Shown: positions 1 to 64,000 of the stretch, piece after piece
Numbering within the stretch: position 1 is the first letter of the stretch
Layout of the letters: the number at the start of each line of letters is the position of its first letter
From: a virus
Lineage: Duplodnaviria > Heunggongvirae > Uroviricota > Caudoviricetes
Virus record (IMG/VR): IMGVR_UViG_3300045988_138358
Strand: one strand, 5' to 3'
DNA length: 64,000 bases
Translations under genes and position numbers: made by a program
Notes under the pieces: model-generated
Told to the model about the DNA's origin: nothing
Database searches by the model: none
The model's input: only the letters and a program-made list of their open reading frames with translations

Positions 1-1487
1 GTACTCAACAGGGGGATCTTTTCACCGCTGGTACCGAGTTCTCTTAAACCAAGGTATTGGATAACAGCAAGAACGCTTGTTTTGGCCAGAATATCGCGAC
101 CGACTGACGTTAAGTCAGTCTGAGAAACAGTGTCTGTACCGGTAAAGTACGGCAATTTATTTGCGCCTGTCGCAAGACCAGCAAGCGCGGTTAAAGTTGC
201 ATCAAGTGGCTGTTTCCCTGCCAGCGCATTTGTCATTGTTGTCGCAAAGTTCGGGTCATTGCCCAGTGCTGCTGCAAGCTCATTCAGGGTATCAAGAGCT
301 TCTGGTGATGAACCAACCAATGCGGATATGGCAGCTCTTACATAAGCGGTCGTAGCAATCTGCGTGTTATTCGTACCCTGTGCAGCGGTAGGCGCAGTAG
401 GTATTCCCGTTAATGCAGGACTTGCCAAAGGCGCTTTGAGAGCTAGGACATTGTTGATAGTTGTGCTGAAATTCGGGTCGTTATTGATCGCAGCCGCTAT
501 TTCTTTCAGCGTATCCAGTGTGCCAGGTGCGCCGTTGATAAGTGCCGTTATAGCTGCCTTAACAAAGGCTGTATTTGCAATCTGCGTGCTATTTGTGCCT
601 TGTGAGGCCGTAGGTGCTGTCGGCGTACCTGTGAACGCCGGGCTTGCCAAAGGCGCTTTGAGAGCCAGGGAATTGTTGATAGTTGTGCTGAAATTCGGGT
701 CGTTATTGATCGCAGCCGCTATTTCTTTCAGCGTATCCAGTGTGCCAGGTGCGCCGTTGATAAGTGCCGTTATAGCTGCCTTAACAAAGGCCGCATTTGC
801 GATCTGTGTGTTGTTTGTACCGGGTTCAGGTGTCGGCGAAGTCGGCGTACCTGACAGATGTGGACTATCGAGCGGAGCTTTTGTATCAACCAAATCATGG
901 AGAGTTTTGACAGCCAGAGGTGTAGCCGCTTTTCTTTCTTCTGTACTGCTTATTTCATTAGAGAATTCGACACCAACAGCACGGTTAACCCGGTATTTAA
1001 GCACAATCATTTCTTTCGTCACAGCCGTTGCGCCGTTAGGCACGATAACTCGACATAATTCAATTTGATTCTGCCCAATAGTATTGTCCGTACGCGCGTA
1101 AATTCTTGCAGCACTGACAGAAGATGCGCTCTCTACCTGTGTCGTTTTTACACCATGTTCAAAATTGGCTTCCAGCACAATAATGTTGGTAGCCCCAGCC
1201 TTTACCGAGACAGTCACATCTTCTATTTGCTGAACGGATATCTGAACATTATTTACATCTACTGAAGCAGCCCCTTTACCTTCTGAGTTTTCAGAAGTTA
1301 TACGGACGCTCAACCCTGTGCCGGGAACTGGTTCAAATCCACAGTAAAAGCCCGGCAAAACAATATTTTTAAGTTTTCTGTTAAGAGCCGAACTACTATA
1401 GAGTTCGAAATATTGAACATCAGCAAGCAACGGCTGTGAGACACCAGAGGATAGTGTCATTATGTTGTTCGTTTTATCAGCACCCAT
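1..1487 (-). CDS. side tail fiber protein, N-terminal portion (gene runs off the window start)
   Basis: Manual minus-strand translation from ATG at 1487 (GAGGG 8 nt upstream): collagen-like fiber repeats (NTQIANTAFVKAAI, APLASPAFTGTPTAPTA) and a block KQPLDATLTALAGLA..GRDILAK..IQYLGL resembling lambda Stf/T4 gp37-type fibers as I recall them. Absent from ORF track because no stop lies inside the window. Confidence 0.65.
   Translation of the reverse strand, partial: MGADKTNNIMTLSSGVSQPLLADVQYFELYSSSALNRKLKNIVLPGFYCGFEPVPGTGLSVRITSENSEGKGAASVDVNNVQISVQQIEDVTVSVKAGATNIIVLEANFEHGVKTTQVESASSVSAARIYARTDNTIGQNQIELCRVIVPNGATAVTKEMIVLKYRVNRAVGVEFSNEISSTEERKAATPLAVKTLHDLVDTKAPLDSPHLSGTPTSPTPEPGTNNTQIANAAFVKAAITALINGAPGTLDTLKEIAAAINNDPNFSTTINNSLALKAPLASPAFTGTPTAPTASQGTNSTQIANTAFVKAAITALINGAPGTLDTLKEIAAAINNDPNFSTTINNVLALKAPLASPALTGIPTAPTAAQGTNNTQIATTAYVRAAISALVGSSPEALDTLNELAAALGNDPNFATTMTNALAGKQPLDATLTALAGLATGANKLPYFTGTDTVSQTDLTSVGRDILAKTSVLAVIQYLGLRELGTSGEKIPLLS
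397..840. repeat. tandem ~222-bp direct repeats inside the tail fiber gene (two near-identical copies plus a degenerate third upstream)
   Basis: Near-identical ~150-bp cores at ~421-570 and ~643-792 seen directly; coordinates approximate. Confidence 0.6.
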
Positions 1488-1489
1488 AA

Positions 1490-1936
1490 TCAACCCTCAA
1501 CTTGCTCGATTGTCATGAGAATACTGTAACGTTTACCTTTATAGAGGGTATCTTGCTGGGTGCAAAGCACACCAAAAGCCTGTTCCTCAGCATCAACAAG
1601 CACAAGCGTGTTAAAGTCGTAAGGCGTGTTATCCGGCATTCTTTCTTGAGGGAAGGCTGCGTTGATAGTGATAATCCCATCCACACTGGACAATATCAGA
1701 TCGGACGCAGCAAACTGTTGAGCGTTACTCAATTTAAAATCGAGTGGAATGTCCGCTATATTCCAGCCTCCTGCACCATTAGCAGTTACCAAACCAGATT
1801 TGCACCAATACGCCTTAGAGATAACAAAACGCGCACCTTTGCCGATCGCCGACTCAGCGCGGCGTGAATAATAGTAGGAAAGCAATTGCGCCTTATACAG
1901 GCGGTTACCATCTCTTGCCTTTAAATTTTCAGCCAT
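1490..1936 (-). CDS. hypothetical tail/baseplate-associated protein
   Basis: ORF track 148 aa; stop 2 nt before the tail fiber start, inside the baseplate gene run. Confidence 0.4.
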   Translation of the reverse strand: MAENLKARDGNRLYKAQLLSYYYSRRAESAIGKGARFVISKAYWCKSGLVTANGAGGWNIADIPLDFKLSNAQQFAASDLILSSVDGIITINAAFPQERMPDNTPYDFNTLVLVDAEEQAFGVLCTQQDTLYKGKRYSILMTIEQVEG

Positions 1937-2030
1937 ACGAACATAGCCCCTTCATAAGCAATGAACCAAAGGAAAGTATGCTCAGTTTGTGATTTCCGTT
2001 GTTCTTCCCCCAAATGCGGGGGAAGAATTA

Positions 2031-2876
2031 TTAAACAGGTTGAAGGTGATAATCCAAAGGCCACGCATCGAGTGGGGTTACATCAAGATGTAATTGCTTT
2101 TCTGCCGTTCTGTTCGGTATGGCGTTAAGAGAAATATTGTCTACCTGGCAGGAGGTATCATTACGGGATAGCATATCAGCCATACTCTCAGTAACATAAA
2201 CACCTTCAATTACCGAAACATCCGTAGACAAGCAATTTAGTATTTCAGCCACTTCAGGGAATACAGCACTAAGCCGAAACGAGACGCCATCAAAAACAAT
2301 ATGCAATGGCAACAAAGGGGCTATTACTGTTTCGAAGTCAGATAACAATTTCTGCACAGCGGCTTCTTTATCCTGCTCTCCATATGAGCGATATAGCTTG
2401 TTCTGATCAACAACGACCAGCCCCCTTGATGTCAGGAAGAACTCACCGAATTGAGCCTGTGCCGTAGGTATTTCTATTTCGGTCGCAAAATATGAACCAT
2501 AGGGGTGTTTTTCTATATTTACAGGTGCATACAGCGGTTCCCAACTAACAGGAATACAACCGAATTCACGCCAGAATGTCTGCTCAATAGGCAAGATAGT
2601 GCCTTTAAAGTGCACTTCATCTAAACGTTGCGCCAGCAGCATTGGCCTGCGGGCCTTATCTTTTTCAGTGATAACGAAAAAACGCCCGTATTCAGCAATG
2701 CGGGCATCCATATCCTCACTGTCCATAGTGAAGAAGGATTTTCTGTTACTTATTCTTGTTAATATTGGTTCTACTGCCTCATTCCAGACATCCTGTAAAG
2801 CGTCGATAAAGGCACTCCAGAGATGTGAATCCTGTTTTACTTTAGTTAATCGTTCCTTAAGCCAATTATCTTTCAT
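2031..2876 (-). CDS. hypothetical baseplate/tail-fiber-associated protein
   Basis: ORF track 281 aa; lies between the J-like gene and the fiber gene. Confidence 0.35.
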   Translation of the reverse strand: MKDNWLKERLTKVKQDSHLWSAFIDALQDVWNEAVEPILTRISNRKSFFTMDSEDMDARIAEYGRFFVITEKDKARRPMLLAQRLDEVHFKGTILPIEQTFWREFGCIPVSWEPLYAPVNIEKHPYGSYFATEIEIPTAQAQFGEFFLTSRGLVVVDQNKLYRSYGEQDKEAAVQKLLSDFETVIAPLLPLHIVFDGVSFRLSAVFPEVAEILNCLSTDVSVIEGVYVTESMADMLSRNDTSCQVDNISLNAIPNRTAEKQLHLDVTPLDAWPLDYHLQPV

Positions 2877-2886
2877 GCCAACCTCA

Positions 2887-4317
2887 TTACGGGTAAGAAA
2901 TGCTGAACGTTGAAGATTTCACGTCAAGATAAATGAAGTCATTAAAGTAAACAGCATCTTTCATATTTTGTATTGTTATGTCGTAAGACAGAAACATATC
3001 CAGAGACTCTATTACTCGCCAAATATCTTTGACTTTTACCTGCGCATAGCATTGCTGGGAATCATCATCACTCTGTAGCAATAAACTGAACGAGGACGAA
3101 TCACGCCCAAAATTATCTTCCAACGCGGCTTTAATGGCATTTTTAGCATCGTCTATCAGAACACTTTTACGTGCAATGCCAGTAAAATTTATCGTAAAAG
3201 GCTGTTCATTTGTATCTACATACTCGAACCGCTTGTTCAGTTCATTTGGAACATTCTCCAGGGCTTTAAGTATTTCTGACTTAAGTTGCTCCTGGCTTAC
3301 GCCCGGCTTATGTCCACAAAAGAAAATCTTATTGATGTTACGCACATCAAATCCTGTTATTTTTTCTTGTAACGCTTCACCCCACACGTTCAGCCATGAC
3401 GTACCGTGTACCACGTTCTGGATGAATTGACGGTAATCACCGCCCCATACGACTTGTTCATCATATGCAACATAATACTGTGCGCGATTTCGGGTTTCTT
3501 CTGTGGTTTCCATGCCACCGCCGCCAGTAATGATCGAATCGGTTTTAAACTCCAAAGACTCTATGTATTGGGCAATATTTCCAGCTGGTTCTAACTTTTG
3601 TCCTTCAGCCAAAGTATAGTCGCCAAGGCTAGCCATAACATCAATTCTAACCTGACAACCTGCTGGCGGCATCATACCCATAGATCCGTCACCAAATTTA
3701 ACGCCAAGTTGTTCCGTTGGCTTATATGCCAATGAATAGTGCTTACTTTTGTCTCTGGACATTCGAAATAATGGGTTGTAGATCCATTTTTCTTCTACAC
3801 CATTTGTAATAACATAAACATCAAGGCTAGAGACTTCTTTTGTTAATTCTCTGGAAAGCAACAACGTCAGGAATAGCGTTTCCTTTTCAATATCAAATGT
3901 AACGCTTACGGCTTCGTGCTGTTTGACTTCTACACCAGAAACAGTTTTTCCAGCAGGAACAACCACACTGTTAATAATTGCTAAAGGAGTTTGGTCGCTA
4001 GCAAGCAATTCTGCCCCGGCTGGTAACGTAATATCCCGATCAGTTTTATTGGTTATCGACGTTGTTCCGTATGAAGCACTAACAAATCGTCCTACGTAGC
4101 TACGGTCTTCAGCAACCGCCAAAATACTTGACCGGCGCGTAGCTGTTGAAATAAGCCCCTCAGTAAGACCACGACTTGCAAATGTACGAGCAATATAAAT
4201 AAGCTGTGCTCCGAACACAGCGTGCATCTGCACAAACTGACTGTTTACAAATCGTGACCACCATGTATTTTCATTTAGCTTGGCGTTAAATTTGTCCAGT
4301 AATTCTGTAATGGTCAC
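2887..4317 (-). CDS. baseplate J-like protein
   Basis: ORF track 476 aa; directly follows and overlaps the gpW/gp25-like gene, the usual W-J order; assignment by size and position only. Confidence 0.4.
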   Translation of the reverse strand: MTITELLDKFNAKLNENTWWSRFVNSQFVQMHAVFGAQLIYIARTFASRGLTEGLISTATRRSSILAVAEDRSYVGRFVSASYGTTSITNKTDRDITLPAGAELLASDQTPLAIINSVVVPAGKTVSGVEVKQHEAVSVTFDIEKETLFLTLLLSRELTKEVSSLDVYVITNGVEEKWIYNPLFRMSRDKSKHYSLAYKPTEQLGVKFGDGSMGMMPPAGCQVRIDVMASLGDYTLAEGQKLEPAGNIAQYIESLEFKTDSIITGGGGMETTEETRNRAQYYVAYDEQVVWGGDYRQFIQNVVHGTSWLNVWGEALQEKITGFDVRNINKIFFCGHKPGVSQEQLKSEILKALENVPNELNKRFEYVDTNEQPFTINFTGIARKSVLIDDAKNAIKAALEDNFGRDSSSFSLLLQSDDDSQQCYAQVKVKDIWRVIESLDMFLSYDITIQNMKDAVYFNDFIYLDVKSSTFSISYP

Positions 4318-4694
4318 GCGCCCACCCCGCTTGATTTCTGCATAACAATATCCATGCTTCCACCTTTCGCATAAAAACTAATTAATAAAGAATCTTCAGA
4401 AATGGATGTACAGCGAATCCCCTGCACATCTAAACCAGGTAGATCTTGTCGTAGTTTTGTCATCATTCTCCCTTCAATAGCCACTTCGACTATGTGCGAA
4501 GTTTCAGAGCCGAATGGTTCATGCTTAAATTCTTCCATTGGATTTCCCCAGGACGGTAACCCATAAACGCTTCCTTCCGGGGTTCGTAGCCACTCGTCAA
4601 GGCGAGCCATCCAGGCTGCTGTATTTCCCTCTGCAATAATGACACCGCTTTCGTTCGTTTGAAGTCTTGCGTCTATTTCGTAAAGCATCAGCAT
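4314..4694 (-). CDS. baseplate wedge protein, gpW/gp25-like
   Basis: ORF track 126 aa; LRTPEGS motif and size match the gpW/gp25 family as I recall it; overlaps neighbours on both sides. Confidence 0.5.
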   Translation of the reverse strand: MLMLYEIDARLQTNESGVIIAEGNTAAWMARLDEWLRTPEGSVYGLPSWGNPMEEFKHEPFGSETSHIVEVAIEGRMMTKLRQDLPGLDVQGIRCTSISEDSLLISFYAKGGSMDIVMQKSSGVGA

Positions 4695-7600
4695 TAATCC
4701 TCCAGCAGAGCATCCAGCGACGGGTCATTAATAGTTGTGCTCGCACGTGGTCGCGGCTGCGGCTGCGATGTTTTGACAACCTTATCTGGATCGCCTTTTG
4801 TATTATTTTTGTTCACATTCAGAAGGTCTTTCAGGATGGAACAGACGTTATCCAGCGCCTTCAACATAGCAGGATCGTTATTTGCAGTGTCAGTAGTTAA
4901 TGGTTGTCTTATTCCGCTTCGAGCAAGATCGGTTACAGTGGGAAGCTGTGGCGGCATAGCAAGAAAAGGTTCCTGCACGGCTGACGCAGTGCCAAATATG
5001 GCGTTATTTGCCTCAGTTGATATTCCTTTGATGCTATCGGCAGTTTGTTGAATGCCATTATTTAGCCAACCACCAGCACTTTTTGTAAGTGGGCTAATCG
5101 CCCTGGCGATTGTTGAATTCTGCCCTGTAGCCTGATAGACAAAATCATTTAATATGCCAGTGCCATCGATGCCACCAACAAGCTGTGAAACGTTATCACC
5201 AATTGCAGGTAATACAGCCGAACCAATGCGCTTTATGCCTGTTAATGACGAATCAAACAAAGAACCAAGAAATCCCTTATCTTCGCCGTCTATTACCTTA
5301 TTGCCATTGTCATAGACCGGAATCCCTTTTGAGTTTACAGGTGTTTTTTTATTCTCTGTTGGCTGTGCAGCGTCAGAGAGAAGATCGACCGAAGACATAT
5401 CGCGTTCAGGTGTCGGCCTTTTTTGTATAGCCTCCCTGATATCAGCTACCTGTGGTGCTTTTTTGAATCCAAAAGATTTTCCGGTTAAGCCGGATATTTT
5501 TTCAGTCAGAGCCTGATCCATTCCCTTCGCCTTTTCTGAAAGCGAAGATATAGAACCAAATGAAGTAGCCGACGCAAAATCCTTCACCAAGTCCAGACTT
5601 GTTCCAGCAAGACTGGTAGCCGCGCCGCCAAATAAATCACTTACTCCACTGATACCGCTTTCATTTATGGCGATTAACCGCTCAAGCAAACTCGATGGCG
5701 AGCCAGTATTAACATCAGCGTTCTCTGGAATAATCGGTTGTGGTCGGTTACCTGTTTTTTGTGGCTTTTTGGCTGCCTGGGCATGTTGTGCAACCTCAAT
5801 TGGCTTAGGTGTTGCTGTTGGGACTGCATTCAATACAGGTTGTGCCGGAGATGTACCATCAGCATATCTCACCTTGCGACCAACGCTATATTGCGAATCA
5901 CGAGCAATTAGCTGACCGCCATTCTCTTTCTGAATTTTATTAAGCCGCGCCAATGTTTCATCGGAGAAGCGCCCCTCCCAACGACCGGTATTTGCATTGA
6001 ACGCCCCAAGAGCATTCTTAATAAACTCATTATTAACCGCAGGGTTTCCGCCTTCTTTCGTCGCAATAGCACGAACTAATTGCGTCATAACCTCCGGGTT
6101 GCTGACATCTATTTTTTCATTAGGCGATACACCAAGATATTTACTGACGTTATCAATATATTGGTTAGTATTGTTCTCATTTGGCGGTGCCCATTTTGAA
6201 ATGATGCTGGATACTGTTTGCAGCTTCTGATACCCGGCGGCAGCACTTGTACCGTTGTAATAACTCGATACCTGGTTTGCCAATGCCCGAATCCCTTCTT
6301 CGGGCGTATTAAACCGCGCAAAACGCTGTTCGCCTTTCGCGTTCGGCGCTTCCAGTACCGCCCCCTCCTGATTTGCAAAAACCAGGTTCCCCAGGTTGTT
6401 ATTCCGGTAATTCCTGTTCTTGGCGTTGCTTCCGCCTATATTCAGATCAGCCGTTATTGTATTTTTTTCAGGCGCTTTAAATTCGTCTGGCGATTTGTAG
6501 CCGTGTTCACCCACGCCATCCTCACCACTGCGCCCGCCCTGTAGCTGTCGGGCCAGATCATTAATTGCGGCTACCGTTTGCTTGGTGCCATCTTCAACGG
6601 CTTTCTTAACCTGCGCAGTGCCTTCGCTGCTTGATGAGAACGATTCTTTTAGGCTGCTGAATACGTTTTTTGTCGTGTCTATAGAACTATTTATGCCACG
6701 AGCAATATCTCCAGTATCAAAATTCTGAAGTTTTTCACCAGCCCCCTCAAAGCCTAACGCAGAAATCCCTTTACCTATCAGGTTGGTTGCGCCAGAAACT
6801 AAGCCGCCCATATCAAGCACATTAGCTGTTGCGTAAGCCGATTTTTGCTGTCTGGACACAGCATCATCATCACTTAAGCCAAAAGCTGCCTTTTGCGCCT
6901 CTGTATCTGTGTAACCATCTATGGCGTCATATCCAGCCATTGCCAGCGAACCGATGATAGGGACCGCTCTTGCCGCTGTGGATGCTGCTGATTTAACACC
7001 TATTTTTGCTGCACTTTTGAGGGCTACAGATTCAGTTTTTTTCTTTGCAATGACTTCGCCGGTTTTAATGGTGGCATCTTCAGCCACAACACCAGCTGAC
7101 TTCACGGCCTTAGCAGTATTTTTTGTTTCCTTTGCAATCCCCTTTGATGTATCGCTGATAGTGCTTACATCTTTGGGTTTGCTGATCTTATTTTTAACTA
7201 CTTTTGCTGCTCCGACACCAGTGCCAGCCGCAGCGCTACCGGCAGCAACTTTTTCGCCAGCGGAGAGTGCTTTTTTCCCAAGATTGCGGCCTTTCCTTTT
7301 CGATTTGTTCCGTTTATTTTTTCCCGTCTGATCACCAATATTGATTTTATTTCTTCTGCTTGCTCGATTTTTCCAGAGATCACTTAAGCCGAACTTATTT
7401 CCAGAAGACACTGATTTCCGAAGCTTAACTATCTCGTCAGAAACATTTTCCAGACCATCAATTATTTTGTTGTCATTGGTCTGAAGGATTTTGGTTTGCT
7501 CTTCTACTGCTTGTGCGGATTTTGTCTCAACAGCGTTATTGAATGCTTTTGCAGATGTTGCTTTTTGAGAATTCACCGCCGCCGGATAAGTAATTACTGG

Positions 7601-8485
7601 TGATATCGCTTTCGAGGCTGATGTTTCTTTTTTCCCCTTTTCTACCAATTCTTTAAGAGATTCTGCTTTACCTGTGATCTCTTTAGTTATGTCGTACATG
7701 CCACGAGCCGCCATCCATAACGGCCCACCAGCACCGACACCAGCTGCATTTGTTAAAGACTCTTCACTGGAAGACTGATTGCCATCTACCCCCATAATGG
7801 AACCTAGCTTTCTGAGAAAGCCAGCGTGTAATTTTGCGTCGGCTTTACGTGCGTTCTGCAATTCTTTTTTTCTGGCTACATCCTCATTGCTTTTTTGGGA
7901 TACAAAACGTCCATTACTATCCCGCAGCGGGCCTTTTAGACTTTGGGGGGATTGTGGTTCAAGAGGGGCTGAATTAGCAGCTACCGGTATAAAACCGTCC
8001 GATTTTCGGATGGTCTGACGTGATTGCACGGAGCGAACACTTTCTTGTGTGTTCGTTGCAACGATAGAGCGGTCCACGGTTTGGTTTATCGGTGCCCTTT
8101 CCTTTTTAGCAGGGAGACGTTTTTTATATGGGTTAGTTTTGACATCTCTAACGCTATCAGATGTACTTTGCTCGTAGTCTTTACGCCTGCGTGATAGTCT
8201 GTTGCTAACTCTGCCTTGCCTTTCGTCCTGTTGCGTTATGGTGCTTGCCCCAGAAAGAATGGCGTCTTTTACCTCAGCAAGAGCTTTAAGTTCGTTTGTG
8301 CTCGCCCCCTGTATAGCGTCAATTATTGCGATACGGTCTTTATTCTCTTTCAAAATAACCTCTCTTTTGCCAGCGCGATCAACGTTTCCCGGCTTGAGCT
8401 TTGTATTTTTCTTCCAGGGCTTTTGACATATGGAGTGCTCGCCATTGCGGTAATTGTTCAACGTCGCTAACGGGCTGATATCCAT
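4694..8485 (-). CDS. tail tape-measure-like / large internal tail protein
   Basis: ORF track 1263 aa, Ala/Gly/Lys/Ser-rich low-complexity stretches, immediately upstream of the baseplate genes. Confidence 0.5.
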   Translation of the reverse strand: MDISPLATLNNYRNGEHSICQKPWKKNTKLKPGNVDRAGKREVILKENKDRIAIIDAIQGASTNELKALAEVKDAILSGASTITQQDERQGRVSNRLSRRRKDYEQSTSDSVRDVKTNPYKKRLPAKKERAPINQTVDRSIVATNTQESVRSVQSRQTIRKSDGFIPVAANSAPLEPQSPQSLKGPLRDSNGRFVSQKSNEDVARKKELQNARKADAKLHAGFLRKLGSIMGVDGNQSSSEESLTNAAGVGAGGPLWMAARGMYDITKEITGKAESLKELVEKGKKETSASKAISPVITYPAAVNSQKATSAKAFNNAVETKSAQAVEEQTKILQTNDNKIIDGLENVSDEIVKLRKSVSSGNKFGLSDLWKNRASRRNKINIGDQTGKNKRNKSKRKGRNLGKKALSAGEKVAAGSAAAGTGVGAAKVVKNKISKPKDVSTISDTSKGIAKETKNTAKAVKSAGVVAEDATIKTGEVIAKKKTESVALKSAAKIGVKSAASTAARAVPIIGSLAMAGYDAIDGYTDTEAQKAAFGLSDDDAVSRQQKSAYATANVLDMGGLVSGATNLIGKGISALGFEGAGEKLQNFDTGDIARGINSSIDTTKNVFSSLKESFSSSSEGTAQVKKAVEDGTKQTVAAINDLARQLQGGRSGEDGVGEHGYKSPDEFKAPEKNTITADLNIGGSNAKNRNYRNNNLGNLVFANQEGAVLEAPNAKGEQRFARFNTPEEGIRALANQVSSYYNGTSAAAGYQKLQTVSSIISKWAPPNENNTNQYIDNVSKYLGVSPNEKIDVSNPEVMTQLVRAIATKEGGNPAVNNEFIKNALGAFNANTGRWEGRFSDETLARLNKIQKENGGQLIARDSQYSVGRKVRYADGTSPAQPVLNAVPTATPKPIEVAQHAQAAKKPQKTGNRPQPIIPENADVNTGSPSSLLERLIAINESGISGVSDLFGGAATSLAGTSLDLVKDFASATSFGSISSLSEKAKGMDQALTEKISGLTGKSFGFKKAPQVADIREAIQKRPTPERDMSSVDLLSDAAQPTENKKTPVNSKGIPVYDNGNKVIDGEDKGFLGSLFDSSLTGIKRIGSAVLPAIGDNVSQLVGGIDGTGILNDFVYQATGQNSTIARAISPLTKSAGGWLNNGIQQTADSIKGISTEANNAIFGTASAVQEPFLAMPPQLPTVTDLARSGIRQPLTTDTANNDPAMLKALDNVCSILKDLLNVNKNNTKGDPDKVVKTSQPQPRPRASTTINDPSLDALLED

Positions 8486-8499
8486 ATAGAGTCAGGTTG

Positions 8500-9321
8500 T
8501 TAATAATGGTTAGCCATCCATTCAGATCTAATTGATGGGATAAACTCTCTATTGAGAAAGGGGACGTACAGTGTGGTTGTCACATCTGCACCCTCCTTAG
8601 CGTTTTTGCAATGTTGCGGAGGCAGGATCAGTCGGCTTGTGCCTCTCTCAATAGACATTTTCAGGCCGTGGCGTAGGTCTTTTTGCATAAGCTGTATGCG
8701 AGCCACAAGCGGAGTAAATTCGGTTTCAAGCGCCATGCTTTCAATGATGTCAAAGCGTCGGTTAGCGGCCTGCGTGAAGTCCTCCGGATCGTCTTCAAGC
8801 GCCGTGCATAAAGCGAGTTCAGCAATTCGCATCCGTGCCACGCCAGCACTGTATTCGGGGCTTTTCATATCAGTAAGTGACGCTCGCATTCGTTCAAGGA
8901 GTTCCGCGCCTTTCCCGGTTAATGGTTTAAGTATCCAGTCAGTTGGTACTCCATTTACTGGTACGTTGGTTTTCACGTAAGGAGGTACAGTGAGTATTTC
9001 TACTGTTTGGGCCAGGTCGCTCAGGTTAATATCTGCATGATGCGTATTACCGCAGTGACTGCACTCATAGGAGTAGGTCATTACTGCATCGGGGCGCGAA
9101 TTAACAAATATCCACCAAAGAGCAGTTCTGCGATCCTGAACTGTCCAGTTAGCACTGTCGTTAATTTCACCATCCTGCATAGAGTTAAGGTACTCTGTAG
9201 TAGTAGCCTCATCTTCTGCCGGGTTCAGGTCAGAATATTTCAGCGCATCCTTCACGGTAGGGGCGTGGAACTGAATTTCTGTCTCAGGACGGGAAGGCAA
9301 TGGGAATTTTGGAATGTTCAA
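8500..9321 (-). CDS. hypothetical protein with Cys/His cluster (YSYECSHCGNTHH)
   Basis: ORF track 273 aa; sits between the replicon and the tape-measure-like gene. Confidence 0.35.
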   Translation of the reverse strand: MNIPKFPLPSRPETEIQFHAPTVKDALKYSDLNPAEDEATTTEYLNSMQDGEINDSANWTVQDRRTALWWIFVNSRPDAVMTYSYECSHCGNTHHADINLSDLAQTVEILTVPPYVKTNVPVNGVPTDWILKPLTGKGAELLERMRASLTDMKSPEYSAGVARMRIAELALCTALEDDPEDFTQAANRRFDIIESMALETEFTPLVARIQLMQKDLRHGLKMSIERGTSRLILPPQHCKNAKEGADVTTTLYVPFLNREFIPSIRSEWMANHY

Positions 9322-9426
9322 TTATTCCTCCGAAAAGCAGGTATCTGTTCATTTTCCAGAGGATAGGGAGTGTGTGATTTGCGATGGGGACTGAATGAAG
9401 ATCTTTGCCGGTCGAGAAGCGATTAT

Positions 9427-9445
9427 TGAGGGTGATTTTTACACC
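9427..9445. repeat. iteron-like sequence, inverted orientation, upstream of the origin
   Basis: tgagggtgatttttacacc is the reverse complement of the iteron core. Confidence 0.45.
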
Positions 9446-9463
9446 TTAAGTGACGCTACTCAC

Positions 9464-9472
9464 ATATCCACA
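9464..9472. promoter_or_regulatory. DnaA box-like sequence (ATATCCACA)
   Basis: One mismatch to the TTATCCACA consensus; followed at 9473-9530 by an AT-rich stretch with CCTTTTT repeats, a plausible unwinding element. Confidence 0.45.
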
Positions 9473-9567
9473 GAGTATTTTTATAAACCTTTTTCCATTT
9501 TTAATCCTTTTTAGATCCTTTTTAGGCGTCGCTGGAGCCAGTAGTGGCGCGGGCTGTAGAGGAGGCT

Positions 9568-9686
9568 GGTGTAAGATTTGCCCTCAATTAAATACGATCG
9601 GTGTAAGATTTGCCCTCAAAAGGTGTAAGATTTGCCCTCAAAAGGTGTAGTAATTGCCCTCAAAGTGATGTAAAAATTGCCCTCAC
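9568..9686 (+). repeat. iteron array upstream of repA: five ~19-bp iterons (GGTGTAAGATTTGCCCTCA and variants), the last four on a 22-bp period
   Basis: Copies at 9568, 9600, 9622, 9644 and ~9667 seen directly. Confidence 0.85.
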
Positions 9687-9709
9687 CATTTGAAGGATCA
9701 CACAGGGTT

Positions 9710-10465
9710 ATGAACAGAGCGGAATTAACAGCAAAAGCCGTCAGCCTGATTGAGTCAGCGACACCTATTAGTCGTAGTTTGGCACAAGCCAATGAGATCA
9801 CGGAGGCTGCTTATCACCTGACTCGCGACCAAAAGCGACTGTTGTTTATTGTGGTGGGAAGACTTCGCTATGCTTCTAAGGATGGCGTTCTTGGTTCAGG
9901 TGCCTGTGAGTTGACGGTCAACGAATATGCAGAGATGTATAATTTGCCCTCTGCTGAAGCCAGCAAGGATATTCGTAAGGCCATTTCAGGGCTTAGCGAG
10001 AAGAAAGTTACGATATATAACCCTGATGAATCGACCGAATCAGAAGACAGTTATGAGTCTTATCCCTGGATGATTAAGGATGCCTATTCACCACGGCGCG
10101 GGACTTACATTATTCATCTTAATCCATATCTCATGCCGTTTTTTACTCTGCTTGATAAGAGATTCACAAGGCTGAATTTTACCGAAGTATCTCGCCTTAC
10201 AAATCCTTATTCTATGCGGCTTTATGAGTCCTTATGCCAGTACAGGAAGGATGATGGAAGCGGCTTTGCCATACTTGGCGTCGAATGGATGCGGGAGCGT
10301 TATGGGTTACCAAAAAGCTATCAGCGGTATGCCGAATTTAAGAGAAGTTTTTTAACGAAGGCTGTAGCAGAGATTGAAAAAAATACAAAAATGAAAATAG
10401 TCTTCTCAGAGGTGACGGAAGGCGGCAAAGTTACCAGGATAAAATTTACCTATCAGCAGTCTTAA
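9710..10465 (+). CDS. repA: iteron-binding replication initiator RepA (Rep_3-like)
   Basis: ORF track 9677-10465 begins at a TTG; the ATG at 9710 (MNRAELTAK..) is the likelier start. Flanked on both sides by iterons; sequence has the feel of RepA/RepE-family initiators. Confidence 0.75.
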   Translation: MNRAELTAKAVSLIESATPISRSLAQANEITEAAYHLTRDQKRLLFIVVGRLRYASKDGVLGSGACELTVNEYAEMYNLPSAEASKDIRKAISGLSEKKVTIYNPDESTESEDSYESYPWMIKDAYSPRRGTYIIHLNPYLMPFFTLLDKRFTRLNFTEVSRLTNPYSMRLYESLCQYRKDDGSGFAILGVEWMRERYGLPKSYQRYAEFKRSFLTKAVAEIEKNTKMKIVFSEVTEGGKVTRIKFTYQQS

Positions 10466-10794
10466 GGGCAATTTTTACACCCCTCTCAAGGTGTAGAATT
10501 TGCCCTTAACGATCGGCAATTGAGGGCAATTTTTACATCTTAATTGCATGTATCTTGTTATTAGCAAGTTGTGTTTTTATATAACGTATTGATATGTAAG
10601 GACTATGTAAAAATCGCCCTCAACCAATATCGTGCGTATCGTGCATTCTTATTGCGCTTTTTTATTATCATTCACTGTGTTAACTGATTGATATTATTGA
10701 AATGTGTAAAGAATGCCTTCATTACAGATGAATTGATGATGTAAAAAATGCCCTCAAAATTGCGCTACCTTCCCTACCCGCTATCGTTGAGGGC
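10465..10794. repeat. downstream iteron cluster in both orientations (copy-control-like locus)
   Basis: Iteron-like sites at ~10465-10481 (inverted), 10490-10508, 10521-10539 (inverted), 10604-10622, 10701-10721, 10738-10756 and a partial at 10786-10794. Confidence 0.7.
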
Positions 10795-10846
10795 GTGGGT
10801 GCTGACGGGAAATGAGCAACCCTCCAGCACACATAATTAAAGCTAT

Positions 10847-11554
10847 TCAGAATTTGATCACTCCACTCACAGCCCCCTTTAACGCACTTGTAGCCATGCC
10901 AGCGGCACCGTTGACCAAAGCAGAAACACCTGAGCCTGCGGATGTGTATTTCTGGAAAGTGATTGGGTATGACAAGAACTCTGACACCTGATCACGTGAG
11001 CGTGTGATTTCCCCAAGTTGCGTAGGAAATACGCGCATTTCTTCTTCCAGTTCTTTTCCGCCGTCCTGAGTCACCCGGTAGACACGGATTTTCATCAGAT
11101 ATTCAGGAGGAAGGTTTATTGTTCCATCAGGATTTGTTACACGAGAACGACGCTCTTTGAACCAGTCCATGATCTTGCCATCTTCGGTATCCCTCACGGT
11201 CATAGTGACCGGTCCGGCGCTAACATAGGTTGGCTTGCTGAATTCTACGCTGCCGATCACCTTGCTTTCTGTCTCAATGTTTCCACTGCTGTAGGTGATA
11301 TCCTTCACGAACATATCGAAGCCGTTCAGGCCATCCACTTCAACGGTCCACTGCCACCCCTGGGCGTAACGGATACGCATAGCGGCAGCAACAATATTTT
11401 TCCCGTAGGCAATATCGCTACTGTAATTCCCGCTTACCCCGCCGCCTGATATGGCTTTATCAAGAATGTCGCTAATGAGGTTGCTGGTGAATGATTTCGT
11501 GTTAAATGACAATGCGGTGGTCAACGTTCTACCAACGCTGCTGAAAATACTCAC
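10847..11554 (-). CDS. hypothetical virion protein
   Basis: ORF track 235 aa in the tail gene run. Confidence 0.35.
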   Translation of the reverse strand: MSIFSSVGRTLTTALSFNTKSFTSNLISDILDKAISGGGVSGNYSSDIAYGKNIVAAAMRIRYAQGWQWTVEVDGLNGFDMFVKDITYSSGNIETESKVIGSVEFSKPTYVSAGPVTMTVRDTEDGKIMDWFKERRSRVTNPDGTINLPPEYLMKIRVYRVTQDGGKELEEEMRVFPTQLGEITRSRDQVSEFLSYPITFQKYTSAGSGVSALVNGAAGMATSALKGAVSGVIKF

Positions 11555-11569
11555 TCTGCGCCTCCAGCG

Positions 11570-12121
11570 TTAAAAAATGGTAGCCCCCGGAATAATGGCC
11601 CGGTTTGAGGACATTTTTTCCTCAATCTCCTGCACGCGGGCATATAGCGTGGCTTCATCGGGCAGATCGGAGTAGTCAAATTTCCCGTCGATGGACGCTC
11701 TACGCTGCCGGGCGACATTTCTTACATTGATAAGCGCCTCCAGATATTCCTCCAGCATTCCAATGATTGCAGGAGGCACTTGCCATTCATCCAGCTCTCT
11801 GTCGCGTAGATTAACCAGATACAGCATTCGAAAAGGCCAGCGTTCTGAACCTGTTAGCTCTAATTCAATAAATCCGGATAATTCATCCGAATAGACCAAC
11901 AAGCCGTTGTTGTCGGTAACATGAACCAGAGAGAGATAATCTTCTGGCAACGGGATTGCAGTACCACCAGCTTTTTCAAGTTTTAACGTTTTCACTACCC
12001 CTGCCCTGTCCTGATACGTGGTCAGAGCTTTGATCAGGAATGCTTTCAACGTTTCTTCTTCACGCACAAGCAGCGGATTAAATCGCTCTTTAACGCTTTC
12101 TAATAATTCAATTGGTGTCAT
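11570..12121 (-). CDS. hypothetical virion protein
   Basis: ORF track 183 aa. Confidence 0.35.
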   Translation of the reverse strand: MTPIELLESVKERFNPLLVREEETLKAFLIKALTTYQDRAGVVKTLKLEKAGGTAIPLPEDYLSLVHVTDNNGLLVYSDELSGFIELELTGSERWPFRMLYLVNLRDRELDEWQVPPAIIGMLEEYLEALINVRNVARQRRASIDGKFDYSDLPDEATLYARVQEIEEKMSSNRAIIPGATIF

Positions 12122-12175
12122 TGTTGCCTACAACTCAATAACAAGGATGTTCCCGCCACAAGGGCGGGATAGGGA

Positions 12176-12667
12176 TTATTCCGCCCAGTTGTAAACAATG
12201 CGCAGGGAAGGTTTAACGACCGCCGTTACGTCTTCGGATGAGAAGTCCACGGCGTCGGAATACACTTTGCAATGAGAATATGTGCGGATCAGACCTTTAT
12301 GGTTACCGCTATTCGATTCAGCCGCCGCCTGTAAGGTAATTTCCAGATATTCTTTTCCGTATACCATCTGTTTTACAGCGGCGAGAACTGCGCCTTCGAT
12401 AGTTTCCGCGCATGTGACCTGAAATTCACCAGAGTTGCGTAATGGTCCGTGCTGGTTGAATTTCATGCCACCGGGGGCGTAATCCTCCACATCTTCACGT
12501 GTCATTTCTGGTAACTGAGCTGTACGAACTAGTACAGACAGATGTTCGTAACCCTTAATGGTCATCCAATATTCAGAACCAATAAGTTTTTCGCCTGCAG
12601 CCAGGTTTTTATTAAACCGGGATTTTAGAAAGGCCATATCGGCTTTTGTATTTGCAAAACCGGACAT
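12176..12667 (-). CDS. hypothetical protein (tail tube candidate by size only)
   Basis: ORF track 163 aa, downstream of the sheath gene. Confidence 0.3.
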   Translation of the reverse strand: MSGFANTKADMAFLKSRFNKNLAAGEKLIGSEYWMTIKGYEHLSVLVRTAQLPEMTREDVEDYAPGGMKFNQHGPLRNSGEFQVTCAETIEGAVLAAVKQMVYGKEYLEITLQAAAESNSGNHKGLIRTYSHCKVYSDAVDFSSEDVTAVVKPSLRIVYNWAE

Positions 12668-12675
12668 AAATACTC

Positions 12676-13266
12676 CTACACAAAAACAGATGAGATATTG
12701 CTACGGTTGATCGATGTGTTACCGCTGCATTGCAGGGTTACCGTGTTATGAGTGAAATAGCCTTCCGGTGTGCGCGGGGCGTCCAGTTGGTAACTCACGC
12801 TTTTGATAACAACGTCGGTAAGGGCTATGTTCCTACCTATGTTTAACGTTACTGTCTCCGGGCGACGACCGAATGGCGCTACATTGTTCAGTTCCGGCGA
12901 TTCCATCTTCAGCAATGCTGTAATGGCTGCGTTCACTTCAAGTTGCGCGTTCGTTGTCGCCATGAAATCAATTATCAGATTAAATTCAGGCGGTTGCTGA
13001 CCTTCCCAAACAAGCATTGAGTTGAAGAGGGTTTTTGTTGTTACGCCGGTTGCGGTCTGAAGCGTATCTGCAAGAGAGCCAGCCGCAGCGCTAATACCGC
13101 CAAGCAAACCTCCTACTGACTGGTTTTCAAATGGTGATTGCCACATTGATGACAGTTCTGCGGTAGATCCTTCACCGATATAACCGACGACCATATCCTC
13201 TGAAGAGAGGATATAAACCTTCATTAACGGACTTATTCCGTCAGGCATTATCGCGCCGCAAATCAA
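12676..13266 (-). CDS. hypothetical virion protein
   Basis: ORF track 196 aa. Confidence 0.3.
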   Translation of the reverse strand: MICGAIMPDGISPLMKVYILSSEDMVVGYIGEGSTAELSSMWQSPFENQSVGGLLGGISAAAGSLADTLQTATGVTTKTLFNSMLVWEGQQPPEFNLIIDFMATTNAQLEVNAAITALLKMESPELNNVAPFGRRPETVTLNIGRNIALTDVVIKSVSYQLDAPRTPEGYFTHNTVTLQCSGNTSINRSNISSVFV

Positions 13267-13315
13267 ACGCTATTTCTCCCAGGTAGAGGCCACCTTTGCA
13301 GGCGGCCTATGTCAC

Positions 13316-14056
13316 TTACAAACCGCGTTTTTTGCGAATGCGCATTGATTTTTTGCGGTTGATATTCGCTACGGATGTATGTGCTTTGCGGCGTGCTTTT
13401 TTCAGCGCCTGTTTTTGCAATGACGTCATGCGGCGAGGACGCGGGCGTTTACGGATGATGGTAACCTTGCCATCACGAACCACTTTTTTACGTACCGCTT
13501 CCAGCATTGCGCTATCACCACCAGCAACGGTGTAAATGGCAATAGCTGTTTCCATCATGTCGGTGTCGCTTTCGGAAAGAGCGTCATAAACACGTTCGGC
13601 AGCTGAGTCATCTTCATCGTCGATCATTTCGGTTACATCGTCCTGATCAGCGCCAAGCGCAACAGCTGCATCAGCAAGAGCTGCGAGAGCATCGTTATAA
13701 GCATCGATTTGCTCATCGGTGAAATCGGTGTCTTCATCGATATCAGCCAGGCCAGCCATAGTGATTGCTAATGCATCAAATGAGTCAGCCTCCGGATCAC
13801 CATCTTCAACCCAACCAGCAAGCATGGAAGCTGCCAGGCTGCGCATATCACCTTGTGCACGGGATTCAACCGCTTCCATCATCGCGGTTTCAATGTCGCC
13901 TTTGGGCTTTGGTTGAGTGTCCTTTCCTTTCTGTCCTGCGCTTTCCAGCATGGCGTTATCATTATTGTCCTGCGTGGATTTATCACCGCTTTCAAAGCAG
14001 CCAGAACCGAAAATCGCACGCATAAAAGGATCAGCAGTATAATTTTTCATATTCAA
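13316..14056 (-). CDS. acidic hypothetical protein
   Basis: ORF track 246 aa, strongly Asp/Glu-rich centre. Confidence 0.3.
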   Translation of the reverse strand: MNMKNYTADPFMRAIFGSGCFESGDKSTQDNNDNAMLESAGQKGKDTQPKPKGDIETAMMEAVESRAQGDMRSLAASMLAGWVEDGDPEADSFDALAITMAGLADIDEDTDFTDEQIDAYNDALAALADAAVALGADQDDVTEMIDDEDDSAAERVYDALSESDTDMMETAIAIYTVAGGDSAMLEAVRKKVVRDGKVTIIRKRPRPRRMTSLQKQALKKARRKAHTSVANINRKKSMRIRKKRGL

Positions 14057-14094
14057 ACCTCTCTCCCCCGCATCATTTAGCGGGGGGTTATAAA

Positions 14095-15753
14095 TCAGCG
14101 CATCAGAATTGGCTTACCGACGATTCGGCGAGCTGTACCGGTCGGACAAACAGACCAGGACACTTCCCACAGATCGATGTCCTTTTGGACAACCTGAACA
14201 ACATATGGATCTTCGCCCTGGGACTTGTCACGTGGAGTAACCAGCGCACCGGCTGCAACGTAACGGTCAAGCAATTCAGTCATTGCTTTCATTAGCGTTT
14301 CTTTGGTAATGCCATCCGGTTCGTGCTTAATCGCCTGAGCTACTTCATAGAAATCTCTGGCGATGGCGTTCATCAAGGAAGACACATGCTGGAATCGCAG
14401 ATAGTTGTTTTTGCTGTAAGTTGTTAAAGAGTCGTCAATGTAAACGGACCCGTCAGCAGCAACTGAAACTGGATTAATGCGCGCAAGAACGAACGCTTCA
14501 CGATCAACTGCACCGATATTTGGAATTCGGGCAATGTTCTGTCGATCAATAATCGCGCGTGATATACCTGCAGGTGCGTAATGCCAACCACCAACATCCG
14601 GTACCAGCGCCACTCCTTTTGCTTTCGCTACGAATGCGTCGCAGCTAATGCCATAGACGACATTCATTCCAGTGAAAGTATCTCGGCAGGAGAGCGGGAA
14701 GTAGTAACGGCTTGGTTGATGTGAGCCGCCAAAACTATGGCTTTTCGCTTCTGAAATAGCGTTTTCAGGTGTCTGGTTGCCCTTCAGGTCATAGAACATG
14801 TCTACGCGAACATCTTCAGCCAGCTTTTTGATTGCGGCTAAGGCGGATGCGTCATAACAACCCAGTGACAGCAATGCGGTGTAATTAACCTCTGAAGCTT
14901 CGAGAACCTTTAATGCTTCCAGATAGTCTTCAGTGTCAATTTCGGACAGATCTCCATCAGTACCACCTTCAAAAGCTACATCCTCAAAAATGAGTTGAGC
15001 AGCGGATGCTTCTGCATTATCTGCCAGTACGGCACCAATGCGAGTGGACTGGCTTTCAAGCAGTGTCGGAATCCATGCTGGTTGGCCCATGTCGTTAGTG
15101 CCTTCTGGATTGAAAGACACCTGGTGGCTTTCCAGCACCTCAATGGACCCATCGGTTTGTTTTTCTTTCAGCGTCAGCGTAAAGAGTTCGCTTTCTTCAT
15201 CATCGCGAGTTAGTGATAACGTGCGATTTTGAGATGCATCACCATCTTTGATGAAGAATAATGCCTTCTCTTCACCTTTAATCCTGGGCGTCTCTTTGGG
15301 TGTGAAGGACACTGATTGAGTCGTTGCAGTTGAAGCAACACCAACGCTTAATGTGTCACCTGGATTTACTGTGGTTTCAGTAGGTTCAACGGAAAGTTCT
15401 TTGCTCGCCTTTGCCGCTTTTGCTTTGCCCACAACGGAAACAGAAATACCCGGCACCTTCATGTCTTTAGCGCAAACTCGAACGACATATCCAGAGCCGC
15501 CTTTTACTGCACGCTCCACGTGGCGATATGGTTCAAATGCCGCACCCTGGCGAGGGTGAATCGGTGAACCTAATACGCTTTGATAAGTCGTATCGTCAAC
15601 TTTCAGTACCTTACCCGGTGCGCCACGACGCGATATTACAAGCCCAGCAAAGACGGATGCGCCACCGCTGGTATTGGTGAGGGTAGCGTCAGCATTTACT
15701 GACATTACAGCAACGCCAGCTGCCTGCCCTACCGAAAAACTAATCTTATTCAT
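14095..15753 (-). CDS. tail sheath protein (candidate)
   Basis: ORF track 552 aa; size and position next to the capsid and Ig-like genes; no motif verified. Confidence 0.45.
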   Translation of the reverse strand: MNKISFSVGQAAGVAVMSVNADATLTNTSGGASVFAGLVISRRGAPGKVLKVDDTTYQSVLGSPIHPRQGAAFEPYRHVERAVKGGSGYVVRVCAKDMKVPGISVSVVGKAKAAKASKELSVEPTETTVNPGDTLSVGVASTATTQSVSFTPKETPRIKGEEKALFFIKDGDASQNRTLSLTRDDEESELFTLTLKEKQTDGSIEVLESHQVSFNPEGTNDMGQPAWIPTLLESQSTRIGAVLADNAEASAAQLIFEDVAFEGGTDGDLSEIDTEDYLEALKVLEASEVNYTALLSLGCYDASALAAIKKLAEDVRVDMFYDLKGNQTPENAISEAKSHSFGGSHQPSRYYFPLSCRDTFTGMNVVYGISCDAFVAKAKGVALVPDVGGWHYAPAGISRAIIDRQNIARIPNIGAVDREAFVLARINPVSVAADGSVYIDDSLTTYSKNNYLRFQHVSSLMNAIARDFYEVAQAIKHEPDGITKETLMKAMTELLDRYVAAGALVTPRDKSQGEDPYVVQVVQKDIDLWEVSWSVCPTGTARRIVGKPILMR

Positions 15754-15820
15754 GCTGGTTCTTATCCTCTAAAGCGAGAGAACGAGGCAAGGCTACCCAC
15801 GGTTAATGGGCAGCCTCTGA

Positions 15821-16099
15821 TCAGGATTCGCTTACCGTGAAGTTGTCGCCTACGGTTACTTCTTTCGTAGTTGGTTCAACACTGACGGCGCTTACGCTTT
15901 TAGGTGCCTCCCTAACAGTGACTGTGCACTGTGCTGTTTTATTGCCGTCATTTGTTTTGATTGTCAGCACTGCCTGCCCGGCCTTAAGAGCGGTACATGT
16001 AGTGCCATCAACCTGGACAATTTCAGGGTGATCTGACTCAACAGTGAAAGATTTGTCTGTTGCGTCAGATGGCGTGATAGTTACTTGAATGTTTGCCAT
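15821..16099 (-). CDS. Ig-like (Big_2-like) domain protein
   Basis: ORF track 92 aa with beta-rich T/V/S pattern typical of bacterial Ig-like folds. Confidence 0.5.
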   Translation of the reverse strand: MANIQVTITPSDATDKSFTVESDHPEIVQVDGTTCTALKAGQAVLTIKTNDGNKTAQCTVTVREAPKSVSAVSVEPTTKEVTVGDNFTVSES

Positions 16100-16246
16100 T
16101 CTTTTCTCCTGAACGCCCCTTATTCAGGGGCGTGTTTTTGCCTTACTTCTGCTTTGTTTTTTTCTGTGCCTTTGAAGTGTTCGCGGCGATAGTTTCACCT
16201 TCATCTACGTCAAGTGACGTTGGTGATACCGACACGTTCGCCACCA

Positions 16247-17944
16247 TCACTTTTTTTCGTTAACCTTGCCTGTCAGCATGTCGATAGCACCTTCTTTGGC
16301 GCGAGTCAGACGCAGGCGGGTGAAGTAGTTTTCACCGTTGCGAGGATGTACTTCGTTGATGGCACTGCCCCAGAGGGTGGTACGGTTAACGAGAGACGGA
16401 TTGGTTTCGTGCACGTAAGGGATTGCTGGGACTGCATCACCAGCAATCAGACCGGCTTTACCGATGCCTTCGCCACGCCCATAGAAGAAGATGTCATCCA
16501 GCCCGAAGTCATATCCCTGTGCCTGGAATTGCTCACAGACAGGTTGCGGCACTTCGTAAATACGAATCGTGCCAAACAGGGTGCCGATGTACTGTACATA
16601 CGGCGACTGAACGTAACCTGGTGCGATCTGGAAGTGCTGTGGAGGCAGAGAGCGCAGGAAGTTCGCGGCGTCACCACCAGCAAAGCCGCCACGAATACCC
16701 GTTGTCAGGGTACGATTTGCCATTTCTTGAGACAGAGCGTTTACTACGTGACGCAGGAGGCCGACCCAGGACTCATAGTTTTGAGCTTCCGGCAGAGCCA
16801 CATCAAATTCACGACCATAAACGGTATGGAATACCAGGGTGCGCAGACGCATGATGTCGGTTTCATGGGAGATCCAGTTACGCATCGCGGAGAACTGAAG
16901 TGCCGCTAATTCAAGGCCGTGCTCACGGCTTAAATCGGATGCGGACATTACCGTGTGTTCGGAAGCAATTACGTACTGGGACGGACGAACTTCGTACTTA
17001 CGCATAGCCTGGTTGATCACAGGAATCAGGCTTGGATTGCGCTCGATGTTAATTTCGACCTGAACAGCAATTTCAGTACCTTCTGGCGGAGCCTGGGTAA
17101 ATGTAATGTCAATGACACCAGTGTCATAGGCAACTTTGGCAGTCGCTGAGAAAGCATTACCTTTGCTGTCTTTAGCATTGAAATAAAGGTTGCCATCGCC
17201 GTCGTCAACTTTGGACGGTTTGCGGTTGATCAGCAGTTTGTTATAACCAGCGCGAAGCGGGCAGGATTGTCCCTCAAAATTTTGGATGTCGAACTGGAAG
17301 GTTTTGGTGCTGCCATCCCCTTTAGTGGAAAGGGTATACAGGCGCTTCATTTGAGAATAAACACCAGCTGACTGCATATTCAGTTCGTCACCTTGTTTGA
17401 AGGTGCCGAATTTTGTGCCTGCTACGTTGACCAGTTCATAAATATTTGACTCGTCACGATCACAAGGAACAAAAGTACAGGCATCACTGGTAGCAGCGCC
17501 CAGAGAGGCAGGCAGTATTAGTGCAGCATATTGAGCAACTTTCATTACGCCGTCAGAGCTACGCATTGATTGCGCGACAGACTCAAACATTGCCTTACCC
17601 GTGCCTTCATGGGTATCACTGGCACATTCAGTCATCAGGCGTTCAAGAGCCATGTGTGCGTTCGCCAGGATGTCACTTGCCGGGTAATGACCATGTTGAC
17701 GTTTATACTCATGCAGAGACATAGCCCACCCACCAGTGATCTGACGAGCGACCTCTGGATTTACGCCTTCAAACATAGGCACTTTCTGGATTGCTTTATC
17801 CAGGTTTTCCATCATTACTGCCTGGTCAGCAATCATGTTGCCTGCTGCATCGGTGGTCGGATCGACGGTCATAGCCATGACGCTTGCCGCCCGATTCATA
17901 ATCTCGCGCTCGCGATCACGAGCTGGCTGAATGTTTTTATTCAC
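16247..17944 (-). CDS. major capsid protein (candidate)
   Basis: ORF track 565 aa; first gene of a minus-strand late operon upstream of the sheath; assignment by size and position. Confidence 0.4.
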   Translation of the reverse strand: MNKNIQPARDREREIMNRAASVMAMTVDPTTDAAGNMIADQAVMMENLDKAIQKVPMFEGVNPEVARQITGGWAMSLHEYKRQHGHYPASDILANAHMALERLMTECASDTHEGTGKAMFESVAQSMRSSDGVMKVAQYAALILPASLGAATSDACTFVPCDRDESNIYELVNVAGTKFGTFKQGDELNMQSAGVYSQMKRLYTLSTKGDGSTKTFQFDIQNFEGQSCPLRAGYNKLLINRKPSKVDDGDGNLYFNAKDSKGNAFSATAKVAYDTGVIDITFTQAPPEGTEIAVQVEINIERNPSLIPVINQAMRKYEVRPSQYVIASEHTVMSASDLSREHGLELAALQFSAMRNWISHETDIMRLRTLVFHTVYGREFDVALPEAQNYESWVGLLRHVVNALSQEMANRTLTTGIRGGFAGGDAANFLRSLPPQHFQIAPGYVQSPYVQYIGTLFGTIRIYEVPQPVCEQFQAQGYDFGLDDIFFYGRGEGIGKAGLIAGDAVPAIPYVHETNPSLVNRTTLWGSAINEVHPRNGENYFTRLRLTRAKEGAIDMLTGKVNEKK

Positions 17945-18056
17945 GGTTAAGCCCTAAATTCGGGCGCGGCGTGAAGGTTCTTTTGACGGGCTAACAATAC
18001 CTACTTTGTGATTTAGTCAATAGGTTTAGTAAAATAAAATCTATTAACACGCATGT

Positions 18057-18088
18057 TGTTATGTGATTTAATTTTAGTTTTCTAACAC
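18057..18088. promoter_or_regulatory. operator-like site (degenerate TGTTATG-N17-TCTAACAC) in the divergent region between the capsid gene and 18103
   Basis: Recurrent motif, see findings. Confidence 0.45.
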
Positions 18089-18102
18089 AAATCATTAGAG
18101 TT

Positions 18103-18495
18103 ATGGCGTATCGAATCTTTGTTTCGTATAAAAATGGCGCTAAGAGCCACTCTCTGAACACAACAAGTCGCTTTCTTGTTGAGGCGCAGTTGGCATCAAT
18201 TCTTGCCGAAAGTGAGATACTCTCGCTCGCTCAACGGATCGTTATCCAGTTTTCTGGTAGAGATATACTCAATGTCCCCGCCCTCACCCCGGCCTCCGAA
18301 GTTATGGAATCAATTAAATGGCCTGTATGCGGATGTCCTGCCAGGGTTGAAGAGCCGGTAACAGCAACGCTCTACATGCCGAAAGCAGTAAGAGATTGGC
18401 TTGCTATGGTTGGTAATGGGAAAGTCAGTGCTGGACTTCGCAAGTTAATTGAAATGGCAGATATTCCTGAGTTAAAAAACGCATGGCGACAATGA
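18103..18495 (+). CDS. hypothetical protein
   Basis: ORF track 130 aa; ATG confirmed at 18103. Confidence 0.4.
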   Translation: MAYRIFVSYKNGAKSHSLNTTSRFLVEAQLASILAESEILSLAQRIVIQFSGRDILNVPALTPASEVMESIKWPVCGCPARVEEPVTATLYMPKAVRDWLAMVGNGKVSAGLRKLIEMADIPELKNAWRQ

Positions 18496-18511
18496 GTAAA
18501 CAAGGGACAAA

Positions 18512-18970
18512 ATGAGCCACGTTAACCCATCAAAAACACAATATCGCTTAATGCTGGCGATCGCGTCAGCTATACCAACCAGCCTGAATCCCCCGGCAGG
18601 CTATCCCGCTGTTGTTGATGATTGTTTTCAGTATTACGGAGAAGACATCCTGAGCCAGTCCAAAGCGCTCAAGCAGTTATGTAAGGCAGGTATTCTTCAC
18701 TGTATCGGAGATCCGGACGATTTTGTTGTTATGCTGGCGGATCGTGACTCTTTTCTACTGTCCTGGAAAGCCGGTGCGCGCGAAGCACGTTTGGGGAATG
18801 GTATTGGTTACATAGACTATAGTGATTGTCCGCTGGCATTTGCTGGTGGATATATGCATTGGCATGAGCGAAATAGAGGCCGTCAGCGTCAGTATCGCTT
18901 GAGTGACTTTAACGTCTGTCACGGTTTCGAAGAAGCTGACAGCCAGGACATCTGGCTTCAGGAGCCTTGA
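18512..18970 (+). CDS. hypothetical protein
   Basis: ORF track 152 aa; 17 nt after the previous gene. Confidence 0.4.
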   Translation: MSHVNPSKTQYRLMLAIASAIPTSLNPPAGYPAVVDDCFQYYGEDILSQSKALKQLCKAGILHCIGDPDDFVVMLADRDSFLLSWKAGAREARLGNGIGYIDYSDCPLAFAGGYMHWHERNRGRQRQYRLSDFNVCHGFEEADSQDIWLQEP

Positions 18971-19290
18971 TCCCCCTTCCCTTCCCAAATCTCCCTGTTT
19001 CTTTGGTTATTCAGTGCGTTTCGTTGGTTGCATTCGTCGATCGTGCTGAATAACTGTTCAGCGTATGTCGGATACTTGTTTAACAGCACTGGCGTGTCCT
19101 CTGGCACTAAACAAGGGGAGTAATCAATCAGATTTGCCTGCGGCTTGCTGGTGGCTTCTACGGTAATTTTCACTGGCACGCTGGTTGATGGCTTTTGCCC
19201 GTTCCCGCTGCATCCTGATAACGTCATCAGGCACACGCACATCGTTAATCCCAGCACGGCGTAACGCATTTTCAAGGCGAGTGATTTCAT
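18958..19290 (-). CDS. o-spanin-like outer membrane lipoprotein (Rz1-like)
   Basis: ORF track 110 aa; signal peptide ending in lipobox LSGC; overlaps the 3' end of the i-spanin gene in another frame. Confidence 0.5.
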   Translation of the reverse strand: MKSLALKMRYAVLGLTMCVCLMTLSGCSGNGQKPSTSVPVKITVEATSKPQANLIDYSPCLVPEDTPVLLNKYPTYAEQLFSTIDECNQRNALNNQRNREIWEGKGDQGS

Positions 19291-19597
19291 TCTGGCTTTC
19301 CTCTCGTTGTTTGATTAGGTTGGCATTCAGTTCTGCTGTTTTGCGCTGGTACTCCTTTTCCAGTGCTTTAATTCTTTCGTTTTCGGTCAGCATGGCTGAG
19401 CGAGCGTTCTCACTTAACTGTAATGCGGTAGAAAGCGTGTTGTTCGTGCTTTCCAGTTGTGATTTTGAGTCTTCAAGCGATCGGACATACCTGATGTGTT
19501 CGATAACTGCCGTCGTTGTTCGGTAAATTCCAGAAATGGCTAAAAGCGCAATTACAATCAAAATTATCTTTTTCAAAACCATCCTCTCCAGGTTCAT
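19124..19597 (-). CDS. i-spanin-like protein (Rz-like)
   Basis: ORF track 157 aa; N-terminal transmembrane helix then long coiled coil. Confidence 0.55.
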   Translation of the reverse strand: MNLERMVLKKIILIVIALLAISGIYRTTTAVIEHIRYVRSLEDSKSQLESTNNTLSTALQLSENARSAMLTENERIKALEKEYQRKTAELNANLIKQREESQNEITRLENALRRAGINDVRVPDDVIRMQRERAKAINQRASENYRRSHQQAAGKSD

Positions 19598-19652
19598 TTT
19601 TGGTGTTAAACATGTACCAATTTACATCCCTTTGTGTGCCTAAGTGGTGTTT

Positions 19653-20459
19653 CTATGGTTCCTTTTTGGTGTTCTTTTGGAGCGCATCGATAACGCCTTG
19701 TGGCATGATTAAACTGATTGCCGGACTCATTACTGCATCATCCAGTAGAGAACCAGTTAACGTGATGGCGACAGCGTTCTCTAAACCTTTGGTTGCCTGA
19801 GTGGTTGACGTTTTAATGCGACCTGTAAGGGCTACGACATCCTCACTTGCTGAGTTAATTTCGGAGAGTAAAACTTCGGCGGCTGTCACTGCTGCCCGTA
19901 AAGCATCAATTTCATCCTGAGTAATGACTGGAGCCTGAGCGCCCCCAGCACCACCCTGTCCACCATTGCTTTCACCACCACCAGCACTTCCGGTAGCTTC
20001 AATTTTTGCGTTAATGGCGTTCATGGCGGTTTTCAGAGCATCAAGTTTTAGCGCCGTCAATGCGTCCGTTAGAGATTGCGGAATGGAAACATTCCCCATT
20101 CCCTCAACAAGGGCGAAAGCAGGTATGGGGGTCAGCTCGTTACCTTTTGCGTAGCATTCCCAGCCAATCTTCATCTGTAACAGCTCTGATGGTTTGGTGT
20201 ATGGGGAAAGAGAATCAGCCAGTAATGAAGACGCTTTGCTGGCCTCATTGAGCTGTTCGGAAAATCCAAGCAATTGAGTCGTCCAGGCCGACACTGAATC
20301 AGGATAGGTTTTATCAGGGTGAACCATTTCCTGTATTGCGCTCGCGAGTGACGAGGCTTTTGAAGAAGCCGCCCGGCTTATGGTTATTGATTCCGGTGTG
20401 GAGGCACCAGCACCAGACAGAATTTGGAAGGCTTTAACTTCACCTATTGAATCAAGCAT
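19653..20459 (-). CDS. hypothetical protein with Gly-rich linker
   Basis: ORF track 268 aa. Confidence 0.3.
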   Translation of the reverse strand: MLDSIGEVKAFQILSGAGASTPESITISRAASSKASSLASAIQEMVHPDKTYPDSVSAWTTQLLGFSEQLNEASKASSLLADSLSPYTKPSELLQMKIGWECYAKGNELTPIPAFALVEGMGNVSIPQSLTDALTALKLDALKTAMNAINAKIEATGSAGGGESNGGQGGAGGAQAPVITQDEIDALRAAVTAAEVLLSEINSASEDVVALTGRIKTSTTQATKGLENAVAITLTGSLLDDAVMSPAISLIMPQGVIDALQKNTKKEP

Positions 20460-20743
20460 TATGCGACCTGAAAAATATCCTCGCCGTTAGCGATAACAGA
20501 ACCACAAGAAAGCGGATCGCCTACGCAGACTACTCCCTTTCCACCTATTGAATACCATGCCCGTGTCGATACAGCCGATCCGGGATGTGCACTGTTGCCA
20601 TCTGTATGGCTGGGAAACATGGCACCATCCACAACAACTGGCTTACCGTTGACGGTGAACCAGGGAACGGTTTCAGCTACCAGTCGCGGCGGAAATCCTC
20701 CGTGACCGGAACAAAGTGTGTCGCTGGTGGCTATTGCGCTCAT
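20459..20743 (-). CDS. PAAR-like small Cys/His protein (tentative)
   Basis: ORF track 94 aa; GKPVVVDG and GDPLSCG patterns; ATG confirmed at 20743. Confidence 0.3.
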   Translation of the reverse strand: MSAIATSDTLCSGHGGFPPRLVAETVPWFTVNGKPVVVDGAMFPSHTDGNSAHPGSAVSTRAWYSIGGKGVVCVGDPLSCGSVIANGEDIFQVA

Positions 20744-20836
20744 TCTTCATCTCCTGGTTATTCGCCTATTGTCATCACTTTGTTATTTCGTCACTCAAAG
20801 AGAGAGTGAAATCACGGAACATTTACAATTCCCGTT

Positions 20837-20868
20837 TTGTTCTCAAATTGTTCTCAAATTGTTCTCAC
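20837..20868 (+). repeat. parC-like centromere: three tandem 11-bp repeats (TTGTTCTCAAA)
   Basis: Seen directly; further TTCTCAAA copies near 20903 and 20989; upstream of parM. Confidence 0.6.
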
Positions 20869-21020
20869 TTCTATCCAAGTGCCCGGCAGGCGATTAAAGA
20901 TATTCTCAAAACAACCTCAATTATGACTCTTATTTATCTCTAATTATGTGGATTTTCGATGCCTCCTCTTTTAAAATCATGATTTGATTCTCAAATGTGT
21001 CTCAGAAGTGGAGCAAGAAG

Positions 21021-21977
21021 ATGCGCATTTTTATCGACGATGGTTCAACAAATATCAAAATGCTGTGGGAACACGACGGGGAAACTCGCACGCACATCAG
21101 CCCTAACAGCTTTAAGCGCGGATGGTCAGCAACATTTGGTGCTGGCAAGCCATTTAACTATGTCATTGACGACGAAAAGTATTCGTATGATTTGATCTCG
21201 CCAGATGTTCTGCCGACGAATAACGTGGAATGGCAATACAGCCCGCTTAACGTCCTGGCTGTTCACCACGCCCTGCTGACAAGTGGCATTGAGCCGCAGG
21301 AAGTAGAAATTGTGGTTACGCTGCCACTGGCGGAGTTTTACGACGACGACGCGCAATACAATCTCGATAACATCGAGCGCAAGAAAGCCAGCCTTATGCG
21401 CCCCGTCACGCTGAATAAAGGCAATGTATTCACGATTAAGAAAGTTACGGTACGCCCGGAGTCTATTCCGGCAGGAATTGGCCTGTGCGACAATCTGACC
21501 CCTGCCCACTCTGTTCTTATCGTCGATTTGGGTGGAACTACCCTTGATGTTTCAATGGTCGCCGGGCAAATGACGGCAGTTTCCCGTGTTTTTGGCGATT
21601 CGAATCTTGGCGTCTCTCTGGTTACCAGGGAAGTAAGGCAAGCACTTGCCAGAGCCAATACCGAAACGTCAAATTACAATGTCGATCAGCTCATTATTAA
21701 CCGCCACGATGAAGATTATCTGAACGACAATATCAATGACCCATCAGCTATTGGTGATGTGAAAAAGGCCATTGCTGCAAGTATTGACCGTCTGCGTACC
21801 CGCGTTCTTGATGTGATTGGCGATTTTAAAGGATATACGCATGTCATGGTGATCGGTGGCGGCGCACCGCTGGTGGCTGATGCAATTCGCGAGCAAGTTA
21901 ATATTCGCGATGACCGTTTCTTCGTGGCGGATGACCCGCAACTTGCTCTTGTTCATGGCCTGAAAGCAATCGGTTAA
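21021..21977 (+). CDS. parM: actin-like partition ATPase ParM/StbA
   Basis: ORF track 20997-21977 starts at GTG; ATG at 21021 has GGAG upstream. N-terminus MRIFIDDGSTNIK..ISPNSFKR closely resembles R1 ParM as I recall it. Confidence 0.75.
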   Translation: MRIFIDDGSTNIKMLWEHDGETRTHISPNSFKRGWSATFGAGKPFNYVIDDEKYSYDLISPDVLPTNNVEWQYSPLNVLAVHHALLTSGIEPQEVEIVVTLPLAEFYDDDAQYNLDNIERKKASLMRPVTLNKGNVFTIKKVTVRPESIPAGIGLCDNLTPAHSVLIVDLGGTTLDVSMVAGQMTAVSRVFGDSNLGVSLVTREVRQALARANTETSNYNVDQLIINRHDEDYLNDNINDPSAIGDVKKAIAASIDRLRTRVLDVIGDFKGYTHVMVIGGGAPLVADAIREQVNIRDDRFFVADDPQLALVHGLKAIG

Positions 21978-21983
21978 CGAGGT

Positions 21984-22328
21984 ATGTCCATGTCTCAGGA
22001 ACGTAAGAAAGTGATGATTTATCTTCGCCCAGGGGCTTATGCCAATGAAAAGGCGGCGAGCGAGAAGATAAAAAAACATAGCGATATGGCAAGAACTGCA
22101 TTGTTGGCAGGGCTTGCGCTGGGAGAAGTCGATAGCAGGCTTCCTGGATTACTGGCTTCCCTGCTGACCGAAGACAATAACCCGGAGCAGATCCGAAAAA
22201 TGCTGGCATCCTTCCTGGAATTACCTGCTGCTGTTGAGGAGCACCCTGCCGCCATTGAGCCAGCGAAGGAGCAAGTTGTTGCCAAAAGCGTGTCGGCGCG
22301 TAATCTTGCTGATTCTCTACCTGATTGA
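21984..22328 (+). CDS. parR: partition adaptor ParR-like
   Basis: ORF track 114 aa, immediately downstream of parM. Confidence 0.55.
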   Translation: MSMSQERKKVMIYLRPGAYANEKAASEKIKKHSDMARTALLAGLALGEVDSRLPGLLASLLTEDNNPEQIRKMLASFLELPAAVEEHPAAIEPAKEQVVAKSVSARNLADSLPD

Positions 22329-22347
22329 TGGTCAAAACTCTATTTTA

Positions 22348-22372
22348 AGGCTGCAAATTGCAGCCTTTTTTG
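22348..22372 (+). terminator. intrinsic terminator after parR
   Basis: Hairpin AGGCTGCA..TGCAGCCT followed by a T-run. Confidence 0.6.
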
Positions 22373-22575
22373 TTCCTTTTTGGTGTTAAAATGGCATCAA
22401 AGCGACACCAAATGGGCGTCGTTAATGTACTGGTGCATACTTGGTGCTAATTTAGTGCTATTCAGGCGCAAAACGTGTACCAGTATCCATCGGATTTGAT
22501 GTTATACTTCCGGCATTAAGAATGGTGCTATTGCTGTACCGTTGATGTGTAAAAGTGGTGCCGTTTTAGTGTAAA
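22372..22575. repeat. dispersed GGTG(C/T)TA and GTACCAGT motifs upstream of parA
   Basis: About eight copies seen directly; candidate centromere/operator for the ParA-RHH pair. Confidence 0.45.
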
Positions 22576-22600
22576 AATAGAGCCAAAATAAAGCCGAGGT

Positions 22601-23248
22601 ATGGACATGATTATCCTGGTAGCAAGTCAAAAGGGAGGCTGTGGCAAGTCAACCACCAGCGTCAATATTTGTGCCGAGCTGGCCCGAAAAAACAAAGATG
22701 TCGTCTTGATTGATGCTGATAAGCAGGGAACGGCAGCTCGATGGGCGTCAGACCGTAATTCGTCCGAAGTGACACCAGTTATTCATTGCGTCCAGAAGTT
22801 TGGAAATATTCGAGAAACTCTGCTCGATCTTAACAATCGATATGAATACGTGGTTGTTGATACCGCAGGTCGTGATAGTAAAGAGATGCGCACAGGTATA
22901 ACGGCGGCGGATATTCTATTGGTTCCATTCAGGCCGTCTCAGCCAGATTTGGACACGCTGGCACACTTTGTTGAGGTGTTTGAAGAGGCTTTGGATCTGA
23001 TGCCTAATCCCAATATTAAGGCGTGCGCAGTCTTAACTATGGCCCCGTCAAATCCGGTTGTGAATGAAGCAAATGAGGCCAAAGAGTATCTGGCAGAATA
23101 TCCGCAACTGAAATTGCTGAAAACCATTATTCGCGATCGCAAGGTTTACCGCGACTGCATGGCTGAAGGAAAGGGTGTTGTTGAGATGGATAACGGTAAG
23201 GCGAAAGGTGAAATTCAGATGTTAGTTAAGGAGTTGCTAAGTGATTAA
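22601..23248 (+). CDS. parA: small ParA-family partition ATPase
   Basis: ORF track 215 aa; deviant Walker A KGGCGKST; ATG and SD confirmed. Confidence 0.75.
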   Translation: MDMIILVASQKGGCGKSTTSVNICAELARKNKDVVLIDADKQGTAARWASDRNSSEVTPVIHCVQKFGNIRETLLDLNNRYEYVVVDTAGRDSKEMRTGITAADILLVPFRPSQPDLDTLAHFVEVFEEALDLMPNPNIKACAVLTMAPSNPVVNEANEAKEYLAEYPQLKLLKTIIRDRKVYRDCMAEGKGVVEMDNGKAKGEIQMLVKELLSD

Positions 23249-23525
23249 ACGTCGAGAACCAGCTAAAGCGCCTAAGGCTACTGATCCGGAACTTGAGCGA
23301 AGAATTGAAGAGTTCGCCAGCAAAGCGGATTTAATCCCGGATGAAATTACAACGGGGAAGGTGCTTGATAAAGATGCGCCGCGCGACTTTAAATCCATAC
23401 GCGTGAGCTTTAATGAATATGAGTACGGGGTGCTCGATGCGTTAAGCAAAAAGCTTAACCGCAGCAAATTGAACCTGATTCGACATGCCATCCTCATGCT
23501 TGCTGAGTCAGAGGATGCTAAATGA
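23241..23525 (+). CDS. RHH DNA-binding partner (ParG-like)
   Basis: ORF track 94 aa; overlaps the parA stop. Confidence 0.45.
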   Translation: MIKRREPAKAPKATDPELERRIEEFASKADLIPDEITTGKVLDKDAPRDFKSIRVSFNEYEYGVLDALSKKLNRSKLNLIRHAILMLAESEDAK

Positions 23526-23644
23526 TACCGATTTGATGCCTTATTGGCGTCTATCGTGTACCAGTGCAATAATGTGTCAAAGTGGTGCCATAATGGTGTT
23601 AATATACAGCCATATTGATATCAAATTGACACTGTATCGGCATC

Positions 23645-23669
23645 AAAAAGCCCCAGGCGGGGCTTTTTC
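23645..23669. terminator. bidirectional intrinsic terminator between the parA-RHH pair and dam
   Basis: GC hairpin flanked by A-run and T-run. Confidence 0.6.
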
Positions 23670-24577
23670 TATTTGAGCGTTGCAATGATATCGTTAGCGA
23701 CTATTCGCGTGGATGCTTTGCATGACACGGACCGTCTGGCTGGCATGTGGTACAGCTTAAAACCGTTTCTTTCGTACAATTCGCGAATTTTTGGCGCGCC
23801 ACTGTTTGTTATTACTATCTTTGCACCGCGCTGGTGGGCCGCCACCAACAGTGATACAAGCCGTTTTTGTTCATCGAAAAGGAAGCTATTTCCTGAATAG
23901 CTGGTAAATCCCTCTGTATCTGGCAGCGGCTCATACGGCGGATCACAAAAAATCACATCGTCTTCACCAGCCGCCTCGATGACACCAGCAAAGTCACCTG
24001 ATACAAAGGAAGTGTTTTTGAGTACGTCATCAGCCAAAAATGCCTTCATCTCTGCATGTGGGAAGTAGGGCGCTTTGTATTTGCCATACCCCACGTTGAA
24101 CTCGCCATTTTGGTTGTACCGCGTTACGCCATTAAAACAGTGACGATTAAGGTACAAAAATGCGGCAGCATGATGTAGTTGGTCATACTTTCCTCTGTTA
24201 AATGCCTCACGCACTTCGAGGTAAGCGTCAGCGTTGTTGTAATTTTTGAAAAAACTATATGACAGCGTGACGAGCGAATGTCCTTCTCGCTGCAATGTCT
24301 GATAGAAGTTAATCAGGTCACCGTTAATATCATTAAGCAGGTTGTGGCGAAATCCTGCATTCGTAAATACGGAACCGCCACCAACGAATGGTTCTATTAA
24401 CCGCTTACCGTGTGGTAGATGCTCAAGCACTGTAGGCAATTCTGAGAATTTACCACCTACCCATTTGAATATCGGACGCTCATATTCATCCGGAGTCCGA
24501 ATGGTGCGCATATAGCTAATTTCAGCCATCGTATCCTGTTTTTCTATGGCTATGCTTGCTATAGATTTACTCATAGA
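23669..24577 (-). CDS. dam: DNA adenine methyltransferase (Dam family)
   Basis: ORF track 23669-24670; FKWVGGK and DPPY motifs; ATG at 24577 (MSKS..) has AAGGGGG upstream, the track N-terminal extension is probably not translated. Confidence 0.8.
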   Translation of the reverse strand, partial: SMSKSIASIAIEKQDTMAEISYMRTIRTPDEYERPIFKWVGGKFSELPTVLEHLPHGKRLIEPFVGGGSVFTNAGFRHNLLNDINGDLINFYQTLQREGHSLVTLSYSFFKNYNNADAYLEVREAFNRGKYDQLHHAAAFLYLNRHCFNGVTRYNQNGEFNVGYGKYKAPYFPHAEMKAFLADDVLKNTSFVSGDFAGVIEAAGEDDVIFCDPPYEPLPDTEGFTSYSGNSFLFDEQKRLVSLLVAAHQRGAKIVITNSGAPKIRELYERNGFKLYHMPARRSVSCKASTRIVANDIIATLK

Positions 24578-25319
24578 GCACCCCCTTATTCGCTTCGAAA
24601 ACTGCCTTTGCGAATCCATGTGGAGTAGCACTTCGAAAATTAGCCCTGTCAGGCCCTGGTGGCGCGGCATGGATTCTGTTATCTGGCTTGCCTAATGATT
24701 CGTCCATTAGGGCATCAGGCATGACAAAGCCCTGGCCGCTCCAGAGGCATGTTTTTTTTGTGTAGTTATCTTCCTGACAATATGCAGTGAAGAAGTAAGG
24801 GTGAAAGATGTGATCTGGCTTACGCCAGAATGTCGATATTTTGCTGACCGGATTTTCAATCATGTACGGACAACCGATCATCTTTGCAATGTCATAACAC
24901 TGCCAGACAACCTGCATTGCTTTGAACTGGAAAACCGGATCTTTATTAGCCTTGTCCGAAAACCAGCGCGCGCCGGAAACAGCCAGGTCAGTACACGGTG
25001 GGAACCCGGCCAGAAACACGATGCGCTGCAAATTCTTACGGAGAAAAGCGTATACTTCATCGCTATCGATGATCGCACTAATACGCGTCAGAACGGCACC
25101 TGATTGCATCCGCTCGTCACTGGTCGATAAGTGCTGTGGATCGACGATAGCGGCATCGACACCGTATTCCAGCCAGGGGGCAACCATTGCCCCCGTAAAA
25201 TCACAAAGACTCACAACAAGCTGTCGGTTATTATCGTTCTGCTTCACCGCCAATGGCCTCCACCAGCGCGTTAAACAGTGCAGATAATTCGCCCGTAAAG
25301 AGCACGAAATCAGCATCAA
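24567..25319 (-). CDS. C5-cytosine methyltransferase-like protein, short
   Basis: ORF track 250 aa; motif IV-like GFPPC and ENP; too short for a complete C5 enzyme; overlaps dam start. Confidence 0.4.
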
Positions 25320-26136
25320 ATCGTTGTGCTACATCCTCCCGGTCGATATCGTCGTTCTGGTCATAGAGATCATCACAGAATGTCAGGGCTTTGATACTCA
25401 TATCATCGTTGACTCTGAACGACGCACGGTCCATCCAGTTAATTGCAACGGTCGTAGCTACTTTCCCCGCCTCAATGTGAGACATAATCTCGTCGGACTG
25501 TAGATCAACTTTGTTGCAGCGAACGGCACCACCATTATCGAGCAGACCCTTTAATGTGGCGTCTTCACCTGCTGTAAATCCGGCAGGGAAGCCGCTTTTA
25601 AACCACTCGGTCATTGTAATTTCCAGCGGTTCGCGTGGTGTGAATGGAATGACAGGCAGGCTGCCGAGCGACTTTCGCAATAAAGCCAGCTGGTCCTCTG
25701 CCTTTTTGGCGCTGCTTGCCTCAACGAATACCAGATGGTTGCTGCGGTCGATCAGGATTTTGGCGAGTGATTTTCTCGTGAACGCGCGAGGCAAAAGTGA
25801 ATGCAGGACTTCATCTTTAAGACTGTCTCTTTCCGTTTTCTTCAGCTTGCGGGCTTGCTCTTCTTCGAGTTTCAGGACTTTTTTCTGCAACTCTTCCTTG
25901 AGCACCTGCGAGGGGAGAATTTTTTCTTCTCGCTTATGCTGTATTAGCAGAAAACCCTGGTATTCATGGGTGAGGTTGTCACCAAGAACAGGTGTCCAAC
26001 CGACTTTAGCTGTGTCCTGAGAACCGCAAGGAGTAAACACGAATTTGCTAAGAGCATCGGATACTTCTGCGGCACTCCAGTTAACTTCACGTGAAAGACG
26101 ATAGATGAAGATGTTTTTGAAAGCGACTGATCTCAT
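25231..26136 (-). CDS. rdgC: recombination-associated protein RdgC-like
   Basis: ORF track 301 aa; N-terminal pattern matches RdgC as I recall it. Confidence 0.6.
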
Positions 26137-26143
26137 GTTTCAC

Positions 26144-26185
26144 CAATTGTGTTAGAAAATTCTATTCAATTATCTAACACAATTG
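26144..26185. promoter_or_regulatory. operator-like perfect inverted repeat CAATTGTGTTAGA-N16-TCTAACACAATTG
   Basis: 13-bp perfect arms, 16-bp spacer, ends ~8 nt upstream of the rdgC start. Confidence 0.6.
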
Positions 26186-26195
26186 GATGTGTTTT

Positions 26196-26849
26196 CTATC
26201 CCTTCTTGAAATCAAAGTTGCTTGCGATGGCCTGGAAGGTGCCTCCAGCCTTGAAATCAATATTTTCGTCGGCTGTCACAGTAATGTTTTTGCCATTAAC
26301 GCTGATGTTATCGGCTGATTTGACGTTAACACTCCCTCCCGCATTCACTACTACATCAGCCGGACCAATGATGTATATCTGCCCTGATTCATTCATTCCA
26401 ATCCTTGAGCCTGCTGCCGTATTCGCTATTTCATATCCACCGCCAGCCGTTCGCACTTCGAGCACATTGTTGCGGTGAATCACGAAATCTTTTGTCGCCG
26501 AAAATTGCGGGCGGGGAGGCGCTCCGTCTACTTCTGGTGGCGTCCAGCCGCTACCATTGCCTGACGCCTCCGGCGCGACGTTTGGTACTCCTCCAGGCGC
26601 ATCCTGAGCTGCGCCAACTATCATTGGGCGTCTGGTATCAATTCGACCATTAACATCCAGATAAGGAAACTCTACCCATACCAGGTCGCCTTTTACTGTA
26701 GGTACAAACGCGTTACCTATGGGTAACAGGTATTCTGCCCAGGGTAGATCGTCATCAGGAACGCCATTCCAGTCTGGTAAAACACGGACCTGAGCACGCA
26801 TAAGCCCTGCCGGGTGCACAGTTCCAACAATTTGCGCTCTACGCTTCAT
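26196..26849 (-). CDS. baseplate central spike, gpV-like (tentative)
   Basis: ORF track 217 aa; beta-helix-like C-terminal repeats. Confidence 0.4.
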   Translation of the reverse strand: MKRRAQIVGTVHPAGLMRAQVRVLPDWNGVPDDDLPWAEYLLPIGNAFVPTVKGDLVWVEFPYLDVNGRIDTRRPMIVGAAQDAPGGVPNVAPEASGNGSGWTPPEVDGAPPRPQFSATKDFVIHRNNVLEVRTAGGGYEIANTAAGSRIGMNESGQIYIIGPADVVVNAGGSVNVKSADNISVNGKNITVTADENIDFKAGGTFQAIASNFDFKKG

Positions 26850-27826
26850 TTGTTCGGCACTCCTAATATCATTCGTGTTGTGTAGCCTACGCGGTCTTCA
26901 AAGTGCGCAACATTTTTTACTATCAGCTTGCGGGGCATTGATTCATCAATGCGGTTTTCCTGGTCATAGCGGTATACGATAATCTCTATTACCATTCCCG
27001 GTTTTATATCCGGATTGCCTGCGACTTCTATATCCATTTTGGGGACGAGAGACAGCTGCATATTGCGAAGAGTTTCCATATCAGAGTCGGATATATAACG
27101 CACTGGGAGTGAGCTATCGCCATATTCGACGTAGCCATCGGTCATGGAATACCCAACAAAACGATATTGATTCTTTGCTGTTGTCGCATGTTCCTGTTGG
27201 AGTAGGCGCATTTTGGACAAAGTGTATTCTGCTTTAGGGTTATTCCCCTCGTAGGTAAATGATGGCGTTTGCTTCATCAGATCAGCCAGGGTGTAAAAGT
27301 TAAATTCCCCACGGCATACCCAACATAATGCACCTTTGTCTCGCGCTATCTGCGAGAGCATTTTTGACGGTTTGTCACCGGCATTCAGATGATATGTAAC
27401 TGCGCGTTTTAGCACGCTGCTGGTAATTTTAAGCTTGCCGGAATATGCCTTGAATATAGCGTCTGGTGTTTTGTTGGTATGTAAATTTGTGCGCGGGGAG
27501 GGGATCTTAAACCTGCGCACGTCTTCACTGACAGCAATAACGGTAACAACATCACCAGCCAGCATTGCAGACGTAACAAAGAAGTCTGTTTTAAAAGTGC
27601 CTGCATTACCGTTTGGATCGCCCATTTCAGCCACCAGCGATGCACCGTATTTGGCTTTCCAGTCATCAATTACAGTGCCGGTAGCGTCATGAATTTCCAG
27701 TTTTAGCAAAGGGGCTTTGAGGCTGGTTTTTTCTACATATACTGCGGTAAAAATCCAGTCTCGTGGCACTTTGTTATCGTTAATGAGCACTGACTGTAGA
27801 AAATATTGTTGTAACTCCTGGGCCAC
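26846..27826 (-). CDS. hypothetical baseplate hub candidate
   Basis: ORF track 326 aa; overlaps the spike gene start. Confidence 0.3.
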   Translation of the reverse strand: MAQELQQYFLQSVLINDNKVPRDWIFTAVYVEKTSLKAPLLKLEIHDATGTVIDDWKAKYGASLVAEMGDPNGNAGTFKTDFFVTSAMLAGDVVTVIAVSEDVRRFKIPSPRTNLHTNKTPDAIFKAYSGKLKITSSVLKRAVTYHLNAGDKPSKMLSQIARDKGALCWVCRGEFNFYTLADLMKQTPSFTYEGNNPKAEYTLSKMRLLQQEHATTAKNQYRFVGYSMTDGYVEYGDSSLPVRYISDSDMETLRNMQLSLVPKMDIEVAGNPDIKPGMVIEIIVYRYDQENRIDESMPRKLIVKNVAHFEDRVGYTTRMILGVPNK

Positions 27827-27829
27827 TTA

Positions 27830-28597
27830 TCACCCCATAGATATCGAGGTTTCGGTAATAATACGTTTTGCGTCCAACTCCCATGCTGTGATCACGTCTG
27901 CAATCACACTTATCGGCGCTTGTGTGGCATAAATACGCTCTTCTCCAATTGGTGCCGAAACATCCGTAAATCCGACTTCTTTGGCATCCTGTATCGAGCA
28001 AATCAGCGGGACCGGGACACGAACAAGGTGAGTGGTTGCTTCAAATTGTGTACCTGTCATCAGGCGAAGCCGTGCGCCCAGCGAATTACACATCAGACTC
28101 ATGGTCGCTTTATCAGTTGCCATTAACGTAACGTCATACGTCAGAATGGCCTGGGTGTATTCCAGTTCTGCTAAAGGCATTCCGGTATCCGGTTCGCAAA
28201 AACTGGCTACTTTTTTGCGGTCAATCTGCTGATCATCGTTGATATAATTGATATCCATAGTGCGTGAGATATTGACCAGGGGGAGAGCATCCCGGTTAAT
28301 GTTCTGGTTTTCAGGTTTTCTCCCTTGCCCGGCATTTGCGCGACGAACTGCTTTAAGAAACTCGATCGCATTGTCGAAACGGGCCACATAGACACGCTCT
28401 GCTGGTGGACGATTCAGGAATGACGCAAAGCGTTTTTCTTCCGGCGCGGGGGCCACCAGTAAGATATCAGAAAAGATATTGCTGATTAGCGTAGCAAACG
28501 CGTTATCCACGTTTTCAAAGCCCGTGGTCTGGAATTTTCCTGTGCGTGAGGTTTGCCATTCACCTGTTCGCGCCAGGAGGGTTTTATTTGAAGTCAT
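27830..28597 (-). CDS. hypothetical protein
   Basis: ORF track 255 aa. Confidence 0.3.
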   Translation of the reverse strand: MTSNKTLLARTGEWQTSRTGKFQTTGFENVDNAFATLISNIFSDILLVAPAPEEKRFASFLNRPPAERVYVARFDNAIEFLKAVRRANAGQGRKPENQNINRDALPLVNISRTMDINYINDDQQIDRKKVASFCEPDTGMPLAELEYTQAILTYDVTLMATDKATMSLMCNSLGARLRLMTGTQFEATTHLVRVPVPLICSIQDAKEVGFTDVSAPIGEERIYATQAPISVIADVITAWELDAKRIITETSISMG

Positions 28598-29487
28598 TCG
28601 ATCACTCCGTTTTGAGTCGTATCAAAATTCCTGGCAGGTATGCAGTAGTAAAGCGAACCAACATGCTGTGTGCCGTAGCTAAAAATACGGTGCACGTACC
28701 ACCAGCGGCGGGCTACGCCGTTTACCATCTCTTCATTCCATTCAAGAATTGATCCGACGGGGACGTTATTTGCTGCAATACGCAGAATCAGAACATCATC
28801 GGTTAAGCCATCCTGCTCACCGTCTGCGTCAATCGCATGGAAAGAGTCACGCCCGTCCGGGTTATCCAGCACATAAACGATTTCAGGTTCCTGGTAAGTC
28901 AGTTCGCGCTGGTTGTTATCCAGTTCAGTGAATGACTCTTCTCCTGTTTCGTCGCTGACTACCCCATATGTGCCAACATCTGGTCGATATAAGAGAGCCT
29001 GAAACGCGTCTGGGCTGGATTCAATAATCAGCATCCAGTCTGCGCGGATTTGGTCGTTAAAGGCTTTATGCCCGTTATAGCGTGCTTTTAGCTGTGGAGT
29101 TGGTTCTCTGCCAGCCAGGGAAGGTGGAAGTATGGCTATATCTGATTCGGCAGCATCCGGAGTAAGGCCAGCGTTGCTATCAGCAAAATTATCATGGCTA
29201 TCAGCTTTGGCGGCGGGTTGCTCTTCCAGAATGCTGAATGAATCCGAACCGGTATTGCCATGTTCCGGCGCACCTCCTGCATTCGCTTCAATCGGCGCTG
29301 GCGTTTCTCTCTGCGTGCTGTCATGTTCTGACTCCTTACTTGCCAGGTTTGCATCGTCAGCAAACCATTCGTCAAAACGGCCCATAAGCATCCTCAAAGG
29401 TCGATCTGTCAGGTATCGAAAGGAAGATTTTCGGGAGATTGTGATTTTGGATGAAGGAGGGGGAATCCATAAAATGCACTTGCGCAC
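28594..29487 (-). CDS. hypothetical acidic protein
   Basis: ORF track 297 aa; true start may be the ATG near 29385 with GAGG upstream. Confidence 0.3.
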   Translation of the reverse strand: MRKCILWIPPPSSKITISRKSSFRYLTDRPLRMLMGRFDEWFADDANLASKESEHDSTQRETPAPIEANAGGAPEHGNTGSDSFSILEEQPAAKADSHDNFADSNAGLTPDAAESDIAILPPSLAGREPTPQLKARYNGHKAFNDQIRADWMLIIESSPDAFQALLYRPDVGTYGVVSDETGEESFTELDNNQRELTYQEPEIVYVLDNPDGRDSFHAIDADGEQDGLTDDVLILRIAANNVPVGSILEWNEEMVNGVARRWWYVHRIFSYGTQHVGSLYYCIPARNFDTTQNGVIE

Positions 29488-29547
29488 AGTGCAACAGTGC
29501 GCTATAGTTATGGCATTCGGTAATCATCACGGAGGATCAAATGACTA

Positions 29548-29850
29548 ATGACCAAAAAAATTAACATAAAGGATTTCAGGGATGCGTGGCTTGATGATTT
29601 TTTTGAATTTTCAACACCACATAGAAAGATACCTCCTGATATTCATATGACATTGTCACGGAAGTTGGACATTATCAATGCCGCAACTACCTGTAAGGAT
29701 TTAAGATCACCACCAGGTAATCGGTATGAGGAACTGTCAGGGAAGCTAAATGGCTATTCATCAGTAAGGGTGAATAAGCAATATAGGTTAATTTTTAAGT
29801 GGGTTAACGGAAAGGCCGAGGACTTGTATCTCGACCCTCACAAATACTAA
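29548..29850 (+). CDS. higB: HigB-type killer toxin
   Basis: ORF track 100 aa; C-terminus matches the HigB/killer-protein family pattern as I recall it; toxin-first order. Confidence 0.7.
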   Translation: MTKKINIKDFRDAWLDDFFEFSTPHRKIPPDIHMTLSRKLDIINAATTCKDLRSPPGNRYEELSGKLNGYSSVRVNKQYRLIFKWVNGKAEDLYLDPHKY

Positions 29851-29920
29851 AACAGATACCCGGTTACGGACCGGGTTCTGACCAGAGTCCACTTAATACG
29901 CACGCTAGTAAGGGCAAAAA

Positions 29921-30259
29921 ATGAAACAGGCAACCAGAAAACCGACGACCGTAGGTGATATCCTTCTGTACGAATACCTGGAGCCGTTAGAGCTGAAGAT
30001 CAACGAGTTAGCAGAAATACTTCATGTTCATCGTAACACCGTAAGTGCTCTTGTTAATAATAATCGTAAGCTAACGATGGATATGGCATATCGCCTGGCA
30101 AAAGCATTCGATACTTCTGTAGATTTTTGGATTAATCTTCAGACCGCAGTAGATCTGTGGGAAGTCGAAAATGATATGCGCGTTCAGGAAGAGTTAAGTC
30201 GTATCAATACTGCTGAAAAATTTATTTCTCAGCGGAACCTGAATAAAAAAGCAGCCTGA
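29921..30259 (+). CDS. higA: HigA-type HTH antitoxin
   Basis: ORF track 112 aa; XRE-type HTH. Confidence 0.7.
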   Translation: MKQATRKPTTVGDILLYEYLEPLELKINELAEILHVHRNTVSALVNNNRKLTMDMAYRLAKAFDTSVDFWINLQTAVDLWEVENDMRVQEELSRINTAEKFISQRNLNKKAA

Positions 30260-30276
30260 TATAGTAAAACACATAC

Positions 30277-30309
30277 AAAAAGCCCACTTAGCAAGTGGGC
30301 TTTCCTTTG
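30277..30309 (+). terminator. intrinsic terminator after higA
   Basis: Hairpin AGCCCACTT-agca-AGTGGGCT then a T-rich tract. Confidence 0.55.
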
Positions 30310-30315
30310 TAATTA

Positions 30316-30516
30316 ATGAACATTAAACCTATCCGTACAGAACAAGATTATGAGGCCGCACTGCGTGCGGTCGAACCGATGTTCGATAACGAACCGGAAA
30401 TGAATACTCCGGAAGGTGATTTCTTTGAGGTTATGAGTCTTCTCATTGAGGAGTACGAGAAGAAACATTACCCAATTCAGCCACCATCACCTGTTGAATC
30501 TTTTAACTATCCATAA
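30316..30516 (+). pseudogene. truncated antitoxin-like gene: N-terminal domain only, HTH domain missing
   Basis: ORF track 66 aa; the ORF stops where the AT-rich insert begins. Confidence 0.45.
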
Positions 30517-30537
30517 TAAAAGTAATCAGGATAAGCT

Positions 30538-31266
30538 ATGATGTCAGAAAAAGTTACAGATAATCCGTCTATAAATGAAACAGAACTAAAATCATTTTCT
30601 GAAATAATAAAAGATAAAATATTTAACAAGGTTTTTGCATATGTTGTCATTTCTTTTCTAATTTTTAACTGGAAGGATATTTTAATTATATTAAAGTCAA
30701 AGGACGACATCCTATATACATTATCTATTGTTTTTGTTGGTGGTAATGTCCCGTTCTTTGATAATTGGATTGTATCCCCGTGGGTTTATCACGTTGTAAT
30801 CCCATTTGTTTATGGAGTATTTGCATCTGTGTTAGCTCCTATTCTCACACTGAAGATATCTAAGCTAACAAGTAAATTATACACTGAAATAAGATATTTA
30901 GATGAAGCTGCTGATTATGATAAAAGAATAGAATTGCAAAGAAAGAAAACAAAGTTAAATCAAGCAACCAATGACGCTAAATATTCAAAACAAATCTTAG
31001 ATGAAAATGAAAATAAACTTAATGACCTAGCTAAGAAACAGCGAGAAATTTGCGGCGCGATAAAACTATTGCATACTGATGTTGGCAGTATTATTGAGCT
31101 ATATAAAAATAAGGGGGTTAGCATTGAATCTCCGCAAGATTTATGTGATTTTATAGTCGCTATAAAAAGCACATCATTCTATAATGATGACAAGCATTTT
31201 AATAAATTGGTGTCTGATATTTCCAGTTTGTTTGATAATACTGGAATTGATCTTTCAAAAAAATGA
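30538..31266 (+). CDS. AT-rich membrane protein with C-terminal coiled coil
   Basis: ORF track 242 aa; hydrophobic helices then Lys/Glu-rich coiled coil; GC content visibly lower than flanks. Confidence 0.5.
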   Translation: MMSEKVTDNPSINETELKSFSEIIKDKIFNKVFAYVVISFLIFNWKDILIILKSKDDILYTLSIVFVGGNVPFFDNWIVSPWVYHVVIPFVYGVFASVLAPILTLKISKLTSKLYTEIRYLDEAADYDKRIELQRKKTKLNQATNDAKYSKQILDENENKLNDLAKKQREICGAIKLLHTDVGSIIELYKNKGVSIESPQDLCDFIVAIKSTSFYNDDKHFNKLVSDISSLFDNTGIDLSKK

Positions 31267-31299
31267 AAGCCCAGCATAAACTACTAGGCTATGTGTGGT

Positions 31300-32493
31300 T
31301 TATGCTTTTTTCACGTACTCTATAAACATCTTCTCAGCCTGTTCTTGTGGCGTTCCAGCCATGACAAGCGCATCAATGAACGCCTGCTTCTTCAGTGCGA
31401 ACTGATCGGCAAGGCGTTGCTGAAGTTCCTTATTTTTCTGTTTCTCACGTTGCAAGGCCGCTTCTTTTGCAGCCGCCCGTTTTTTCTGTGCGTCTGACAA
31501 CTTTCTGGCCCTGGTCAATTGGTCACGTAGCTTGTCGATCTTGCCGTTGTCCTTTGCCAGTTTTGTACTTAAAGCTGCCTGGCGTTTCTGATAGAGCCTC
31601 CATTCGCGTTTGGCGGCTTCAACGTTCGTTTTACTGCTACGATTGCGATTAAACTCCTTCTCGTCTTCTTTTGAGAAGTGTTTAGTTGTACGGCGGCGAT
31701 CGTCACCAAATGCAATTTGCGTTGCAGCCTTTTGTAGCGCACGAGCAATACTCATTTGCCAACTGGCGGACTGTAACCGCGTCATTGAGTGGATCACGTG
31801 TTTACAGGCGACGCCTTGCAGCTTCGGGTTGCGAACTTTTGGATAGGCGTATTCTTTTGGCGGTGCCAGGGCAAAGTTACCCGCAGTGGCGATGTAACGA
31901 TACCAGTATTGATGACGACCACAGTCACAATCGAAAGACACTCGCCCGGCGCACAGTGATTTAGTGATTTTGAGAGCTGATTTATCGTCTTCTGCGATGT
32001 CATCAACCATCTGATCCCATTCTTCAAAGCGTATCCGGACGATATGGTGCTGGTGGACGGATATATCCGATGCTTCTACGCGGATATTAATCACATTGTG
32101 GCGAAGAGATACGGGGGTAGCTCTTTTGATACCAGATCCGTCATCCACGGCGTTATTTGCACGCTTAATATCGATTGCCTGGCTGGATGCCACCAGCTGG
32201 GCGTATGTGATGCCAGCCGTCTTGCTGTCATATTTTTCGCGCGTTTTACTCCGTAGCTTTTCGAAACCTTTCAGGTCGTCTCGCGTGAAGAACGTGCCGC
32301 CTTTTTTCTTCCCTAACTTGAGAATATCTTCGGCGGATTTGTTCCTCAGTCTACCTGGCGTCAGCGTCCGGTGAGCTTGTCGGCGCTTACGGGTTTGTTC
32401 TTTCCTGATAATCTCGAATAAACGCGTGAAGTCCTTAGAGGACAGGCCGTCAGTGATATAGCGCCCGTCCTGGTTTTTCAGGAAATCAGGCAT
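31300..32493 (-). CDS. hypothetical protein with SWIM-like CxC..CxH cluster and basic coiled-coil tail
   Basis: ORF track 397 aa. Confidence 0.4.
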   Translation of the reverse strand: MPDFLKNQDGRYITDGLSSKDFTRLFEIIRKEQTRKRRQAHRTLTPGRLRNKSAEDILKLGKKKGGTFFTRDDLKGFEKLRSKTREKYDSKTAGITYAQLVASSQAIDIKRANNAVDDGSGIKRATPVSLRHNVINIRVEASDISVHQHHIVRIRFEEWDQMVDDIAEDDKSALKITKSLCAGRVSFDCDCGRHQYWYRYIATAGNFALAPPKEYAYPKVRNPKLQGVACKHVIHSMTRLQSASWQMSIARALQKAATQIAFGDDRRRTTKHFSKEDEKEFNRNRSSKTNVEAAKREWRLYQKRQAALSTKLAKDNGKIDKLRDQLTRARKLSDAQKKRAAAKEAALQREKQKNKELQQRLADQFALKKQAFIDALVMAGTPQEQAEKMFIEYVKKA

Positions 32494-32815
32494 TTTCTAT
32501 CTCCGGTTCCGCGCTTGCGTAATCACGGATCTTGTTCCTCAGCCATGCCACATCAGGAAGAGTTAACGTGGTCCCTGCGGGCATTTCTTCCATTTCTGAC
32601 TCATGGCCCACCAGCACCCGGAATACCCAGCGCAAATCTGCATTGCCATACGCCCTGTAGGCTGCAAGGTCTGAACGATATACTTCATCAATCTTTATCG
32701 TGTACTGGAAATTATCAGAGTGATACTCCGATACCCGCTTAATCATTTCCTGGTGAAACAGCGCACGAAAAATATCGTCTTCAATGTACCTATCGTCGAG
32801 TCTGCTATAGCCCAT
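32486..32815 (-). CDS. hypothetical protein
   Basis: ORF track 109 aa; overlaps the downstream gene by 8 nt. Confidence 0.35.
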   Translation of the reverse strand: MGYSRLDDRYIEDDIFRALFHQEMIKRVSEYHSDNFQYTIKIDEVYRSDLAAYRAYGNADLRWVFRVLVGHESEMEEMPAGTTLTLPDVAWLRNKIRDYASAEPEIENA

Positions 32816-33008
32816 AACAAAGCCTCTCAGTCATAACCTGGGGGAAACTGTATGCAGGGTGTGAAATGCGAGAAACAGACAGGCCACCAGTTCAGGGGGA
32901 TGTGGTTCATAAATCCCCTCACTGGTGACAAGTGACTTTCATTAATCTTTATGCGGGGGCCAGCTTCATTTGCTGGCATTAGATTAAAAATTAAACGGAG
33001 TGAATAAC

Positions 33009-33143
33009 ATGGATGTTATCTTCGAATTATTAATGCTAATTGATCTGTTTATGAACGCTTCATTGACCACTCAAATACTGGCGTCAATATTTTTGTTACT
33101 CTTCTACCTGGTATTGAGGGAGTTAACAAAGCTACTAATGTGA
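33009..33143 (+). CDS. small hydrophobic protein, 44 aa
   Basis: Hand-found; ATG 33009 with GGAG ~10 nt upstream; stop abuts the stop of the convergent minus gene. Confidence 0.3.
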   Translation: MDVIFELLMLIDLFMNASLTTQILASIFLLLFYLVLRELTKLLM

Positions 33144-33797
33144 TCAAAGTATCACGGTATCTTCATCAACTTCTTTCCCAGTCAGTGTCTTTGACTGGGA
33201 GGTGCCTGCTTTAACTTTTTCATGCCCAATAATGGACAGGAACGAAGCGAGTATGCCTGTTTTTTGCTCTTTCTCGACTGTACCGGTCATCTGCTCTACG
33301 TAATCCGCACTGGCTACATTGTGGTATACGGTCGCGTAGCAACACAGGATCATCAAAATATGCTCCGGCCTGATATCCTGCCAGTTCACCCGGTAGACTT
33401 CTTCTCCGTTACCGTTGTATTCGGTGTCAACGATGGAGTCAGGGATTTCGAAAGCACCTTTGTTATTTTGCGGCAGGGATAATAGCTTCTGGAGTTTTAA
33501 CTCTCTGTATCTTTCCATCCCGACGATGATTGCTGCTCTGCCATCGGCATGACGGGTCTTGAGAGTCACCTGGCTTGCTCCGGTGCCAGCGGAGATCGTT
33601 GGCGTAATTTCGTCTACCAGTACCTTAAATTTGCTTTTCCGCAGGGCTGCTATAGCTGGAGGAATTTTTTGCTTTTGCTCCAATGCTGACGCGGGAAGGG
33701 GTTTTACTTCGTTAATAATGAGAGCACCGTCTTTCAGTATTGCAGTGAGCATTTGAGGCTTGCTGGTGGTCAGGCTGAATATTGCGATCTTTTCCAT
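33144..33797 (-). CDS. hypothetical protein
   Basis: ORF track 33144-33839 starts at GTG inside a terminator hairpin; ATG at 33797 with SD GGAGGAAGG is the likelier start. Confidence 0.4.
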   Translation of the reverse strand: MEKIAIFSLTTSKPQMLTAILKDGALIINEVKPLPASALEQKQKIPPAIAALRKSKFKVLVDEITPTISAGTGASQVTLKTRHADGRAAIIVGMERYRELKLQKLLSLPQNNKGAFEIPDSIVDTEYNGNGEEVYRVNWQDIRPEHILMILCCYATVYHNVASADYVEQMTGTVEKEQKTGILASFLSIIGHEKVKAGTSQSKTLTGKEVDEDTVIL

Positions 33798-33824
33798 TGT
33801 CCTTCCTCCACGGATGACGGATAC

Positions 33825-33849
33825 AAAAAAAGGCCGCACATGGCGGCCT
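33825..33849 (-). terminator. leader terminator/attenuator-like hairpin just upstream of the RBS of the 33797 gene
   Basis: Minus strand AGGCCGC-loop-GCGGCCT followed by six or seven U. Confidence 0.5.
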
Positions 33850-34065
33850 GCTTTGGCGTTATGACTCCCTACCGCGCTTCGGCTGAAAGTTAATCGTCAA
33901 AAGAACCTTCAACGGGAGCCGTTAGCGCGATGGATTATGTGCAGTTTGTGATTTCCAAAATAGTGTCAACCACTTTTGGTGGATTTTATTTTTTAACCGA
34001 AATTTGGCCTAAATCATGTTTATGTAGTTAATTGTTTTTATAACATAAAACTTCATTTTGTTTGC

Positions 34066-34689
34066 ATGAAGGATGGTGTAGTGAAGTTAAGGGCTTTAGG
34101 GGCCGCGCTCGCGGCTATGTTGGGATGCGTATCTGCTAATACTGCCAATGCAACTGCGTTACCTGCACAATTCAGGGCAGGGCAGCAGGTTATGAATAAC
34201 GCTGGTGGAGATCATTCACAAGCGGCCATTATGGACTTTTGCAAGAGGGAGGGCATTCCATTACGGCCTGTTGGAACTCAGTTTATTGGTAAAACTGACT
34301 TTTGCGTTTTTGCATATACAGCATATCTGACGGACAAAGCTATAACAAAAACAGGTTATTCAACCAAAGATACTCTTTCCAGATTAAGTCAGGGATGGCA
34401 GCAATTCGAAGTGTATCGCCAGCAAGGATTAGGTGAGTTATTGCAACCTCTTTTTATGCTTGCGTTGGTGCCAGAGGGGCAGCAATTTTTGGTTAAAAAG
34501 GGAATGCTTCGCCAAAGTGATATTGCCGGGTTCGATAGCATGATGGCTTATGAGCGCAAACTAACCGAGCAGCGAAATAAAAAACCATCTGCTTCATGTG
34601 TGCAAAGTAAAACAGCAGAATACAGTGCAGTAGCCGGGCCTTTAGCCAAACAAATGGCAGAGCAATGGTGTAAAAAATACGGGCAATAA
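34066..34689 (+). CDS. predicted secreted protein
   Basis: ORF track 207 aa; N-terminal signal peptide. Confidence 0.4.
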   Translation: MKDGVVKLRALGAALAAMLGCVSANTANATALPAQFRAGQQVMNNAGGDHSQAAIMDFCKREGIPLRPVGTQFIGKTDFCVFAYTAYLTDKAITKTGYSTKDTLSRLSQGWQQFEVYRQQGLGELLQPLFMLALVPEGQQFLVKKGMLRQSDIAGFDSMMAYERKLTEQRNKKPSASCVQSKTAEYSAVAGPLAKQMAEQWCKKYGQ

Positions 34690-34709
34690 GTTACGCAGCG
34701 GAGGCAGAA

Positions 34710-35102
34710 TTGAAAAGATTGGCTATTGCTTTACTGGCGTCTTTCCCTTTGATCGCGAGCGCCGGAAATTTACAAGTTAAGTGCGGTCGGTTTGATATAA
34801 AAATCTATCCAGATGCCATATTTCTGAATGGGAATAAGGTTGATAACGCACACCGAAAAACTGAATCTGACGTAATGAGCTATGTGTTCCAGGAGTATGC
34901 GGAGATGGGGGGAACTTACACGCTGTACTCGCTGGATGTTCCTTCTCGCGGTGATATGACATTATCCCATCAATGGCAGAACGCCGATGGCGAAGCTCTG
35001 CGCGAGGTTAAAACAGAAAAATGTGGCACTTTCCATTCTTTTAAAGGGAAAGCGCCAAATGTTAAATCTGTGCTTGAAAAACAGCGCGCAGGTGAGCTTT
35101 AA
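34710..35102 (+). CDS. predicted secreted protein
   Basis: ORF track 130 aa; signal peptide ending ASA. Confidence 0.4.
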   Translation: MKRLAIALLASFPLIASAGNLQVKCGRFDIKIYPDAIFLNGNKVDNAHRKTESDVMSYVFQEYAEMGGTYTLYSLDVPSRGDMTLSHQWQNADGEALREVKTEKCGTFHSFKGKAPNVKSVLEKQRAGEL

Positions 35103-35489
35103 ACACCTTTAACCACGGAGATGCCGTTCCCTGCACGATAGCGGCGGGGAACGGAATTCTCCATCAGGTCACGAATTACTCCCGCCTCATGTAGTTCCAC
35201 TGTTTCCCAGTATCTGTTTGTCACCAATTACGCCCCTTTCCGCCAGGGGAAGGTATGAACGAGCTTCTGCTTCGGTTGCAGCCATGACGCAGATATACAG
35301 GTGTTTTTGGCAGGAATAGAAACGCCAGATAAATTCAGAATGAGTTGGGGTGGGGATAGTAGCGATATTGGCAGCCTCCTTTGACTAAGTTAAGGAGCTA
35401 CCGCGTGAGGTTCCAATCCCGGCACCCGTTTTTCTAAGGTGCCGTAGAAATATACCCCACGATAAGGCCAGGGCGCAAAAGTCAGTATT

Positions 35490-35657
35490 TTATGCTTTGG
35501 CGGATTTCTTCCGGGCTTGCTTGCAGGCGTAGGCCATTGCTTTAGCTTTCACTTCATCCAGCTTCCCGGTGATCACTTCTTTTCCGAGAGTGACAAACCA
35601 GTCATAGCAACCGCCAGTGATGTTCTGGATTTGAAAGTTGAGGTAGCGAACGGTCAT
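35490..35657 (-). CDS. small basic protein, 55 aa
   Basis: Hand-found; ATG with GGGGG upstream; Lys-rich C-terminus. Confidence 0.25.
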   Translation of the reverse strand: MTVRYLNFQIQNITGGCYDWFVTLGKEVITGKLDEVKAKAMAYACKQARKKSAKA

Positions 35658-35978
35658 TTTGACACCCCCAGCGCGAGTAAAGAATGCAGATTATCGCGTG
35701 AGTGGCGGACAACGAGTGATGGGAAAAGACAGTAGCTGTTCATAGTGTAGTGACTCCTTGCTTTCGGAGCCGCCTTCGACTGTTCCACGGTCTGGTGGCG
35801 GCGCAATAAAGGCTGGAACACCGTGAGTCAACGGGGGCTTTTCAGCCACCTATATTGCACCGCCATAGGTATAGCGGCGGCAATAATACGAAAAACTAAA
35901 CAGTTTGTCTCAAAAAGTTGACCGGTGTGCCAATCGGTAGTGAATGTACATCGGAGAAATTTACAATTCAACTTAAAA

Positions 35979-35989
35979 TGTTAGAAAAC
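35979..35989. promoter_or_regulatory. operator-like half-site TGTTAGAAAAC overlapping the ref stop codon
   Basis: Recurrent motif. Confidence 0.35.
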
Positions 35990-36567
35990 TAATTTATCAA
36001 TTCAATCGCCATCTGATACAACGTCATTTCATCGGCATTGTGCCGCATGAAATCTGCTTTTCCGCCTATTTTTCCATCAGCATGAACAGGGACCAGCCAG
36101 GGATATTGTTCTCGGACCTCGGCTGGCGCTGCGTACTGGTGGTGCCATTTACACAAAGGGAGGACATATTTATGCGCGTTCTCTGCCGTTCTCCCGAAGA
36201 TATGGTGCAGGGATACCACTGGGCTATGTTGCCCGTGAATATGGCAGGCAATGCAGGGGAGAGTACCGATAGCGGTCTGTATCCGGCGTTCATCGGCTGT
36301 GAGTGATCTGCCCTTCAGGCCGCGTGACGTGCGTGTTTTTTTGGGCGGAGCGGATACCGCTTTATCTTTTCTCCGCTGTTCATATTGCTTTGCTTTTTCA
36401 ATTTTCTTTTGCCGATATTCAGGCGATGCGGCTTTTTCTCTCGCTCGCTGCTGCTGGCGTTGAGCTTGTTGAAGGCGCTTTGCCCTTTGTTCCTCTCGCC
36501 AGGCTGGGTCAGCCAATTTTTGCATGGCTTTTTGTCTCTGTTTCTCCCAATAACTCTGTTTCTGCAT
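35989..36567 (-). CDS. ref: Ref-like HNH endonuclease (P1 recombination enhancement function family, tentative)
   Basis: ORF track 192 aa; Lys/Arg/Gln-rich N-terminus plus C-terminal Cys/His nuclease-like core. Confidence 0.5.
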   Translation of the reverse strand: MQKQSYWEKQRQKAMQKLADPAWREEQRAKRLQQAQRQQQRAREKAASPEYRQKKIEKAKQYEQRRKDKAVSAPPKKTRTSRGLKGRSLTADERRIQTAIGTLPCIACHIHGQHSPVVSLHHIFGRTAENAHKYVLPLCKWHHQYAAPAEVREQYPWLVPVHADGKIGGKADFMRHNADEMTLYQMAIELIN

Positions 36568-36615
36568 GATGGCAGTCTCTTACTTTTCAACGATTTTTCT
36601 ATGATTGATCAAAAT

Positions 36616-36645
36616 TGTTAGATATTCAAAATTGATTTTCTAACA
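36616..36645. promoter_or_regulatory. operator-like inverted repeat TGTTAGA-N16-TCTAACA
   Basis: Between divergent ref and the 36688 operon. Confidence 0.55.
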
Positions 36646-36687
36646 CAAAATATTAATATCATTCCTGATAACTGTTTGGAGGACATG

Positions 36688-36840
36688 ATGCTTATAGCTT
36701 TAAGTGCGATCCACCAGCCATCTGTGAATGAAATTGGCCTGTTCTATGTGTTGTTTTTCGGGGCGTTGGCGCTACTTGAGCTTGGTATTGAGCTTTTCGC
36801 AGTGCTTATGTTTTGCGTCACGATTTTGGGGAAATTTTGA
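36688..36840 (+). CDS. small hydrophobic protein, ~50 aa
   Basis: Hand-found; GGAGG upstream; its stop overlaps the ATG of the next gene (TGATG). Confidence 0.3.
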   Translation: MLIALSAIHQPSVNEIGLFYVLFFGALALLELGIELFAVLMFCVTILGKF

Positions 36841-37463
36841 TGGTGAAACGTGTTTTGAAAATTTACATCGCGGGGCCGATGACTGGTTATCCAGATTACA
36901 ACCGTGCGGCGTTTAATGCGAAAGCGAGCGAGCTGATGGCTGAAGGGCATATCGTTCTGAATCCAGCTGTGTTACCTGGTGGCCTTTGTCAGAGTGAATA
37001 CATGGATATTTGCCTGGCAATGGTGCGTTCTGCTGATGCGATCTATCTGCTTAAGGGATGGGATGTGTCCGCAGGAGCACGTGCAGAACACGCTCTGGCT
37101 GAAAAACTGGGGTTGACGGTAATTTATGAAGCACCATCTGACACAGATTGCAGAATGGCAGCGCATCTTTACCGTGAACTGGTCGATGCGTTACGTGATG
37201 TTGCTATTGAATGTCACGGCACGGATCAGCTTCGCGCTCGCTTAAGCCAAACCCTTTCCAGTTACCTGTCTTTAGCTGAAGGATACAACCTCCGGCAGCG
37301 GAGAATGGTCAAATTAATCACGCGTTTATCTCAATCCCTGGCAAATGCCGAACCAACTAATCCGCTACCTAATGACGCAATGAATTATCTGAAGTCATGC
37401 GGCGTTGTTTCTGAAGATGCAGTTCGTTTTGTGGAGTTTATGTCTCAGAGGATGTCGGCGTGA
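36840..37463 (+). CDS. nucleoside 2-deoxyribosyltransferase-like (DUF4406-like) protein
   Basis: ORF track 36813-37463 starts at TTG; ATG at 36840 (MVKRVLKIYIAGPMTG) likelier. Confidence 0.5.
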   Translation: MVKRVLKIYIAGPMTGYPDYNRAAFNAKASELMAEGHIVLNPAVLPGGLCQSEYMDICLAMVRSADAIYLLKGWDVSAGARAEHALAEKLGLTVIYEAPSDTDCRMAAHLYRELVDALRDVAIECHGTDQLRARLSQTLSSYLSLAEGYNLRQRRMVKLITRLSQSLANAEPTNPLPNDAMNYLKSCGVVSEDAVRFVEFMSQRMSA

Positions 37464-37777
37464 GCTGGCGGGGATGGGGAAGGGCAGAAATCATGATACT
37501 CCGCCAGTGCGCCGGAACTATGACGGTAGAGAGTATTGGGAAGCTGATCGGTCGTACCGGTGATGCCGTCAGGACTAAAGCGCGAGAGCTGGGGATCAGA
37601 ATGATTCTGAAAGGTGACTTTCACCAGTCAGCCAAATATCGGCAGAGCGATATAGAGCTGGCGCGGCAGCTTCATCAGTGCGGTGTTCCCCGCCGTGAGA
37701 TCGCAGAAAAACTCGAAATGCCCCTGGGCATGATTAATCAGTACGTTTATTTCGAAAGGAGAGTGCATGAAGTCTGA
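37460..37777 (+). CDS. putative HTH DNA-binding protein
   Basis: ORF track 105 aa. Confidence 0.35.
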   Translation: MSWRGWGRAEIMILRQCAGTMTVESIGKLIGRTGDAVRTKARELGIRMILKGDFHQSAKYRQSDIELARQLHQCGVPRREIAEKLEMPLGMINQYVYFERRVHEV

Positions 37778-38468
37778 AGGTTTAACGCCAGAGCAACTGG
37801 CGGAGATCGAGCTTTACTATCCGTTACGTGAACGTTATTCACCGAAACCAGCGCCTAAATGCCCTGTTTGTGGCGAGGAAATGTCAATGCAGCGCATATC
37901 TGGATCACATGTTGTTTATGCCTGTTCCGGCATGGAGGATGACGGATGCTTCAAAACTGGACGAACTTATGCTGACGAGCATTACAAAAATTCGCGCATA
38001 TCAGTAGTTGATGGTAGCGATCCTGATGTGATTGAACTGCTTGACGAGAAAGTGGAGATGGCCCTAACGCTTGAGAAGCTGCGTGTTGAGCTGGAGGCCG
38101 CTAAAAAGTGTATTGCAGAGCTGGAAAGCAATAGCGGGGCGCTGGTGGCGGAATGCCAAAACAAAAAAGCAGCACTTGAGGCAATTCTTAGCCATCTCCC
38201 AATTAATCATCCAGATATAGACATCGCATGCGTAGCGAACATAGCTCATAACGAGTTAGGTGAAGCGAAAAGCACTATATCTGAGGCTTATCTTGTAGAA
38301 ATACAGGCTCAGGGATTGGAGGCATTCGCTTTGACGATGCGCGATACCGGAGATGATCCATTTTTTGATTCCGTTGCTTCTGCTTGCGCGGATGCGGCCG
38401 ACAGGTTCGCAGCCCTGCTTCGTAAAGGACAATCCTGCCTGCGCCCGAACTTTGAAGGGGAAAGATGA
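37767..38468 (+). CDS. Ea22-like mosaic paralog
   Basis: ORF track 233 aa; shares the LRVELEA coiled-coil module with three downstream paralogs. Confidence 0.45.
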
Positions 38469-38791
38469 TGACCACATCTCATTCTGCAATTACCCAGGAA
38501 AAAGCCTTCCACATACTCGAACGATTAGAAACGCTCGCTACGGAGGAGAAGATATCCCCGGAGATGCTGGTCGAGTGCAGCCGTGTGATATTGCGTCGCA
38601 AGAACGACATCGCGCGGCTGACATCTGGCGCACCATCCGTATCAGCCAGTCCAACGCTTTATTGCAGCTTCTGCAACAAATCCCAGCACACCGTTAAAAA
38701 GTTAATTGCCGGGGACAACGCTTTCATCTGCAACGAGTGCGTGAAAGATTGCAACAACATTATCCAGGAAGAGCAAAGGGAATCAGCATGA
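38465..38791 (+). CDS. protein with C-terminal ClpX-type zinc-binding domain
   Basis: ORF track 108 aa; [39 protein letters not shown] is near-identical in pattern to the N-terminal zinc finger of E. coli ClpX as I recall it; no AAA+ module follows. Confidence 0.6.
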
Positions 38792-39504
38792 AATTTTCCA
38801 AATTTTCTGAGTTGGTGAATCGTATTTTGTCCGACAACCACAGCCATCGTCGCGATATGGATGTAACGATCGTTGTTCATTCGCCTGGTCGCATCGGTTC
38901 AACACCATCAGTTGAGGTTCAGTCAATTCAGGTGGGTTTTGATTGGGATGCCGGGAAAGTGCTGATTTTCCCAGCACAGCCACTGACCACGCTAACACCA
39001 GAACAGATTACTGATATCACGGATAGTGTGCGCAAAGGTCAGTCTTGGCACGCATATCAGGAATACAAGAAGCATAAAGAGCAGTTGGAAAAATTGTCGA
39101 TTGAACTGGATGCTGCAAGACGGCGCATTACAGAACTGGAGAGCGAACGCGCGGTGCTGGCGGCGGAGAATGCGGAGCTGAAGTCTGTGCACCCTCAACC
39201 ATTCGGAGCTGAGATGATGAAGGCTCTTGATGCGTATGAGAAGCATCAGGATGAAGTGCCAGAGACTGGAATGCTCAATGCATTTTTCATCTTGCGCGAC
39301 AGTATCTGTGTTGACACCCCAGCCACCGATGCTTTCCTGGCTGAAGTACGGGCGCAGGGGGTAGAGATGTACGCAGATAACCTCGACAACGGAGCAGACG
39401 ACGCAGAACGAGGTGGTTTTGATTATGCCGTTAAGTTTCTACGCAGTGAAGCGTCTAGTGTACGTTTGTTCGCCGACCAGCTTCGCAAAGGAGGCAGCCA
39501 GTGA
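38788..39504 (+). CDS. Ea22-like mosaic paralog
   Basis: ORF track 38737-39504; ATG at 38788 with AAGGGAA upstream. Confidence 0.45.
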
Positions 39505-39794
39505 ATATCGACACGACAATAACGATCGATACGCTCCTAAATACCGGTCTGGCACTTCTCGGTTGGCTTTACATCATGTCCCGTACATGGCGATGGCTGG
39601 GTTCCATTTTCCTGAAACAGTGGAAAAAACGGCGCAAACAGGAACTACGCCAGAAGGCATTAGAAGCGTTCTATGACGCATTTGAACTTGGCAGCATTGA
39701 ACCAGGCACAACAGCGAGGATAGCGACAAAAGGTGACCTGATGATCGTGATGTTCCGACAGGAGAAAGCAAATGGCAGCAAAGCGAATGACTAA
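39501..39794 (+). CDS. small membrane protein
   Basis: ORF track 97 aa; one hydrophobic helix. Confidence 0.35.
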   Translation: MNIDTTITIDTLLNTGLALLGWLYIMSRTWRWLGSIFLKQWKKRRKQELRQKALEAFYDAFELGSIEPGTTARIATKGDLMIVMFRQEKANGSKAND

Positions 39795-39999
39795 TCGCGA
39801 ACTTGTTGATGCCGCGATTGAACTTGCTGGCGATTTTTATTCCATGATGGGTTACGAGCATCGACCTGGTTTTAAGTATTGGGAGTCACCGCATCCGCAA
39901 GAACAACAGGTGTTTGAAATGGCCTGCCGCGCTTTTGAAGTTATTCGCGGTTCTGATGTGATGGACGCGGTTGCTGATTTGGAGGATGTTGCAGAATGA
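39772..39999 (+). CDS. hypothetical protein
   Basis: ORF track 75 aa. Confidence 0.3.
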
Positions 40000-40679
40000 T
40001 CACCGTTAACGACCAGGCGTTATATAGCCGTATTGATGGTTCAGGATACAGAAACATATGGGTTGTTGGTGATTTGCACGGTTGCTACACCCTGCTTATG
40101 AATGAACTCCATCGTGTGGATTTTGACCCGGCGCAGGATTTACTGATATCAGTCGGCGACCTTATCGATCGCGGCACTGAAAATGTCGAATGCCTGGAGT
40201 TATTGCAAATGCCCTGGTTCCGGGCTGTCATGGGTAACCATGAGCGGTTGATGATCGATGCGTTAAGCCCAGCTGGAAACGTGAATAACTGGCTAATGAA
40301 TGGCGGTCAGTGGTTCTTTATGCTGGATAGTGATAAGGAAGTTTTAGCCAGGGCGCTGGTGGAGCTGGTAAGGCAATTGCCTCATATCATTGAGCTGAAC
40401 ACCGGGCAGGAGACTATTGTCATTGCTCATGCTGACTATCCGGATAGAGAGTATCAGTTCGGTAAGGCTGTGCCGCTTTTCAATGTCATCTGGTCGCGCG
40501 ACCGTGTTAGTGATTCGATAGATGGCATCGGTGAAGAAATTACAGGTGCAGATCGATTTATCTTCGGACACACCCCGGCTAAAAGCCCAAAAGCATTCTG
40601 GAACCAGCATTATATCGATACTGGTGCTGTATTTTGCGGAAACCTGACGCTAATGCAGGTGAAGGGAGGGCAATCGTAA
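39996..40679 (+). CDS. serine/threonine protein phosphatase (lambda-type metallophosphoesterase)
   Basis: ORF track 227 aa; GDLHGC, GDLIDRG and GNHE motifs. Confidence 0.8.
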
Positions 40680-40711
40680 GCCGGGTTACATCGTTTACGC
40701 GCTCAAAAGTG

Positions 40712-40741
40712 TGTTAGATTGTTGATTTTAATTTTCTAACA
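40712..40741. promoter_or_regulatory. operator-like inverted repeat TGTTAGA-N16-TCTAACA
   Basis: About 40 nt upstream of the 40784 gene. Confidence 0.55.
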
Positions 40742-40783
40742 TATTATTTTACCGCTCGGAACAAAACAGAGTCGGTATGCATT

Positions 40784-41779
40784 ATGAGTGCAATAATCAC
40801 CCCATATGTCGTAAATGAAACTGGTGTGGCTGTCTTTCCTGTAGATAAGCCCACCAGCAATTACATCGGCGCAGGCCGCCGTTTTCTTATCTCCCCATTG
40901 CCGCGCGAACAGGCTGAAAACACCCCTGATGGCGTCGTGGACCTGAATTATTCCCTGGTTGCCAACCAGTCACTGACACCCTTTTTTCAAAGTGAGCGCG
41001 TATTTAATGCGTTAGGTGGCGAGGATTCTATCGTTCACTGGGTTAGCACCAACATTCACGATTGCCAGGCGCATGATAAGCGCGATTGTAGCCACCAGCT
41101 AACCACTCACTTCTATAACGGTTCTGCCGTTCGCCTGTGCTGGAAGCATGATGCGGAATACATGATGAAGGGGTACAGCAAGCTGGACGACCAGTTATCC
41201 CTGAATCGCGCCAACTGGGTTATGAACTGGGCTGCGAGCGAGTTAAAACTACCGCCAGAACGCGATCTGAGCATGGTTGAACTCACTTTTTGGGCCATTC
41301 GCCGGAATCTGAAAGATGAGCTGCCAGATGAAGCCGGGCGCATTGCATTTTGTCAGCCAAAAACTGAAATCCCTACCGGTACGCTGAAAGAATCAGATAT
41401 CACCTGGGAGCGCAGTACGCGCGAGCTGGTGGACATAACCGCAGAGCAGATCGTCAACCTGTCTGTAGATGAGGATTCTGGCCTCCTATATATGCGCCGT
41501 CCAAAAACCTTACTCGGAAAAAGCCCGGCTTATCTCCGCTTTGTGGTTTCTCGTCCGTGCATCGGATGCGGTGGCAAAGTTAACCACCCGTTCATGTACC
41601 GCGCCCGCTCGTTAAACGAACACGACCGCTGGGCTGTTCCTCTTTGCGATGACTGCGCCAGAAGCGCAGAAAACGATGTCCGGGCATGGGAAAAAGCACA
41701 TGGCATACGCCTTTACGTAGCCGCTAACCAGCTTTTTGACTTCGCCATCGAGCGCGGAGTGATCACGTTCAATAACTGA
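40784..41779 (+). CDS. DUF968-like prophage protein with C-terminal Cys cluster (tentative)
   Basis: ORF track 331 aa. Confidence 0.4.
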   Translation: MSAIITPYVVNETGVAVFPVDKPTSNYIGAGRRFLISPLPREQAENTPDGVVDLNYSLVANQSLTPFFQSERVFNALGGEDSIVHWVSTNIHDCQAHDKRDCSHQLTTHFYNGSAVRLCWKHDAEYMMKGYSKLDDQLSLNRANWVMNWAASELKLPPERDLSMVELTFWAIRRNLKDELPDEAGRIAFCQPKTEIPTGTLKESDITWERSTRELVDITAEQIVNLSVDEDSGLLYMRRPKTLLGKSPAYLRFVVSRPCIGCGGKVNHPFMYRARSLNEHDRWAVPLCDDCARSAENDVRAWEKAHGIRLYVAANQLFDFAIERGVITFNN

Positions 41780-41792
41780 TGGGAACAATGCA

Positions 41793-42092
41793 ATGAGTCA
41801 AGGTAATGGTGACGGAGCTGCAAAGTGCAGAATCTCCACTTGTTTGATTAATGACAAAAAAATAGAACCGTGCGCGGCGTTGGCACAATCTCTGGAGCAG
41901 GATGCTGAATACACGACGCGGAAAGGTCTGCTGAAATACAAAATCTATAACCATGAATTAATTCATTCACAAGACCTGATCATGCTGCGATCAGGCGAGT
42001 TTTCTAAATCGCCGATTCGAATTTCATTTTGCCCGTTCTGTGGTGAAAGTCTGAAAACGCGGGAAGCGGAGGCAACCAGTGAGCAAAATTAA
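41793..42092 (+). CDS. small zinc-ribbon-like protein
   Basis: ORF track 99 aa; CPFCG motif. Confidence 0.3.
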   Translation: MSQGNGDGAAKCRISTCLINDKKIEPCAALAQSLEQDAEYTTRKGLLKYKIYNHELIHSQDLIMLRSGEFSKSPIRISFCPFCGESLKTREAEATSEQN

Positions 42093-42696
42093 CTATCAAG
42101 AACTGCGCGAGGCGGCGGAACAGGCAACGCAAGATGAATGGGTAGCATATATTTTGCCGGGTCATAACGGCATTTATCCTGCGCGCACATCTGAGGGTAG
42201 GCATTGCGGATACTTTATTGACTGGCCTGGCATTGATGGACAAAGGAATGCTGGTGCTAATGCCCGTTATATCGCTGCTATCCCACCAAAAGTTGCGTTG
42301 TCACTACTGGATGAAATTAAACGTCAGGAGGACTCAAATATTGATGCTATGTGCCGTATTGCAGAGCTTGAAACTAATATCGCGGCGCTGGTGGCAGAGA
42401 ACGCCGGACTGAAACACGCAATGGCCGTAACTCTTGAGCATGTGTCGGTAACGGATGCAGGGCAGGCCGGAGTTGCTGCGATGATTATTAATGATGCCCT
42501 GCACCACAGCGAAACGCCAGCTACCGACGCTTTCATGGCGGAAGTGCGGGCGCAGGGGGTGGATATGGCTCGTAACGCGATGATTGATTTTGTTGATGGT
42601 GAAGTTGGGCCAAACAAGAACGTTCCGGGTCTGATTAGAGGCGCAGAGATATGCGTAAGTATTGCTGAACAGCTTCGCAAAGGAGGCAACCAGTGA
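42079..42696 (+). CDS. Ea22-like mosaic paralog
   Basis: ORF track 205 aa; N-terminal INYQELREAAE and C-terminal ATDAFMAEVRAQG..QLRKGGNQ modules shared with paralogs. Confidence 0.45.
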   Translation: MSKINYQELREAAEQATQDEWVAYILPGHNGIYPARTSEGRHCGYFIDWPGIDGQRNAGANARYIAAIPPKVALSLLDEIKRQEDSNIDAMCRIAELETNIAALVAENAGLKHAMAVTLEHVSVTDAGQAGVAAMIINDALHHSETPATDAFMAEVRAQGVDMARNAMIDFVDGEVGPNKNVPGLIRGAEICVSIAEQLRKGGNQ

Positions 42697-43178
42697 GCGA
42701 AATTAATTACCAGGCACTGCGTGAGGCGGCGGAACGTGCAACTCCAGCAATGGAACGCCTGTTAATGTTGCCAGCTGATGATGATTTGTTAAGTGAACAG
42801 GAACTTAAAGATTACGGTGTGGATATTGATGCGCTCAACGCCTTCAAATTTCTGATCGGACCAGAAACCGTGCTGGCGCTGCTGGATGAACGGGAAAGAA
42901 ACCAGCAATACATAAAACGCCGCGATCAGGAGAACGAGGATATTGCGCTAACGGTAGGGAAGCTGCGCGTTGAGCTTGAGGCAGAAAAACAGCGGGCAAA
43001 GGATCTGTTTATGGAAAATGCTCGGCTTAAGTCAGGTATAGCCGGTCTGATACACCTCGGTATTCGATATGCGGATGTTGAGGTCATGAAAATTGCTGGA
43101 GATGCCCAGCTTTCTACCCCATGCACTGACAGCATCATAAACAGCATTGCAACAGGCATTCGCATCGAAGGAGAGTGA
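42693..43178 (+). CDS. Ea22-like mosaic paralog
   Basis: ORF track 161 aa. Confidence 0.4.
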   Translation: MSEINYQALREAAERATPAMERLLMLPADDDLLSEQELKDYGVDIDALNAFKFLIGPETVLALLDERERNQQYIKRRDQENEDIALTVGKLRVELEAEKQRAKDLFMENARLKSGIAGLIHLGIRYADVEVMKIAGDAQLSTPCTDSIINSIATGIRIEGE

Positions 43179-43179
43179 C

Positions 43180-43953
43180 ATGACCACTTTAACCGACAAA
43201 GAACTGATTAAAGAAATCAAAGAGCGCATAGGCAGCTTGGACGTTCGAGACAATATTGAGCGCCGTGCTTATGAAATTGCACTGGCATCGATGGAAGCAG
43301 ATCCAGTTGCTTATATTTTCAAACATCCGGCCGGGAAATTATTCTGGGCTTTAACGGATGAAAGCAATAAAGAGCAAGCGGACGTTATTCCTGTTTATGC
43401 CGCCCCTCCAGTACCAGTAGTACCTGCTGCATTACCTGAGAACGACGATGATGACGGGCATGACATTGATTATCTTGAGCCATCTGAAGTTTACTCGCTT
43501 GGGCGAACAGCTGGCTGGAACGCCTGCCGTGCTGCCATGCTTCATGGTGCCGAACCTGTAAGCCAAACTTACAAGTTGCCTCCCCTGTCATCCAACGAAG
43601 TAAACGACGCGGCATGGAAATTACGCAACATGCTTACTGAACACGGTCCTCTTAATGGGCGTCAGTTCAACAATCTGAAAGGTTGCTTCTATGAGGCATT
43701 AAAGGTCGCAATGCGCAACTATCCGGTAACTCCGGATGGTTGGATAAGCTGTAGTGAGCGAATGCCGGATACCAAAACAGCCGTTCTTGTTGCCAAGGAG
43801 TTTGATAGGAAAGGTGACTGGCGAATGAAATGGGCGACTTACATCCCGGGGCATCCTGACGCTAATGATGGGTGGATCATTCCTGGGGCGTCGTGGAAAC
43901 CGTCACACTGGATGCCGCTACCAGAACCGCCGCAGGAGGTTAACCGTGGCTAA
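43180..43953 (+). CDS. DUF551-like protein (tentative)
   Basis: ORF track 43147-43953; ATG at 43180 has GGAG upstream. Confidence 0.4.
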   Translation: MTTLTDKELIKEIKERIGSLDVRDNIERRAYEIALASMEADPVAYIFKHPAGKLFWALTDESNKEQADVIPVYAAPPVPVVPAALPENDDDDGHDIDYLEPSEVYSLGRTAGWNACRAAMLHGAEPVSQTYKLPPLSSNEVNDAAWKLRNMLTEHGPLNGRQFNNLKGCFYEALKVAMRNYPVTPDGWISCSERMPDTKTAVLVAKEFDRKGDWRMKWATYIPGHPDANDGWIIPGASWKPSHWMPLPEPPQEVNRG

Positions 43954-44227
43954 CCTTCAACTGGCAGTTAACGGTGAATATTTCGACCAGATGAAGTCTG
44001 GAGAGAAAACGGAAGAGTATCGCTTGTGTAATGACTACTGGAATAAGCGAATTCTGTTCCGCGAGTATGACCGCCTGATTATCACAAAGGGATATCCGAA
44101 GCGCGATGATTCCAGCCGCAGAATAGACGTCCCGTATGACGGATATGAAATCAAGACAATCACGCATCCCCACTTCGGCGATAAACCGGTAAAGGTTTAC
44201 GCGATAAAGGTAAATATCAATGGCTAA
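43946..44227 (+). CDS. small ASCH-like protein (tentative)
   Basis: Inferred GTG start at 43946 after GGAGG; ORF track lists a different N-terminus from 43865. Confidence 0.25.
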   Translation: MANLQLAVNGEYFDQMKSGEKTEEYRLCNDYWNKRILFREYDRLIITKGYPKRDDSSRRIDVPYDGYEIKTITHPHFGDKPVKVYAIKVNING

Positions 44228-44624
44228 ATTTCAAAGAAATATTATTTTTCTGGCAATGTTATCTGCCTGTCATTTATCTCATGCATCGGTTATTGCTGCG
44301 GGAGCTGCGGCAACCGCTGTAATTAGCGCCTCATCCGCCAGCGAGCATGAGCAACGTACTGCAATCAATGCATCTGCCAATACCACCACGGTATCAGTAA
44401 CACAAGAAAAGCCGAATATCGGCTTTGTTACTTGTGGCAAGCGATATGGTGAAATGGTTGGCTCTCTTGGTTGCGTAATGTGGCAAGACGACGACCGAAC
44501 AGAAATTCCGTGGAACTCATGGCCTGGCTACATTCTTGGTAAGAAGCTGCCCACCAGCTATGAAGTAAATGCTATTTCGTTCGACCAATATAACAGTGTT
44601 GCAACGGTCTATTTCTCTTATTAA
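44220..44624 (+). CDS. predicted secreted protein
   Basis: ORF track 134 aa; signal peptide. Confidence 0.35.
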   Translation: MAKFQRNIIFLAMLSACHLSHASVIAAGAAATAVISASSASEHEQRTAINASANTTTVSVTQEKPNIGFVTCGKRYGEMVGSLGCVMWQDDDRTEIPWNSWPGYILGKKLPTSYEVNAISFDQYNSVATVYFSY

Positions 44625-44636
44625 CACGGAGTAATT

Positions 44637-44930
44637 ATGTGGCGCGGTAATAATCATGGTGGAAGCCAGATGATACTTACCGAATATCAGCTCGACCACA
44701 AAACCAATAAATCACGCTCAGTATATTTGCTTCGGCACAATAGCCGCGTAAGGAATACCGTGCTGGAGCAAAATCTGACCGTTGAAATGGATAATTCGGG
44801 GAACTTCAAGCCAACAATTTCGCTTGATGATTTTCCGCGTGGTTTAAGCGAAAGAGAAGCCATGCTGAAATTAGCAGAATGGCTTCAGAGGTTAAGTATT
44901 GTTATTGAAGATAACTGGAGTCAACCATAA
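44637..44930 (+). CDS. hypothetical protein
   Basis: ORF track 97 aa. Confidence 0.3.
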   Translation: MWRGNNHGGSQMILTEYQLDHKTNKSRSVYLLRHNSRVRNTVLEQNLTVEMDNSGNFKPTISLDDFPRGLSEREAMLKLAEWLQRLSIVIEDNWSQP

Positions 44931-45106
44931 TGAAAAACAGAAAGAAATTTTGGATTACTTTTTTGTTTGTATGCCTTTGCGGTTTATTTATTTTATTAGC
45001 TGGTGGTGTTAAATGGGGTACGGTGGGGTGTGGTTTTTGGAGCGGGGTTACTCTTTTCGCAGCCTGGCTTATCGCCAACTTTGAGTCAGGCGGAGGGTAT
45101 TGGTAA
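44930..45106 (+). CDS. small membrane protein, 58 aa
   Basis: Hand-found; ATG overlaps the previous stop (TAATG). Confidence 0.3.
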   Translation: MKNRKKFWITFLFVCLCGLFILLAGGVKWGTVGCGFWSGVTLFAAWLIANFESGGGYW

Positions 45107-45185
45107 GTGGTCTTATTCCCCACTTCATAACGGATATCACGCTCGTGATAACGGATATTCCAATTTTGATAACGGATAAGGCCAA

Positions 45186-45395
45186 ATGAAGCATTTTTTA
45201 AGGTTGGCATTTGTTCTGGCGCTATTTGATCCTCCGGCTGCAATGGCTGGAGAACAGCAACATTGCACAAAAGAGAATGAACCCCCTTTCATCGTTATTC
45301 AATGCGATGACGGAACGGTGACTGTGGTTAATGTAAGAAATGACCGTGTAGCTGTTTGCCGTAAAGGCGAACCATGCAAGGAAATAAAACTATGA
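45186..45395 (+). CDS. small secreted protein
   Basis: ORF track 69 aa; signal peptide. Confidence 0.3.
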   Translation: MKHFLRLAFVLALFDPPAAMAGEQQHCTKENEPPFIVIQCDDGTVTVVNVRNDRVAVCRKGEPCKEIKL

Positions 45396-46150
45396 CAAGA
45401 ATCACTAAAGAGCGTATTTCAGATATTATTTCCCGTATCGAAATGTATGGTCACGGTGCTGGATATACGGCAGATGAAGTATTGGCACTTGCCCAAATGG
45501 CTTTGGCGGCTTGCAAAGATGATAAAAAAATGAAGCTTATCGACTTGTTAGTGAAGGAGCTGCCTAAGTGCGGCGGGTGGCCTGATGGTATGATCGATTG
45601 TCGCCTGCTCAGTGCCAATTTAATGGCGCCATGCGCGACTTTTGCTTTTGGCTCAGACCACAAAAAAGACACGTTCTTTGGGCGCAATTTTTGTTGTGAG
45701 ATTGAGCTTCCAATTGGTGACCTTGATAGCGATGAATACCTGTCAGTTGTCACTCGCGAACAATACGAATCAGCTCTCATAGCGTCGCAGAAAGTCGAGT
45801 TCAATGGTGATGAACTTGAAAGTAAGACTTACAGGTTGGATTTTGGGCAATGGCTGGAACAGCAACGCGGGAAAATCGATGTGGACTGTGGTTGTGTGTC
45901 CACTGAAACATTCATGCACTGGCTGCGGGTAGCTTACGAGGCTGGCAACCATCCGGATTTTCCGGATAGTTCCCAACAATCGCCCAAGAAAAGCGTAAAA
46001 ACCACTCTGGAAAGAGGCTATCTTGAGGCCGCATTAAAGATTAAGCCTGGCCATACGCTAGGCGTCATTGATGCCATGTTGGTTCATGAAATGGCGAAGG
46101 CTTTATTGCCGCTGGTGGCTGATAAAATTCCGAATAAAGCCGATATCTGA
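45374..46150 (+). CDS. hypothetical protein
   Basis: ORF track 258 aa. Confidence 0.3.
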   Translation: MQGNKTMTRITKERISDIISRIEMYGHGAGYTADEVLALAQMALAACKDDKKMKLIDLLVKELPKCGGWPDGMIDCRLLSANLMAPCATFAFGSDHKKDTFFGRNFCCEIELPIGDLDSDEYLSVVTREQYESALIASQKVEFNGDELESKTYRLDFGQWLEQQRGKIDVDCGCVSTETFMHWLRVAYEAGNHPDFPDSSQQSPKKSVKTTLERGYLEAALKIKPGHTLGVIDAMLVHEMAKALLPLVADKIPNKADI

Positions 46151-46189
46151 TCACCATGCTAAAATCCCCTCAATTCACAGAGGGGATTT

Positions 46190-46462
46190 TTGTATATGTT
46201 GCATAGAGTTTTATGGAAAAGCGTTATTGTCGGCGCGATACTGGCTATATCTGGGTGTGCAATGGTGCAATACAACGACGGTGAAAAGGTAAGCATACAG
46301 TCAGATGGTTGGTATGGCCTGGATAGCCTGCAAAAAACCGCAGATAAAGCCTGTCAGCAATATGGGAAGTCTAAAGCAGTATATCAGCATAGCGCGAACG
46401 CTAACCCTCATCTAGCGCCCGGTTCTGGTGTTCAGAATACCATCTGGAAATGTGAGCCTTAA
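46190..46462 (+). CDS. predicted lipoprotein
   Basis: ORF track 90 aa; lipobox ISGC. Confidence 0.4.
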
Positions 46463-46464
46463 AT

Positions 46465-46716
46465 ATGAGCGACTGGAATATTGCAGCTAAAAGTCAGGAA
46501 GAACGGGATAAGGTTAACGTTGATCTGGCTGCCAGCGGTGTGGCGTACAAAGAGCGATTGAACATACCTGTCATAGCTGAACAGGTAGCCCGCGAGCAAC
46601 CAGAGAATCTGCGCACCTATTTCATGGAACGGCTACGGCACTACCGGCAGTTAAGCCTCCAGTTGCCAAAAGGGAGCGATCCGGTGTATCAGAACGAGGA
46701 TGCACCAAAAAAATAG
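46465..46716 (+). CDS. hypothetical protein
   Basis: ORF track 83 aa. Confidence 0.3.
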
Positions 46717-46801
46717 CGGCAAGATGGGGGAGAAATGTGATTAGCCCCCAGCGTGGCGCGCCTACAAACCCAGCTTTCACAAACTATGCCTTTTCAATGT
46801 A

Positions 46802-46821
46802 TACTGTATGAATAAACAGTA
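46802..46821 (+). promoter_or_regulatory. LexA box (TACTGTATGAATAAACAGTA)
   Basis: CTGT-N8-ACAG palindrome ending 19 nt upstream of the humD ATG. Confidence 0.75.
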
Positions 46822-46839
46822 TCATTAAGGTAAAACGCT

Positions 46840-47229
46840 ATGGGCTTCCCTTCTCCTGCGGCGGATTATGCAGAGAGCCGCATTTCTCTTGATCAGCAAC
46901 TAATCAGACATCCTTCCGCGACCTACTTCATGCGGGCGGCAGACAGCCATCACCGTGAGGGAATATTGCAAGGTGCTTTGCTGGTGGTTGATTCCTCACT
47001 TACTCCGGTTGATGGTTCACTGCTTATATGCGCTATGGAGGGTGAATATCGCATAAAGAGATACAGGAAGTATCCGCGCCAGCACCTGGAGGATTTAAGC
47101 ACCGGGAAGAAAGAGGCGTTACCAGTAGATGACGATGGATACACGGGCAGTAATGCTGTTTTTGGTGTGATCACTCATGTCATCAATGATGCCCGAAGTG
47201 GGGAGTTTGATTATAGACCTGTGATTTAA
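46840..47229 (+). CDS. humD: HumD-like, pre-truncated UmuD' homolog
   Basis: ORF track 129 aa; begins MGFPSPAADY, i.e. at the position of the UmuD self-cleavage site as I recall it. Confidence 0.65.
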   Translation: MGFPSPAADYAESRISLDQQLIRHPSATYFMRAADSHHREGILQGALLVVDSSLTPVDGSLLICAMEGEYRIKRYRKYPRQHLEDLSTGKKEALPVDDDGYTGSNAVFGVITHVINDARSGEFDYRPVI

Positions 47230-47239
47230 GGCGCATAAA

Positions 47240-47270
47240 GAAGCCCGCCAGACCAGGCGGGCTTTTTGTT
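47240..47270. terminator. intrinsic terminator between humD and the convergent minus operon
   Basis: Hairpin AGCCCGCC-loop-GGCGGGCT followed by TTTTGTT. Confidence 0.65.
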
Positions 47271-47274
47271 GATA

Positions 47275-48369
47275 TCATTCAATGATTTTTTCGGCTGTCA
47301 GCCAGCTAATTTCGTGCCTGTCTTTCGGCGGTTTTAGCATGTGAGCATATTCAGCGACATGCTCCCACGGAATTGTTTTTGCCCACTCAACGATAGCATT
47401 GTGATCTGCAGTGAAGAGTGGAATAGTGTGCGATTTCAACCATTCTAATGTCGTGACGCCATGTTTTTTGGCGTGGTGCTGCGCATGATGCCGGGCTATC
47501 ACTCGTAATGGCATTGTCCATTCACTACCATCAGGCATCGAAAAGCGCATTGTCTTCGGCATATCTGATTCAAGAACAGCCTCCCTAATACCAGGGAACT
47601 CACCAAGAATCATACGACGATAGTCATCACTATTTCGCCCGCCATACCTTTCGGCAAAATGATCAAGATATTCTTGGGTAATAAATGGTGAATCCTCCGC
47701 ACTCAGCTTAATGGCTTTATATACACCACTCGGATTATCTTCAGCTAAAGCACGTCCATGATGTGAATCATAAAAAAAGCCTATTTCCTCTGGTGACGGA
47801 ATTGAAGTGAGCAATATGCGTGAATCACCACTAGTCATGCTTGCCCACACAATGCTGTATGCCCGATCGCTGATATGTGCGGAATCCACAATAATGAATA
47901 AAAGATGGTCGGCGTAGTGACCTGCAATGCTATCTTCATAGTTAAGGCGGTAGTTACAAAAGCACATTCCCCAAAATTCATTGAACATCAGACCGCTATC
48001 ACCGACCTTAAAATACTCAATGATAAAAGGTTGTTTTTTCAGCAATGCCTCCCAACATTGCCACACATATGCAACAATTCCTCTTTTGCAAACATTTGAT
48101 TTTGGATAAACAATTACTGTCCGGGAATCAGGATACATAATCGTATAAAGGGTACTAATAACAGCAAGCACTTGCGGTCGTCCGATCCCATACGGAGTGG
48201 TGACAGTAGCTTTTGCATTATTGGGCTGTATAGCTTCAACAATTTGTTGTTGCTGGTGGCTTAAATCAATATCAAACAATTCTTTTGCTGCCAGTACCCA
48301 ATTGTCTTTATATTTCTCCACCAGCGACAGCCAGCGCGGATCTTTATAAATATTGCTCTTAGTCGCCAT
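47275..48369 (-). CDS. terminase large-subunit ATPase-domain paralog with degenerate Walker A and B, no nuclease domain
   Basis: ORF track 47275-48660; likelier start ATG 48369. Aligns by eye with the PacB-like protein at 53517-55025, but GHGTGKS is PYGIGRP and LDEAS is VDSAH. Confidence 0.6.
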   Translation of the reverse strand: MATKSNIYKDPRWLSLVEKYKDNWVLAAKELFDIDLSHQQQQIVEAIQPNNAKATVTTPYGIGRPQVLAVISTLYTIMYPDSRTVIVYPKSNVCKRGIVAYVWQCWEALLKKQPFIIEYFKVGDSGLMFNEFWGMCFCNYRLNYEDSIAGHYADHLLFIIVDSAHISDRAYSIVWASMTSGDSRILLTSIPSPEEIGFFYDSHHGRALAEDNPSGVYKAIKLSAEDSPFITQEYLDHFAERYGGRNSDDYRRMILGEFPGIREAVLESDMPKTMRFSMPDGSEWTMPLRVIARHHAQHHAKKHGVTTLEWLKSHTIPLFTADHNAIVEWAKTIPWEHVAEYAHMLKPPKDRHEISWLTAEKIIE

Positions 48370-49126
48370 CTGCCACTTCCTTAACTTCTTCTTTGGCCTG
48401 TTCTGCAATCGCCGCACGGCATTTCGCCCTGGCCGTAGCGATTGCTTCAGCACGCACATCATCAGGAATCGTTGACGTGATATACATATCCAGTTCTTCG
48501 GCGCGGAACACTGTTTGGTCCAGATATTCGCGTAGCATCCAGGTAAATTCGAAATCACACGCGATAATCTCTGCGCTACCTTCTGCACCATTTGGGAAAT
48601 GAATAAAAGCCTGTTTAGCCAAACCGATAACACGACATGCGGTTGCCAAAACAGCGGCAACCAGGTTTACATTTTCACACGCTACGGGCTGATTAACGCC
48701 GGAGATTACTCCATTTAACTGTCGGTTATATGGAAGGTAGTTTGAGATGCGTTCTACGCGCCATGTGCCAGTCAGGCTGCCATTCTTAAAGATAATTGGT
48801 GTAACGGATAGCCCAAGCTCGCGTATAAGTCGTTGCGCTATAGCAGGATCATTAAACATGTCTAATGCTACACATTCGAAAGACTGTGCAAGGGTAAACA
48901 GTTCTTCCAGAGAGTAGTCTTTGCCCCTGGCGGTGATGTAACGATGAACGCCGCTTTCTGCATCACTCCATATAGCTACGCCATGCTCTTCATTCAGCTC
49001 TTCATTAAAGCCGAGATACGTCATGATAGTACGTTCAATCGTGTCAAACGGCAGTGACATGTCGGCGTTAACAGCCACCAGCAGGCCATTACGCAAGCGG
49101 TATTGAATTGCTTTAGTATTTTCCAC
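48359..49126 (-). CDS. hypothetical protein
   Basis: ORF track 255 aa; overlaps the downstream gene start. Confidence 0.35.
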   Translation of the reverse strand: MENTKAIQYRLRNGLLVAVNADMSLPFDTIERTIMTYLGFNEELNEEHGVAIWSDAESGVHRYITARGKDYSLEELFTLAQSFECVALDMFNDPAIAQRLIRELGLSVTPIIFKNGSLTGTWRVERISNYLPYNRQLNGVISGVNQPVACENVNLVAAVLATACRVIGLAKQAFIHFPNGAEGSAEIIACDFEFTWMLREYLDQTVFRAEELDMYITSTIPDDVRAEAIATARAKCRAAIAEQAKEEVKEVADGD

Positions 49127-49132
49127 GTTAAA

Positions 49133-49597
49133 TCACTCCACTACAAACCAGTCACATGCCAGTAAGTCGCCTACAGAAGGCGCCCACGGAACAACTACAC
49201 CTTGTGCATTTTTTAAGGCGAAATAAGCACCATACGGAACGAGATCGCCGGGGAAATATCCCTTAATGGCTTCCATTCGTGCCGGGTACTGTCCTTCAGG
49301 AACCAGCCAGCAGAATTGGTTTTCGCCGTTCCACCCGCGCCGGGCAACTTTCTTGCCATCCTTCAGCCACATCAGCGCGTCAGAAAAGTCGGCTGCTTCA
49401 AGGTCGATTTCTTCTTGCTGGGTGGTGATGCCACCAGCAGAAATAGTTACGCTCCCGGTAAGATTAATCATCACGCCGTTGTCATCCGTAATGATGACCG
49501 TGGTTCCATTTTTGGAGGCGTCGTTAACCAGGCCATAGCGTTCCTCAGATGATTTGGGAAGGAACTTAAAAAGCTCTTTCGTTGCCATGTTATTCAT
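49133..49597 (-). CDS. fusion protein with C-terminal DUF2829-like (Tad2-like) domain
   Basis: ORF track 154 aa; C-terminal ~90 aa (ALMWLKDGKKVARRGWNG .. VVPWAPSVGDLLACDWFVVE) match the DUF2829 hallmark pattern as I recall it. Confidence 0.55.
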   Translation of the reverse strand: MNNMATKELFKFLPKSSEERYGLVNDASKNGTTVIITDDNGVMINLTGSVTISAGGITTQQEEIDLEAADFSDALMWLKDGKKVARRGWNGENQFCWLVPEGQYPARMEAIKGYFPGDLVPYGAYFALKNAQGVVVPWAPSVGDLLACDWFVVE

Positions 49598-49611
49598 AGT
49601 CTTTTCTCTGC

Positions 49612-50106
49612 TTATAACTTTTCGTACTGAAGCGGTGAACGCTTAATTTCAAAGTGGCCTTCCGATGTGCTACCAAAGCCACCAGCGCCTCGCTCTGTTT
49701 CATCGAGTTCATCAACTTCTACCAGCGATACCGGTTCAACACGCTCAAAAATGCCTTGCATGACCGCCATTCCTGGCTTGAGGCAAACGCCTTCACCACC
49801 GGGATCTGTAATCAGTTTTGCCATGATTTCACCGCGATAATCGGAGTCGATAATTCCTACGCAGTTAGCCAGGCGAGTATGTTTTTTGCAGCCCAATCCG
49901 GAACGCGGATAGAGTTTCAGACACCAGCCGGGCGGGATCTCCATAGCCAGTCCGGTGTACACCCACCAGCTTGAGGAAATTGCACCATTGCTATCGACAC
50001 ATGGTTTTATTTCAACAGCCTCAAAATCCATCGCCGCCGATCCGGAGGTGGCATAAGCTGGAAGTTTTGCTGCCGGATGTAGGCGTTTCACTTTTACGTA
50101 AATCAT
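49612..50106 (-). CDS. dut: dUTPase (trimeric dUTP pyrophosphatase family)
   Basis: ORF track 164 aa; motifs SAAMDF, GIIDSDYRGE and RGAGGFGSTS. Confidence 0.8.
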   Translation of the reverse strand: MIYVKVKRLHPAAKLPAYATSGSAAMDFEAVEIKPCVDSNGAISSSWWVYTGLAMEIPPGWCLKLYPRSGLGCKKHTRLANCVGIIDSDYRGEIMAKLITDPGGEGVCLKPGMAVMQGIFERVEPVSLVEVDELDETERGAGGFGSTSEGHFEIKRSPLQYEKL

Positions 50107-50579
50107 TGTTTTTTAGCTCTCTGCGTGAATGTGTAAACCCGACGTTTGATATGTGGAACGGTAGGAACAGGAAGACAGGAACTTTCAATAACTCCTTGCT
50201 CCTCCAGCGATCGCACCGCCCGCAAGAACTGCGACGTGTCGCCGCCAAACTGGCGGGCATAGGTGCTGCCGTTATGAAGTATTTGAGCTATTACCCGAGC
50301 TTTTGTCTGGCTGTCACGATATGCGAATAGCCGCACGGCCTCTTCTGGCGCAATCGCTAACTGATAGCCTTTCCCGGCACGGTGTCGAATGAATCCATGC
50401 GCCAGTAGGTTTTTGAGTTCGTTACGAGTGCGAACAGATCCGTAACCCAGGAAGTGTGGATTGATAACGACTGGCTTAAACCATTCCGTAGGTGCTTTAG
50501 CTAATAGAGCTAACAGCTTCCCGGATAATTCTGGATAGGAAGACGGGTAACAATTCAGAGATGGGTAATAAGTTTTCAC
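50103..50579 (-). CDS. hypothetical protein
   Basis: ORF track 158 aa. Confidence 0.3.
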   Translation of the reverse strand: MKTYYPSLNCYPSSYPELSGKLLALLAKAPTEWFKPVVINPHFLGYGSVRTRNELKNLLAHGFIRHRAGKGYQLAIAPEEAVRLFAYRDSQTKARVIAQILHNGSTYARQFGGDTSQFLRAVRSLEEQGVIESSCLPVPTVPHIKRRVYTFTQRAKKQ

Positions 50580-50920
50580 CGACGCCCCCTTGCAGGATAT
50601 CGACCGGCATTAGTATCCGGTGCAATAAAGCCGGTAGTGGGGCGAGTGAAAGCGAGATTAATCTTCTCGACCATAGTGCGATAATTTTCCTGATAGTGGG
50701 CCAGGAGTTTTTCGGCGGCAATGATGGTTACTTTCCGGACGTAGCTTTCTGCTTCCTCCAGATTTCGCCAGTTTTTTTCGAGGGTAAACACAGGGACGGC
50801 CTCAAGCCCGGTCATGATGCCGAACACAACGACAGCATGACTGTTCTTAACACCAGCGGCGAAGGTTACGGTGTAACCATCCACCTTGAAGCGTCTTGAT
50901 TCCGTGATTTGACTCTGCAA
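50576..50920 (-). CDS. hypothetical protein, first gene of the operon
   Basis: ORF track 114 aa; TTG start preceded by GGAGG. Confidence 0.3.
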   Translation of the reverse strand: MQSQITESRRFKVDGYTVTFAAGVKNSHAVVVFGIMTGLEAVPVFTLEKNWRNLEEAESYVRKVTIIAAEKLLAHYQENYRTMVEKINLAFTRPTTGFIAPDTNAGRYPARGRR

Positions 50921-50977
50921 AGCACCCTCCTAAATAGGCGAGGGTACTTTACAGCAAAGACGTTAATCTAAAAAGAT

Positions 50978-50987
50978 GTGTTAGAAA
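50978..50987. promoter_or_regulatory. operator-like half-site GTGTTAGAAA upstream of the 50920 operon
   Basis: Recurrent motif. Confidence 0.4.
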
Positions 50988-50993
50988 TTTAAT

Positions 50994-52022
50994 TTACGAA
51001 TCCATCAGGCGGCTATTAGCCCCCACAGACACGCCGCCACGGCGAAGATACCGCATAAGTGTTTCCGGTTTCTTCCAGGTTCCTTCCTGCATGATCTCCA
51101 CCATAGACACCTGCTTTTCAGCCATATCAATAGCGGCCCCGACGCGTGCACTATGCCCGGTCCACGTCCGGTATCTTCCTTTGTTTGGCGTAGCATCTCT
51201 TTTATTCAGCAACACCCAGGCGTCGCTGAATATTTTCTCCATTGCAGGTGCAGTAAGGGGCGTTGTCGTGATCCTGGCCTTATTGCTACGGTGTATCGGC
51301 GGGAACAGCACTGCGTCAGGATGTTCGCGAAGCCCGGAAACATCCAGCCAGTCATTCAGCACAGCGGTAGTGCGACGGGAAAGCACCTTATCAAGCCCGG
51401 CGGCGGTCGTTATTGTCTTCGTGTGTGAAATATGTAGCGTGACAGTGTCACCTGTTTGGTCCAGATCTCCTACACGAATACGCGAGATTTCCGACATACG
51501 CATCAGCGTATTGTATGCAACAAAGAGAAAAGCCCGGTTGCGCAGGTCCACCAGCCGTTCTGACCTGGACAACAGGACGTCGAGCAGTTTCAGATCGTCC
51601 CACCGCAGCGGTATAGCCTGGCCTGTTCGTTCGCCTTTTTCAGTTGCCGCTTCGCGCCGGATGCGCCGCATAGCCAGAGAAACACTTTTATCATCCGAAA
51701 GTGGCGGAAGGCCACAATGCGAAAGCAGCATGTTCAGCATGGCGTAGTGCTTATCAATGGTGGTCGAAGCCAGATCGGCATCATGCAGCTGAAGAAAATA
51801 CTCGCGGGCCATTTCTGGTGAGATCGGAAACCAGGCAAGCTGGCGAGCGTGACACCAGCGCGCCCAGGAATGAAACACCAAACGGAGGTCGCGCAGAGTA
51901 TTCGGCGCATAAGCTCCCTGGTCATTCATGAACCGCATAAAGTTTTCTGCGGCTTCCTGGTACTCTTTGCCAATGTTGCGCAGAAAACCACCGGAACTGC
52001 CAGAGATAATTAATTCACTCAT
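50994..52022 (-). CDS. cre: Cre-like tyrosine site-specific recombinase
   Basis: ORF track 342 aa; C-terminus WTGHSARVGAAIDMA..EIMQEGTW..MRYL matches P1 Cre (WSGHSARVGAARDMA..EIMQAGGW..MNYI) as I recall it, catalytic His/Arg/Trp/Tyr in place. Confidence 0.85.
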   Translation of the reverse strand: MSELIISGSSGGFLRNIGKEYQEAAENFMRFMNDQGAYAPNTLRDLRLVFHSWARWCHARQLAWFPISPEMAREYFLQLHDADLASTTIDKHYAMLNMLLSHCGLPPLSDDKSVSLAMRRIRREAATEKGERTGQAIPLRWDDLKLLDVLLSRSERLVDLRNRAFLFVAYNTLMRMSEISRIRVGDLDQTGDTVTLHISHTKTITTAAGLDKVLSRRTTAVLNDWLDVSGLREHPDAVLFPPIHRSNKARITTTPLTAPAMEKIFSDAWVLLNKRDATPNKGRYRTWTGHSARVGAAIDMAEKQVSMVEIMQEGTWKKPETLMRYLRRGGVSVGANSRLMDS

Positions 52023-52173
52023 GAAACTATTTAACCTCTATATACAGATGACGCTACGCGAAAAATATAAAAATGACAGGGTAGCTATAAGTTAATTTTC
52101 AAGATTCAAGCCTTTGATTCGATGCACGTATTTTCAGTGATGTCAATACTGATCATCTACCCATGATTATAGC

Positions 52174-52207
52174 CTAACTTTAAATAATGCCAATTATCTA
52201 AAGTTAG
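52174..52207. other. lox-like site: 13-bp inverted repeats around an 8-bp spacer (CTAACTTTAAATA-ATGCCAAT-TATCTAAAGTTAG)
   Basis: Seen directly; arms match 12 of 13; same 13-8-13 layout as loxP; ~150 bp upstream of cre. Confidence 0.6.
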
Positions 52208-52379
52208 AAATTTAGGAATTTTTTTCCTTTCCGCGCAGATGGGCAATGCATTGCTGGTGTGGGCTTTAAGTTATGCCTGGCAGTTTTTAAGCAGAATTTT
52301 CTAAATTGGATGATAAAAAAATGCATCTTGATCCTTTACTCACCCTGTTATTCGGCATAGATTTGTCATAGTAATTTTA

Positions 52380-52390
52380 TGTTAGAAAAC
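52380..52390. promoter_or_regulatory. operator-like half-site TGTTAGAAAAC just upstream of the 52408 gene RBS
   Basis: Recurrent motif. Confidence 0.4.
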
Positions 52391-52407
52391 TAAATCGAGT
52401 AGGAATA

Positions 52408-53445
52408 ATGAGTAAGAAGTCGATCGAGAAAGAGTACAAACGGTTCCTGCAAACCGCTGAACGGTGGAAAGAGCTGGTGGTCGCAAACTCTGTTTTCCAT
52501 GATACCAGTTATTCCGGCGAGGAATTCCGCCATGTTGCACTAACACATGATCAGAATGTGCTAGAAGAAGCTGAAAAGTGCCTCACAGAATGGAAAGCCT
52601 TTGTTGACTTGTGCCGTAACGCTGACGGCAAAGCGTCTAACATTGTTGAGTCTGTATATTCTCCGATCCCATTCATTATCGAGGACACAAATCAAAGCAC
52701 GCATATTGTTGTGCAAAGCGCGACCACCACCCGCTCATTTACGCGCGAAAATCTGCTCAAAAAATATGATGCAATTATAAAGAAAAGCCTGAAAAACAAG
52801 ATATTTTCGCAGATTGTTGGTGCACTTGAAGAAGAGCGCCGTTTTTTCGCATCAGAACCTGAAGGGGAAGTTTACCGGGCGCGCAAAGATGGATACACAG
52901 ATGTAGTGCTTACAACAAACATTGAAGGCAGCAATGCTCTGTCACGATTCAGGGTAGGCGCACACGGAGCCTTAGTGTTCGCAAAACTTCCGAACACCAC
53001 AGTGCCCGTTGTTAATAATGTCGGCGAACGTCGCAGCATTACTATTTATTCTGGGGTTGAGTCGATACCTTGCGGCCTGCTTGGTGACTTTAGTCTCTAT
53101 CGCGTTCGCGATCTGGAGAAACACCAACCAAGCTATGTTGCGAAGTCATACATCTTGCGAAACATCGACATCCGCAATGAGAGCTTAAAGAACAAATCAG
53201 CCAAAATGCTTGAGGAAGCCGATCCGGCTATTCGCCATATCATTGAGCGTAAAATACAGACAGCACGCGAAGCGATGGCGAGACTGAATAAAATGGATCT
53301 GGAGTTGTTAGACGTAATGATGACATCCGGAGATGACCTGACAGGCATAAAACTGACAGACGCGCGGAAAAGATACGGTAAAACCATAGAAGAACGTTAC
53401 GGGTTCACTTTCTCCCAAACACAGCACGCCGCTAAACTCTGGTAA
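52408..53445 (+). CDS. hypothetical protein
   Basis: ORF track 345 aa; AT-rich upstream region; between lox-cre and the terminase genes. Confidence 0.4.
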   Translation: MSKKSIEKEYKRFLQTAERWKELVVANSVFHDTSYSGEEFRHVALTHDQNVLEEAEKCLTEWKAFVDLCRNADGKASNIVESVYSPIPFIIEDTNQSTHIVVQSATTTRSFTRENLLKKYDAIIKKSLKNKIFSQIVGALEEERRFFASEPEGEVYRARKDGYTDVVLTTNIEGSNALSRFRVGAHGALVFAKLPNTTVPVVNNVGERRSITIYSGVESIPCGLLGDFSLYRVRDLEKHQPSYVAKSYILRNIDIRNESLKNKSAKMLEEADPAIRHIIERKIQTAREAMARLNKMDLELLDVMMTSGDDLTGIKLTDARKRYGKTIEERYGFTFSQTQHAAKLW

Positions 53446-53516
53446 TCACAAGCCCCGCATTGCCGGGGCTTTATCCGGTGCGCCGTAAAACCCCGTCCTT
53501 CAGGGCGTGGAGGATG

Positions 53517-55025
53517 TCAAATATCCAGATCTGGCATTTCTACATCTGCAAGAACCTGATCGCGGAAGGTAGCCATTTCAGCGCCGATATCTTCATTAGC
53601 AGGAACATAGTCCACCAGCATTGTAAAGCAGTAGGTATCCCATCGGTCAGGTGATTTGATGTTCAGCTTTTGCCGCATGTGCTCCTTGCGCATCATCGCC
53701 ATCTTCCCTTCTTCATTAAGTAAAAAGGGGATTTTTGACGCTTGCTCTGCCGTTTTAGGGTCGCTGTCTATTCGCATACGACCTGACTTTATGGCATCAC
53801 GAGCCATAATATTTGCGTAGGCACGCTGGTTAACAAAACGCTCCTTGTCTTTGTTCGAAAACATGGGTTTCCCCCACCGAATCCGTACCGGATTAGCCCC
53901 ACGGCGCACCAGCTGCGCACAGGTATCTGAACCAAAACCGTCTGCGTCAACCGCGATTGTAATATTCGGGTATTTATCCGGCGTGCATTCGTTGTATATA
54001 AAGTCAGCAAAAGCCAGCGGGTCCATAGTCCCTGGCATTTCCATTACCTTAAAGTTAACAACACGCCGCTTTTCCCGGTGACCAGACACTTTACAGATAT
54101 TAAGAACTGACTTGTCTCGCCCGTTACCAACGTCAGCAGTAGCCACCCATCCCCAGTTTTTCTCCAACAACACCTTGCGCCGCGCAGCGCGATCGCATTC
54201 ATCACGACCAAGCAAATAGCCGTTAATCTCCCGAGGAAACTGACCAAGAACCTTGACCATGTACTCAATAGAATCGCGCCCGCCATATTCTAGGAGTTTC
54301 TGCCTGATGAATTGTGGTGTGACGAACGGTGATTCTTCTGAGTTAAGAACAATTGCTGTCCAGATCCCTTTCGGGTTGTCTGGGGTTTTAGCTTGAGAAT
54401 GGTGCGAATCGTAGAAATAACCACTTGGCCTTGTTGGCTGGGATAGCATCAACATTCGGTTATCTTCTTCAGTCAGAGCGCCAGTCATTACGCCGATCGC
54501 TTTATCAGATATACCTGATGCTTCATCCAGAATTAGAAGCAAATGTGCCGCGTGCTCCCCCGCCAGAGCTTCTTCGTTACCGAGTCGATAGCCTTTGCAG
54601 AGAACTTCCCAGATCCCCTTTCGAGAGCGTTCATAAAACATGGTGTCAGACAGGACAAAATAGGTCTGTAACCACCCATGACGCTTAACGGCATTCGCCC
54701 AATACTGTTTAACGTATTTGAATACACCTGTCTTAACCTGACCTATTTTGTTAGCAACAATGATGACACGGGCATCGGGGAACAGAATCAAATAAATCAG
54801 CAACAACATAGCCGTTAGCGACGATTTCCCTGTACCGTGACCAGAGGTAACAGTGGTTCTGCTCCCTTTTTGCTGTACGGACTGGATAATCTCCTGCTGC
54901 TGGTGGGAGGGAAACATCCCGAATATATCAACAACAGCCTGGGTAAAGTTGTAGCGGTATTTGATTACCATATCGCGCCAGCGTGGATCGCTGGTGACGC
55001 ATTTAATCTTGCGCCCACCAGCCAT
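53517..55025 (-). CDS. terminase large subunit (PacB-like)
   Basis: ORF track 502 aa; intact Walker A SGHGTGKS and Walker B ILDEAS; start overlaps upstream stop (TAATG). Confidence 0.8.
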   Translation of the reverse strand: MAGGRKIKCVTSDPRWRDMVIKYRYNFTQAVVDIFGMFPSHQQQEIIQSVQQKGSRTTVTSGHGTGKSSLTAMLLLIYLILFPDARVIIVANKIGQVKTGVFKYVKQYWANAVKRHGWLQTYFVLSDTMFYERSRKGIWEVLCKGYRLGNEEALAGEHAAHLLLILDEASGISDKAIGVMTGALTEEDNRMLMLSQPTRPSGYFYDSHHSQAKTPDNPKGIWTAIVLNSEESPFVTPQFIRQKLLEYGGRDSIEYMVKVLGQFPREINGYLLGRDECDRAARRKVLLEKNWGWVATADVGNGRDKSVLNICKVSGHREKRRVVNFKVMEMPGTMDPLAFADFIYNECTPDKYPNITIAVDADGFGSDTCAQLVRRGANPVRIRWGKPMFSNKDKERFVNQRAYANIMARDAIKSGRMRIDSDPKTAEQASKIPFLLNEEGKMAMMRKEHMRQKLNIKSPDRWDTYCFTMLVDYVPANEDIGAEMATFRDQVLADVEMPDLDI

Positions 55026-56389
55026 TAGTCATCCTCCGGCGGTTCTATCGCAATATCATCATCTCCGGCGTCATACCCTGCATCTGATGCATCATAATCA
55101 CCGTAAATTTCAGCCGTTGCCGAAGGGTCAATGTCCAACTCTTCATCGTTGGCCTCGAATTCCCCAGCCTTACGCTCGCCATTGTGGTCGTAATCTCCGC
55201 ACCCCAGATCTTCAACAATGGTTGCCACATCCGCCCGGCGCTCTGCCAGCCATTGCGGATGGTTAGCCTGAAGCGATGCAAACTCCTTCGCTTCTTTGTC
55301 CAGCTGTTCATCATCAACATCATTGATGTCAGAAACTGGAGGTTCGAGAAGAGTGATAGCTTTCGCCGCGCGCGCCGCGAGGATAGCCGGGACACTGACA
55401 CCCTGACGCTCGATGTATTCAGCAACACCGATATCGTCCAGCTCCTCGCGCTCACGCATACGTATAGCGGCGGCGATAACTCTGGCTGCGCGTGCGTCAG
55501 CGCCAATGCGATATTCAATCTCTTTGCCACGCTGTTCGGCCTGTAGGCGTGCTAATTCGAGTTTTTCTCTGGCCTCGGCCTCTCTGAATGCTTGCTGGCG
55601 AGCACCCTGACGAAGTTTTTCATCACCCTGTCGCAGCTTTTGTTCGGACTGATATATCGCTGCCAACCTACTGATAAAATCGTTCATGTAGTAGGCCGCG
55701 TCACTGATTAGACCGAGAAGTCGCTGCCCAGGGTGCATTCCTTCTGGCTGTTCATCACCCAGGGCGTCTATCTCCGCCTGTAGGCGTTCGGCCTCCTGAT
55801 CAACAATGCTTTGGTACTGAAGTGCGCGTTCTTGCGCCATTTGAATTGCTAACCGCAGGTGCTCTTCTGCGCCGTTCTTCATCATGTCGCGAGCCACACT
55901 CGTAGTGGGCAACGTGGCACGCTGCACAGCACCGCCAGGGATCATTGCTGAAGATCCCTCGATTTTTGAGGCGCATTTATCTTCGGTGGGGATCATTTTC
56001 GCCATTTTTTCGCGCAATGATCTCCTGACAGATTCTTTTATCTCATTGTTATTATTTGCATTATTTTCATGATCCGAAGTTTTCTTTCTCGGCATACTTC
56101 GGAAAGAACCTGTGCCCTGCGAATTGTCAATTTCTGTAAATTTTGTTGTTTCTGTACCCTCTTCTGGTCTTTTTTTTGCTCTTCCTGCCCGTTTTTTTTG
56201 AGGTGATTTGGTGCTTTTTTTTGTAGTCTTCACCTGCGACCGCACCTCATTTTTTTTCATATTGAGATGCTTTCTGGCGGTATTGAAGCTAAGGTCGTGT
56301 TGCTCGCAGTATTCCTTTACGGTGATCCCTTTTTCTTCACGCAACGCTATAAATTTGGCGCGGTGCTCTTCCCAATTAACCAGACTCAT
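55025..56389 (-). CDS. terminase small subunit-like (PacA-like) protein
   Basis: ORF track 454 aa; N-terminal HTH-like segment, acidic C-terminus, coupled to the large subunit gene. Confidence 0.5.
   Translation of the reverse strand: MSLVNWEEHRAKFIALREEKGITVKEYCEQHDLSFNTARKHLNMKKNEVRSQVKTTKKSTKSPQKKRAGRAKKRPEEGTETTKFTEIDNSQGTGSFRSMPRKKTSDHENNANNNNEIKESVRRSLREKMAKMIPTEDKCASKIEGSSAMIPGGAVQRATLPTTSVARDMMKNGAEEHLRLAIQMAQERALQYQSIVDQEAERLQAEIDALGDEQPEGMHPGQRLLGLISDAAYYMNDFISRLAAIYQSEQKLRQGDEKLRQGARQQAFREAEAREKLELARLQAEQRGKEIEYRIGADARAARVIAAAIRMREREELDDIGVAEYIERQGVSVPAILAARAAKAITLLEPPVSDINDVDDEQLDKEAKEFASLQANHPQWLAERRADVATIVEDLGCGDYDHNGERKAGEFEANDEELDIDPSATAEIYGDYDASDAGYDAGDDDIAIEPPEDD
55940..56075. 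other. GATC hexamer cluster inside the PacA-like gene (candidate pac site)
   Basis: Five GATC within ~135 bp as GGATCA, AGATCC, GGATCA, TGATCT, TGATCC. Confidence 0.35.
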
Positions 56390-56778
56390 AAAGCAACACC
56401 ACGCTTTTTAACGGCGGCATTCCACAGCTTATTCGCCATGTCCACCAGCTCTCGTTGCTCTTTTCGCGCCTGTTCGACTGATTTCCTGCTACAGTTTTTA
56501 ACCAGTAAGCTACCGTATTCAGGGGTGCGCCCGCGCACCTTGAACTGATATCCGTTCAGGCCATGCAACCAGTATTTCCGTGGGTAAACACGATCATCAA
56601 GCTCACAAATAGCTCGGCTTGACCGCACAAAATGCCGAATGATGTTGGTTACACTTACTCGTGAAACATGAAGGTGAGGATATTTTTCTTTAGCTAGAGT
56701 GGTGATTTCGGTGACTGTCAGATAGCAGTCAGCCCTAATCATGATATCCGCAATTTCTGCGCTGCTGATATGCTCCAT
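56386..56778 (-). CDS. hypothetical protein
   Basis: ORF track 130 aa; overlaps the PacA-like start; operator-like site upstream. Confidence 0.3.
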   Translation of the reverse strand: MEHISSAEIADIMIRADCYLTVTEITTLAKEKYPHLHVSRVSVTNIIRHFVRSSRAICELDDRVYPRKYWLHGLNGYQFKVRGRTPEYGSLLVKNCSRKSVEQARKEQRELVDMANKLWNAAVKKRGVAL

Positions 56779-56856
56779 TAATCCCCCAGGCAGGAAATGA
56801 CCGAGGGGATGATAATGAGAATGTTATTTCTGTATAGACTGGCAAAAAGTTGGTTA

Positions 56857-56886
56857 TATTAGAAAATTAATTCCATTCATCTAACA
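56857..56886. promoter_or_regulatory. operator-like inverted repeat TATTAGA-N16-TCTAACA
   Basis: Between the 56887 gene stop and the 56778 gene start. Confidence 0.5.
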
Positions 56887-57279
56887 CTACCAGCGAGATA
56901 AGCGAACGACGTGTTTTACCTTAGCGATCCACTTACCACGTGAGTTATTAATTACGGCCTGCGCCACCTTTAAGCTGACTTCAAAATCAGCCTTACGACC
57001 ATCAGAATCCACCAGCGTTGCACCGTCTATTTCCGGCAGGCTTAAATAATCCTGTTCTACCTCTAATGGCATTGACGGCTCTCTGAATGGTGTCAATTGC
57101 CGAGCTTTCCAGATAAAGCGAACTCTCAATCCCCTATAAGCCATTACCATGTAGCCTGTTATCGTGCTCTTATGGCCTGCATCAGTACGCGCAGCATTAC
57201 ACGATACAATCTTACAGGTGACGATATTCCACTCCACGTTGGAGACTTCGTGAATGCTTAATTTTGTTGTCTCGTACAT
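56887..57279 (-). CDS. hypothetical protein
   Basis: ORF track 130 aa. Confidence 0.3.
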   Translation of the reverse strand: MYETTKLSIHEVSNVEWNIVTCKIVSCNAARTDAGHKSTITGYMVMAYRGLRVRFIWKARQLTPFREPSMPLEVEQDYLSLPEIDGATLVDSDGRKADFEVSLKVAQAVINNSRGKWIAKVKHVVRLSRW

Positions 57280-57854
57280 CAGAATGCCTCCCAGTCAGTT
57301 GCGATAATATCCACGCCAGTTGCGAACCAGTCTGTCTGCGCCTGTAAATCCCCATTCATCATTACCAGGCGAGGCATAACCATCACATCGCACCCTTCCA
57401 CAATATCGAATGCCTCTTCCGGCAAGAATTCGAAGAGCTTTTCTTTGCTGCCAATGCTGCCACGGAACATCGATAAATAGCTCCCTTTAGGCCATGATGC
57501 CCGGCGGGCATCCAGCCCCTTCATCATCCAGAACATGGCGGCAGAAAAATTGATGTTCTTTTTGGCGATGAAAACATTATTGGCTTCTGTTTGCTTCAGA
57601 AACTTAATTAGCCTTGCCATCGACTCGGATAACGCTACGTATGGCTCATGATTGGCTGCGGACACGCTCACACCATGTAATCCAACACTGACTACCGTCA
57701 TATCGCCGCTTTGAGCGGTTTCAATGTTGACACCTTTGCGAACTAACGAGGCATAAAGTTCCTCTCGCTTTTGTGTCCAGCGTTCCCGCTGACCGATGAA
57801 GTCACTCAATATGAGGTCTGCTTCTGCATACGCGTTATCGTTCGCCGTTAACAT
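57279..57854 (-). CDS. fusion protein with C-terminal DUF2829-like (Tad2-like) domain, more divergent
   Basis: ORF track 191 aa; C-terminal half (AAMFWMMKGLDARRASWPKG .. PRLVMMNGDLQAQTDWFATGVDIIATDWEAF) follows the same pattern. Confidence 0.4.
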   Translation of the reverse strand: MLTANDNAYAEADLILSDFIGQRERWTQKREELYASLVRKGVNIETAQSGDMTVVSVGLHGVSVSAANHEPYVALSESMARLIKFLKQTEANNVFIAKKNINFSAAMFWMMKGLDARRASWPKGSYLSMFRGSIGSKEKLFEFLPEEAFDIVEGCDVMVMPRLVMMNGDLQAQTDWFATGVDIIATDWEAF

Positions 57855-57974
57855 AACGTCTCCTTTTTACACGCGCGACCATCCCTCGGTTAAACCGATA
57901 GAGATGTCGAAACTTCGTATTAATTAAGGGTTACAGCCTGAGCGGCTATATGATGAATTGAAAGGAGTTGTGGC

Positions 57975-57989
57975 GGTGGTGCCTCCACC
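57975..57989. ncRNA. short hairpin GGTGG-TGCCT-CCACC
   Basis: One of three hairpins with identical loop and covarying stems. Confidence 0.3.
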
Positions 57990-58307
57990 TGCCAGGTTAG
58001 CCACTCCTGGCGACGTCACTTATCAGAACGTAGTGAATGAAAATGGCTTCGTCACGAGCGCATAGCCGCAATTACCACAACGGAAACGGCGCTCACGCTA
58101 ATTAAACGCCTTTTCCTGTTGTGCGCCGTACTCTTCCGGCTGTCACACCGAATCGCCAGGGTGGTGAGTCCTCGGTCCGACGATATGAACGGGGCTTGCA
58201 CATTCCGGCTACCTGGTTTGTTGCCTGAGCTAGGGGAAAAGGTAACCCCTTTAACGTCACCAGACCGCTAACGACGCATGTGCCATACGCCGTGTTACAA
58301 CCAAATA

Positions 58308-58383
58308 TGGTGGCCCCTACCGGACTTGAACCGGTGACCGTGCGATTATGAGTCGCCAGCTCTAACCACTGAGCTAAAGGGCC
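58308..58383 (-). tRNA. tRNA with CAU anticodon (Ile2 lysidine-type or Met)
   Basis: Hand-folded cloverleaf, 7-bp acceptor stem, T-loop TTCAAGT, CCA encoded; close to E. coli ileX as I recall it. Confidence 0.75.
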
Positions 58384-58392
58384 AGATTACTG

Positions 58393-58521
58393 TTAATTCC
58401 GCTTACGCTTTTTGCCAGAACCGCGTAAGGCTTTTGCCGCTTGCTCGATCCCATATGCAACCACCAGCAGAAATAAAAATGTCCAACCAGGGTTCTTATC
58501 GGCAAAGGCCCAAAAATCCAT
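58393..58521 (-). CDS. small hydrophobic protein, 42 aa
   Basis: Hand-found; one hydrophobic helix and basic tail; ends 10 nt before the CAU tRNA. Confidence 0.25.
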   Translation of the reverse strand: MDFWAFADKNPGWTFLFLLVVAYGIEQAAKALRGSGKKRKRN

Positions 58522-58572
58522 CACTTGCAGCTACCTTTTAAGACAAAACGCCATTGCTGTTAGATTGCGGTG

Positions 58573-58587
58573 CCTGGTGCCTCCAGG
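58573..58587. ncRNA. short hairpin CCTGG-TGCCT-CCAGG
   Basis: Second of three hairpins with identical loop and covarying stems. Confidence 0.3.
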
Positions 58588-58795
58588 TGACGTTAACCAG
58601 TTAACAATTAACGCCGGGATGTTTGATTTAACCACTAAGGAGGATTGTTTTAACTGTTCCGCGTGCGCTTAGCCGCATTCACCGCAATGGTAAGAGCACT
58701 TGGCTGGCTGGGCGGCGATGACGCCTGTACGCATTTGGTGATCCGGTTCTGCTTCCGGCATTCGCTTAATTAGCCAAATACTCTTAACGTTGCGC

Positions 58796-58882
58796 TGGCG
58801 GAGAGTAATGGAATCGAACCATCATCGCTTGCGCAATGGGACGGTTTTCAAGACCGCTTGAGCACCATGCTCCCTACTCTCC
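58796..58882 (-). tRNA. tRNA-Ser-like (UGA anticodon, long variable arm), divergent
   Basis: Hand-folded: 7-bp acceptor stem, anticodon loop CTTGAAA, long variable arm, T-loop TTCGATT, discriminator G, CCA encoded; D-arm unusual. Confidence 0.55.
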
Positions 58883-59028
58883 GGCCGTTGTGGTGGCCGG
58901 TACTGAATCTCCGGCATACGGTGCAGCCAATTAGGACTACGGACGATCACCGCTCGCGAAAGGGAAGATTTGCGGCCGCATTTCCCTAACATCCAAGAAA
59001 GCTATCGCATCAGTCTGCGAATCCACCA

Positions 59029-59118
59029 CAACGTTGAGAACACTGGTTGTCACGCTGCAACGCAACATTTATTCGTAGATTGGGATATGACCCCGTTACG
59101 TCAGTGTTCTCAACGTTG
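59029..59118. ncRNA. long hairpin: perfect 17-bp inverted repeats around a 56-nt interior
   Basis: Arms at 59029-59045 and 59102-59118 are exact reverse complements. Confidence 0.4.
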
Positions 59119-59265
59119 TAGTACCGGTTACGGTTCCGGCCAGGCCTCTTCCTCAACGGGGTATTCTCCATACGGACTACCGTTTATTGGTCGTTCCTGC
59201 GGTTTATGTTGTGAAGCCAGATGCTTATCTTCTGGTTGCTTCAAAGAGCTGCACTTCATCACAAC

Positions 59266-59339
59266 GGTAAGGGTACTTCGTAGGGATTCGAACCCTCTGC
59301 CAAGCACGGCGATCTCCGACGTCGCAAAATACCCTTACC
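59266..59339 (-). ncRNA. tRNA-like element: 10-bp closing stem around a canonical T-arm, no canonical cloverleaf
   Basis: Closing stem GGTAAGGGTA/TACCCTTACC with internal T-arm-like hairpin; I could not fold it as a standard tRNA. Confidence 0.35.
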
Positions 59340-59347
59340 TGTTGTGT

Positions 59348-59423
59348 TGGTGCCGATTAACGGACTCGAACCGCTGACATCCTGCTTACAAGGCAGGCGC
59401 TCTACCAACTGAGCTAAACCGGC
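59348..59423 (-). tRNA. tRNA-Thr (UGU)
   Basis: Hand-folded cloverleaf; anticodon loop CTTGTAA; T-loop TTCGAGT; CCA encoded. Confidence 0.75.
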
Positions 59424-59425
59424 AT

Positions 59426-59502
59426 TGGCGATGGTGGGTGGATTCGAACCACCGACCGACAGCTTAGAAGGCTGCTGCTCTATCCTACTGAGCTACACCA
59501 TC
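59426..59502 (-). tRNA. tRNA-Arg (UCU)
   Basis: Hand-folded cloverleaf; perfect 7-bp acceptor stem; anticodon loop CTTCTAA; 2 nt from tRNA-Thr. Confidence 0.75.
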
Positions 59503-60005
59503 ACTTGCCGGTTACGTCTCCGGCGAGGGCTTCCACCTCCGTATGCTTTTCGGCGCACCGCGCCCTGGCTGCAATTCGGTAACAGGGGATGCACAACCCT
59601 GGCTTCCAGCGTGATTAGCGCCTTCAGCATGACGGGATATACCCGTAACCAACAAACTTTCCCATATACCATCAAACAATGGCTGTTACGCGGGAGGGAC
59701 GTAACAGGTAAGGGCGCTGACCAGAAAGACCTGACCCTTCTCATTCATCTGGTTAATCACACCAGCGCCCTTGCCTGTTATGCCTCCCCGTTCCCTAATA
59801 CACAGACGGGGACACTCTGCGGTCGATTTTTTGACGGGGGACGACTCATACCCCGTGGCGTCTGGCTTCTTAGGCCGCTACCATCATCAGATCATCGTTT
59901 GCATTTACTTTAATGGTCGGTTTCTAAACCGCCGCAAAGCCGCTAACCATGACGAAAACCCTAAAAAAGCCCACCCGAAGATGGGCAAATACGCTACATC
60001 TCACA

Positions 60006-60084
60006 CAAGAAAGAAGCCGACTGCCTGAGCTGGATTCACTTTCAAATGCCCGCAGAAAGGGAACACAAGTCGGCTTCTTTCTTG
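60006..60084. ncRNA. long hairpin: perfect 17-bp inverted repeats around a 45-nt interior
   Basis: Arms at 60006-60022 and 60068-60084. Confidence 0.4.
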
Positions 60085-60212
60085 ATGCGGCACTCTCTCC
60101 GCCCGTCACCGCTCTGTCTCGGTTGTCGCGTTTGCCACGCCAGCCATAACGAGGTTTAAAGTCTTTGCACGTTTCCATCACTCGACTGCCGTCTGTGGCT
60201 GTTCGTTGCAGC

Positions 60213-60227
60213 GGGGGTGCCTCCCCC
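60213..60227. ncRNA. short hairpin GGGGG-TGCCT-CCCCC
   Basis: Third of three hairpins with identical loop and covarying stems. Confidence 0.3.
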
Positions 60228-60300
60228 TGGGGATATCCCCGGCCTTACCCCATTCTTTCAAGACACAATGCAAGGCCGCATCCGCATAGGTGCATTACCG

Positions 60301-60367
60301 CAACATTAAGGAGACTTAGGGCAAAAGGTAATCGCCACAAAAAAATCCCTATGCCTCCTTAATGTTG
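60301..60367. ncRNA. long hairpin: 13-bp perfect inverted repeats, 41-nt interior with nested TAGGG/CCCTA pairing
   Basis: Seen directly. Confidence 0.35.
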
Positions 60368-60375
60368 AGGATGTG

Positions 60376-60434
60376 CATTGATGATGATTCGATGCGGCGA
60401 GTCCCGTTACTCTCTGCCGGACCATCATCAATGA
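60376..60434. ncRNA. hairpin: 11-bp perfect inverted repeats (CATTGATGATG / CATCATCAATG), 37-nt interior
   Basis: Seen directly. Confidence 0.35.
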
Positions 60435-60576
60435 ACATCTTAAAAAGACCTTCCGTGGCTCAACATGTCTTGTCGTTTACTCCGTAAAGTGCTCTCTCTG
60501 AAACCACTTTACGCACTAAACCTGCTGAACTTTGGCTTGCTCGGTGCCAAAGCGAATCCCTGTATGCATGTAATTT

Positions 60577-60584
60577 TCTAACAC
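60577..60584. promoter_or_regulatory. operator-like half-site TCTAACAC in the tRNA island
   Basis: Recurrent motif. Confidence 0.35.
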
Positions 60585-60709
60585 TTTAATTTGTTATTTG
60601 CTGGTGGGCGAACAACAACCAATAAGTGACTATCAAGCCCAGCAAGCGAAATGTGGCAACGCTCCACCAGCAAGGAAAATTCTAAGTTAAGTTACTCTCA
60701 CAATCAATA

Positions 60710-60740
60710 TGTTCGTTTGGTGAAATTAGATTTCTAACAC
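60710..60740. promoter_or_regulatory. operator-like degenerate palindrome (TGTTCGT-N16-TCTAACAC) at the 3' end of the 60742 gene
   Basis: Recurrent motif. Confidence 0.4.
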
Positions 60741-60741
60741 A

Positions 60742-61950
60742 TTATTTCCCATAAAGATCTTCTACGCCCCCATTCTTCTTGTCCCATTCGTTAGCCCACA
60801 CCCGGCAGGCATCAATAATTTCTTGACGACGGTCGCCCTGCATAAAGGGGATGCTTTCATGAAAACTACTTGGGATACAGGCCACGCTGAATACGGTATC
60901 AAACGCAGTCTGTTTGATAGCTTCCAACGTCTCTGGGCGCATTTTCAATTCATCGATCGGCGCATCCTTAGAGTCCATAATCCGGCGATGCAGGCGCGGG
61001 AAATCAGTCTCCAGGTACGCCATAATTTTATCTGCCAGGCATTCGTCTATATCGGTATTCCAGTCCGTTTCGAAGCCGGGCAGGCGATAGTAAAGCGGCG
61101 TTCCCCATACTGATGGGATCACATCCATCGTCAGCAGGCGGTTGGTTCTAATTTGTTGATGGTAATTAGCCGTCAACAGAGCTTCACCACGCTGACCAGT
61201 CTCCGCAACCAGACCATGCGGGTACTCATGGATATAGGCAATAGCATCCACCCCGTCATACATGAGCGGGAATGTCTCTGGCCTTTGTCCCATACCACAA
61301 GCGCGGTTCAGATCATGACCAAGCTGTGAGCACTCTCGTTTCAGCGTTTCAATAATGTTCTGCGCTGCTGCTAACTTTTTACGCAGTGTGACGCCTTCGC
61401 CTTGATACTTAATGCATTGCTGATTCAGCTCTGTTAAACGCTCTTTTAGTTCCCGACGCTCTCTTTTCAGCGCACGGTTATCCTTCTCCGCAACATCCAG
61501 TCGTTTTGACAGACTGGCTGGATAGTCTTTTTTGTAACGACTCAAATCGGCTTCTGCGGATTTGCGCAGTGTGTTTGCCTGTTCAAGACGCGCTTCCAGA
61601 TTGCCGATCTCACTACGCATATTCGCGGCAAATTGATTAACAGCATTGCCAAGACTTTCAACTGTCGCTGATACGCCTGTGACTTGTGAAAAACGGATCA
61701 AGCCATCATTAACGGCTTGTTGATATTCCTCAAACTGATCCACCAGCTTGTTGTAATCAACCGTCCCTTCCTCAAGTAGCTGGTTGATCTCCGCGACCAG
61801 GTTATCAGTAGTGGCAATGACGCTCTCATGTAGCCGTCTAGACAGGTCATCCCCCGGATTCCGCTTTTGAATAAGGGCGATCTGTGTCCGCAGCGTTTCA
61901 ATCGCGGCTGAGATGATTTCCAGATTAGAAGTATCAGTTTGTTGACTCAT
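60742..61950 (-). CDS. hypothetical protein, N-terminal coiled coil plus C-terminal globular domain
   Basis: ORF track 60742-61962; the second ATG at 61950 has a better RBS. Confidence 0.4.
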   Translation of the reverse strand: MSQQTDTSNLEIISAAIETLRTQIALIQKRNPGDDLSRRLHESVIATTDNLVAEINQLLEEGTVDYNKLVDQFEEYQQAVNDGLIRFSQVTGVSATVESLGNAVNQFAANMRSEIGNLEARLEQANTLRKSAEADLSRYKKDYPASLSKRLDVAEKDNRALKRERRELKERLTELNQQCIKYQGEGVTLRKKLAAAQNIIETLKRECSQLGHDLNRACGMGQRPETFPLMYDGVDAIAYIHEYPHGLVAETGQRGEALLTANYHQQIRTNRLLTMDVIPSVWGTPLYYRLPGFETDWNTDIDECLADKIMAYLETDFPRLHRRIMDSKDAPIDELKMRPETLEAIKQTAFDTVFSVACIPSSFHESIPFMQGDRRQEIIDACRVWANEWDKKNGGVEDLYGK

Positions 61951-61982
61951 TGCAGTTCCCATTGTTTTTGCAAAATTAGTTT

Positions 61983-61990
61983 TCTAACAT
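61983..61990. promoter_or_regulatory. operator-like half-site TCTAACAT ~25 nt upstream of the 61962/61950 gene
   Basis: Recurrent motif. Confidence 0.4.
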
Positions 61991-62064
61991 ATTTTATTAG
62001 TATGAGAACAAGATCGAAAGATGTGATAAACAAAAAACCCGCTAATCGGCGGGTTTTTGAGCGG

Positions 62065-62379
62065 TTATTGTGTCATTGCCTGGTAGATAAAATACACGAT
62101 GCATACCGGTACGATAGCCCATTGCAGCAATGAAAGCAGCCTCATGGCTGTCATTGGAGTAACTCCGTCTACGTATTCCTTCTCTGACATTTTCCCTAAC
62201 CAACTAACCGACAAAAGGGTCGAGTTCTCCCCCATTTCCAGCTCCCTGAGGGCTTCCCGGATTAAAGGCGCTGTTACCACCTTGCGGGCAGTGTTGAGCG
62301 TAATGCTCCGCGTCCTCCCGGCGTCATCGGCAAACGCCAGGTTCACATGATATTTTTTGCTCAATGTACAAACTCCCAA
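62065..62379 (-). CDS. hypothetical protein with C-terminal transmembrane helix
   Basis: ORF track 104 aa. Confidence 0.3.
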   Translation of the reverse strand: MGVCTLSKKYHVNLAFADDAGRTRSITLNTARKVVTAPLIREALRELEMGENSTLLSVSWLGKMSEKEYVDGVTPMTAMRLLSLLQWAIVPVCIVYFIYQAMTQ

Positions 62380-62561
62380 TCATCAGCGCCTGTACTTTCC
62401 GGGGTAATGTGAACCTTATCACCAGTGACAATATTCCGAGCCTCTATTGTTCCATTGCTGTGTTTCAACAACTCAACACACAATGGTTGCTGCCAGGAAC
62501 GACGGCGAGCAACAACGTTAGCACCAGCAGGGATAAGTTCAGCCACGTTAAGTAAACGCAA
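62361..62561 (-). CDS. hypothetical protein
   Basis: ORF track 66 aa. Confidence 0.3.
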   Translation of the reverse strand: MRLLNVAELIPAGANVVARRRSWQQPLCVELLKHSNGTIEARNIVTGDKVHITPESTGADDWEFVH

Positions 62562-62575
62562 AACGATTTCTCCGT

Positions 62576-63067
62576 TTAATCAAGACAAACATATTCCGTG
62601 ATAGCTTTTATGGCTTCAGCGGCACTGCGCGCCTCAAAGCAGTAGTAACCTGCTTCGGTGAGGCGAGTCATCCAGACGAGTTGTTCGGGAGTCAGGCGAT
62701 TTCTCCCATGTTTCATCTCAATGCGCATTCCGTGGTATCCCCCACAAGCAAGGTCTATAGAAAGATCGGGATATCCCTTCTTTTGGCCCTCTGCCACCAT
62801 TTTTATTGCCGTCCTTATGCCTCGCAGACCGCCGTTTGGAGTGGCGTGTGTATGCTCATACACATAGCGCATATTGCGATACAACCAATCCAGGACGCGT
62901 ACCTGCTCGTAATGCTCATGGTTCCTTTTGATTAGATCTGGGTTTTTCTCCAGTTCTCTGAGAGCTGCGGCATGTGGTGATGTTTCAGAATATTCACTGC
63001 GACGCCTTCTTTTTCTCGCTATTTTTCTAACACACCCATTGATAGTAAATAAGCGAAATAATAACAA
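62576..63067 (-). CDS. VRR-NUC domain nuclease (start uncertain)
   Basis: ORF track 163 aa from a TTG; C-terminal ~100 aa show a VRR-NUC-like pattern (TPNGG, GYPDLSI, IEMKHGRNRLTPEQ); an operator-like site lies inside the annotated N-terminus. Confidence 0.45.
   Translation of the reverse strand: MLLFRLFTINGCVRKIARKRRRRSEYSETSPHAAALRELEKNPDLIKRNHEHYEQVRVLDWLYRNMRYVYEHTHATPNGGLRGIRTAIKMVAEGQKKGYPDLSIDLACGGYHGMRIEMKHGRNRLTPEQLVWMTRLTEAGYYCFEARSAAEAIKAITEYVCLD
63026..63033. promoter_or_regulatory. operator-like half-site TCTAACAC
   Basis: Recurrent motif. Confidence 0.35.
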
Positions 63068-63206
63068 CTGCGTTAGATTTGTAAAACAAGAGAGATACTA
63101 CTCAAGGCTGGGCTATATGCAACAGGTCGGATTTGCTTTTAGAGTAAAAAGTGACCTTAATCAACAAGGAGGGTAAATCGCATGGCATTTACCCAACTTG
63201 TTATTT

Positions 63207-63467
63207 TTAAAGGTTTATTTTATCCGGTTCGGATATTTCTGTGATTGTCTTGTCGATTGCGATCAACCACCCTTCATAGGTTAAATCATCAACAAGCTCT
63301 ACCAGTTTGTCTTCTGTATGAGGGAAGTATACCCAGCTCCAGCTCGCTGGGTTTTCTGCTTTTCGCAGCGTAAAAACCTTCTTGTAACGGTGAAACTCAA
63401 GGACATACCCCTTCGATATGGAATATTCCTTTAGGTCTTCGACCGTAAACCTACGATTCTTTCGCAT
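63207..63467 (-). CDS. hypothetical protein
   Basis: ORF track 86 aa. Confidence 0.3.
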   Translation of the reverse strand: MRKNRRFTVEDLKEYSISKGYVLEFHRYKKVFTLRKAENPASWSWVYFPHTEDKLVELVDDLTYEGWLIAIDKTITEISEPDKINL

Positions 63468-63469
63468 GG

Positions 63470-63904
63470 CTACCCCATGATTCGATATTTCTCTATTGAC
63501 TCGTCGTAACTTGTGTACACGTATGGCTCTGTATCATCAGCATAAGGTGCGACTTCCAGAGCATGAACGGGATTGTATACCGCGTCATTTTCCAGGCGAT
63601 CGCTCGAATACAGATGCCCAGCCAAAACCGTAAGCGCCGGGCGACTCATTTTGTAGATCTCTGCCACATCACTATCTACAACTTGTCCAAATGATATGTC
63701 GCCGCGCTCCAGCAATATCGTTTTGAGCGCGGGCCACCACGGACCATAAAGGTGATAAAGCTGTGGATTTTTCTTCAGTCTTTCTACCATGCCATCAAGA
63801 TAAACTGTCAGGTATTCTTCTTCACTCCTGCCATTGAGTGCCTGCGGCAAGATTTCCTCAAGGTAGGATTCCGTCGGTTTTACAGTGTCAATTAGTGTCG
63901 TCAT
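63470..63904 (-). CDS. hypothetical protein
   Basis: ORF track 144 aa. Confidence 0.3.
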   Translation of the reverse strand: MTTLIDTVKPTESYLEEILPQALNGRSEEEYLTVYLDGMVERLKKNPQLYHLYGPWWPALKTILLERGDISFGQVVDSDVAEIYKMSRPALTVLAGHLYSSDRLENDAVYNPVHALEVAPYADDTEPYVYTSYDESIEKYRIMG

Positions 63905-64000
63905 TCAAATTCGGCCCCGGTTGGGGCCGCTCCTTATCTGTTAGGCCGCATCGGCGATTATTTTACGCAGTTCATCTACCGAGTAACGCGTAGATACCAT

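What the first reader, a model, noticed from the sequence alone, without database searches (positions are those of the whole stretch)
59266..59339. tRNA-like element that does not fold as a canonical tRNA
A 10-bp closing stem surrounds a textbook T-arm (stem plus TTCGAAT loop) and one other small hairpin, but six extra nucleotides separate the T-arm from the closing stem and no anticodon arm is evident. It lies between genuine tRNAs, so it may be a degraded tRNA, a tRNA-like processing or decoy element, or part of a regulatory RNA precursor.
Basis: seen in the sequence. Interest (0 to 1): 0.45.

Follow-up and report, generated by a model that had tools for sequence, protein, structure and literature searches.

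The report
Conserved tRNA-like RNA module in phage P1
This is not a decayed tRNA gene but a conserved, non-decoding tRNA look-alike RNA of P1-like and lambda-like phages, and it is one of many interchangeable inserts carried by a shared hairpin scaffold that does not seem to have been described.

Summary
A closing stem encloses a canonical T arm (AGGG-UUCGAAU-CCCU) and a D-arm-like hairpin with a GG loop. There is no anticodon arm. The stem is 15 bp, or about 21 with a flanking extension, and 13 of its 21 pairs show compensatory changes across 19 distinct phage copies. The roughly 45-nt core never varies.

ARAGORN in four modes and the Rfam tRNA model find no tRNA fold.

The window is a P1/D6-like phage-plasmid. 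Phage P1 carries the same element, where it is annotated only as the antisense CDS plp. Diverged copies occur in lambdoid late leaders and in a moron upstream of a gp49/gene-66 family gene. Most have no tRNA gene nearby.

The same scaffold helix holds at least 40 unrelated cargo families, including other T-arm mimics and a hammerhead-like core.

Best reading: a stable tRNA-elbow mimic made from a polycistronic tRNA/sRNA precursor and displayed on a processing and stability helix. A decoy role is inferred, not shown. Rfam 15 and the literature searches returned nothing. Interest 0.6.

The parts
59266..59339 (-). Unit T: the tRNA-like module, 74 nt. RNA = GGUAAGGGUAUUUUGCGACGUCGGAGAUCGCCGUGCUUGGCAGAGGGUUCGAAUCCCUACGAAGUACCCUUACC
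   Evidence: Sequence. Covariance model R1 scores 106.9 bits, E 7e-28, on the minus strand. 99.3% identical in phage P1 and D6.
59325..59339 (-). 5' strand of the 15-bp closing helix (nt 1-15)
   Evidence: Pairs with 59266-59280. Compensatory changes at most positions.
59266..59280 (-). 3' strand of the 15-bp closing helix (nt 60-74).
   Evidence: Pairs 13:62 and 14:61 covary. U11-G64 is a conserved wobble (U-G in 15 of 19 copies).
59310..59324 (-). D-arm-like hairpin CGA[CGUCGGAGA]UCG (nt 16-30). The 9-nt loop has GG at positions 5-6 and ends in A. G15/C31 could add a fourth pair.
   Evidence: Invariant in 19 copies apart from two loop positions. A second cargo type has GCAU[AUCUGGGAA]AUGC at the same place.
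59300..59309 (-). Mini-hairpin CC(G)[UGCU](U)GG (nt 31-40) in place of the anticodon arm. The loop is the only hypervariable part.
   Evidence: CC and GG are invariant. Loop sequence and length vary (columns 43-49).
59282..59296 (-). T arm AGGG-UUCGAAU-CCCU (nt 44-58). It is flanked by a G43/A59 mismatch and stacks directly on the closing helix.
   Evidence: Invariant. Independent cargos keep a T hairpin with different stem sequences.
59341..59346 (-). CACAAC, the 5' half of a 6-bp extension of the closing helix. A59340 is bulged.
   Evidence: Pairs with GUUGUG at 59260-59265. It varies to CAUAAC/GUUGUG, CCCAC/GUGGG and CGAAAU/AGUUUUCG in other phages.
59260..59265 (-). GUUGUG, the 3' half of the helix extension. 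It also forms the 5' edge of the next hairpin, so the two pairings exclude each other.
59208..59265 (-). Unit Y: hairpin GUUGUGAUGAAG...CUUCACAAC immediately 3' of unit T
   Evidence: Also conserved in P7, P22-like Salmonella phages, Sashavirus and Klebsiella phage-plasmids.
59348..59423 (-). tRNA-Thr(UGU). Its encoded CCA ends 8 nt before unit T.
   Evidence: 72.9 bits.
59426..59502 (-). tRNA-Arg(UCU), first tRNA of the array
   Evidence: 72.1 bits.
58796..58882 (-). tRNA-Ser(UGA), downstream in the same array
   Evidence: Rfam scores it as tRNA-Sec at 46.6 bits, just under the gathering score of 47.
59696..59785 (-). Second scaffold-type hairpin (CAUAACAGGCAAGGGCGCUGG...CAGCGCCCUUACCUGUUA) with a non-tRNA-like cargo, upstream of tRNA-Arg
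   Evidence: R1 hit at 18.5-20.6 bits. Fold -42.1 kcal/mol.
58679..58797 (-). Third scaffold-type hairpin (CAACGUUAAGAGUAUUUGGC...GCCAAGUGCUCUUACCAUUG), directly after tRNA-Ser
   Evidence: R1 hit at 19.2 bits. Fold -45.7 kcal/mol.
58566..58686 (-). STnc100-like sRNA unit ('unit X' type) in the same array
   Evidence: Rfam RF02076, 39.4 bits, E 1.8e-6, below the gathering score of 47.

Best explanation
Unit T is a functional, non-decoding tRNA mimic encoded by P1-like and lambdoid phages.

**Shown**
- It is a conserved structured RNA on the tRNA-sense strand.
- A long closing helix, 15 bp plus about 6 bp, stacks directly on a canonical T arm.
- Next to that junction lie a D-arm-like hairpin with a GG loop and a 2-3 bp mini-hairpin where the anticodon arm should be.
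- It is co-oriented with genuine tRNAs and sRNA-like hairpins in a noncoding array.
- The same closing helix is used by these phages as a generic scaffold for many unrelated structured inserts.

**Inferred**
- The array is transcribed as one precursor.
- The long helix acts as the processing and stability handle. At about 21 bp it is the size of an RNase III substrate.
- The D and T loops dock to form a tRNA elbow.
- The module then acts in trans by occupying a factor that reads the tRNA elbow and the acceptor/T helix. Candidates are RNase P, T-loop modification enzymes, or a tRNA-directed host nuclease. It would act as a decoy or handle, not as an adaptor in translation.

I put about 0.85 on 'conserved functional tRNA-like ncRNA module, neither a tRNA nor a pseudogene'. 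I put about 0.45 on the whole statement including the trans-acting mimic mechanism.
For: **Structure**
- 21-pair closing helix: 13 pairs carry compensatory changes, 91.8% of cells are paired, and 0 of 500 shuffles reach this. Slid controls give 30-54%.
- The minus strand scores 106.9 bits and the plus strand 20.5 bits.

**Constraint**
- The core is invariant in 19 distinct copies whose stems have diverged.
- 1-nt indels in the variable loop exclude a conserved reading frame through the element.

**tRNA likeness**
- The T loop is UUCGAAU on a G-C-rich stem.
- The D-like loop is 9 nt with GG and a terminal A.
- Independent cargo types in the same scaffold keep the same layout with different stem sequences. 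Examples are GCAU[AUCUGGGAA]AUGC plus GCGG[UUCGAUU]CCGC, GUGGG[UUCAACU]CCCAC and AAGG[UUCGAUU]CCUU.

**It does not decode**
- No tRNA call from ARAGORN in default, -ps, -ps95 or -mt mode.
- No Rfam tRNA hit, even at E<=10 on a 103-nt region.
- No CCA and no anticodon arm.

**Distribution**
- Present in P1 itself, D6, SJ46 and RCS47.
- Present in 464 of 5426 complete E. coli genomes, almost all places on plasmids (466 of 475).
- More than 20 diverged copies occur in IMG/VR lambdoid and P22-like contigs.
- 17 of 20 non-P1 loci have no tRNA gene in the fetched stretch, so it is not a by-product of a tRNA cluster.

**Accessory character**
- P7 and others carry a different cargo in the same stem. 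RCS47 carries both.
- A Tad2 anti-Thoeris gene follows in the same orientation.
- The scaffold sample of 116 units falls into 40 cargo clusters.
Against: - There are no expression, end-mapping or binding data, so transcription as one precursor and processing are both inferred.
- No promoter was found by the consensus scan. The P1 C1-operator consensus is absent from this window.
- The core never varies, so the D-like stem, mini-hairpin and T stem have no covariation within the family.
- Nearest-neighbour energy slightly prefers an alternative that pairs UCGGA with UUCGA: -31.6 against -30.5 kcal/mol with the T arm forced.
- G15 could pair with either C60 or C31, so the junction geometry is uncertain.
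- The tRNA-targeting defence nucleases I know of cut the anticodon or variable loop, which this RNA lacks. A decoy role has no identified target.
- Most cargos in the same scaffold are not tRNA-like, so the tRNA likeness may matter less than the scaffold.
Confidence: 0.45

Rival explanations
1. Cis-acting processing punctuation. The tRNA-like fold recruits the tRNA maturation enzymes, RNase P on the 5' side and RNase E/Z or exonucleases on the 3' side. They cut the polycistronic leader, which matures the 3' end of tRNA-Thr and the 5' end of the following sRNA-like hairpin. The module has no function of its own. mascRNA does this for MALAT1, and tRNAs do it in mitochondrial transcripts.
For: - Unit T starts 8 nt after the CCA of tRNA-Thr and is followed with no gap by the next hairpin.
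- In lambdoid copies it is nearly always followed directly by the STnc100/PasD-like unit. 89 of 116 scaffold units are followed by GTTGTGGTGAATG.
- The T stem stacks on the closing helix as in an acceptor/T minihelix.
- RNase P measures 12 bp from the elbow and cleaves several non-tRNA substrates (PMC10731613).
- M. smegmatis YrlA is cut by RNase P and receives CCA (PMC4201824).
- From memory: the P1/P7 C4 RNA is matured by RNase P.
Against: - The helix runs without a break for 15-21 bp past the 12-bp mark. There is no single-stranded 5' leader and no RCCA.
- Chen et al. found that Y RNAs without a 7-bp acceptor stem were not cut.
- Many other cargos in the same scaffold and position have no tRNA features, so punctuation does not need tRNA likeness.
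- Most non-P1 copies have no neighbouring tRNA.
- Invariance of 45 nt is more than an RNase P signal should need.
Confidence: 0.25
2. Y-RNA-like module. The long stem binds a Ro60/Rsr-type protein and the tRNA-like part tethers an effector such as PNPase, as with bacterial Y RNAs.
For: - The overall design, a long helix plus a D/T tRNA-like domain, resembles bacterial Y RNAs. Some of those are phage-encoded (PMC4201824).
- D. radiodurans Yrn1 is described there as having the long stem on the acceptor side, as here.
Against: - The Rfam YrlA model does not hit the element.
- YrlA has a permuted order, T then acceptor-like loop then D.
- No rsr gene appears in the neighbourhoods examined. They hold a Q antiterminator, a holin, a gp49_66 gene, terminase, and Tad2.
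- From memory: most E. coli, the main host of the P1-like copies, lack Rsr.
Confidence: 0.05
3. Degraded tRNA pseudogene left over from the tRNA cluster, with no function.
For: It sits between real tRNA genes in P1-like genomes, and parts of it are clearly tRNA-derived.
Against: - 43 invariant columns across P1-like, lambdoid and P22-like copies, with compensatory changes in the stem.
- It occurs without any tRNA gene nearby in 17 of 20 other loci.
- It is inserted precisely in a conserved scaffold.
Confidence: 0.03
4. The conservation reflects the protein Plp, a putative lipoprotein annotated on the opposite strand in P1. The RNA fold is incidental.
For: P1 annotates plp over this stretch. 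The window has a homologous plus-strand ORF at 58970-59377, 97% identical over 122 aa.
Against: - The ORF has no ATG in this window, and its N-terminus differs.
- In RCS47 the C-terminal third, the part antisense to unit T, is replaced.
- The ORF runs antisense through hairpins and into tRNA-Thr.
- Non-P1 copies carry 1-nt indels inside the element and different flanks, so no frame is kept.
- PGAP annotates no gene here in the E. coli plasmids.
Confidence: 0.03
5. DNA-level element. The inverted repeats are recombination or attachment sites that promote cassette exchange, and the RNA fold is irrelevant.
For: - Recombinant copies exist with mismatched outer-stem halves (L009 and L132).
- Cargo swaps and tandem duplications occur exactly at the scaffold (P7 and RCS47).
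- The T-arm halves of tRNA genes are common integrase targets (PMC8022706).
Against: - Numerous G-U pairs, a conserved U-G wobble, and a strong strand asymmetry of the model score point to selection on an RNA of one strand.
- No integrase is adjacent in the contexts examined.
- The invariant cargo core is not explained by this reading.
Confidence: 0.04

Closest known systems
Canonical tRNA (Rfam RF00005)
   Same: T arm with loop UUCGAAU and a G-C pair closing it. D-like loop with GG and a terminal A. T stem stacked on a terminal helix. Co-transcribed position among real tRNA genes.
   Different: No anticodon arm and no 8-9 or 26 connectors. The terminal helix is 15-21 bp instead of 7. No discriminator or CCA. 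The covariance model and ARAGORN do not recognise it.
mascRNA/menRNA tRNA-like RNAs of MALAT1/NEAT1 (Rfam RF01684)
   Same: A small tRNA-like fold with a stunted anticodon arm, embedded in a longer noncoding precursor. This family gave the best, though non-significant, Rfam alignment.
   Different: It is eukaryotic. It has a 7-bp acceptor stem that RNase P and RNase Z free. The score here is 14.2 bits against a gathering score of 42.5. Processing of unit T is untested.
Bacterial and phage Y RNAs (YrlA RF02553; D. radiodurans Yrn1)
   Same: A noncoding RNA that joins a long terminal helix to a tRNA-like D/T domain. It is modified by tRNA enzymes, and some members are phage-encoded (PMC4201824).
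   Different: YrlA has a permuted arm order and lies next to rsr. No rsr is found here and the covariance model gives no hit.
tmRNA tRNA-like domain
   Same: An acceptor/T-arm mimic that lacks an anticodon arm.
   Different: tmRNA has free ends with CCA, a G-U alanine identity pair, pseudoknots and a tag ORF. ARAGORN finds no tmRNA, and Rfam gives 6 bits over 13 nt.
STnc100 / PasD prophage sRNAs (RF02076; bioRxiv 10.64898/2026.05.13.724894)
   Same: The same genomic niche, phage late leaders and the P1 array. Their closing helices have similar edge sequences (..GGUGAAU...CACC..). They usually follow unit T or other scaffold units directly.
   Different: They are described as Hfq-dependent base-pairing sRNAs and have no tRNA features. 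Unit T does not match their model.
RNase III processing hairpins of phage polycistronic RNAs (T7 R sites, lambda N leader; from memory)
   Same: An irregular helix of about 20 bp with a bulge, placed between functional units of a phage polycistronic transcript.
   Different: In those sites the apical part is not known to carry conserved functional cargo. Cleavage of this helix is untested.

Membership tests
tRNA (RF00005) | Scores at or above the family gathering score (29 bits) with the tRNA covariance model | tested here: not met
   No hit at gathering on the whole window. None at E<=10 on 2.5 kb. None at E<=10 on 103 nt with the laxest filters.
tRNA (RF00005) | Recognised by a tRNA scanner in some register | tested here: not met
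   ARAGORN default run on the window. The -ps, -ps95 and -mt modes on the excised unit give 0 genes.
tRNA (RF00005) | Anticodon arm: 5-bp stem with a 7-nt loop | tested here: not met
   Only CC..GG, 2-3 bp, around a 4-7 nt hypervariable loop lies between the D-like hairpin and the T arm.
tRNA (RF00005) | 7-bp acceptor stem with free ends, a discriminator and CCA (encoded or addable) | tested here: not met
   The helix continues for 15 bp plus a 6-bp extension, supported by covariation. The 3' strand continues as CCCUUACC with no CCA.
tRNA (RF00005) | T arm with a T-loop consensus (UUCRANY) | tested here: met
   AGGG-UUCGAAU-CCCU at 59296..59282, invariant in all copies.
tRNA (RF00005) | D loop with G18 G19 that docks on the T loop to form the elbow | tested here: inconclusive
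   The sequence motif is present and invariant (CGUCGGAGA). A second cargo type has GG at the same loop positions. The tertiary contact cannot be tested with these tools.
tRNA pseudogene (neutral decay) | No selective constraint: substitutions accumulate without regard to pairing or motifs | tested here: not met
   43 invariant columns. 13 stem pairs carry compensatory double changes. 0 of 500 shuffles reach the observed covariation.
YrlA / bacterial Y RNA (RF02553) | Match to the YrlA covariance model | tested here: not met
   The only YrlA hit in the region lies on the genuine tRNAs at 59398-59458. Nothing falls on unit T.
YrlA / bacterial Y RNA (RF02553) | Encoded next to an rsr (Ro60/TROVE) gene | tested here: not met
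   Annotated or Pfam-scanned neighbours are Tad2, hypothetical proteins, tci genes, Q antiterminators, holins, gp49_66, terminase, portal, a repressor and a ParB-like protein. None is rsr. Not every ORF was scanned.
YrlA / bacterial Y RNA (RF02553) | Arm order T, then acceptor-like stem-loop, then D, with the long stem at the anticodon position | tested here: not met
   Here the order is long stem, D-like hairpin, mini-hairpin, T arm, long stem. The YrlA topology is taken from PMC4201824.
mascRNA-type tRNA-like processing signal (RF01684) | Match to the family model | tested here: not met
   14.2 bits, E 1.1, against a gathering score of 42.5.
mascRNA-type tRNA-like processing signal (RF01684) | Cleaved by RNase P at the 5' side and RNase Z at the 3' side | not testable with these tools
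   Needs in vitro cleavage or in vivo end mapping.
tmRNA | tRNA-like domain with CCA end plus a tag-peptide reading frame | tested here: not met
   ARAGORN finds no tmRNA. Rfam tmRNA gives 6 bits over 13 nt.
RNase III substrate hairpin | Roughly two turns (about 20 bp) of mostly regular double helix | tested here: met
   15 bp, a bulged A, then 6 bp. 21 pairs with 88.5% of cells paired and 13 covarying.
RNase III substrate hairpin | Staggered cleavage by RNase III | not testable with these tools
   Needs rnc mutants or purified enzyme.
STnc100/PasD sRNA (RF02076) | Match to the family model | tested here: not met
   The STnc100-like hit lies at 58566-58686, not on unit T.

The most novel reading that the evidence does not exclude
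Unit T is one cargo of an undescribed, horizontally mobile hairpin-scaffold system of enterobacterial phages. The phages include P1-like, lambdoid, P22-like, N4-like, Vi1-like and siphoviral types. A sequence-conserved closing helix, ..ACAGGUAAGRGCAUUG...CAGUGCUCUUUCC GUUG.., displays interchangeable structured RNAs. These include several independent tRNA-elbow mimics, a hammerhead-like ribozyme core and dozens of others. The helix is usually fused to an STnc100/PasD-type sRNA unit. On this reading the cargos are a fast-evolving library of RNA decoys or regulators aimed at host factors or defences, and the tRNA mimics target tRNA-directed immunity or tRNA-processing enzymes.
Probability: 0.2. 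Interest if true: 0.85.

Novelty: new variant of a known kind. Interest (0 to 1): 0.6.

Why it matters
P1 is a standard laboratory phage. This stretch of it has been annotated as a lipoprotein gene (plp), yet the conserved object appears to be a structured RNA on the other strand.

If the reading is right, four things follow.

1. P1-like plasmids are common in clinical Enterobacteriaceae, and lambdoid phages are widespread. Both would make a tRNA mimic that cannot decode. That adds a bacterial-virus example to the short list of tRNA look-alikes with non-translational roles: Y RNAs, mascRNA, tmRNA and plant-virus tRNA-like structures.
2. It gives a concrete candidate for RNA-level interference with tRNA-reading host enzymes or defences. 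It sits next to phage tRNA genes and an anti-Thoeris gene.
3. The shared scaffold with many cargos would be a natural system for stable display of small structured RNAs. That is useful for annotation, since many tiny 'hypothetical proteins' in these regions are probably spurious. It may also be useful for RNA expression design.
4. The family is missing from Rfam 15, so a model built from these alignments would improve phage genome annotation.

Tried and rejected
1. **Canonical tRNA in another register.** ARAGORN in default, relaxed (-ps, -ps95) and mitochondrial modes, and the Rfam tRNA model at three search sizes, all came back negative.
2. **Known RNA family.** Rfam 15 at gathering and at E<=10 gave nothing on unit T or on other scaffold units in ten related loci.
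3. **Conformational switch.** I suspected the variable loop could pair with the 3' strand of the closing helix. Duplex energies are weak and mostly no better than shuffled loops. Dropped.
4. **Phage phi80 M3 RNA.** This is an old RNase P substrate that I recalled from memory. The phi80 late leader contains no unit T or scaffold. It is not the same thing.
5. **Pban/C1 operator control as in P1.** No match to the C1 operator consensus within 3 mismatches anywhere in the window, and no sigma-70 consensus in 58200-60400. The promoter of the array in this D6-like element remains unknown.
6. **Wider taxonomic range.** A genome-contig scan with CGGAGATCN{10,20}GGGTTCGAATCCC returned 44 loci. Only one was Escherichia. 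I did not inspect the rest, which come from unrelated phyla and are presumably ordinary tRNAs. No spread outside enterobacterial phages and plasmids was seen.
7. **Literature.** Eight keyword or phrase searches (P1 ban operon, tRNA-like, Y RNA, lambdoid late leader, decoy or anti-defence, STnc100, M3 RNA, P1 RNA-seq) and one search for six sequence strings (0 papers) found no description. The P1 genome paper is not in the library.
8. **Formal pair counts across cargo types 1 and 2.** MAFFT shifted the T arm by one column, so that comparison was read by eye instead.
Full report
**Where the window comes from**

The 1.8 kb around the finding is 99.8% identical to E. coli plasmid p92_MLI108-2. It is 97% identical to phage D6 and about 93% identical to P7 and P1. 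The window is therefore a P1-like phage-plasmid of the D6 type.

ARAGORN and Rfam find four tRNA genes, all on the minus strand:
- Arg(UCU), 59426-59502
- Thr(UGU), 59348-59423
- Ser(UGA), 58796-58882
- a CAU tRNA, 58308-58383, which RefSeq annotates as Ile

In P1 the homologous stretch is the leader of the ban operon. It holds a dicF-like region, tRNA-Asn, tRNA-Thr, tciABC and tRNA-Ile. In the closest plasmid a Tad2 anti-Thoeris gene follows in the same orientation.

**The observation**

The element is there as described, but its sense is the minus strand. Read that way it is:

GGUAAGGGUAUUUUG CGACGUCGGAGAUCG CCGUGCUUGG CAG AGGGUUCGAAUCCCU A CGAAGUACCCUUACC

The 'six extra nucleotides' pair with UUUUG. 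The closing helix is therefore 15 bp and stacks directly on the T stem across a G/A mismatch.

The fold is more stable than shuffles (z = -4.1, 0 of 200).

No tRNA is found in any register. ARAGORN fails in default, -ps, -ps95 and mitochondrial modes. The Rfam tRNA model gives nothing at gathering, at E<=10 on 2.5 kb, or at E<=10 on 103 nt. The best Rfam alignment is to the tRNA-like mascRNA family at 14.2 bits, far below its threshold of 42.5. It is not significant.

**It is conserved, and it is in P1 itself**

The 148 nt around the element are 99.3% identical in P1, D6 and SJ46. In P1 they lie under the CDS 'plp', annotated on the opposite strand.

In complete E. coli genomes the element occurs in 464 of 5426 genomes. 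Almost all places are on plasmids, and PGAP annotates nothing there.

Pattern scans of IMG/VR recovered more than 20 diverged copies outside the P1 group.

I aligned 19 distinct sequences. 43 columns are invariant. They include the D-like hairpin CGA[CGUCGGAGA]UCG, the CC and GG of a mini-hairpin, and (C/U)AGAGGGUUCGAAUCCCUAC. The closing helix varies.

I counted pairs for the structure I named.
- The helix has 21 pairs: 15 bp, a bulged A, then the 6-bp extension CACAAC/GUUGUG.
- 88.5% of its cells are paired, and 13 pairs carry changes on both sides.
- 0 of 500 shuffles reach any of four measures.
- Slid controls pair only 30-54% of cells.

Whole-stem replacements occur. L106 has GGCGAGGAUACUGUG/CGCAGCGUCCUCACC, and L130 has AAUGAGAGCACUGUG/CUCAGUGCUCUCAUU.

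G-U pairs are frequent and one U-G wobble is conserved. The covariance model scores 106.9 bits on the minus strand and 20.5 on the plus strand. Selection therefore acts on an RNA of the tRNA-sense strand.

This excludes a decaying pseudogene.

It also argues against Plp.
- The plus-strand ORF has no ATG in this window.
- Its C-terminal third is replaced in RCS47.
- 1-nt indels occur inside the element among copies.

**What the fold looks like**

Four helices meet at one junction:
- the long closing helix
- a D-arm-like hairpin whose 9-nt loop carries GG at positions 5-6 and ends in A
- a 2-3 bp mini-hairpin with a short loop, the only hypervariable part
- the T arm

That is a cloverleaf with an over-long acceptor limb and an almost absent anticodon limb.

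Two points stay open. The core has no variation within the family, so it has no covariation. Nearest-neighbour energy slightly prefers pairing UCGGA of the D-like loop with UUCGA of the T loop, at -31.6 against -30.5 kcal/mol.

Other cargos in the same scaffold tip the balance toward the T hairpin. They keep a T hairpin with different stem sequences: GCGG[UUCGAUU]CCGC, GUGGG[UUCAACU]CCCAC, AAGG[UUCGAUU]CCUU and GGGG[UUCGAUU]CCCC. One of them also keeps a D-like hairpin, GCAU[AUCUGGGAA]AUGC, with the same loop length and GG position, plus a tetraloop mini-hairpin. I read that comparison by eye, because MAFFT shifted the T arm by one column.

Whether G15 pairs with C60 or C31 is also undecided.

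**Context elsewhere**

In lambdoid contigs the element lies between a Q antiterminator (PF03589 or PF06530) and the holin, that is, in the late-operon leader.
- In Klebsiella phage ST16-OXA48phi5.2 a scaffold unit with a different cargo follows four tRNA genes in that position.
- In HK620 a scaffold unit lies between qut and the late terminator.

In several P22-like contigs the element sits in a moron between the terminase and portal genes, on the opposite strand, upstream of a PF13876 (N4 gp49 / Sf6 gene 66) gene.

17 of 20 non-P1 loci have no tRNA gene in the fetched stretch. The element is therefore not a side product of tRNA clusters.

Among P1-like genomes it is accessory. P7 has a different insert in the same stem, and RCS47 has both units in tandem.

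**The scaffold**

This was the main unexpected result. The closing helix is sequence-conserved (..AACAGGUAAGRGCAUUG ... CAGUGCUCUUUCC GUUG..). It is shared by very different phages: P1-like, lambdoid, N4-like IME11, Vi1-like Magnus and siphoviruses.

Their inserts fall into 40 clusters of 37-173 nt.
- Six clusters carry T-loop motifs.
- One has a complete hammerhead core (Hammerhead_1, 24.7 bits, below the gathering score of 34, E 5.5e-4 in a local search).
- 89 of the 116 units are followed at once by GUUGUGGUGAAUG. That is the start of a unit whose architecture matches Rfam STnc100.

A 2026 preprint links STnc100 to the PasD prophage sRNAs. That preprint does not describe unit T or the scaffold.

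The window itself holds two more scaffold-type hairpins, at 59696-59785 and 58679-58797, and an STnc100-like unit at 58566-58686.

**How it most likely works**

Shown: this is a conserved, strand-specific, structured RNA with tRNA T-arm and D-loop motifs on a long helix, inside a noncoding array, and it is accessory and modular.

Inferred: the array is one precursor. The roughly 21-bp helix is the processing and stability handle, in the size range of an RNase III substrate. The D and T loops form an elbow. The module acts in trans as a tRNA mimic for a factor that reads the elbow and the acceptor/T helix.

I prefer this to pure cis 'punctuation' for three reasons.
- The helix offers no single-stranded leader or RCCA at the 12-bp mark used by RNase P (PMC10731613; compare the Y RNA result in PMC4201824).
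- Cargos without tRNA features occupy the same scaffold.
- 45 invariant nucleotides are more than a cleavage signal needs.

The weak point is that no partner is identified. The tRNA-directed nucleases I know of cut loops that this RNA lacks.

The other rivals are set out with their evidence in the rival-explanation list: a Y-RNA-like tether, a pseudogene, Plp coding, and a DNA recombination site. I consider each unlikely.

**Comparison with known things, and novelty**

It works like a tRNA mimic of the mascRNA, Y RNA or tmRNA-TLD kind, but it fails the membership tests for each. The models do not match. The topology differs from YrlA. There is no rsr, no CCA and no tag ORF.

It is absent from Rfam 15, and my literature and sequence-string searches found no description. 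The library is incomplete, and the P1 genome paper could not be read.

I rate it a new variant of a known kind. The scaffold-with-many-cargos system, if it holds up, would be further from anything I know.

**Verdict**

Interest is 0.6. I am about 0.85 confident that this is a functional tRNA-like ncRNA module, and about 0.45 confident in the full mechanistic reading.

Noticed in passing
IMG/VR loci L150-L267 (scaffold scan); also L144 2414-2526, L145 2499-2584, L147 1409-1541, L148 1426-1536, L149 1429-1524: A sequence-conserved closing helix (AACAGGUAAGAGCAUUG ... UGCUCUUUCC) holds at least 40 unrelated insert families in 116 sampled units. The phages involved are very different: lambdoid, N4-like, Vi1-like and siphoviral. 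89 of the 116 units are followed directly by an STnc100/PasD-like unit.
   Followed up: partly
L243 7921-7967 (minus strand of the locus): One scaffold insert contains a complete hammerhead core (CUGACGAG...GGACGAAAC...GUC). Rfam Hammerhead_1 scores 24.7 bits, below the gathering score of 34, with E 5.5e-4 in a local search.
   Followed up: partly
window 59696-59785 and 58679-58797 (minus strand): Two more scaffold-type long hairpins with non-tRNA-like inserts lie in the same array. One is upstream of tRNA-Arg and one directly follows tRNA-Ser.
   Followed up: partly
window 58566-58686 (minus strand): An STnc100-like sRNA unit scores 39.4 bits, just under the Rfam gathering score of 47. Homologous units occur in P7 and RCS47.
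   Followed up: no
window 59208-59265 (minus strand): The hairpin just 3' of the element (GUUGUGAUGAAG...CUUCACAAC) is conserved at 80-97% in P7, P22-like Salmonella phages, Sashavirus and Klebsiella phage-plasmids, independently of unit T.
   Followed up: no
window 58796-58882 (minus strand): ARAGORN calls tRNA-Ser(UGA), but the Rfam tRNA model does not. It scores 46.6 bits on tRNA-Sec (gathering score 47). The D6 record notes that tRNAscan-SE did not assign an amino acid, and one RefSeq plasmid labels it tRNA-OTHER.
   Followed up: no
window 58970-59377 (plus strand); P1 NC_005856 69472-69849: The P1 gene plp (putative lipoprotein) runs antisense through two conserved RNA hairpins and 30 nt of tRNA-Thr. 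It lacks an ATG in this window, and its C-terminus differs in RCS47. It is probably not a real gene.
   Followed up: partly
L005 549-1147; L134, L136 and L143 ORFs 300-970 nt downstream of unit T; L149 2570-2992: In P22-like morons and in N4-like IME11, the noncoding hairpin arrays lie upstream of a PF13876 (N4 gp49 / Sf6 gene 66) family gene of unknown function.
   Followed up: partly
window about 57279-57854 (minus strand), mapped from L001 580-1155: A gene annotated as Thoeris anti-defence Tad2 lies just downstream of the tRNA/ncRNA array in the same orientation in the 99.8%-identical plasmid.
   Followed up: no
window 59029-59119: A near-perfect hairpin of about 90 nt (GUUGAGAACACUG...) lies between unit Y and tRNA-Ser. 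Its only matches are chance-level microRNA models, on both strands.
   Followed up: no
window about 59890-59965 (minus strand); L010, L018 and L087 just downstream of unit T: A stretch following a terminator-like hairpin (59986..59969), GUUUUCGUCAUGGUUAGCGGCUUUGCGGCGGUUUAGAAACCGACC...AAAUGCAAACGAUGA, recurs next to unit T in unrelated lambdoid contigs. It may be another conserved module or a promoter region.
   Followed up: no
L148 and L149 about 1385-1425; L147 about 1385-1410; several IMG/VR loci upstream of scaffold units: A conserved hairpin with loop GUGUGAUUAAUAAU (GCCC...GGGC; in Magnus GCCCUGA...UCAGGGC, compensatory) often precedes the scaffold.
   Followed up: no

What the first reader, a model, noticed from the sequence alone, without database searches (positions are those of the whole stretch)
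60742..61962. Unknown coiled-coil protein expressed from an operator-controlled promoter beside the tRNA island
A ~400-aa protein with a ~220-residue coiled-coil N-terminal half and an unrecognised C-terminal domain is the first gene of a minus-strand cluster that also holds a VRR-NUC nuclease. No family came to mind.
Basis: inference. Interest (0 to 1): 0.35.

Follow-up and report, generated by a model that had tools for sequence, protein, structure and literature searches.

The report
PmgS-family early phage protein, mislabelled scaffold
The gene is the D6-type copy of phage P1's pmgS: it has a name but no known function, it looks repressor-controlled, and its predicted DNA-binding tail and its neighbours in other phages point to DNA handling, not to the "head scaffold" role the databases give it.

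Summary
The ORF at 60742-61962 (-) is real. The window is a D6-like P1-family phage-plasmid, and the gene is the ortholog of D6 gene 9, annotated "putative prohead scaffolding protein, similar to P1 pmgS" (94% aa). It matches PHROG 1660 "PmgS-like head morphogenesis" at E 9e-141. It is colinear with P1 PmgS at only 20% identity.

The N-terminal half is helical with a heptad pattern, the gene lies in a minus-strand cluster with a VRR-NUC gene, and a tRNA island lies 1.2 kb downstream. It is the last gene of that cluster, not the first. A terminator separates it from pmgR. Its own -10 abuts a 15-bp motif that occurs 11 times in the window (about 1 expected), including at sites where P1 has C1 operators.

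New here: the "unrecognised" C-terminus ends in an RNAP alpha-CTD/RAD51-NTD-like (HhH)2 domain. In distant phages the family sits just downstream of RecT/exonuclease genes or beside DNA methylases, never among head genes. P1 pmgS deletion is viable, and the capsid protein carries its own N-terminal propeptide.

The scaffold label is therefore unsupported. The best reading is a dispensable early DNA-associated accessory protein. The gene is ordinary; the reinterpretation is modestly interesting.

The parts
60742..61950 (-). pmgS-type CDS, 402 aa from the conserved ATG at 61950. The open frame extends to an upstream ATG at 61962 (406 aa), which D6 and most relatives lack. Residue numbers in this report count from 61962.
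61297..61935 (-). N-terminal helical, coiled-coil-like half (residues 10-222). Four long helices with a heptad pattern. Less conserved than the C-terminal half.
   Evidence: only coiled-coil noise
60964..61296 (-). Central conserved beta/alpha domain (residues 223-333): strands 230-284 and helices 303-333. Family-wide conserved positions are G223, H268, W286, P289, P322 and R327. No match to any known fold or family.
60763..60963 (-). C-terminal (HhH)2 domain (residues 334-400), like the RNAP alpha-CTD and the RAD51 N-terminal domain. The canonical second hairpin KGhGxKTA of the wider family is degenerate here (IPFMQGDRRQEI).
61975..61989 (-). Operator-like site TGTTAGAAAACTAAT, one base after the -10 and so over the expected transcription start. 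Nearly invariant in loci whose protein is only 47-75% identical.
61991..61996 (-). Candidate -10 hexamer TAAAAT (TATAAT in locus L029). A weak candidate -35, TTTCGA, lies at 62014-62019.
   Evidence: read from the sequence. The consensus scan did not call it a full sigma-70 promoter.
62033..62058 (-). Intrinsic terminator (10-bp stem, T-run) between the pmgR homologue and pmgS. It is conserved, with base changes on both sides of the stem, in related loci.
62065..62379 (-). pmgR homologue (31% identity to P1 PmgR over 64 aa; D6 gene 10).
62576..63067 (-). pmgM homologue, a VRR-NUC nuclease, upstream in the same minus-strand cluster.
60725..60739 (-). Second operator-like copy, TGTTAGAAATCTAAT, 3 nt after the pmgS stop. 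A third copy lies at 60569-60583. Both face the non-coding leader and the tRNA island.
52408..53445 (+). C1-type repressor homologue, the presumed binder of the operator-like motif. It has a motif copy 14 nt upstream of its own ATG (52380-52394).
58308..59502 (-). tRNA island downstream of pmgS: Arg-TCT, Thr-TGT, Ser-TGA and Met/Ile2-CAT.

Best explanation
This is the D6-lineage ortholog of phage P1 pmgS, carried on a D6-like P1-family phage-plasmid.

Shown:
- It is its own transcription unit. A terminator ends the pmgR transcript. A -10 element follows, immediately abutted by a 15-bp asymmetric motif that recurs at regulatory sites across the element.
- The protein has a helical, coiled-coil-like N-terminal half, a conserved central domain of unknown fold, and a C-terminal (HhH)2 domain of the RNAP alpha-CTD / RAD51-NTD type.

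Inferred:
- The motif is the operator of the element's C1-type repressor. The gene would then be silent in the plasmid prophage and switched on early after induction or infection, like P1 pmgR-pmgS under Op86.
- The protein self-associates through the helical half and contacts duplex DNA without sequence specificity through the (HhH)2 domain. The central domain holds a partner.
- It acts as a dispensable accessory factor on replicating or recombining phage DNA. In distant phages this is the job slot just downstream of the RecT/exonuclease pair. It does not act as a capsid scaffold.
For: Identity. 87% nt and 94% aa identity to D6 gene 9. PHROG 1660 at E 9.3e-141. Colinear with P1 PmgS. pmgM...pmgR-pmgS synteny.

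Regulation.
- Terminator at 62058-62033.
- The motif TGTTAGAAANYTAAT occurs 11 times against 1.09 expected.
- Copies lie upstream of the c1, lpa and ref homologues, pmgS and the tRNA leader. P1 has annotated C1 operators at c1, lpa, pmgR-pmgS and the tRNA/ban leader. A C1 operator at ref is recalled from memory; the record stretch read does not cover ref.
- The block CTAATAAAAT-TGTTAGAAAAYTAA stays nearly invariant while its flanks diverge, down to 47% protein identity.
- The P1 operator consensus itself is absent, which fits a C1 homologue only 20% identical to P1 C1.

(HhH)2 domain.
- The only local Foldseek hits are alpha-CTD and RAD51 NTD (TM 0.65-0.79, rmsd about 2 A over 55-60 residues).
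- 12 of 65 family members hit Pfam HHH_5 and 8 hit RNA_pol_A_CTD, all at the C-terminus.
- hhalign aligns residues 334-400 to E. coli RpoA 255-323 (E 1e-4).
- The family profile hits alpha-CTD and RAD51 NTD chains at E about 2.5e-5.

Context.
- In Vibrio and Aeromonas phages the gene lies in the early region beside DNA methyltransferases and RecE/RecT.
- In 44 of 68 IMG/VR loci an exonuclease lies upstream on the same strand. In 35 of the 36 YqaJ-type loci it ends within 47 nt of the gene (94 nt in L063), and RecT usually precedes it.
- Other loci show a DEDD exonuclease, C5/N6 methylases, YfdQ or an integrase.

Not a scaffold. P1 delta-pmgS is viable. The capsid homologue keeps the 120-aa propeptide and the cleavage site.
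Against: - No experiment links any PmgS protein to DNA.
- The window protein itself has no Pfam HhH hit, and all Foldseek E-values are above 0.1.
- In the D6 and P1 clades the canonical GhG hairpin is degenerate. DNA binding may be weakened or replaced by protein binding.
- The recombination-module context comes from relatives only 15-25% identical. P1 and D6 have no RecT/exonuclease pair beside pmgS.
[quoted passage not shown] A morphogenetic link is therefore not excluded by C1 control alone.
- The protein that binds the motif has not been shown. One copy lies upstream of the major capsid gene (18073-18087), where no C1 operator is annotated in P1 in the stretch read here.
- The P1 knockout showed no phenotype, so it reveals no function.
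Confidence: 0.5

Rival explanations
1. Prohead scaffolding or head-morphogenesis protein, as annotated in D6 and PHROGs. A long helical protein that nucleates capsid assembly and is then expelled.
For: The D6 record names gene 9 'putative prohead scaffolding protein' and PHROG 1660 is filed under head and packaging. The protein is helix-rich. [quoted passage not shown]
Against: - The P1 in-frame pmgS deletion yields infectious virions, and CRISPRi knockdown gives an EOP of 1.2. A sole scaffold should be essential.
- PmgS is not mentioned anywhere in the main text of the P1 virion and morphogenesis study. Its authors state that no scaffold is known and propose the capsid protein's N-terminal 120 residues instead.
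- The window's capsid homologue keeps that propeptide and the E|SVA cleavage site.
- The promoter is of the operator type.
- The protein ends in an (HhH)2 domain.
- None of the roughly 85 diverged loci examined shows head genes next to the family.
Confidence: 0.06
2. Alpha-CTD mimic that acts on transcription. The C-terminal domain imitates the RNA polymerase alpha C-terminal domain. It either titrates host activators or occupies UP-element-like AT-rich DNA, and so redirects host transcription early in lytic growth.
For: The best sequence and structure matches include the RNAP alpha-CTD itself. One family member passes the Pfam RNA_pol_A_CTD gathering score (25.6 against 23.8 bits). The gene appears to be early and repressor-controlled.
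Against: RAD51-NTD and generic HHH_5 match equally well, so the similarity is to the (HhH)2 fold and not specifically to alpha. E. coli alpha R265 aligns with E344 in this protein. The conserved neighbours are nucleases, recombinases and methylases, not transcription factors.
Confidence: 0.12
3. Anti-defence or host-takeover effector that does not need DNA binding, for example an inhibitor of a host nuclease or immune system. In this reading the coiled coil and central domain are the working parts.
For: In this element the cluster is flanked by Ulx-like and DarB anti-restriction genes upstream and by a gene with a Tad2-like (anti-Thoeris) domain downstream. The gene is dispensable in the laboratory host, as counter-defence genes usually are. 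The position just downstream of the recombinase/exonuclease pair, in the early-left operon, is the kind of region where lambdoid phages keep accessory genes; in lambda that operon also holds the RecBCD inhibitor Gam, next to bet and exo (lambda gene order and Gam function are from general knowledge).
Against: P1 delta-pmgS shows normal anti-restriction against EcoA, EcoB and EcoK. No PADLOC or other defence-related profile matches beyond coiled-coil noise. The (HhH)2 domain is conserved across the family.
Confidence: 0.17

Closest known systems
Phage P1 PmgS (P1_gp093) and phage D6 gene 9 product (PHROG 1660)
   Same: Full-length colinear homology: 94% to D6 and 20% to P1 (E 6e-14). Same length and same layout of a coiled-coil half followed by a conserved C-terminal half. 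It follows pmgR and lies downstream of the VRR-NUC gene pmgM. It sits under a repressor-operator type promoter. P1 annotates the C1 operators OpmgRa/b as controlling pmgR and pmgS.
   Different: In P1, pmgR and pmgS share one promoter. Here and in D6 a terminator and a separate -10/operator precede pmgS. The operator sequence differs from the P1 consensus. P1 has pap and pmgT-V downstream, whereas here a 1.2-kb non-coding leader and tRNAs follow.
(HhH)2 DNA-binding domains: RNA polymerase alpha C-terminal domain (PF03118), RAD51/RadA N-terminal domain, HHH_5 (PF14520)
   Same: The last ~65 residues are predicted as four helices (343-350, 357-361, 365-370, 377-397). They superpose on alpha-CTD and RAD51 NTD at about 2 A. 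The similarity is also seen at family-profile level, at E about 2.5e-5 against PDB sequences. The wider family carries the canonical KGhGxKTAxxI hairpin.
   Different: The domain is fused to a long helical half and a novel central domain rather than to a polymerase or an ATPase. In the D6 and P1 clades the second hairpin motif is degenerate. DNA binding is untested.
Accessory genes that follow the recombinase/exonuclease pair in lambdoid early-left operons (the lambda exo-xis region, e.g. the coiled-coil protein Ea22; recalled from general knowledge, not tested here)
   Same: Same position. In distant relatives the PmgS-like gene directly follows RecT and a YqaJ- or RecE-type exonuclease and lies before a methylase, xis or int. 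It is dispensable for plaque formation.
   Different: No sequence similarity was tested or is claimed. In P1/D6-type plasmid prophages there is no RecT/exonuclease pair next to the gene.
Phage prohead scaffolding proteins (the label in the D6 record)
   Same: Helix-rich, elongated and of similar size.
   Different: The gene is not in a head-gene module. The P1 ortholog is not essential. The protein has an (HhH)2 domain. The capsid protein carries its own propeptide.

Membership tests
PmgS family (PHROG 1660; P1 PmgS / D6 gp9) | Full-length match to the family profile | tested here: met
   phrog_1660 E 9.3e-141, residues 5-405 against profile positions 1-404 of 405. A profile built from the 11-sequence D6-clade alignment A1 (the window protein and its close homologues) recovers 89 representatives of mostly 350-470 aa.
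PmgS family (PHROG 1660; P1 PmgS / D6 gp9) | Colinear homology to P1 PmgS itself | tested here: met
   BLASTP 20% identity over residues 15-399 against 17-415, E 6e-14. tblastn at E 1e-5 did not reach P1, so the relation is distant.
PmgS family (PHROG 1660; P1 PmgS / D6 gp9) | Synteny: directly downstream of pmgR, in a cluster with the VRR-NUC gene pmgM | tested here: met
PmgS family (PHROG 1660; P1 PmgS / D6 gp9) | Transcription from a C1-repressor-controlled promoter (P1 Op86a/b) | tested here: inconclusive
   An enriched operator-like motif abuts the -10 and is phylogenetically conserved. A C1 homologue is present. Binding and repression are not shown.
Prohead scaffolding protein | Encoded within or next to the head module (portal, protease, major capsid protein) | tested here: not met
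   The neighbours are pmgR, a VRR-NUC gene, ulx and tRNAs. The capsid gene is 43 kb away at 16247-17944. No head genes lie beside relatives.
Prohead scaffolding protein | Required for production of infectious particles | not testable with these tools
   From the literature on the P1 ortholog only: the deletion makes infectious virions, and CRISPRi knockdown gives EOP 1.2 (PMC9024508 and PMC10695390).
Prohead scaffolding protein | The capsid protein lacks its own scaffolding (delta) domain | tested here: not met
   The capsid homologue aligns with P1 gp23 from residue 4. This includes the 120-aa propeptide and the E|SVA processing site (site from PMC9024508).
(HhH)2 domain (Pfam HHH_5 / RNA_pol_A_CTD) | Significant profile similarity | tested here: inconclusive
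   Met at family level: 12 and 8 of 65 members, best E 8.4e-7 and 5.3e-7; one member is above the gathering score; the family profile against PDB gives E 2.3e-5. The window protein alone gives no Pfam hit. hhalign gives E 1e-4 at probability 57%.
(HhH)2 domain (Pfam HHH_5 / RNA_pol_A_CTD) | Fold of two helix-hairpin-helix units | tested here: met
   A high-confidence model (pLDDT 92-98 over residues 311-400) superposes on alpha-CTD and RAD51 NTD. TM normalised to the target is 0.65-0.79 and rmsd 1.8-2.3 A. Whole-chain Foldseek E-values are not significant.
(HhH)2 domain (Pfam HHH_5 / RNA_pol_A_CTD) | Canonical G-h-G hairpin signature | tested here: not met
   The wider family has KGhGxKTAxxI. 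This protein has IPFMQGDRRQEI, and the P1 clade has NYDMTPEDAKTL.
(HhH)2 domain (Pfam HHH_5 / RNA_pol_A_CTD) | Binds nucleic acid | not testable with these tools
   Needs EMSA or ChIP.
SMC / Rad50 / JetC-type proteins (weak hits in NCBIfam and PADLOC) | ABC-type ATPase head domains flanking the coiled coil | tested here: not met
   Matches cover only the coiled-coil arms. Scores of 12-27 bits compare with cutoffs of 567-1087 bits. No ATPase domain is found.
P1 C1 operator (ATTGCTCTAATAAATTT) | Match to the P1 17-bp consensus | tested here: not met
   0 matches with up to 3 mismatches in 64 kb. The element uses a different motif, TGTTAGAAAAYTAAT, which shares only a TTAGA core with the reverse complement of the P1 site.

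The most novel reading that the evidence does not exclude
The PmgS family is an unrecognised class of phage DNA-transaction accessory proteins. Its layout is a coiled-coil oligomeriser, a new central domain and an (HhH)2 DNA-binding tail. It works with the phage recombination nuclease (RecT/YqaJ or RecE in lambdoid phages, the VRR-NUC PmgM in P1/D6). Possible actions are tethering or protecting DNA ends and intermediates, or blocking host nucleases. If so, the 'head morphogenesis' label carried by every member in PHROGs and GenBank is wrong.
Probability: 0.3. Interest if true: 0.5.

Novelty: already known. Interest (0 to 1): 0.3.

Why it matters
The gene itself is ordinary. Copies at 80-99.9% nt identity sit on 111 sequenced E. 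coli, Salmonella and Shigella plasmids (24 of them at 95% or more), and the family has had a name since the P1 genome paper.

What matters is the label. 'PmgS-like head morphogenesis' and 'putative prohead scaffolding protein' spread through automated phage annotation. Both conflict with the P1 knockout data, with the predicted (HhH)2 domain, and with a conserved position next to recombination nucleases and DNA methylases.

Correcting the label gives a testable lead for one of the conserved but uncharacterised genes of P1-type phage-plasmids. These elements are clinically relevant carriers of resistance genes. The lead also covers a recurrent unknown gene in lambdoid recombination modules.

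Tried and rejected
- Sequence search against PDB with the close-homologue profile gave only coiled-coil noise.
- The first AF2 model, from 11 sequences, was poor (pLDDT 62.6; 218-309 disordered). It was replaced by the 65-sequence model.
- Foldseek of the whole chain against PDB and BFVD gave no hit with E below 0.1. The central domain (223-333) matched nothing. A domain-only structure search was not possible with these tools.
- NCBIfam and PADLOC returned only SMC, Rad50, JetC and LmuB coiled-coil arms far below their cutoffs.
- The P1 C1 operator consensus is absent.
- A P1-type late-promoter box (AGTnAyTT-N4-TAnnnT) is not upstream of pmgS. One copy lies downstream at 60679-60696, but a slightly narrower form of the pattern (AGTnACTT), searched with one mismatch, is not enriched (4 against 2.95 expected). 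It is therefore not used as evidence.
- The ~140-aa ORFs that follow PmgS-like genes in several phages are not homologous to each other or to P1 Pap. The small ORF upstream in phiARM81mr is not PmgR.
- The genome-contig scan with a back-translated WHLEVRTN pattern gave 8 chance matches, none encoding a PmgS-like protein.
- The A6 clade was not found in IMG/VR.
- The D6 and P1 genome papers are not held, so the D6 authors' reason for the scaffold label could not be read.
- The Rfam scan of 57800-62200 found only the tRNAs and sub-threshold hits.
Full report
**What is there**

The ORF 60742..61962 on the minus strand (406 aa) exists exactly as described. The surrounding DNA is 87% identical to Escherichia phage D6, a P1-family plasmid prophage. 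The ORF corresponds to D6 gene 9, annotated [quoted passage not shown], and the protein is 94% identical to it.

It matches PHROG 1660 "PmgS-like head morphogenesis" end to end (E 9.3e-141). It aligns colinearly with P1 PmgS at only 20% identity (E 6e-14). Gene order is as in D6 and P1. In the direction of transcription it runs: ulx-like, a small ORF, pmgM (VRR-NUC, PF08774 26.1 bits), a small ORF, pmgR (31% to P1 PmgR), then pmgS.

So the gene is the last protein gene of the minus-strand cluster, not the first. Downstream come about 1.2 kb without long ORFs and then four minus-strand tRNAs at 59502-58308. Copies of the gene at 80-99.9% nt identity are present on 111 plasmid records of about 90 kb from E. 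coli, Salmonella and Shigella (24 of them at 95% or more), where it is annotated "hypothetical protein". D6 and most relatives lack the first ATG, so the conserved start is the ATG at 61950.

**Regulation**

A 10-bp-stem intrinsic terminator (62058-62033) follows the pmgR stop. About 35 nt further on lies CTAATAAAAT, which contains the -10 hexamer TAAAAT at 61996-61991. One base after it comes TGTTAGAAAACTAAT (61989-61975), and the ATG lies 25-37 nt beyond that.

The pattern TGTTAGAAANYTAAT occurs 11 times in the window with up to 2 mismatches, against 1.09 expected. No shuffle reached 11. The 9-mer core also occurs 11 times, against 0.59 expected.

Copies lie directly upstream of these genes:
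- the C1-repressor homologue (52380-52394; ATG at 52408)
- lpa (56857-56871, with an inverted partial partner)
- the ref homologue (36631-36645, also with a partner)
- an HNH/pdcB-like gene (40727-40741)
- the tRNA leader (60725-60739 and 60569-60583)
- the major capsid gene (18073-18087)

The P1 record annotates C1 operators at c1, lpa, pmgR-pmgS (Op86a/b, "controls expression of pmgR and pmgS") and the ban/tRNA leader. A C1 operator at ref is recalled from memory; the record stretch read here does not cover ref. The positional correspondence is therefore good.

The P1 operator consensus itself is absent. That fits a C1 homologue only 20% identical to P1 C1.

In ten loci whose PmgS proteins range from about 99% down to 47% identity, the terminator stem and the block CTAATA(A/T)AAT-nGTTAGAAAA-YTAA are nearly invariant while the flanks diverge. 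In locus L029 the -10 reads TATAAT. The three D6 sites are conserved as well.

I conclude, by inference, that pmgS here is a separate repressor-controlled early transcription unit with the operator over the transcription start. Repressor binding has not been shown. No full sigma-70 consensus promoter was called by the scan; the -35 is weak.

**The protein**

With 11 close homologues the structure prediction was poor. A profile search of 1.8 billion representatives found a modest family: 89 representatives, mostly 350-470 aa. A 65-sequence alignment then gave a confident model, with mean pLDDT 87.1 and pTM 0.58.

The model has three parts:
- Residues 10-222 form four long helices. Heptad periodicity is 5.5 sd above shuffles. 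The short breaks leave open whether this half is an intramolecular bundle or an intermolecular coiled coil.
- Residues 223-333 form a small beta sheet plus two helices. A few positions are conserved family-wide (G223, H268, W286, P289, P322, R327). There is no evident catalytic motif and no structural match.
- Residues 334-400 form four short helices.

Four lines of evidence identify this last part as an (HhH)2 domain:
1. The only high-probability local Foldseek hits, for both models, are RNAP alpha-CTD and the RAD51 N-terminal domain (TM 0.65-0.79, rmsd about 2 A, 55-60 columns). Phage proteins annotated as alpha-CTD appear in BFVD.
2. Of 65 family members scanned one by one, 12 hit Pfam HHH_5 and 8 hit RNA_pol_A_CTD (best E 8.4e-7 and 5.3e-7). 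These hits lie at the C-terminus, and one is above the gathering score.
3. hhalign of the family against E. coli RpoA 249-329 aligns residues 334-400 with RpoA 255-323 (E 1e-4).
4. The family profile searched against PDB sequences finds alpha-CTD (8syi_A 2.3e-5; 1doq_A 2.5e-5), RAD51 NTD (1b22_A 2.8e-5) and the Brr2 HhH module.

One caveat applies. The wider family has a textbook KGhGxKTAxxI hairpin. The D6 clade has IPFMQGDRRQEI and the P1 clade NYDMTPEDAKTL. The window protein alone gives no Pfam HhH hit.

**Why it is not a scaffold**

- Piya et al. scored P1 pmgS as non-essential, with a CRISPRi EOP of 1.2 (PMC10695390).
- Gonzales et al. built an in-frame P1 delta-pmgS. Only pacA and pmgA, B, C, G and R failed to give phage. 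All other knockouts made infectious virions with normal anti-restriction against EcoA, EcoB and EcoK (PMC9024508).
- The same paper states that no P1 scaffold is known. It proposes the 120-residue N-terminal part of the capsid precursor, which is cleaved at E120/S121.
- The window's capsid homologue (16247-17944, 44% identical) aligns from residue 4 and keeps the E|SVA site.

**Genomic context in distant relatives**

- In Vibrio phages douglas 12A4 and 1F273_PE002 the gene lies in the early region immediately upstream of a DNA methyltransferase. In 1F273_PE002 it is also beside YfdP/YfdQ.
- In Aeromonas phage phiARM81mr the order is RecE-type exonuclease, RecT, an integrase-like gene, a small ORF, PmgS-like, one ORF, N6-methylase ... 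xis, int.
- In the P1-like Aeromonas phage ST4 it follows a DUF4942/methyltransferase protein.
- Of 68 IMG/VR loci from two further clades, 36 have a YqaJ-like exonuclease just upstream on the same strand: in 35 it ends within 47 nt of the gene, in L063 94 nt. RecT usually precedes it. Eight more have a RecE-type exonuclease about 1.0-1.3 kb upstream.
- Sampled loci without these show a DEDD exonuclease, a C5 methylase, DUF2303/YfdQ plus a methylase, or an integrase.
- No head gene was seen next to any member.
- Many of these loci are related to one another, so they are not 44 independent observations. At least four lineages agree.

**Interpretation**

The best-supported reading is a dispensable, early, repressor-controlled, DNA-associated accessory protein. 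Its parts would be an oligomerising helical half, a partner-binding central domain and a non-specific duplex-binding (HhH)2 tail. It would act on replicating or recombining phage DNA.

Rivals are an alpha-CTD mimic acting on transcription, a counter-defence effector, and the annotated scaffold role. The counter-defence reading rests on the Ulx/DarB genes upstream and the gene with a Tad2-like domain downstream. I rate the scaffold role at about 6%.

The co-transcription of pmgS with the head-completion gene pmgR in P1 remains an unexplained link to morphogenesis.

**Verdict**

The object is an already known, named family of unknown function. The added value is the domain assignment, the context evidence against the database label, and a draft operator map. 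Interest is low to moderate.

Noticed in passing
window 59503-60741: About 1.2 kb between the pmgS stop and tRNA-Arg has no ORF longer than 85 aa. It carries two operator-like copies (60725-60739, 60569-60583). It also carries a sigma-70-like TTGATT-17-TAGAAT (60707-60679) that overlaps a P1-late-box-like AGTAACTT-4-TAGAAT. By position it corresponds to the P1 Oban / dicF-like / trnA-trnT leader. Rfam finds nothing significant there.
   Followed up: partly
window 18073-18087, 35979-35993, 36631-36645, 40727-40741, 50979-50993, 52380-52394, 56857-56871, 60569-60583, 60725-60739, 61975-61989: These ten sites are the operator-like copies of TGTTAGAAAAYTAAT among 11 pattern matches (1.09 expected); the 11th match, 38692-38706 (CGTTAAAAAGTTAAT, 2 mismatches), is weak and left out. 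Several have an inverted TCTAACA partner 15-17 bp away, like bivalent P1 operators. They probably form the immunity regulon of the C1 homologue at 52408-53445. Two copies lie at the 3' ends of the ref and cre homologues and point antisense.
   Followed up: partly
window 59426-59502 versus L001 5933-6008 (phage D6): The window has tRNA-Arg(TCT) where D6 has tRNA-Asn(GTT). ARAGORN places all D6 tRNAs on the minus strand and finds a fourth, tRNA-Met/Ile2(CAT). The D6 GenBank record lists three tRNAs on the plus strand. The tciA/tciB genes that lie between tRNA-Met and tRNA-Ser in D6 are absent from the window.
   Followed up: partly
window 58796-58883: The long-arm tRNA-Ser(TGA) scores 46.6 bits on the Rfam tRNA-Sec model, just under its gathering score of 47.
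   Followed up: no
window 57279-57854 (-): This 191-aa ORF between the tRNA island and lpa has a Tad2-like (Thoeris anti-defence 2) Pfam domain at E 1.5e-9, 38.7 bits against a cutoff of 25. It is a possible anti-Thoeris gene on the phage-plasmid.
   Followed up: no
window 47275-48660 (-) and 53517-55025 (-): Two ORFs both match PHROG 5902 and the terminase large subunit profile. One is the pacB homologue next to pacA. The other is a second PacB-like paralogue about 5 kb away.
   Followed up: no
window 16247-17944 (-): The major capsid homologue is 44% identical to P1 gp23. It keeps the 120-residue N-terminal propeptide and the E|SVA processing site reported for P1.
   Followed up: yes
window 58566-58686 (-): A sub-threshold match to the Rfam sRNA STnc100 (39.4 bits against a gathering score of 47, E 3.3e-6) lies between tRNA-Met and tRNA-Ser.
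   Followed up: no
loci L039-L041, L043-L045, L048, L049, L061-L101 (IMG/VR): A recurrent four-gene block in prophage-like contigs: RecT (about 280 aa), an unusually long YqaJ-like exonuclease (about 530-550 aa), a PmgS-like gene (about 380 aa), and a variable ~140-aa ORF.
   Followed up: partly
window 63024-63032 (-): A copy of the operator core TGTTAGAAA lies inside the 5' end of the annotated VRR-NUC (pmgM) ORF, which starts with TTG. The true start of that gene may lie downstream of this site.
   Followed up: no
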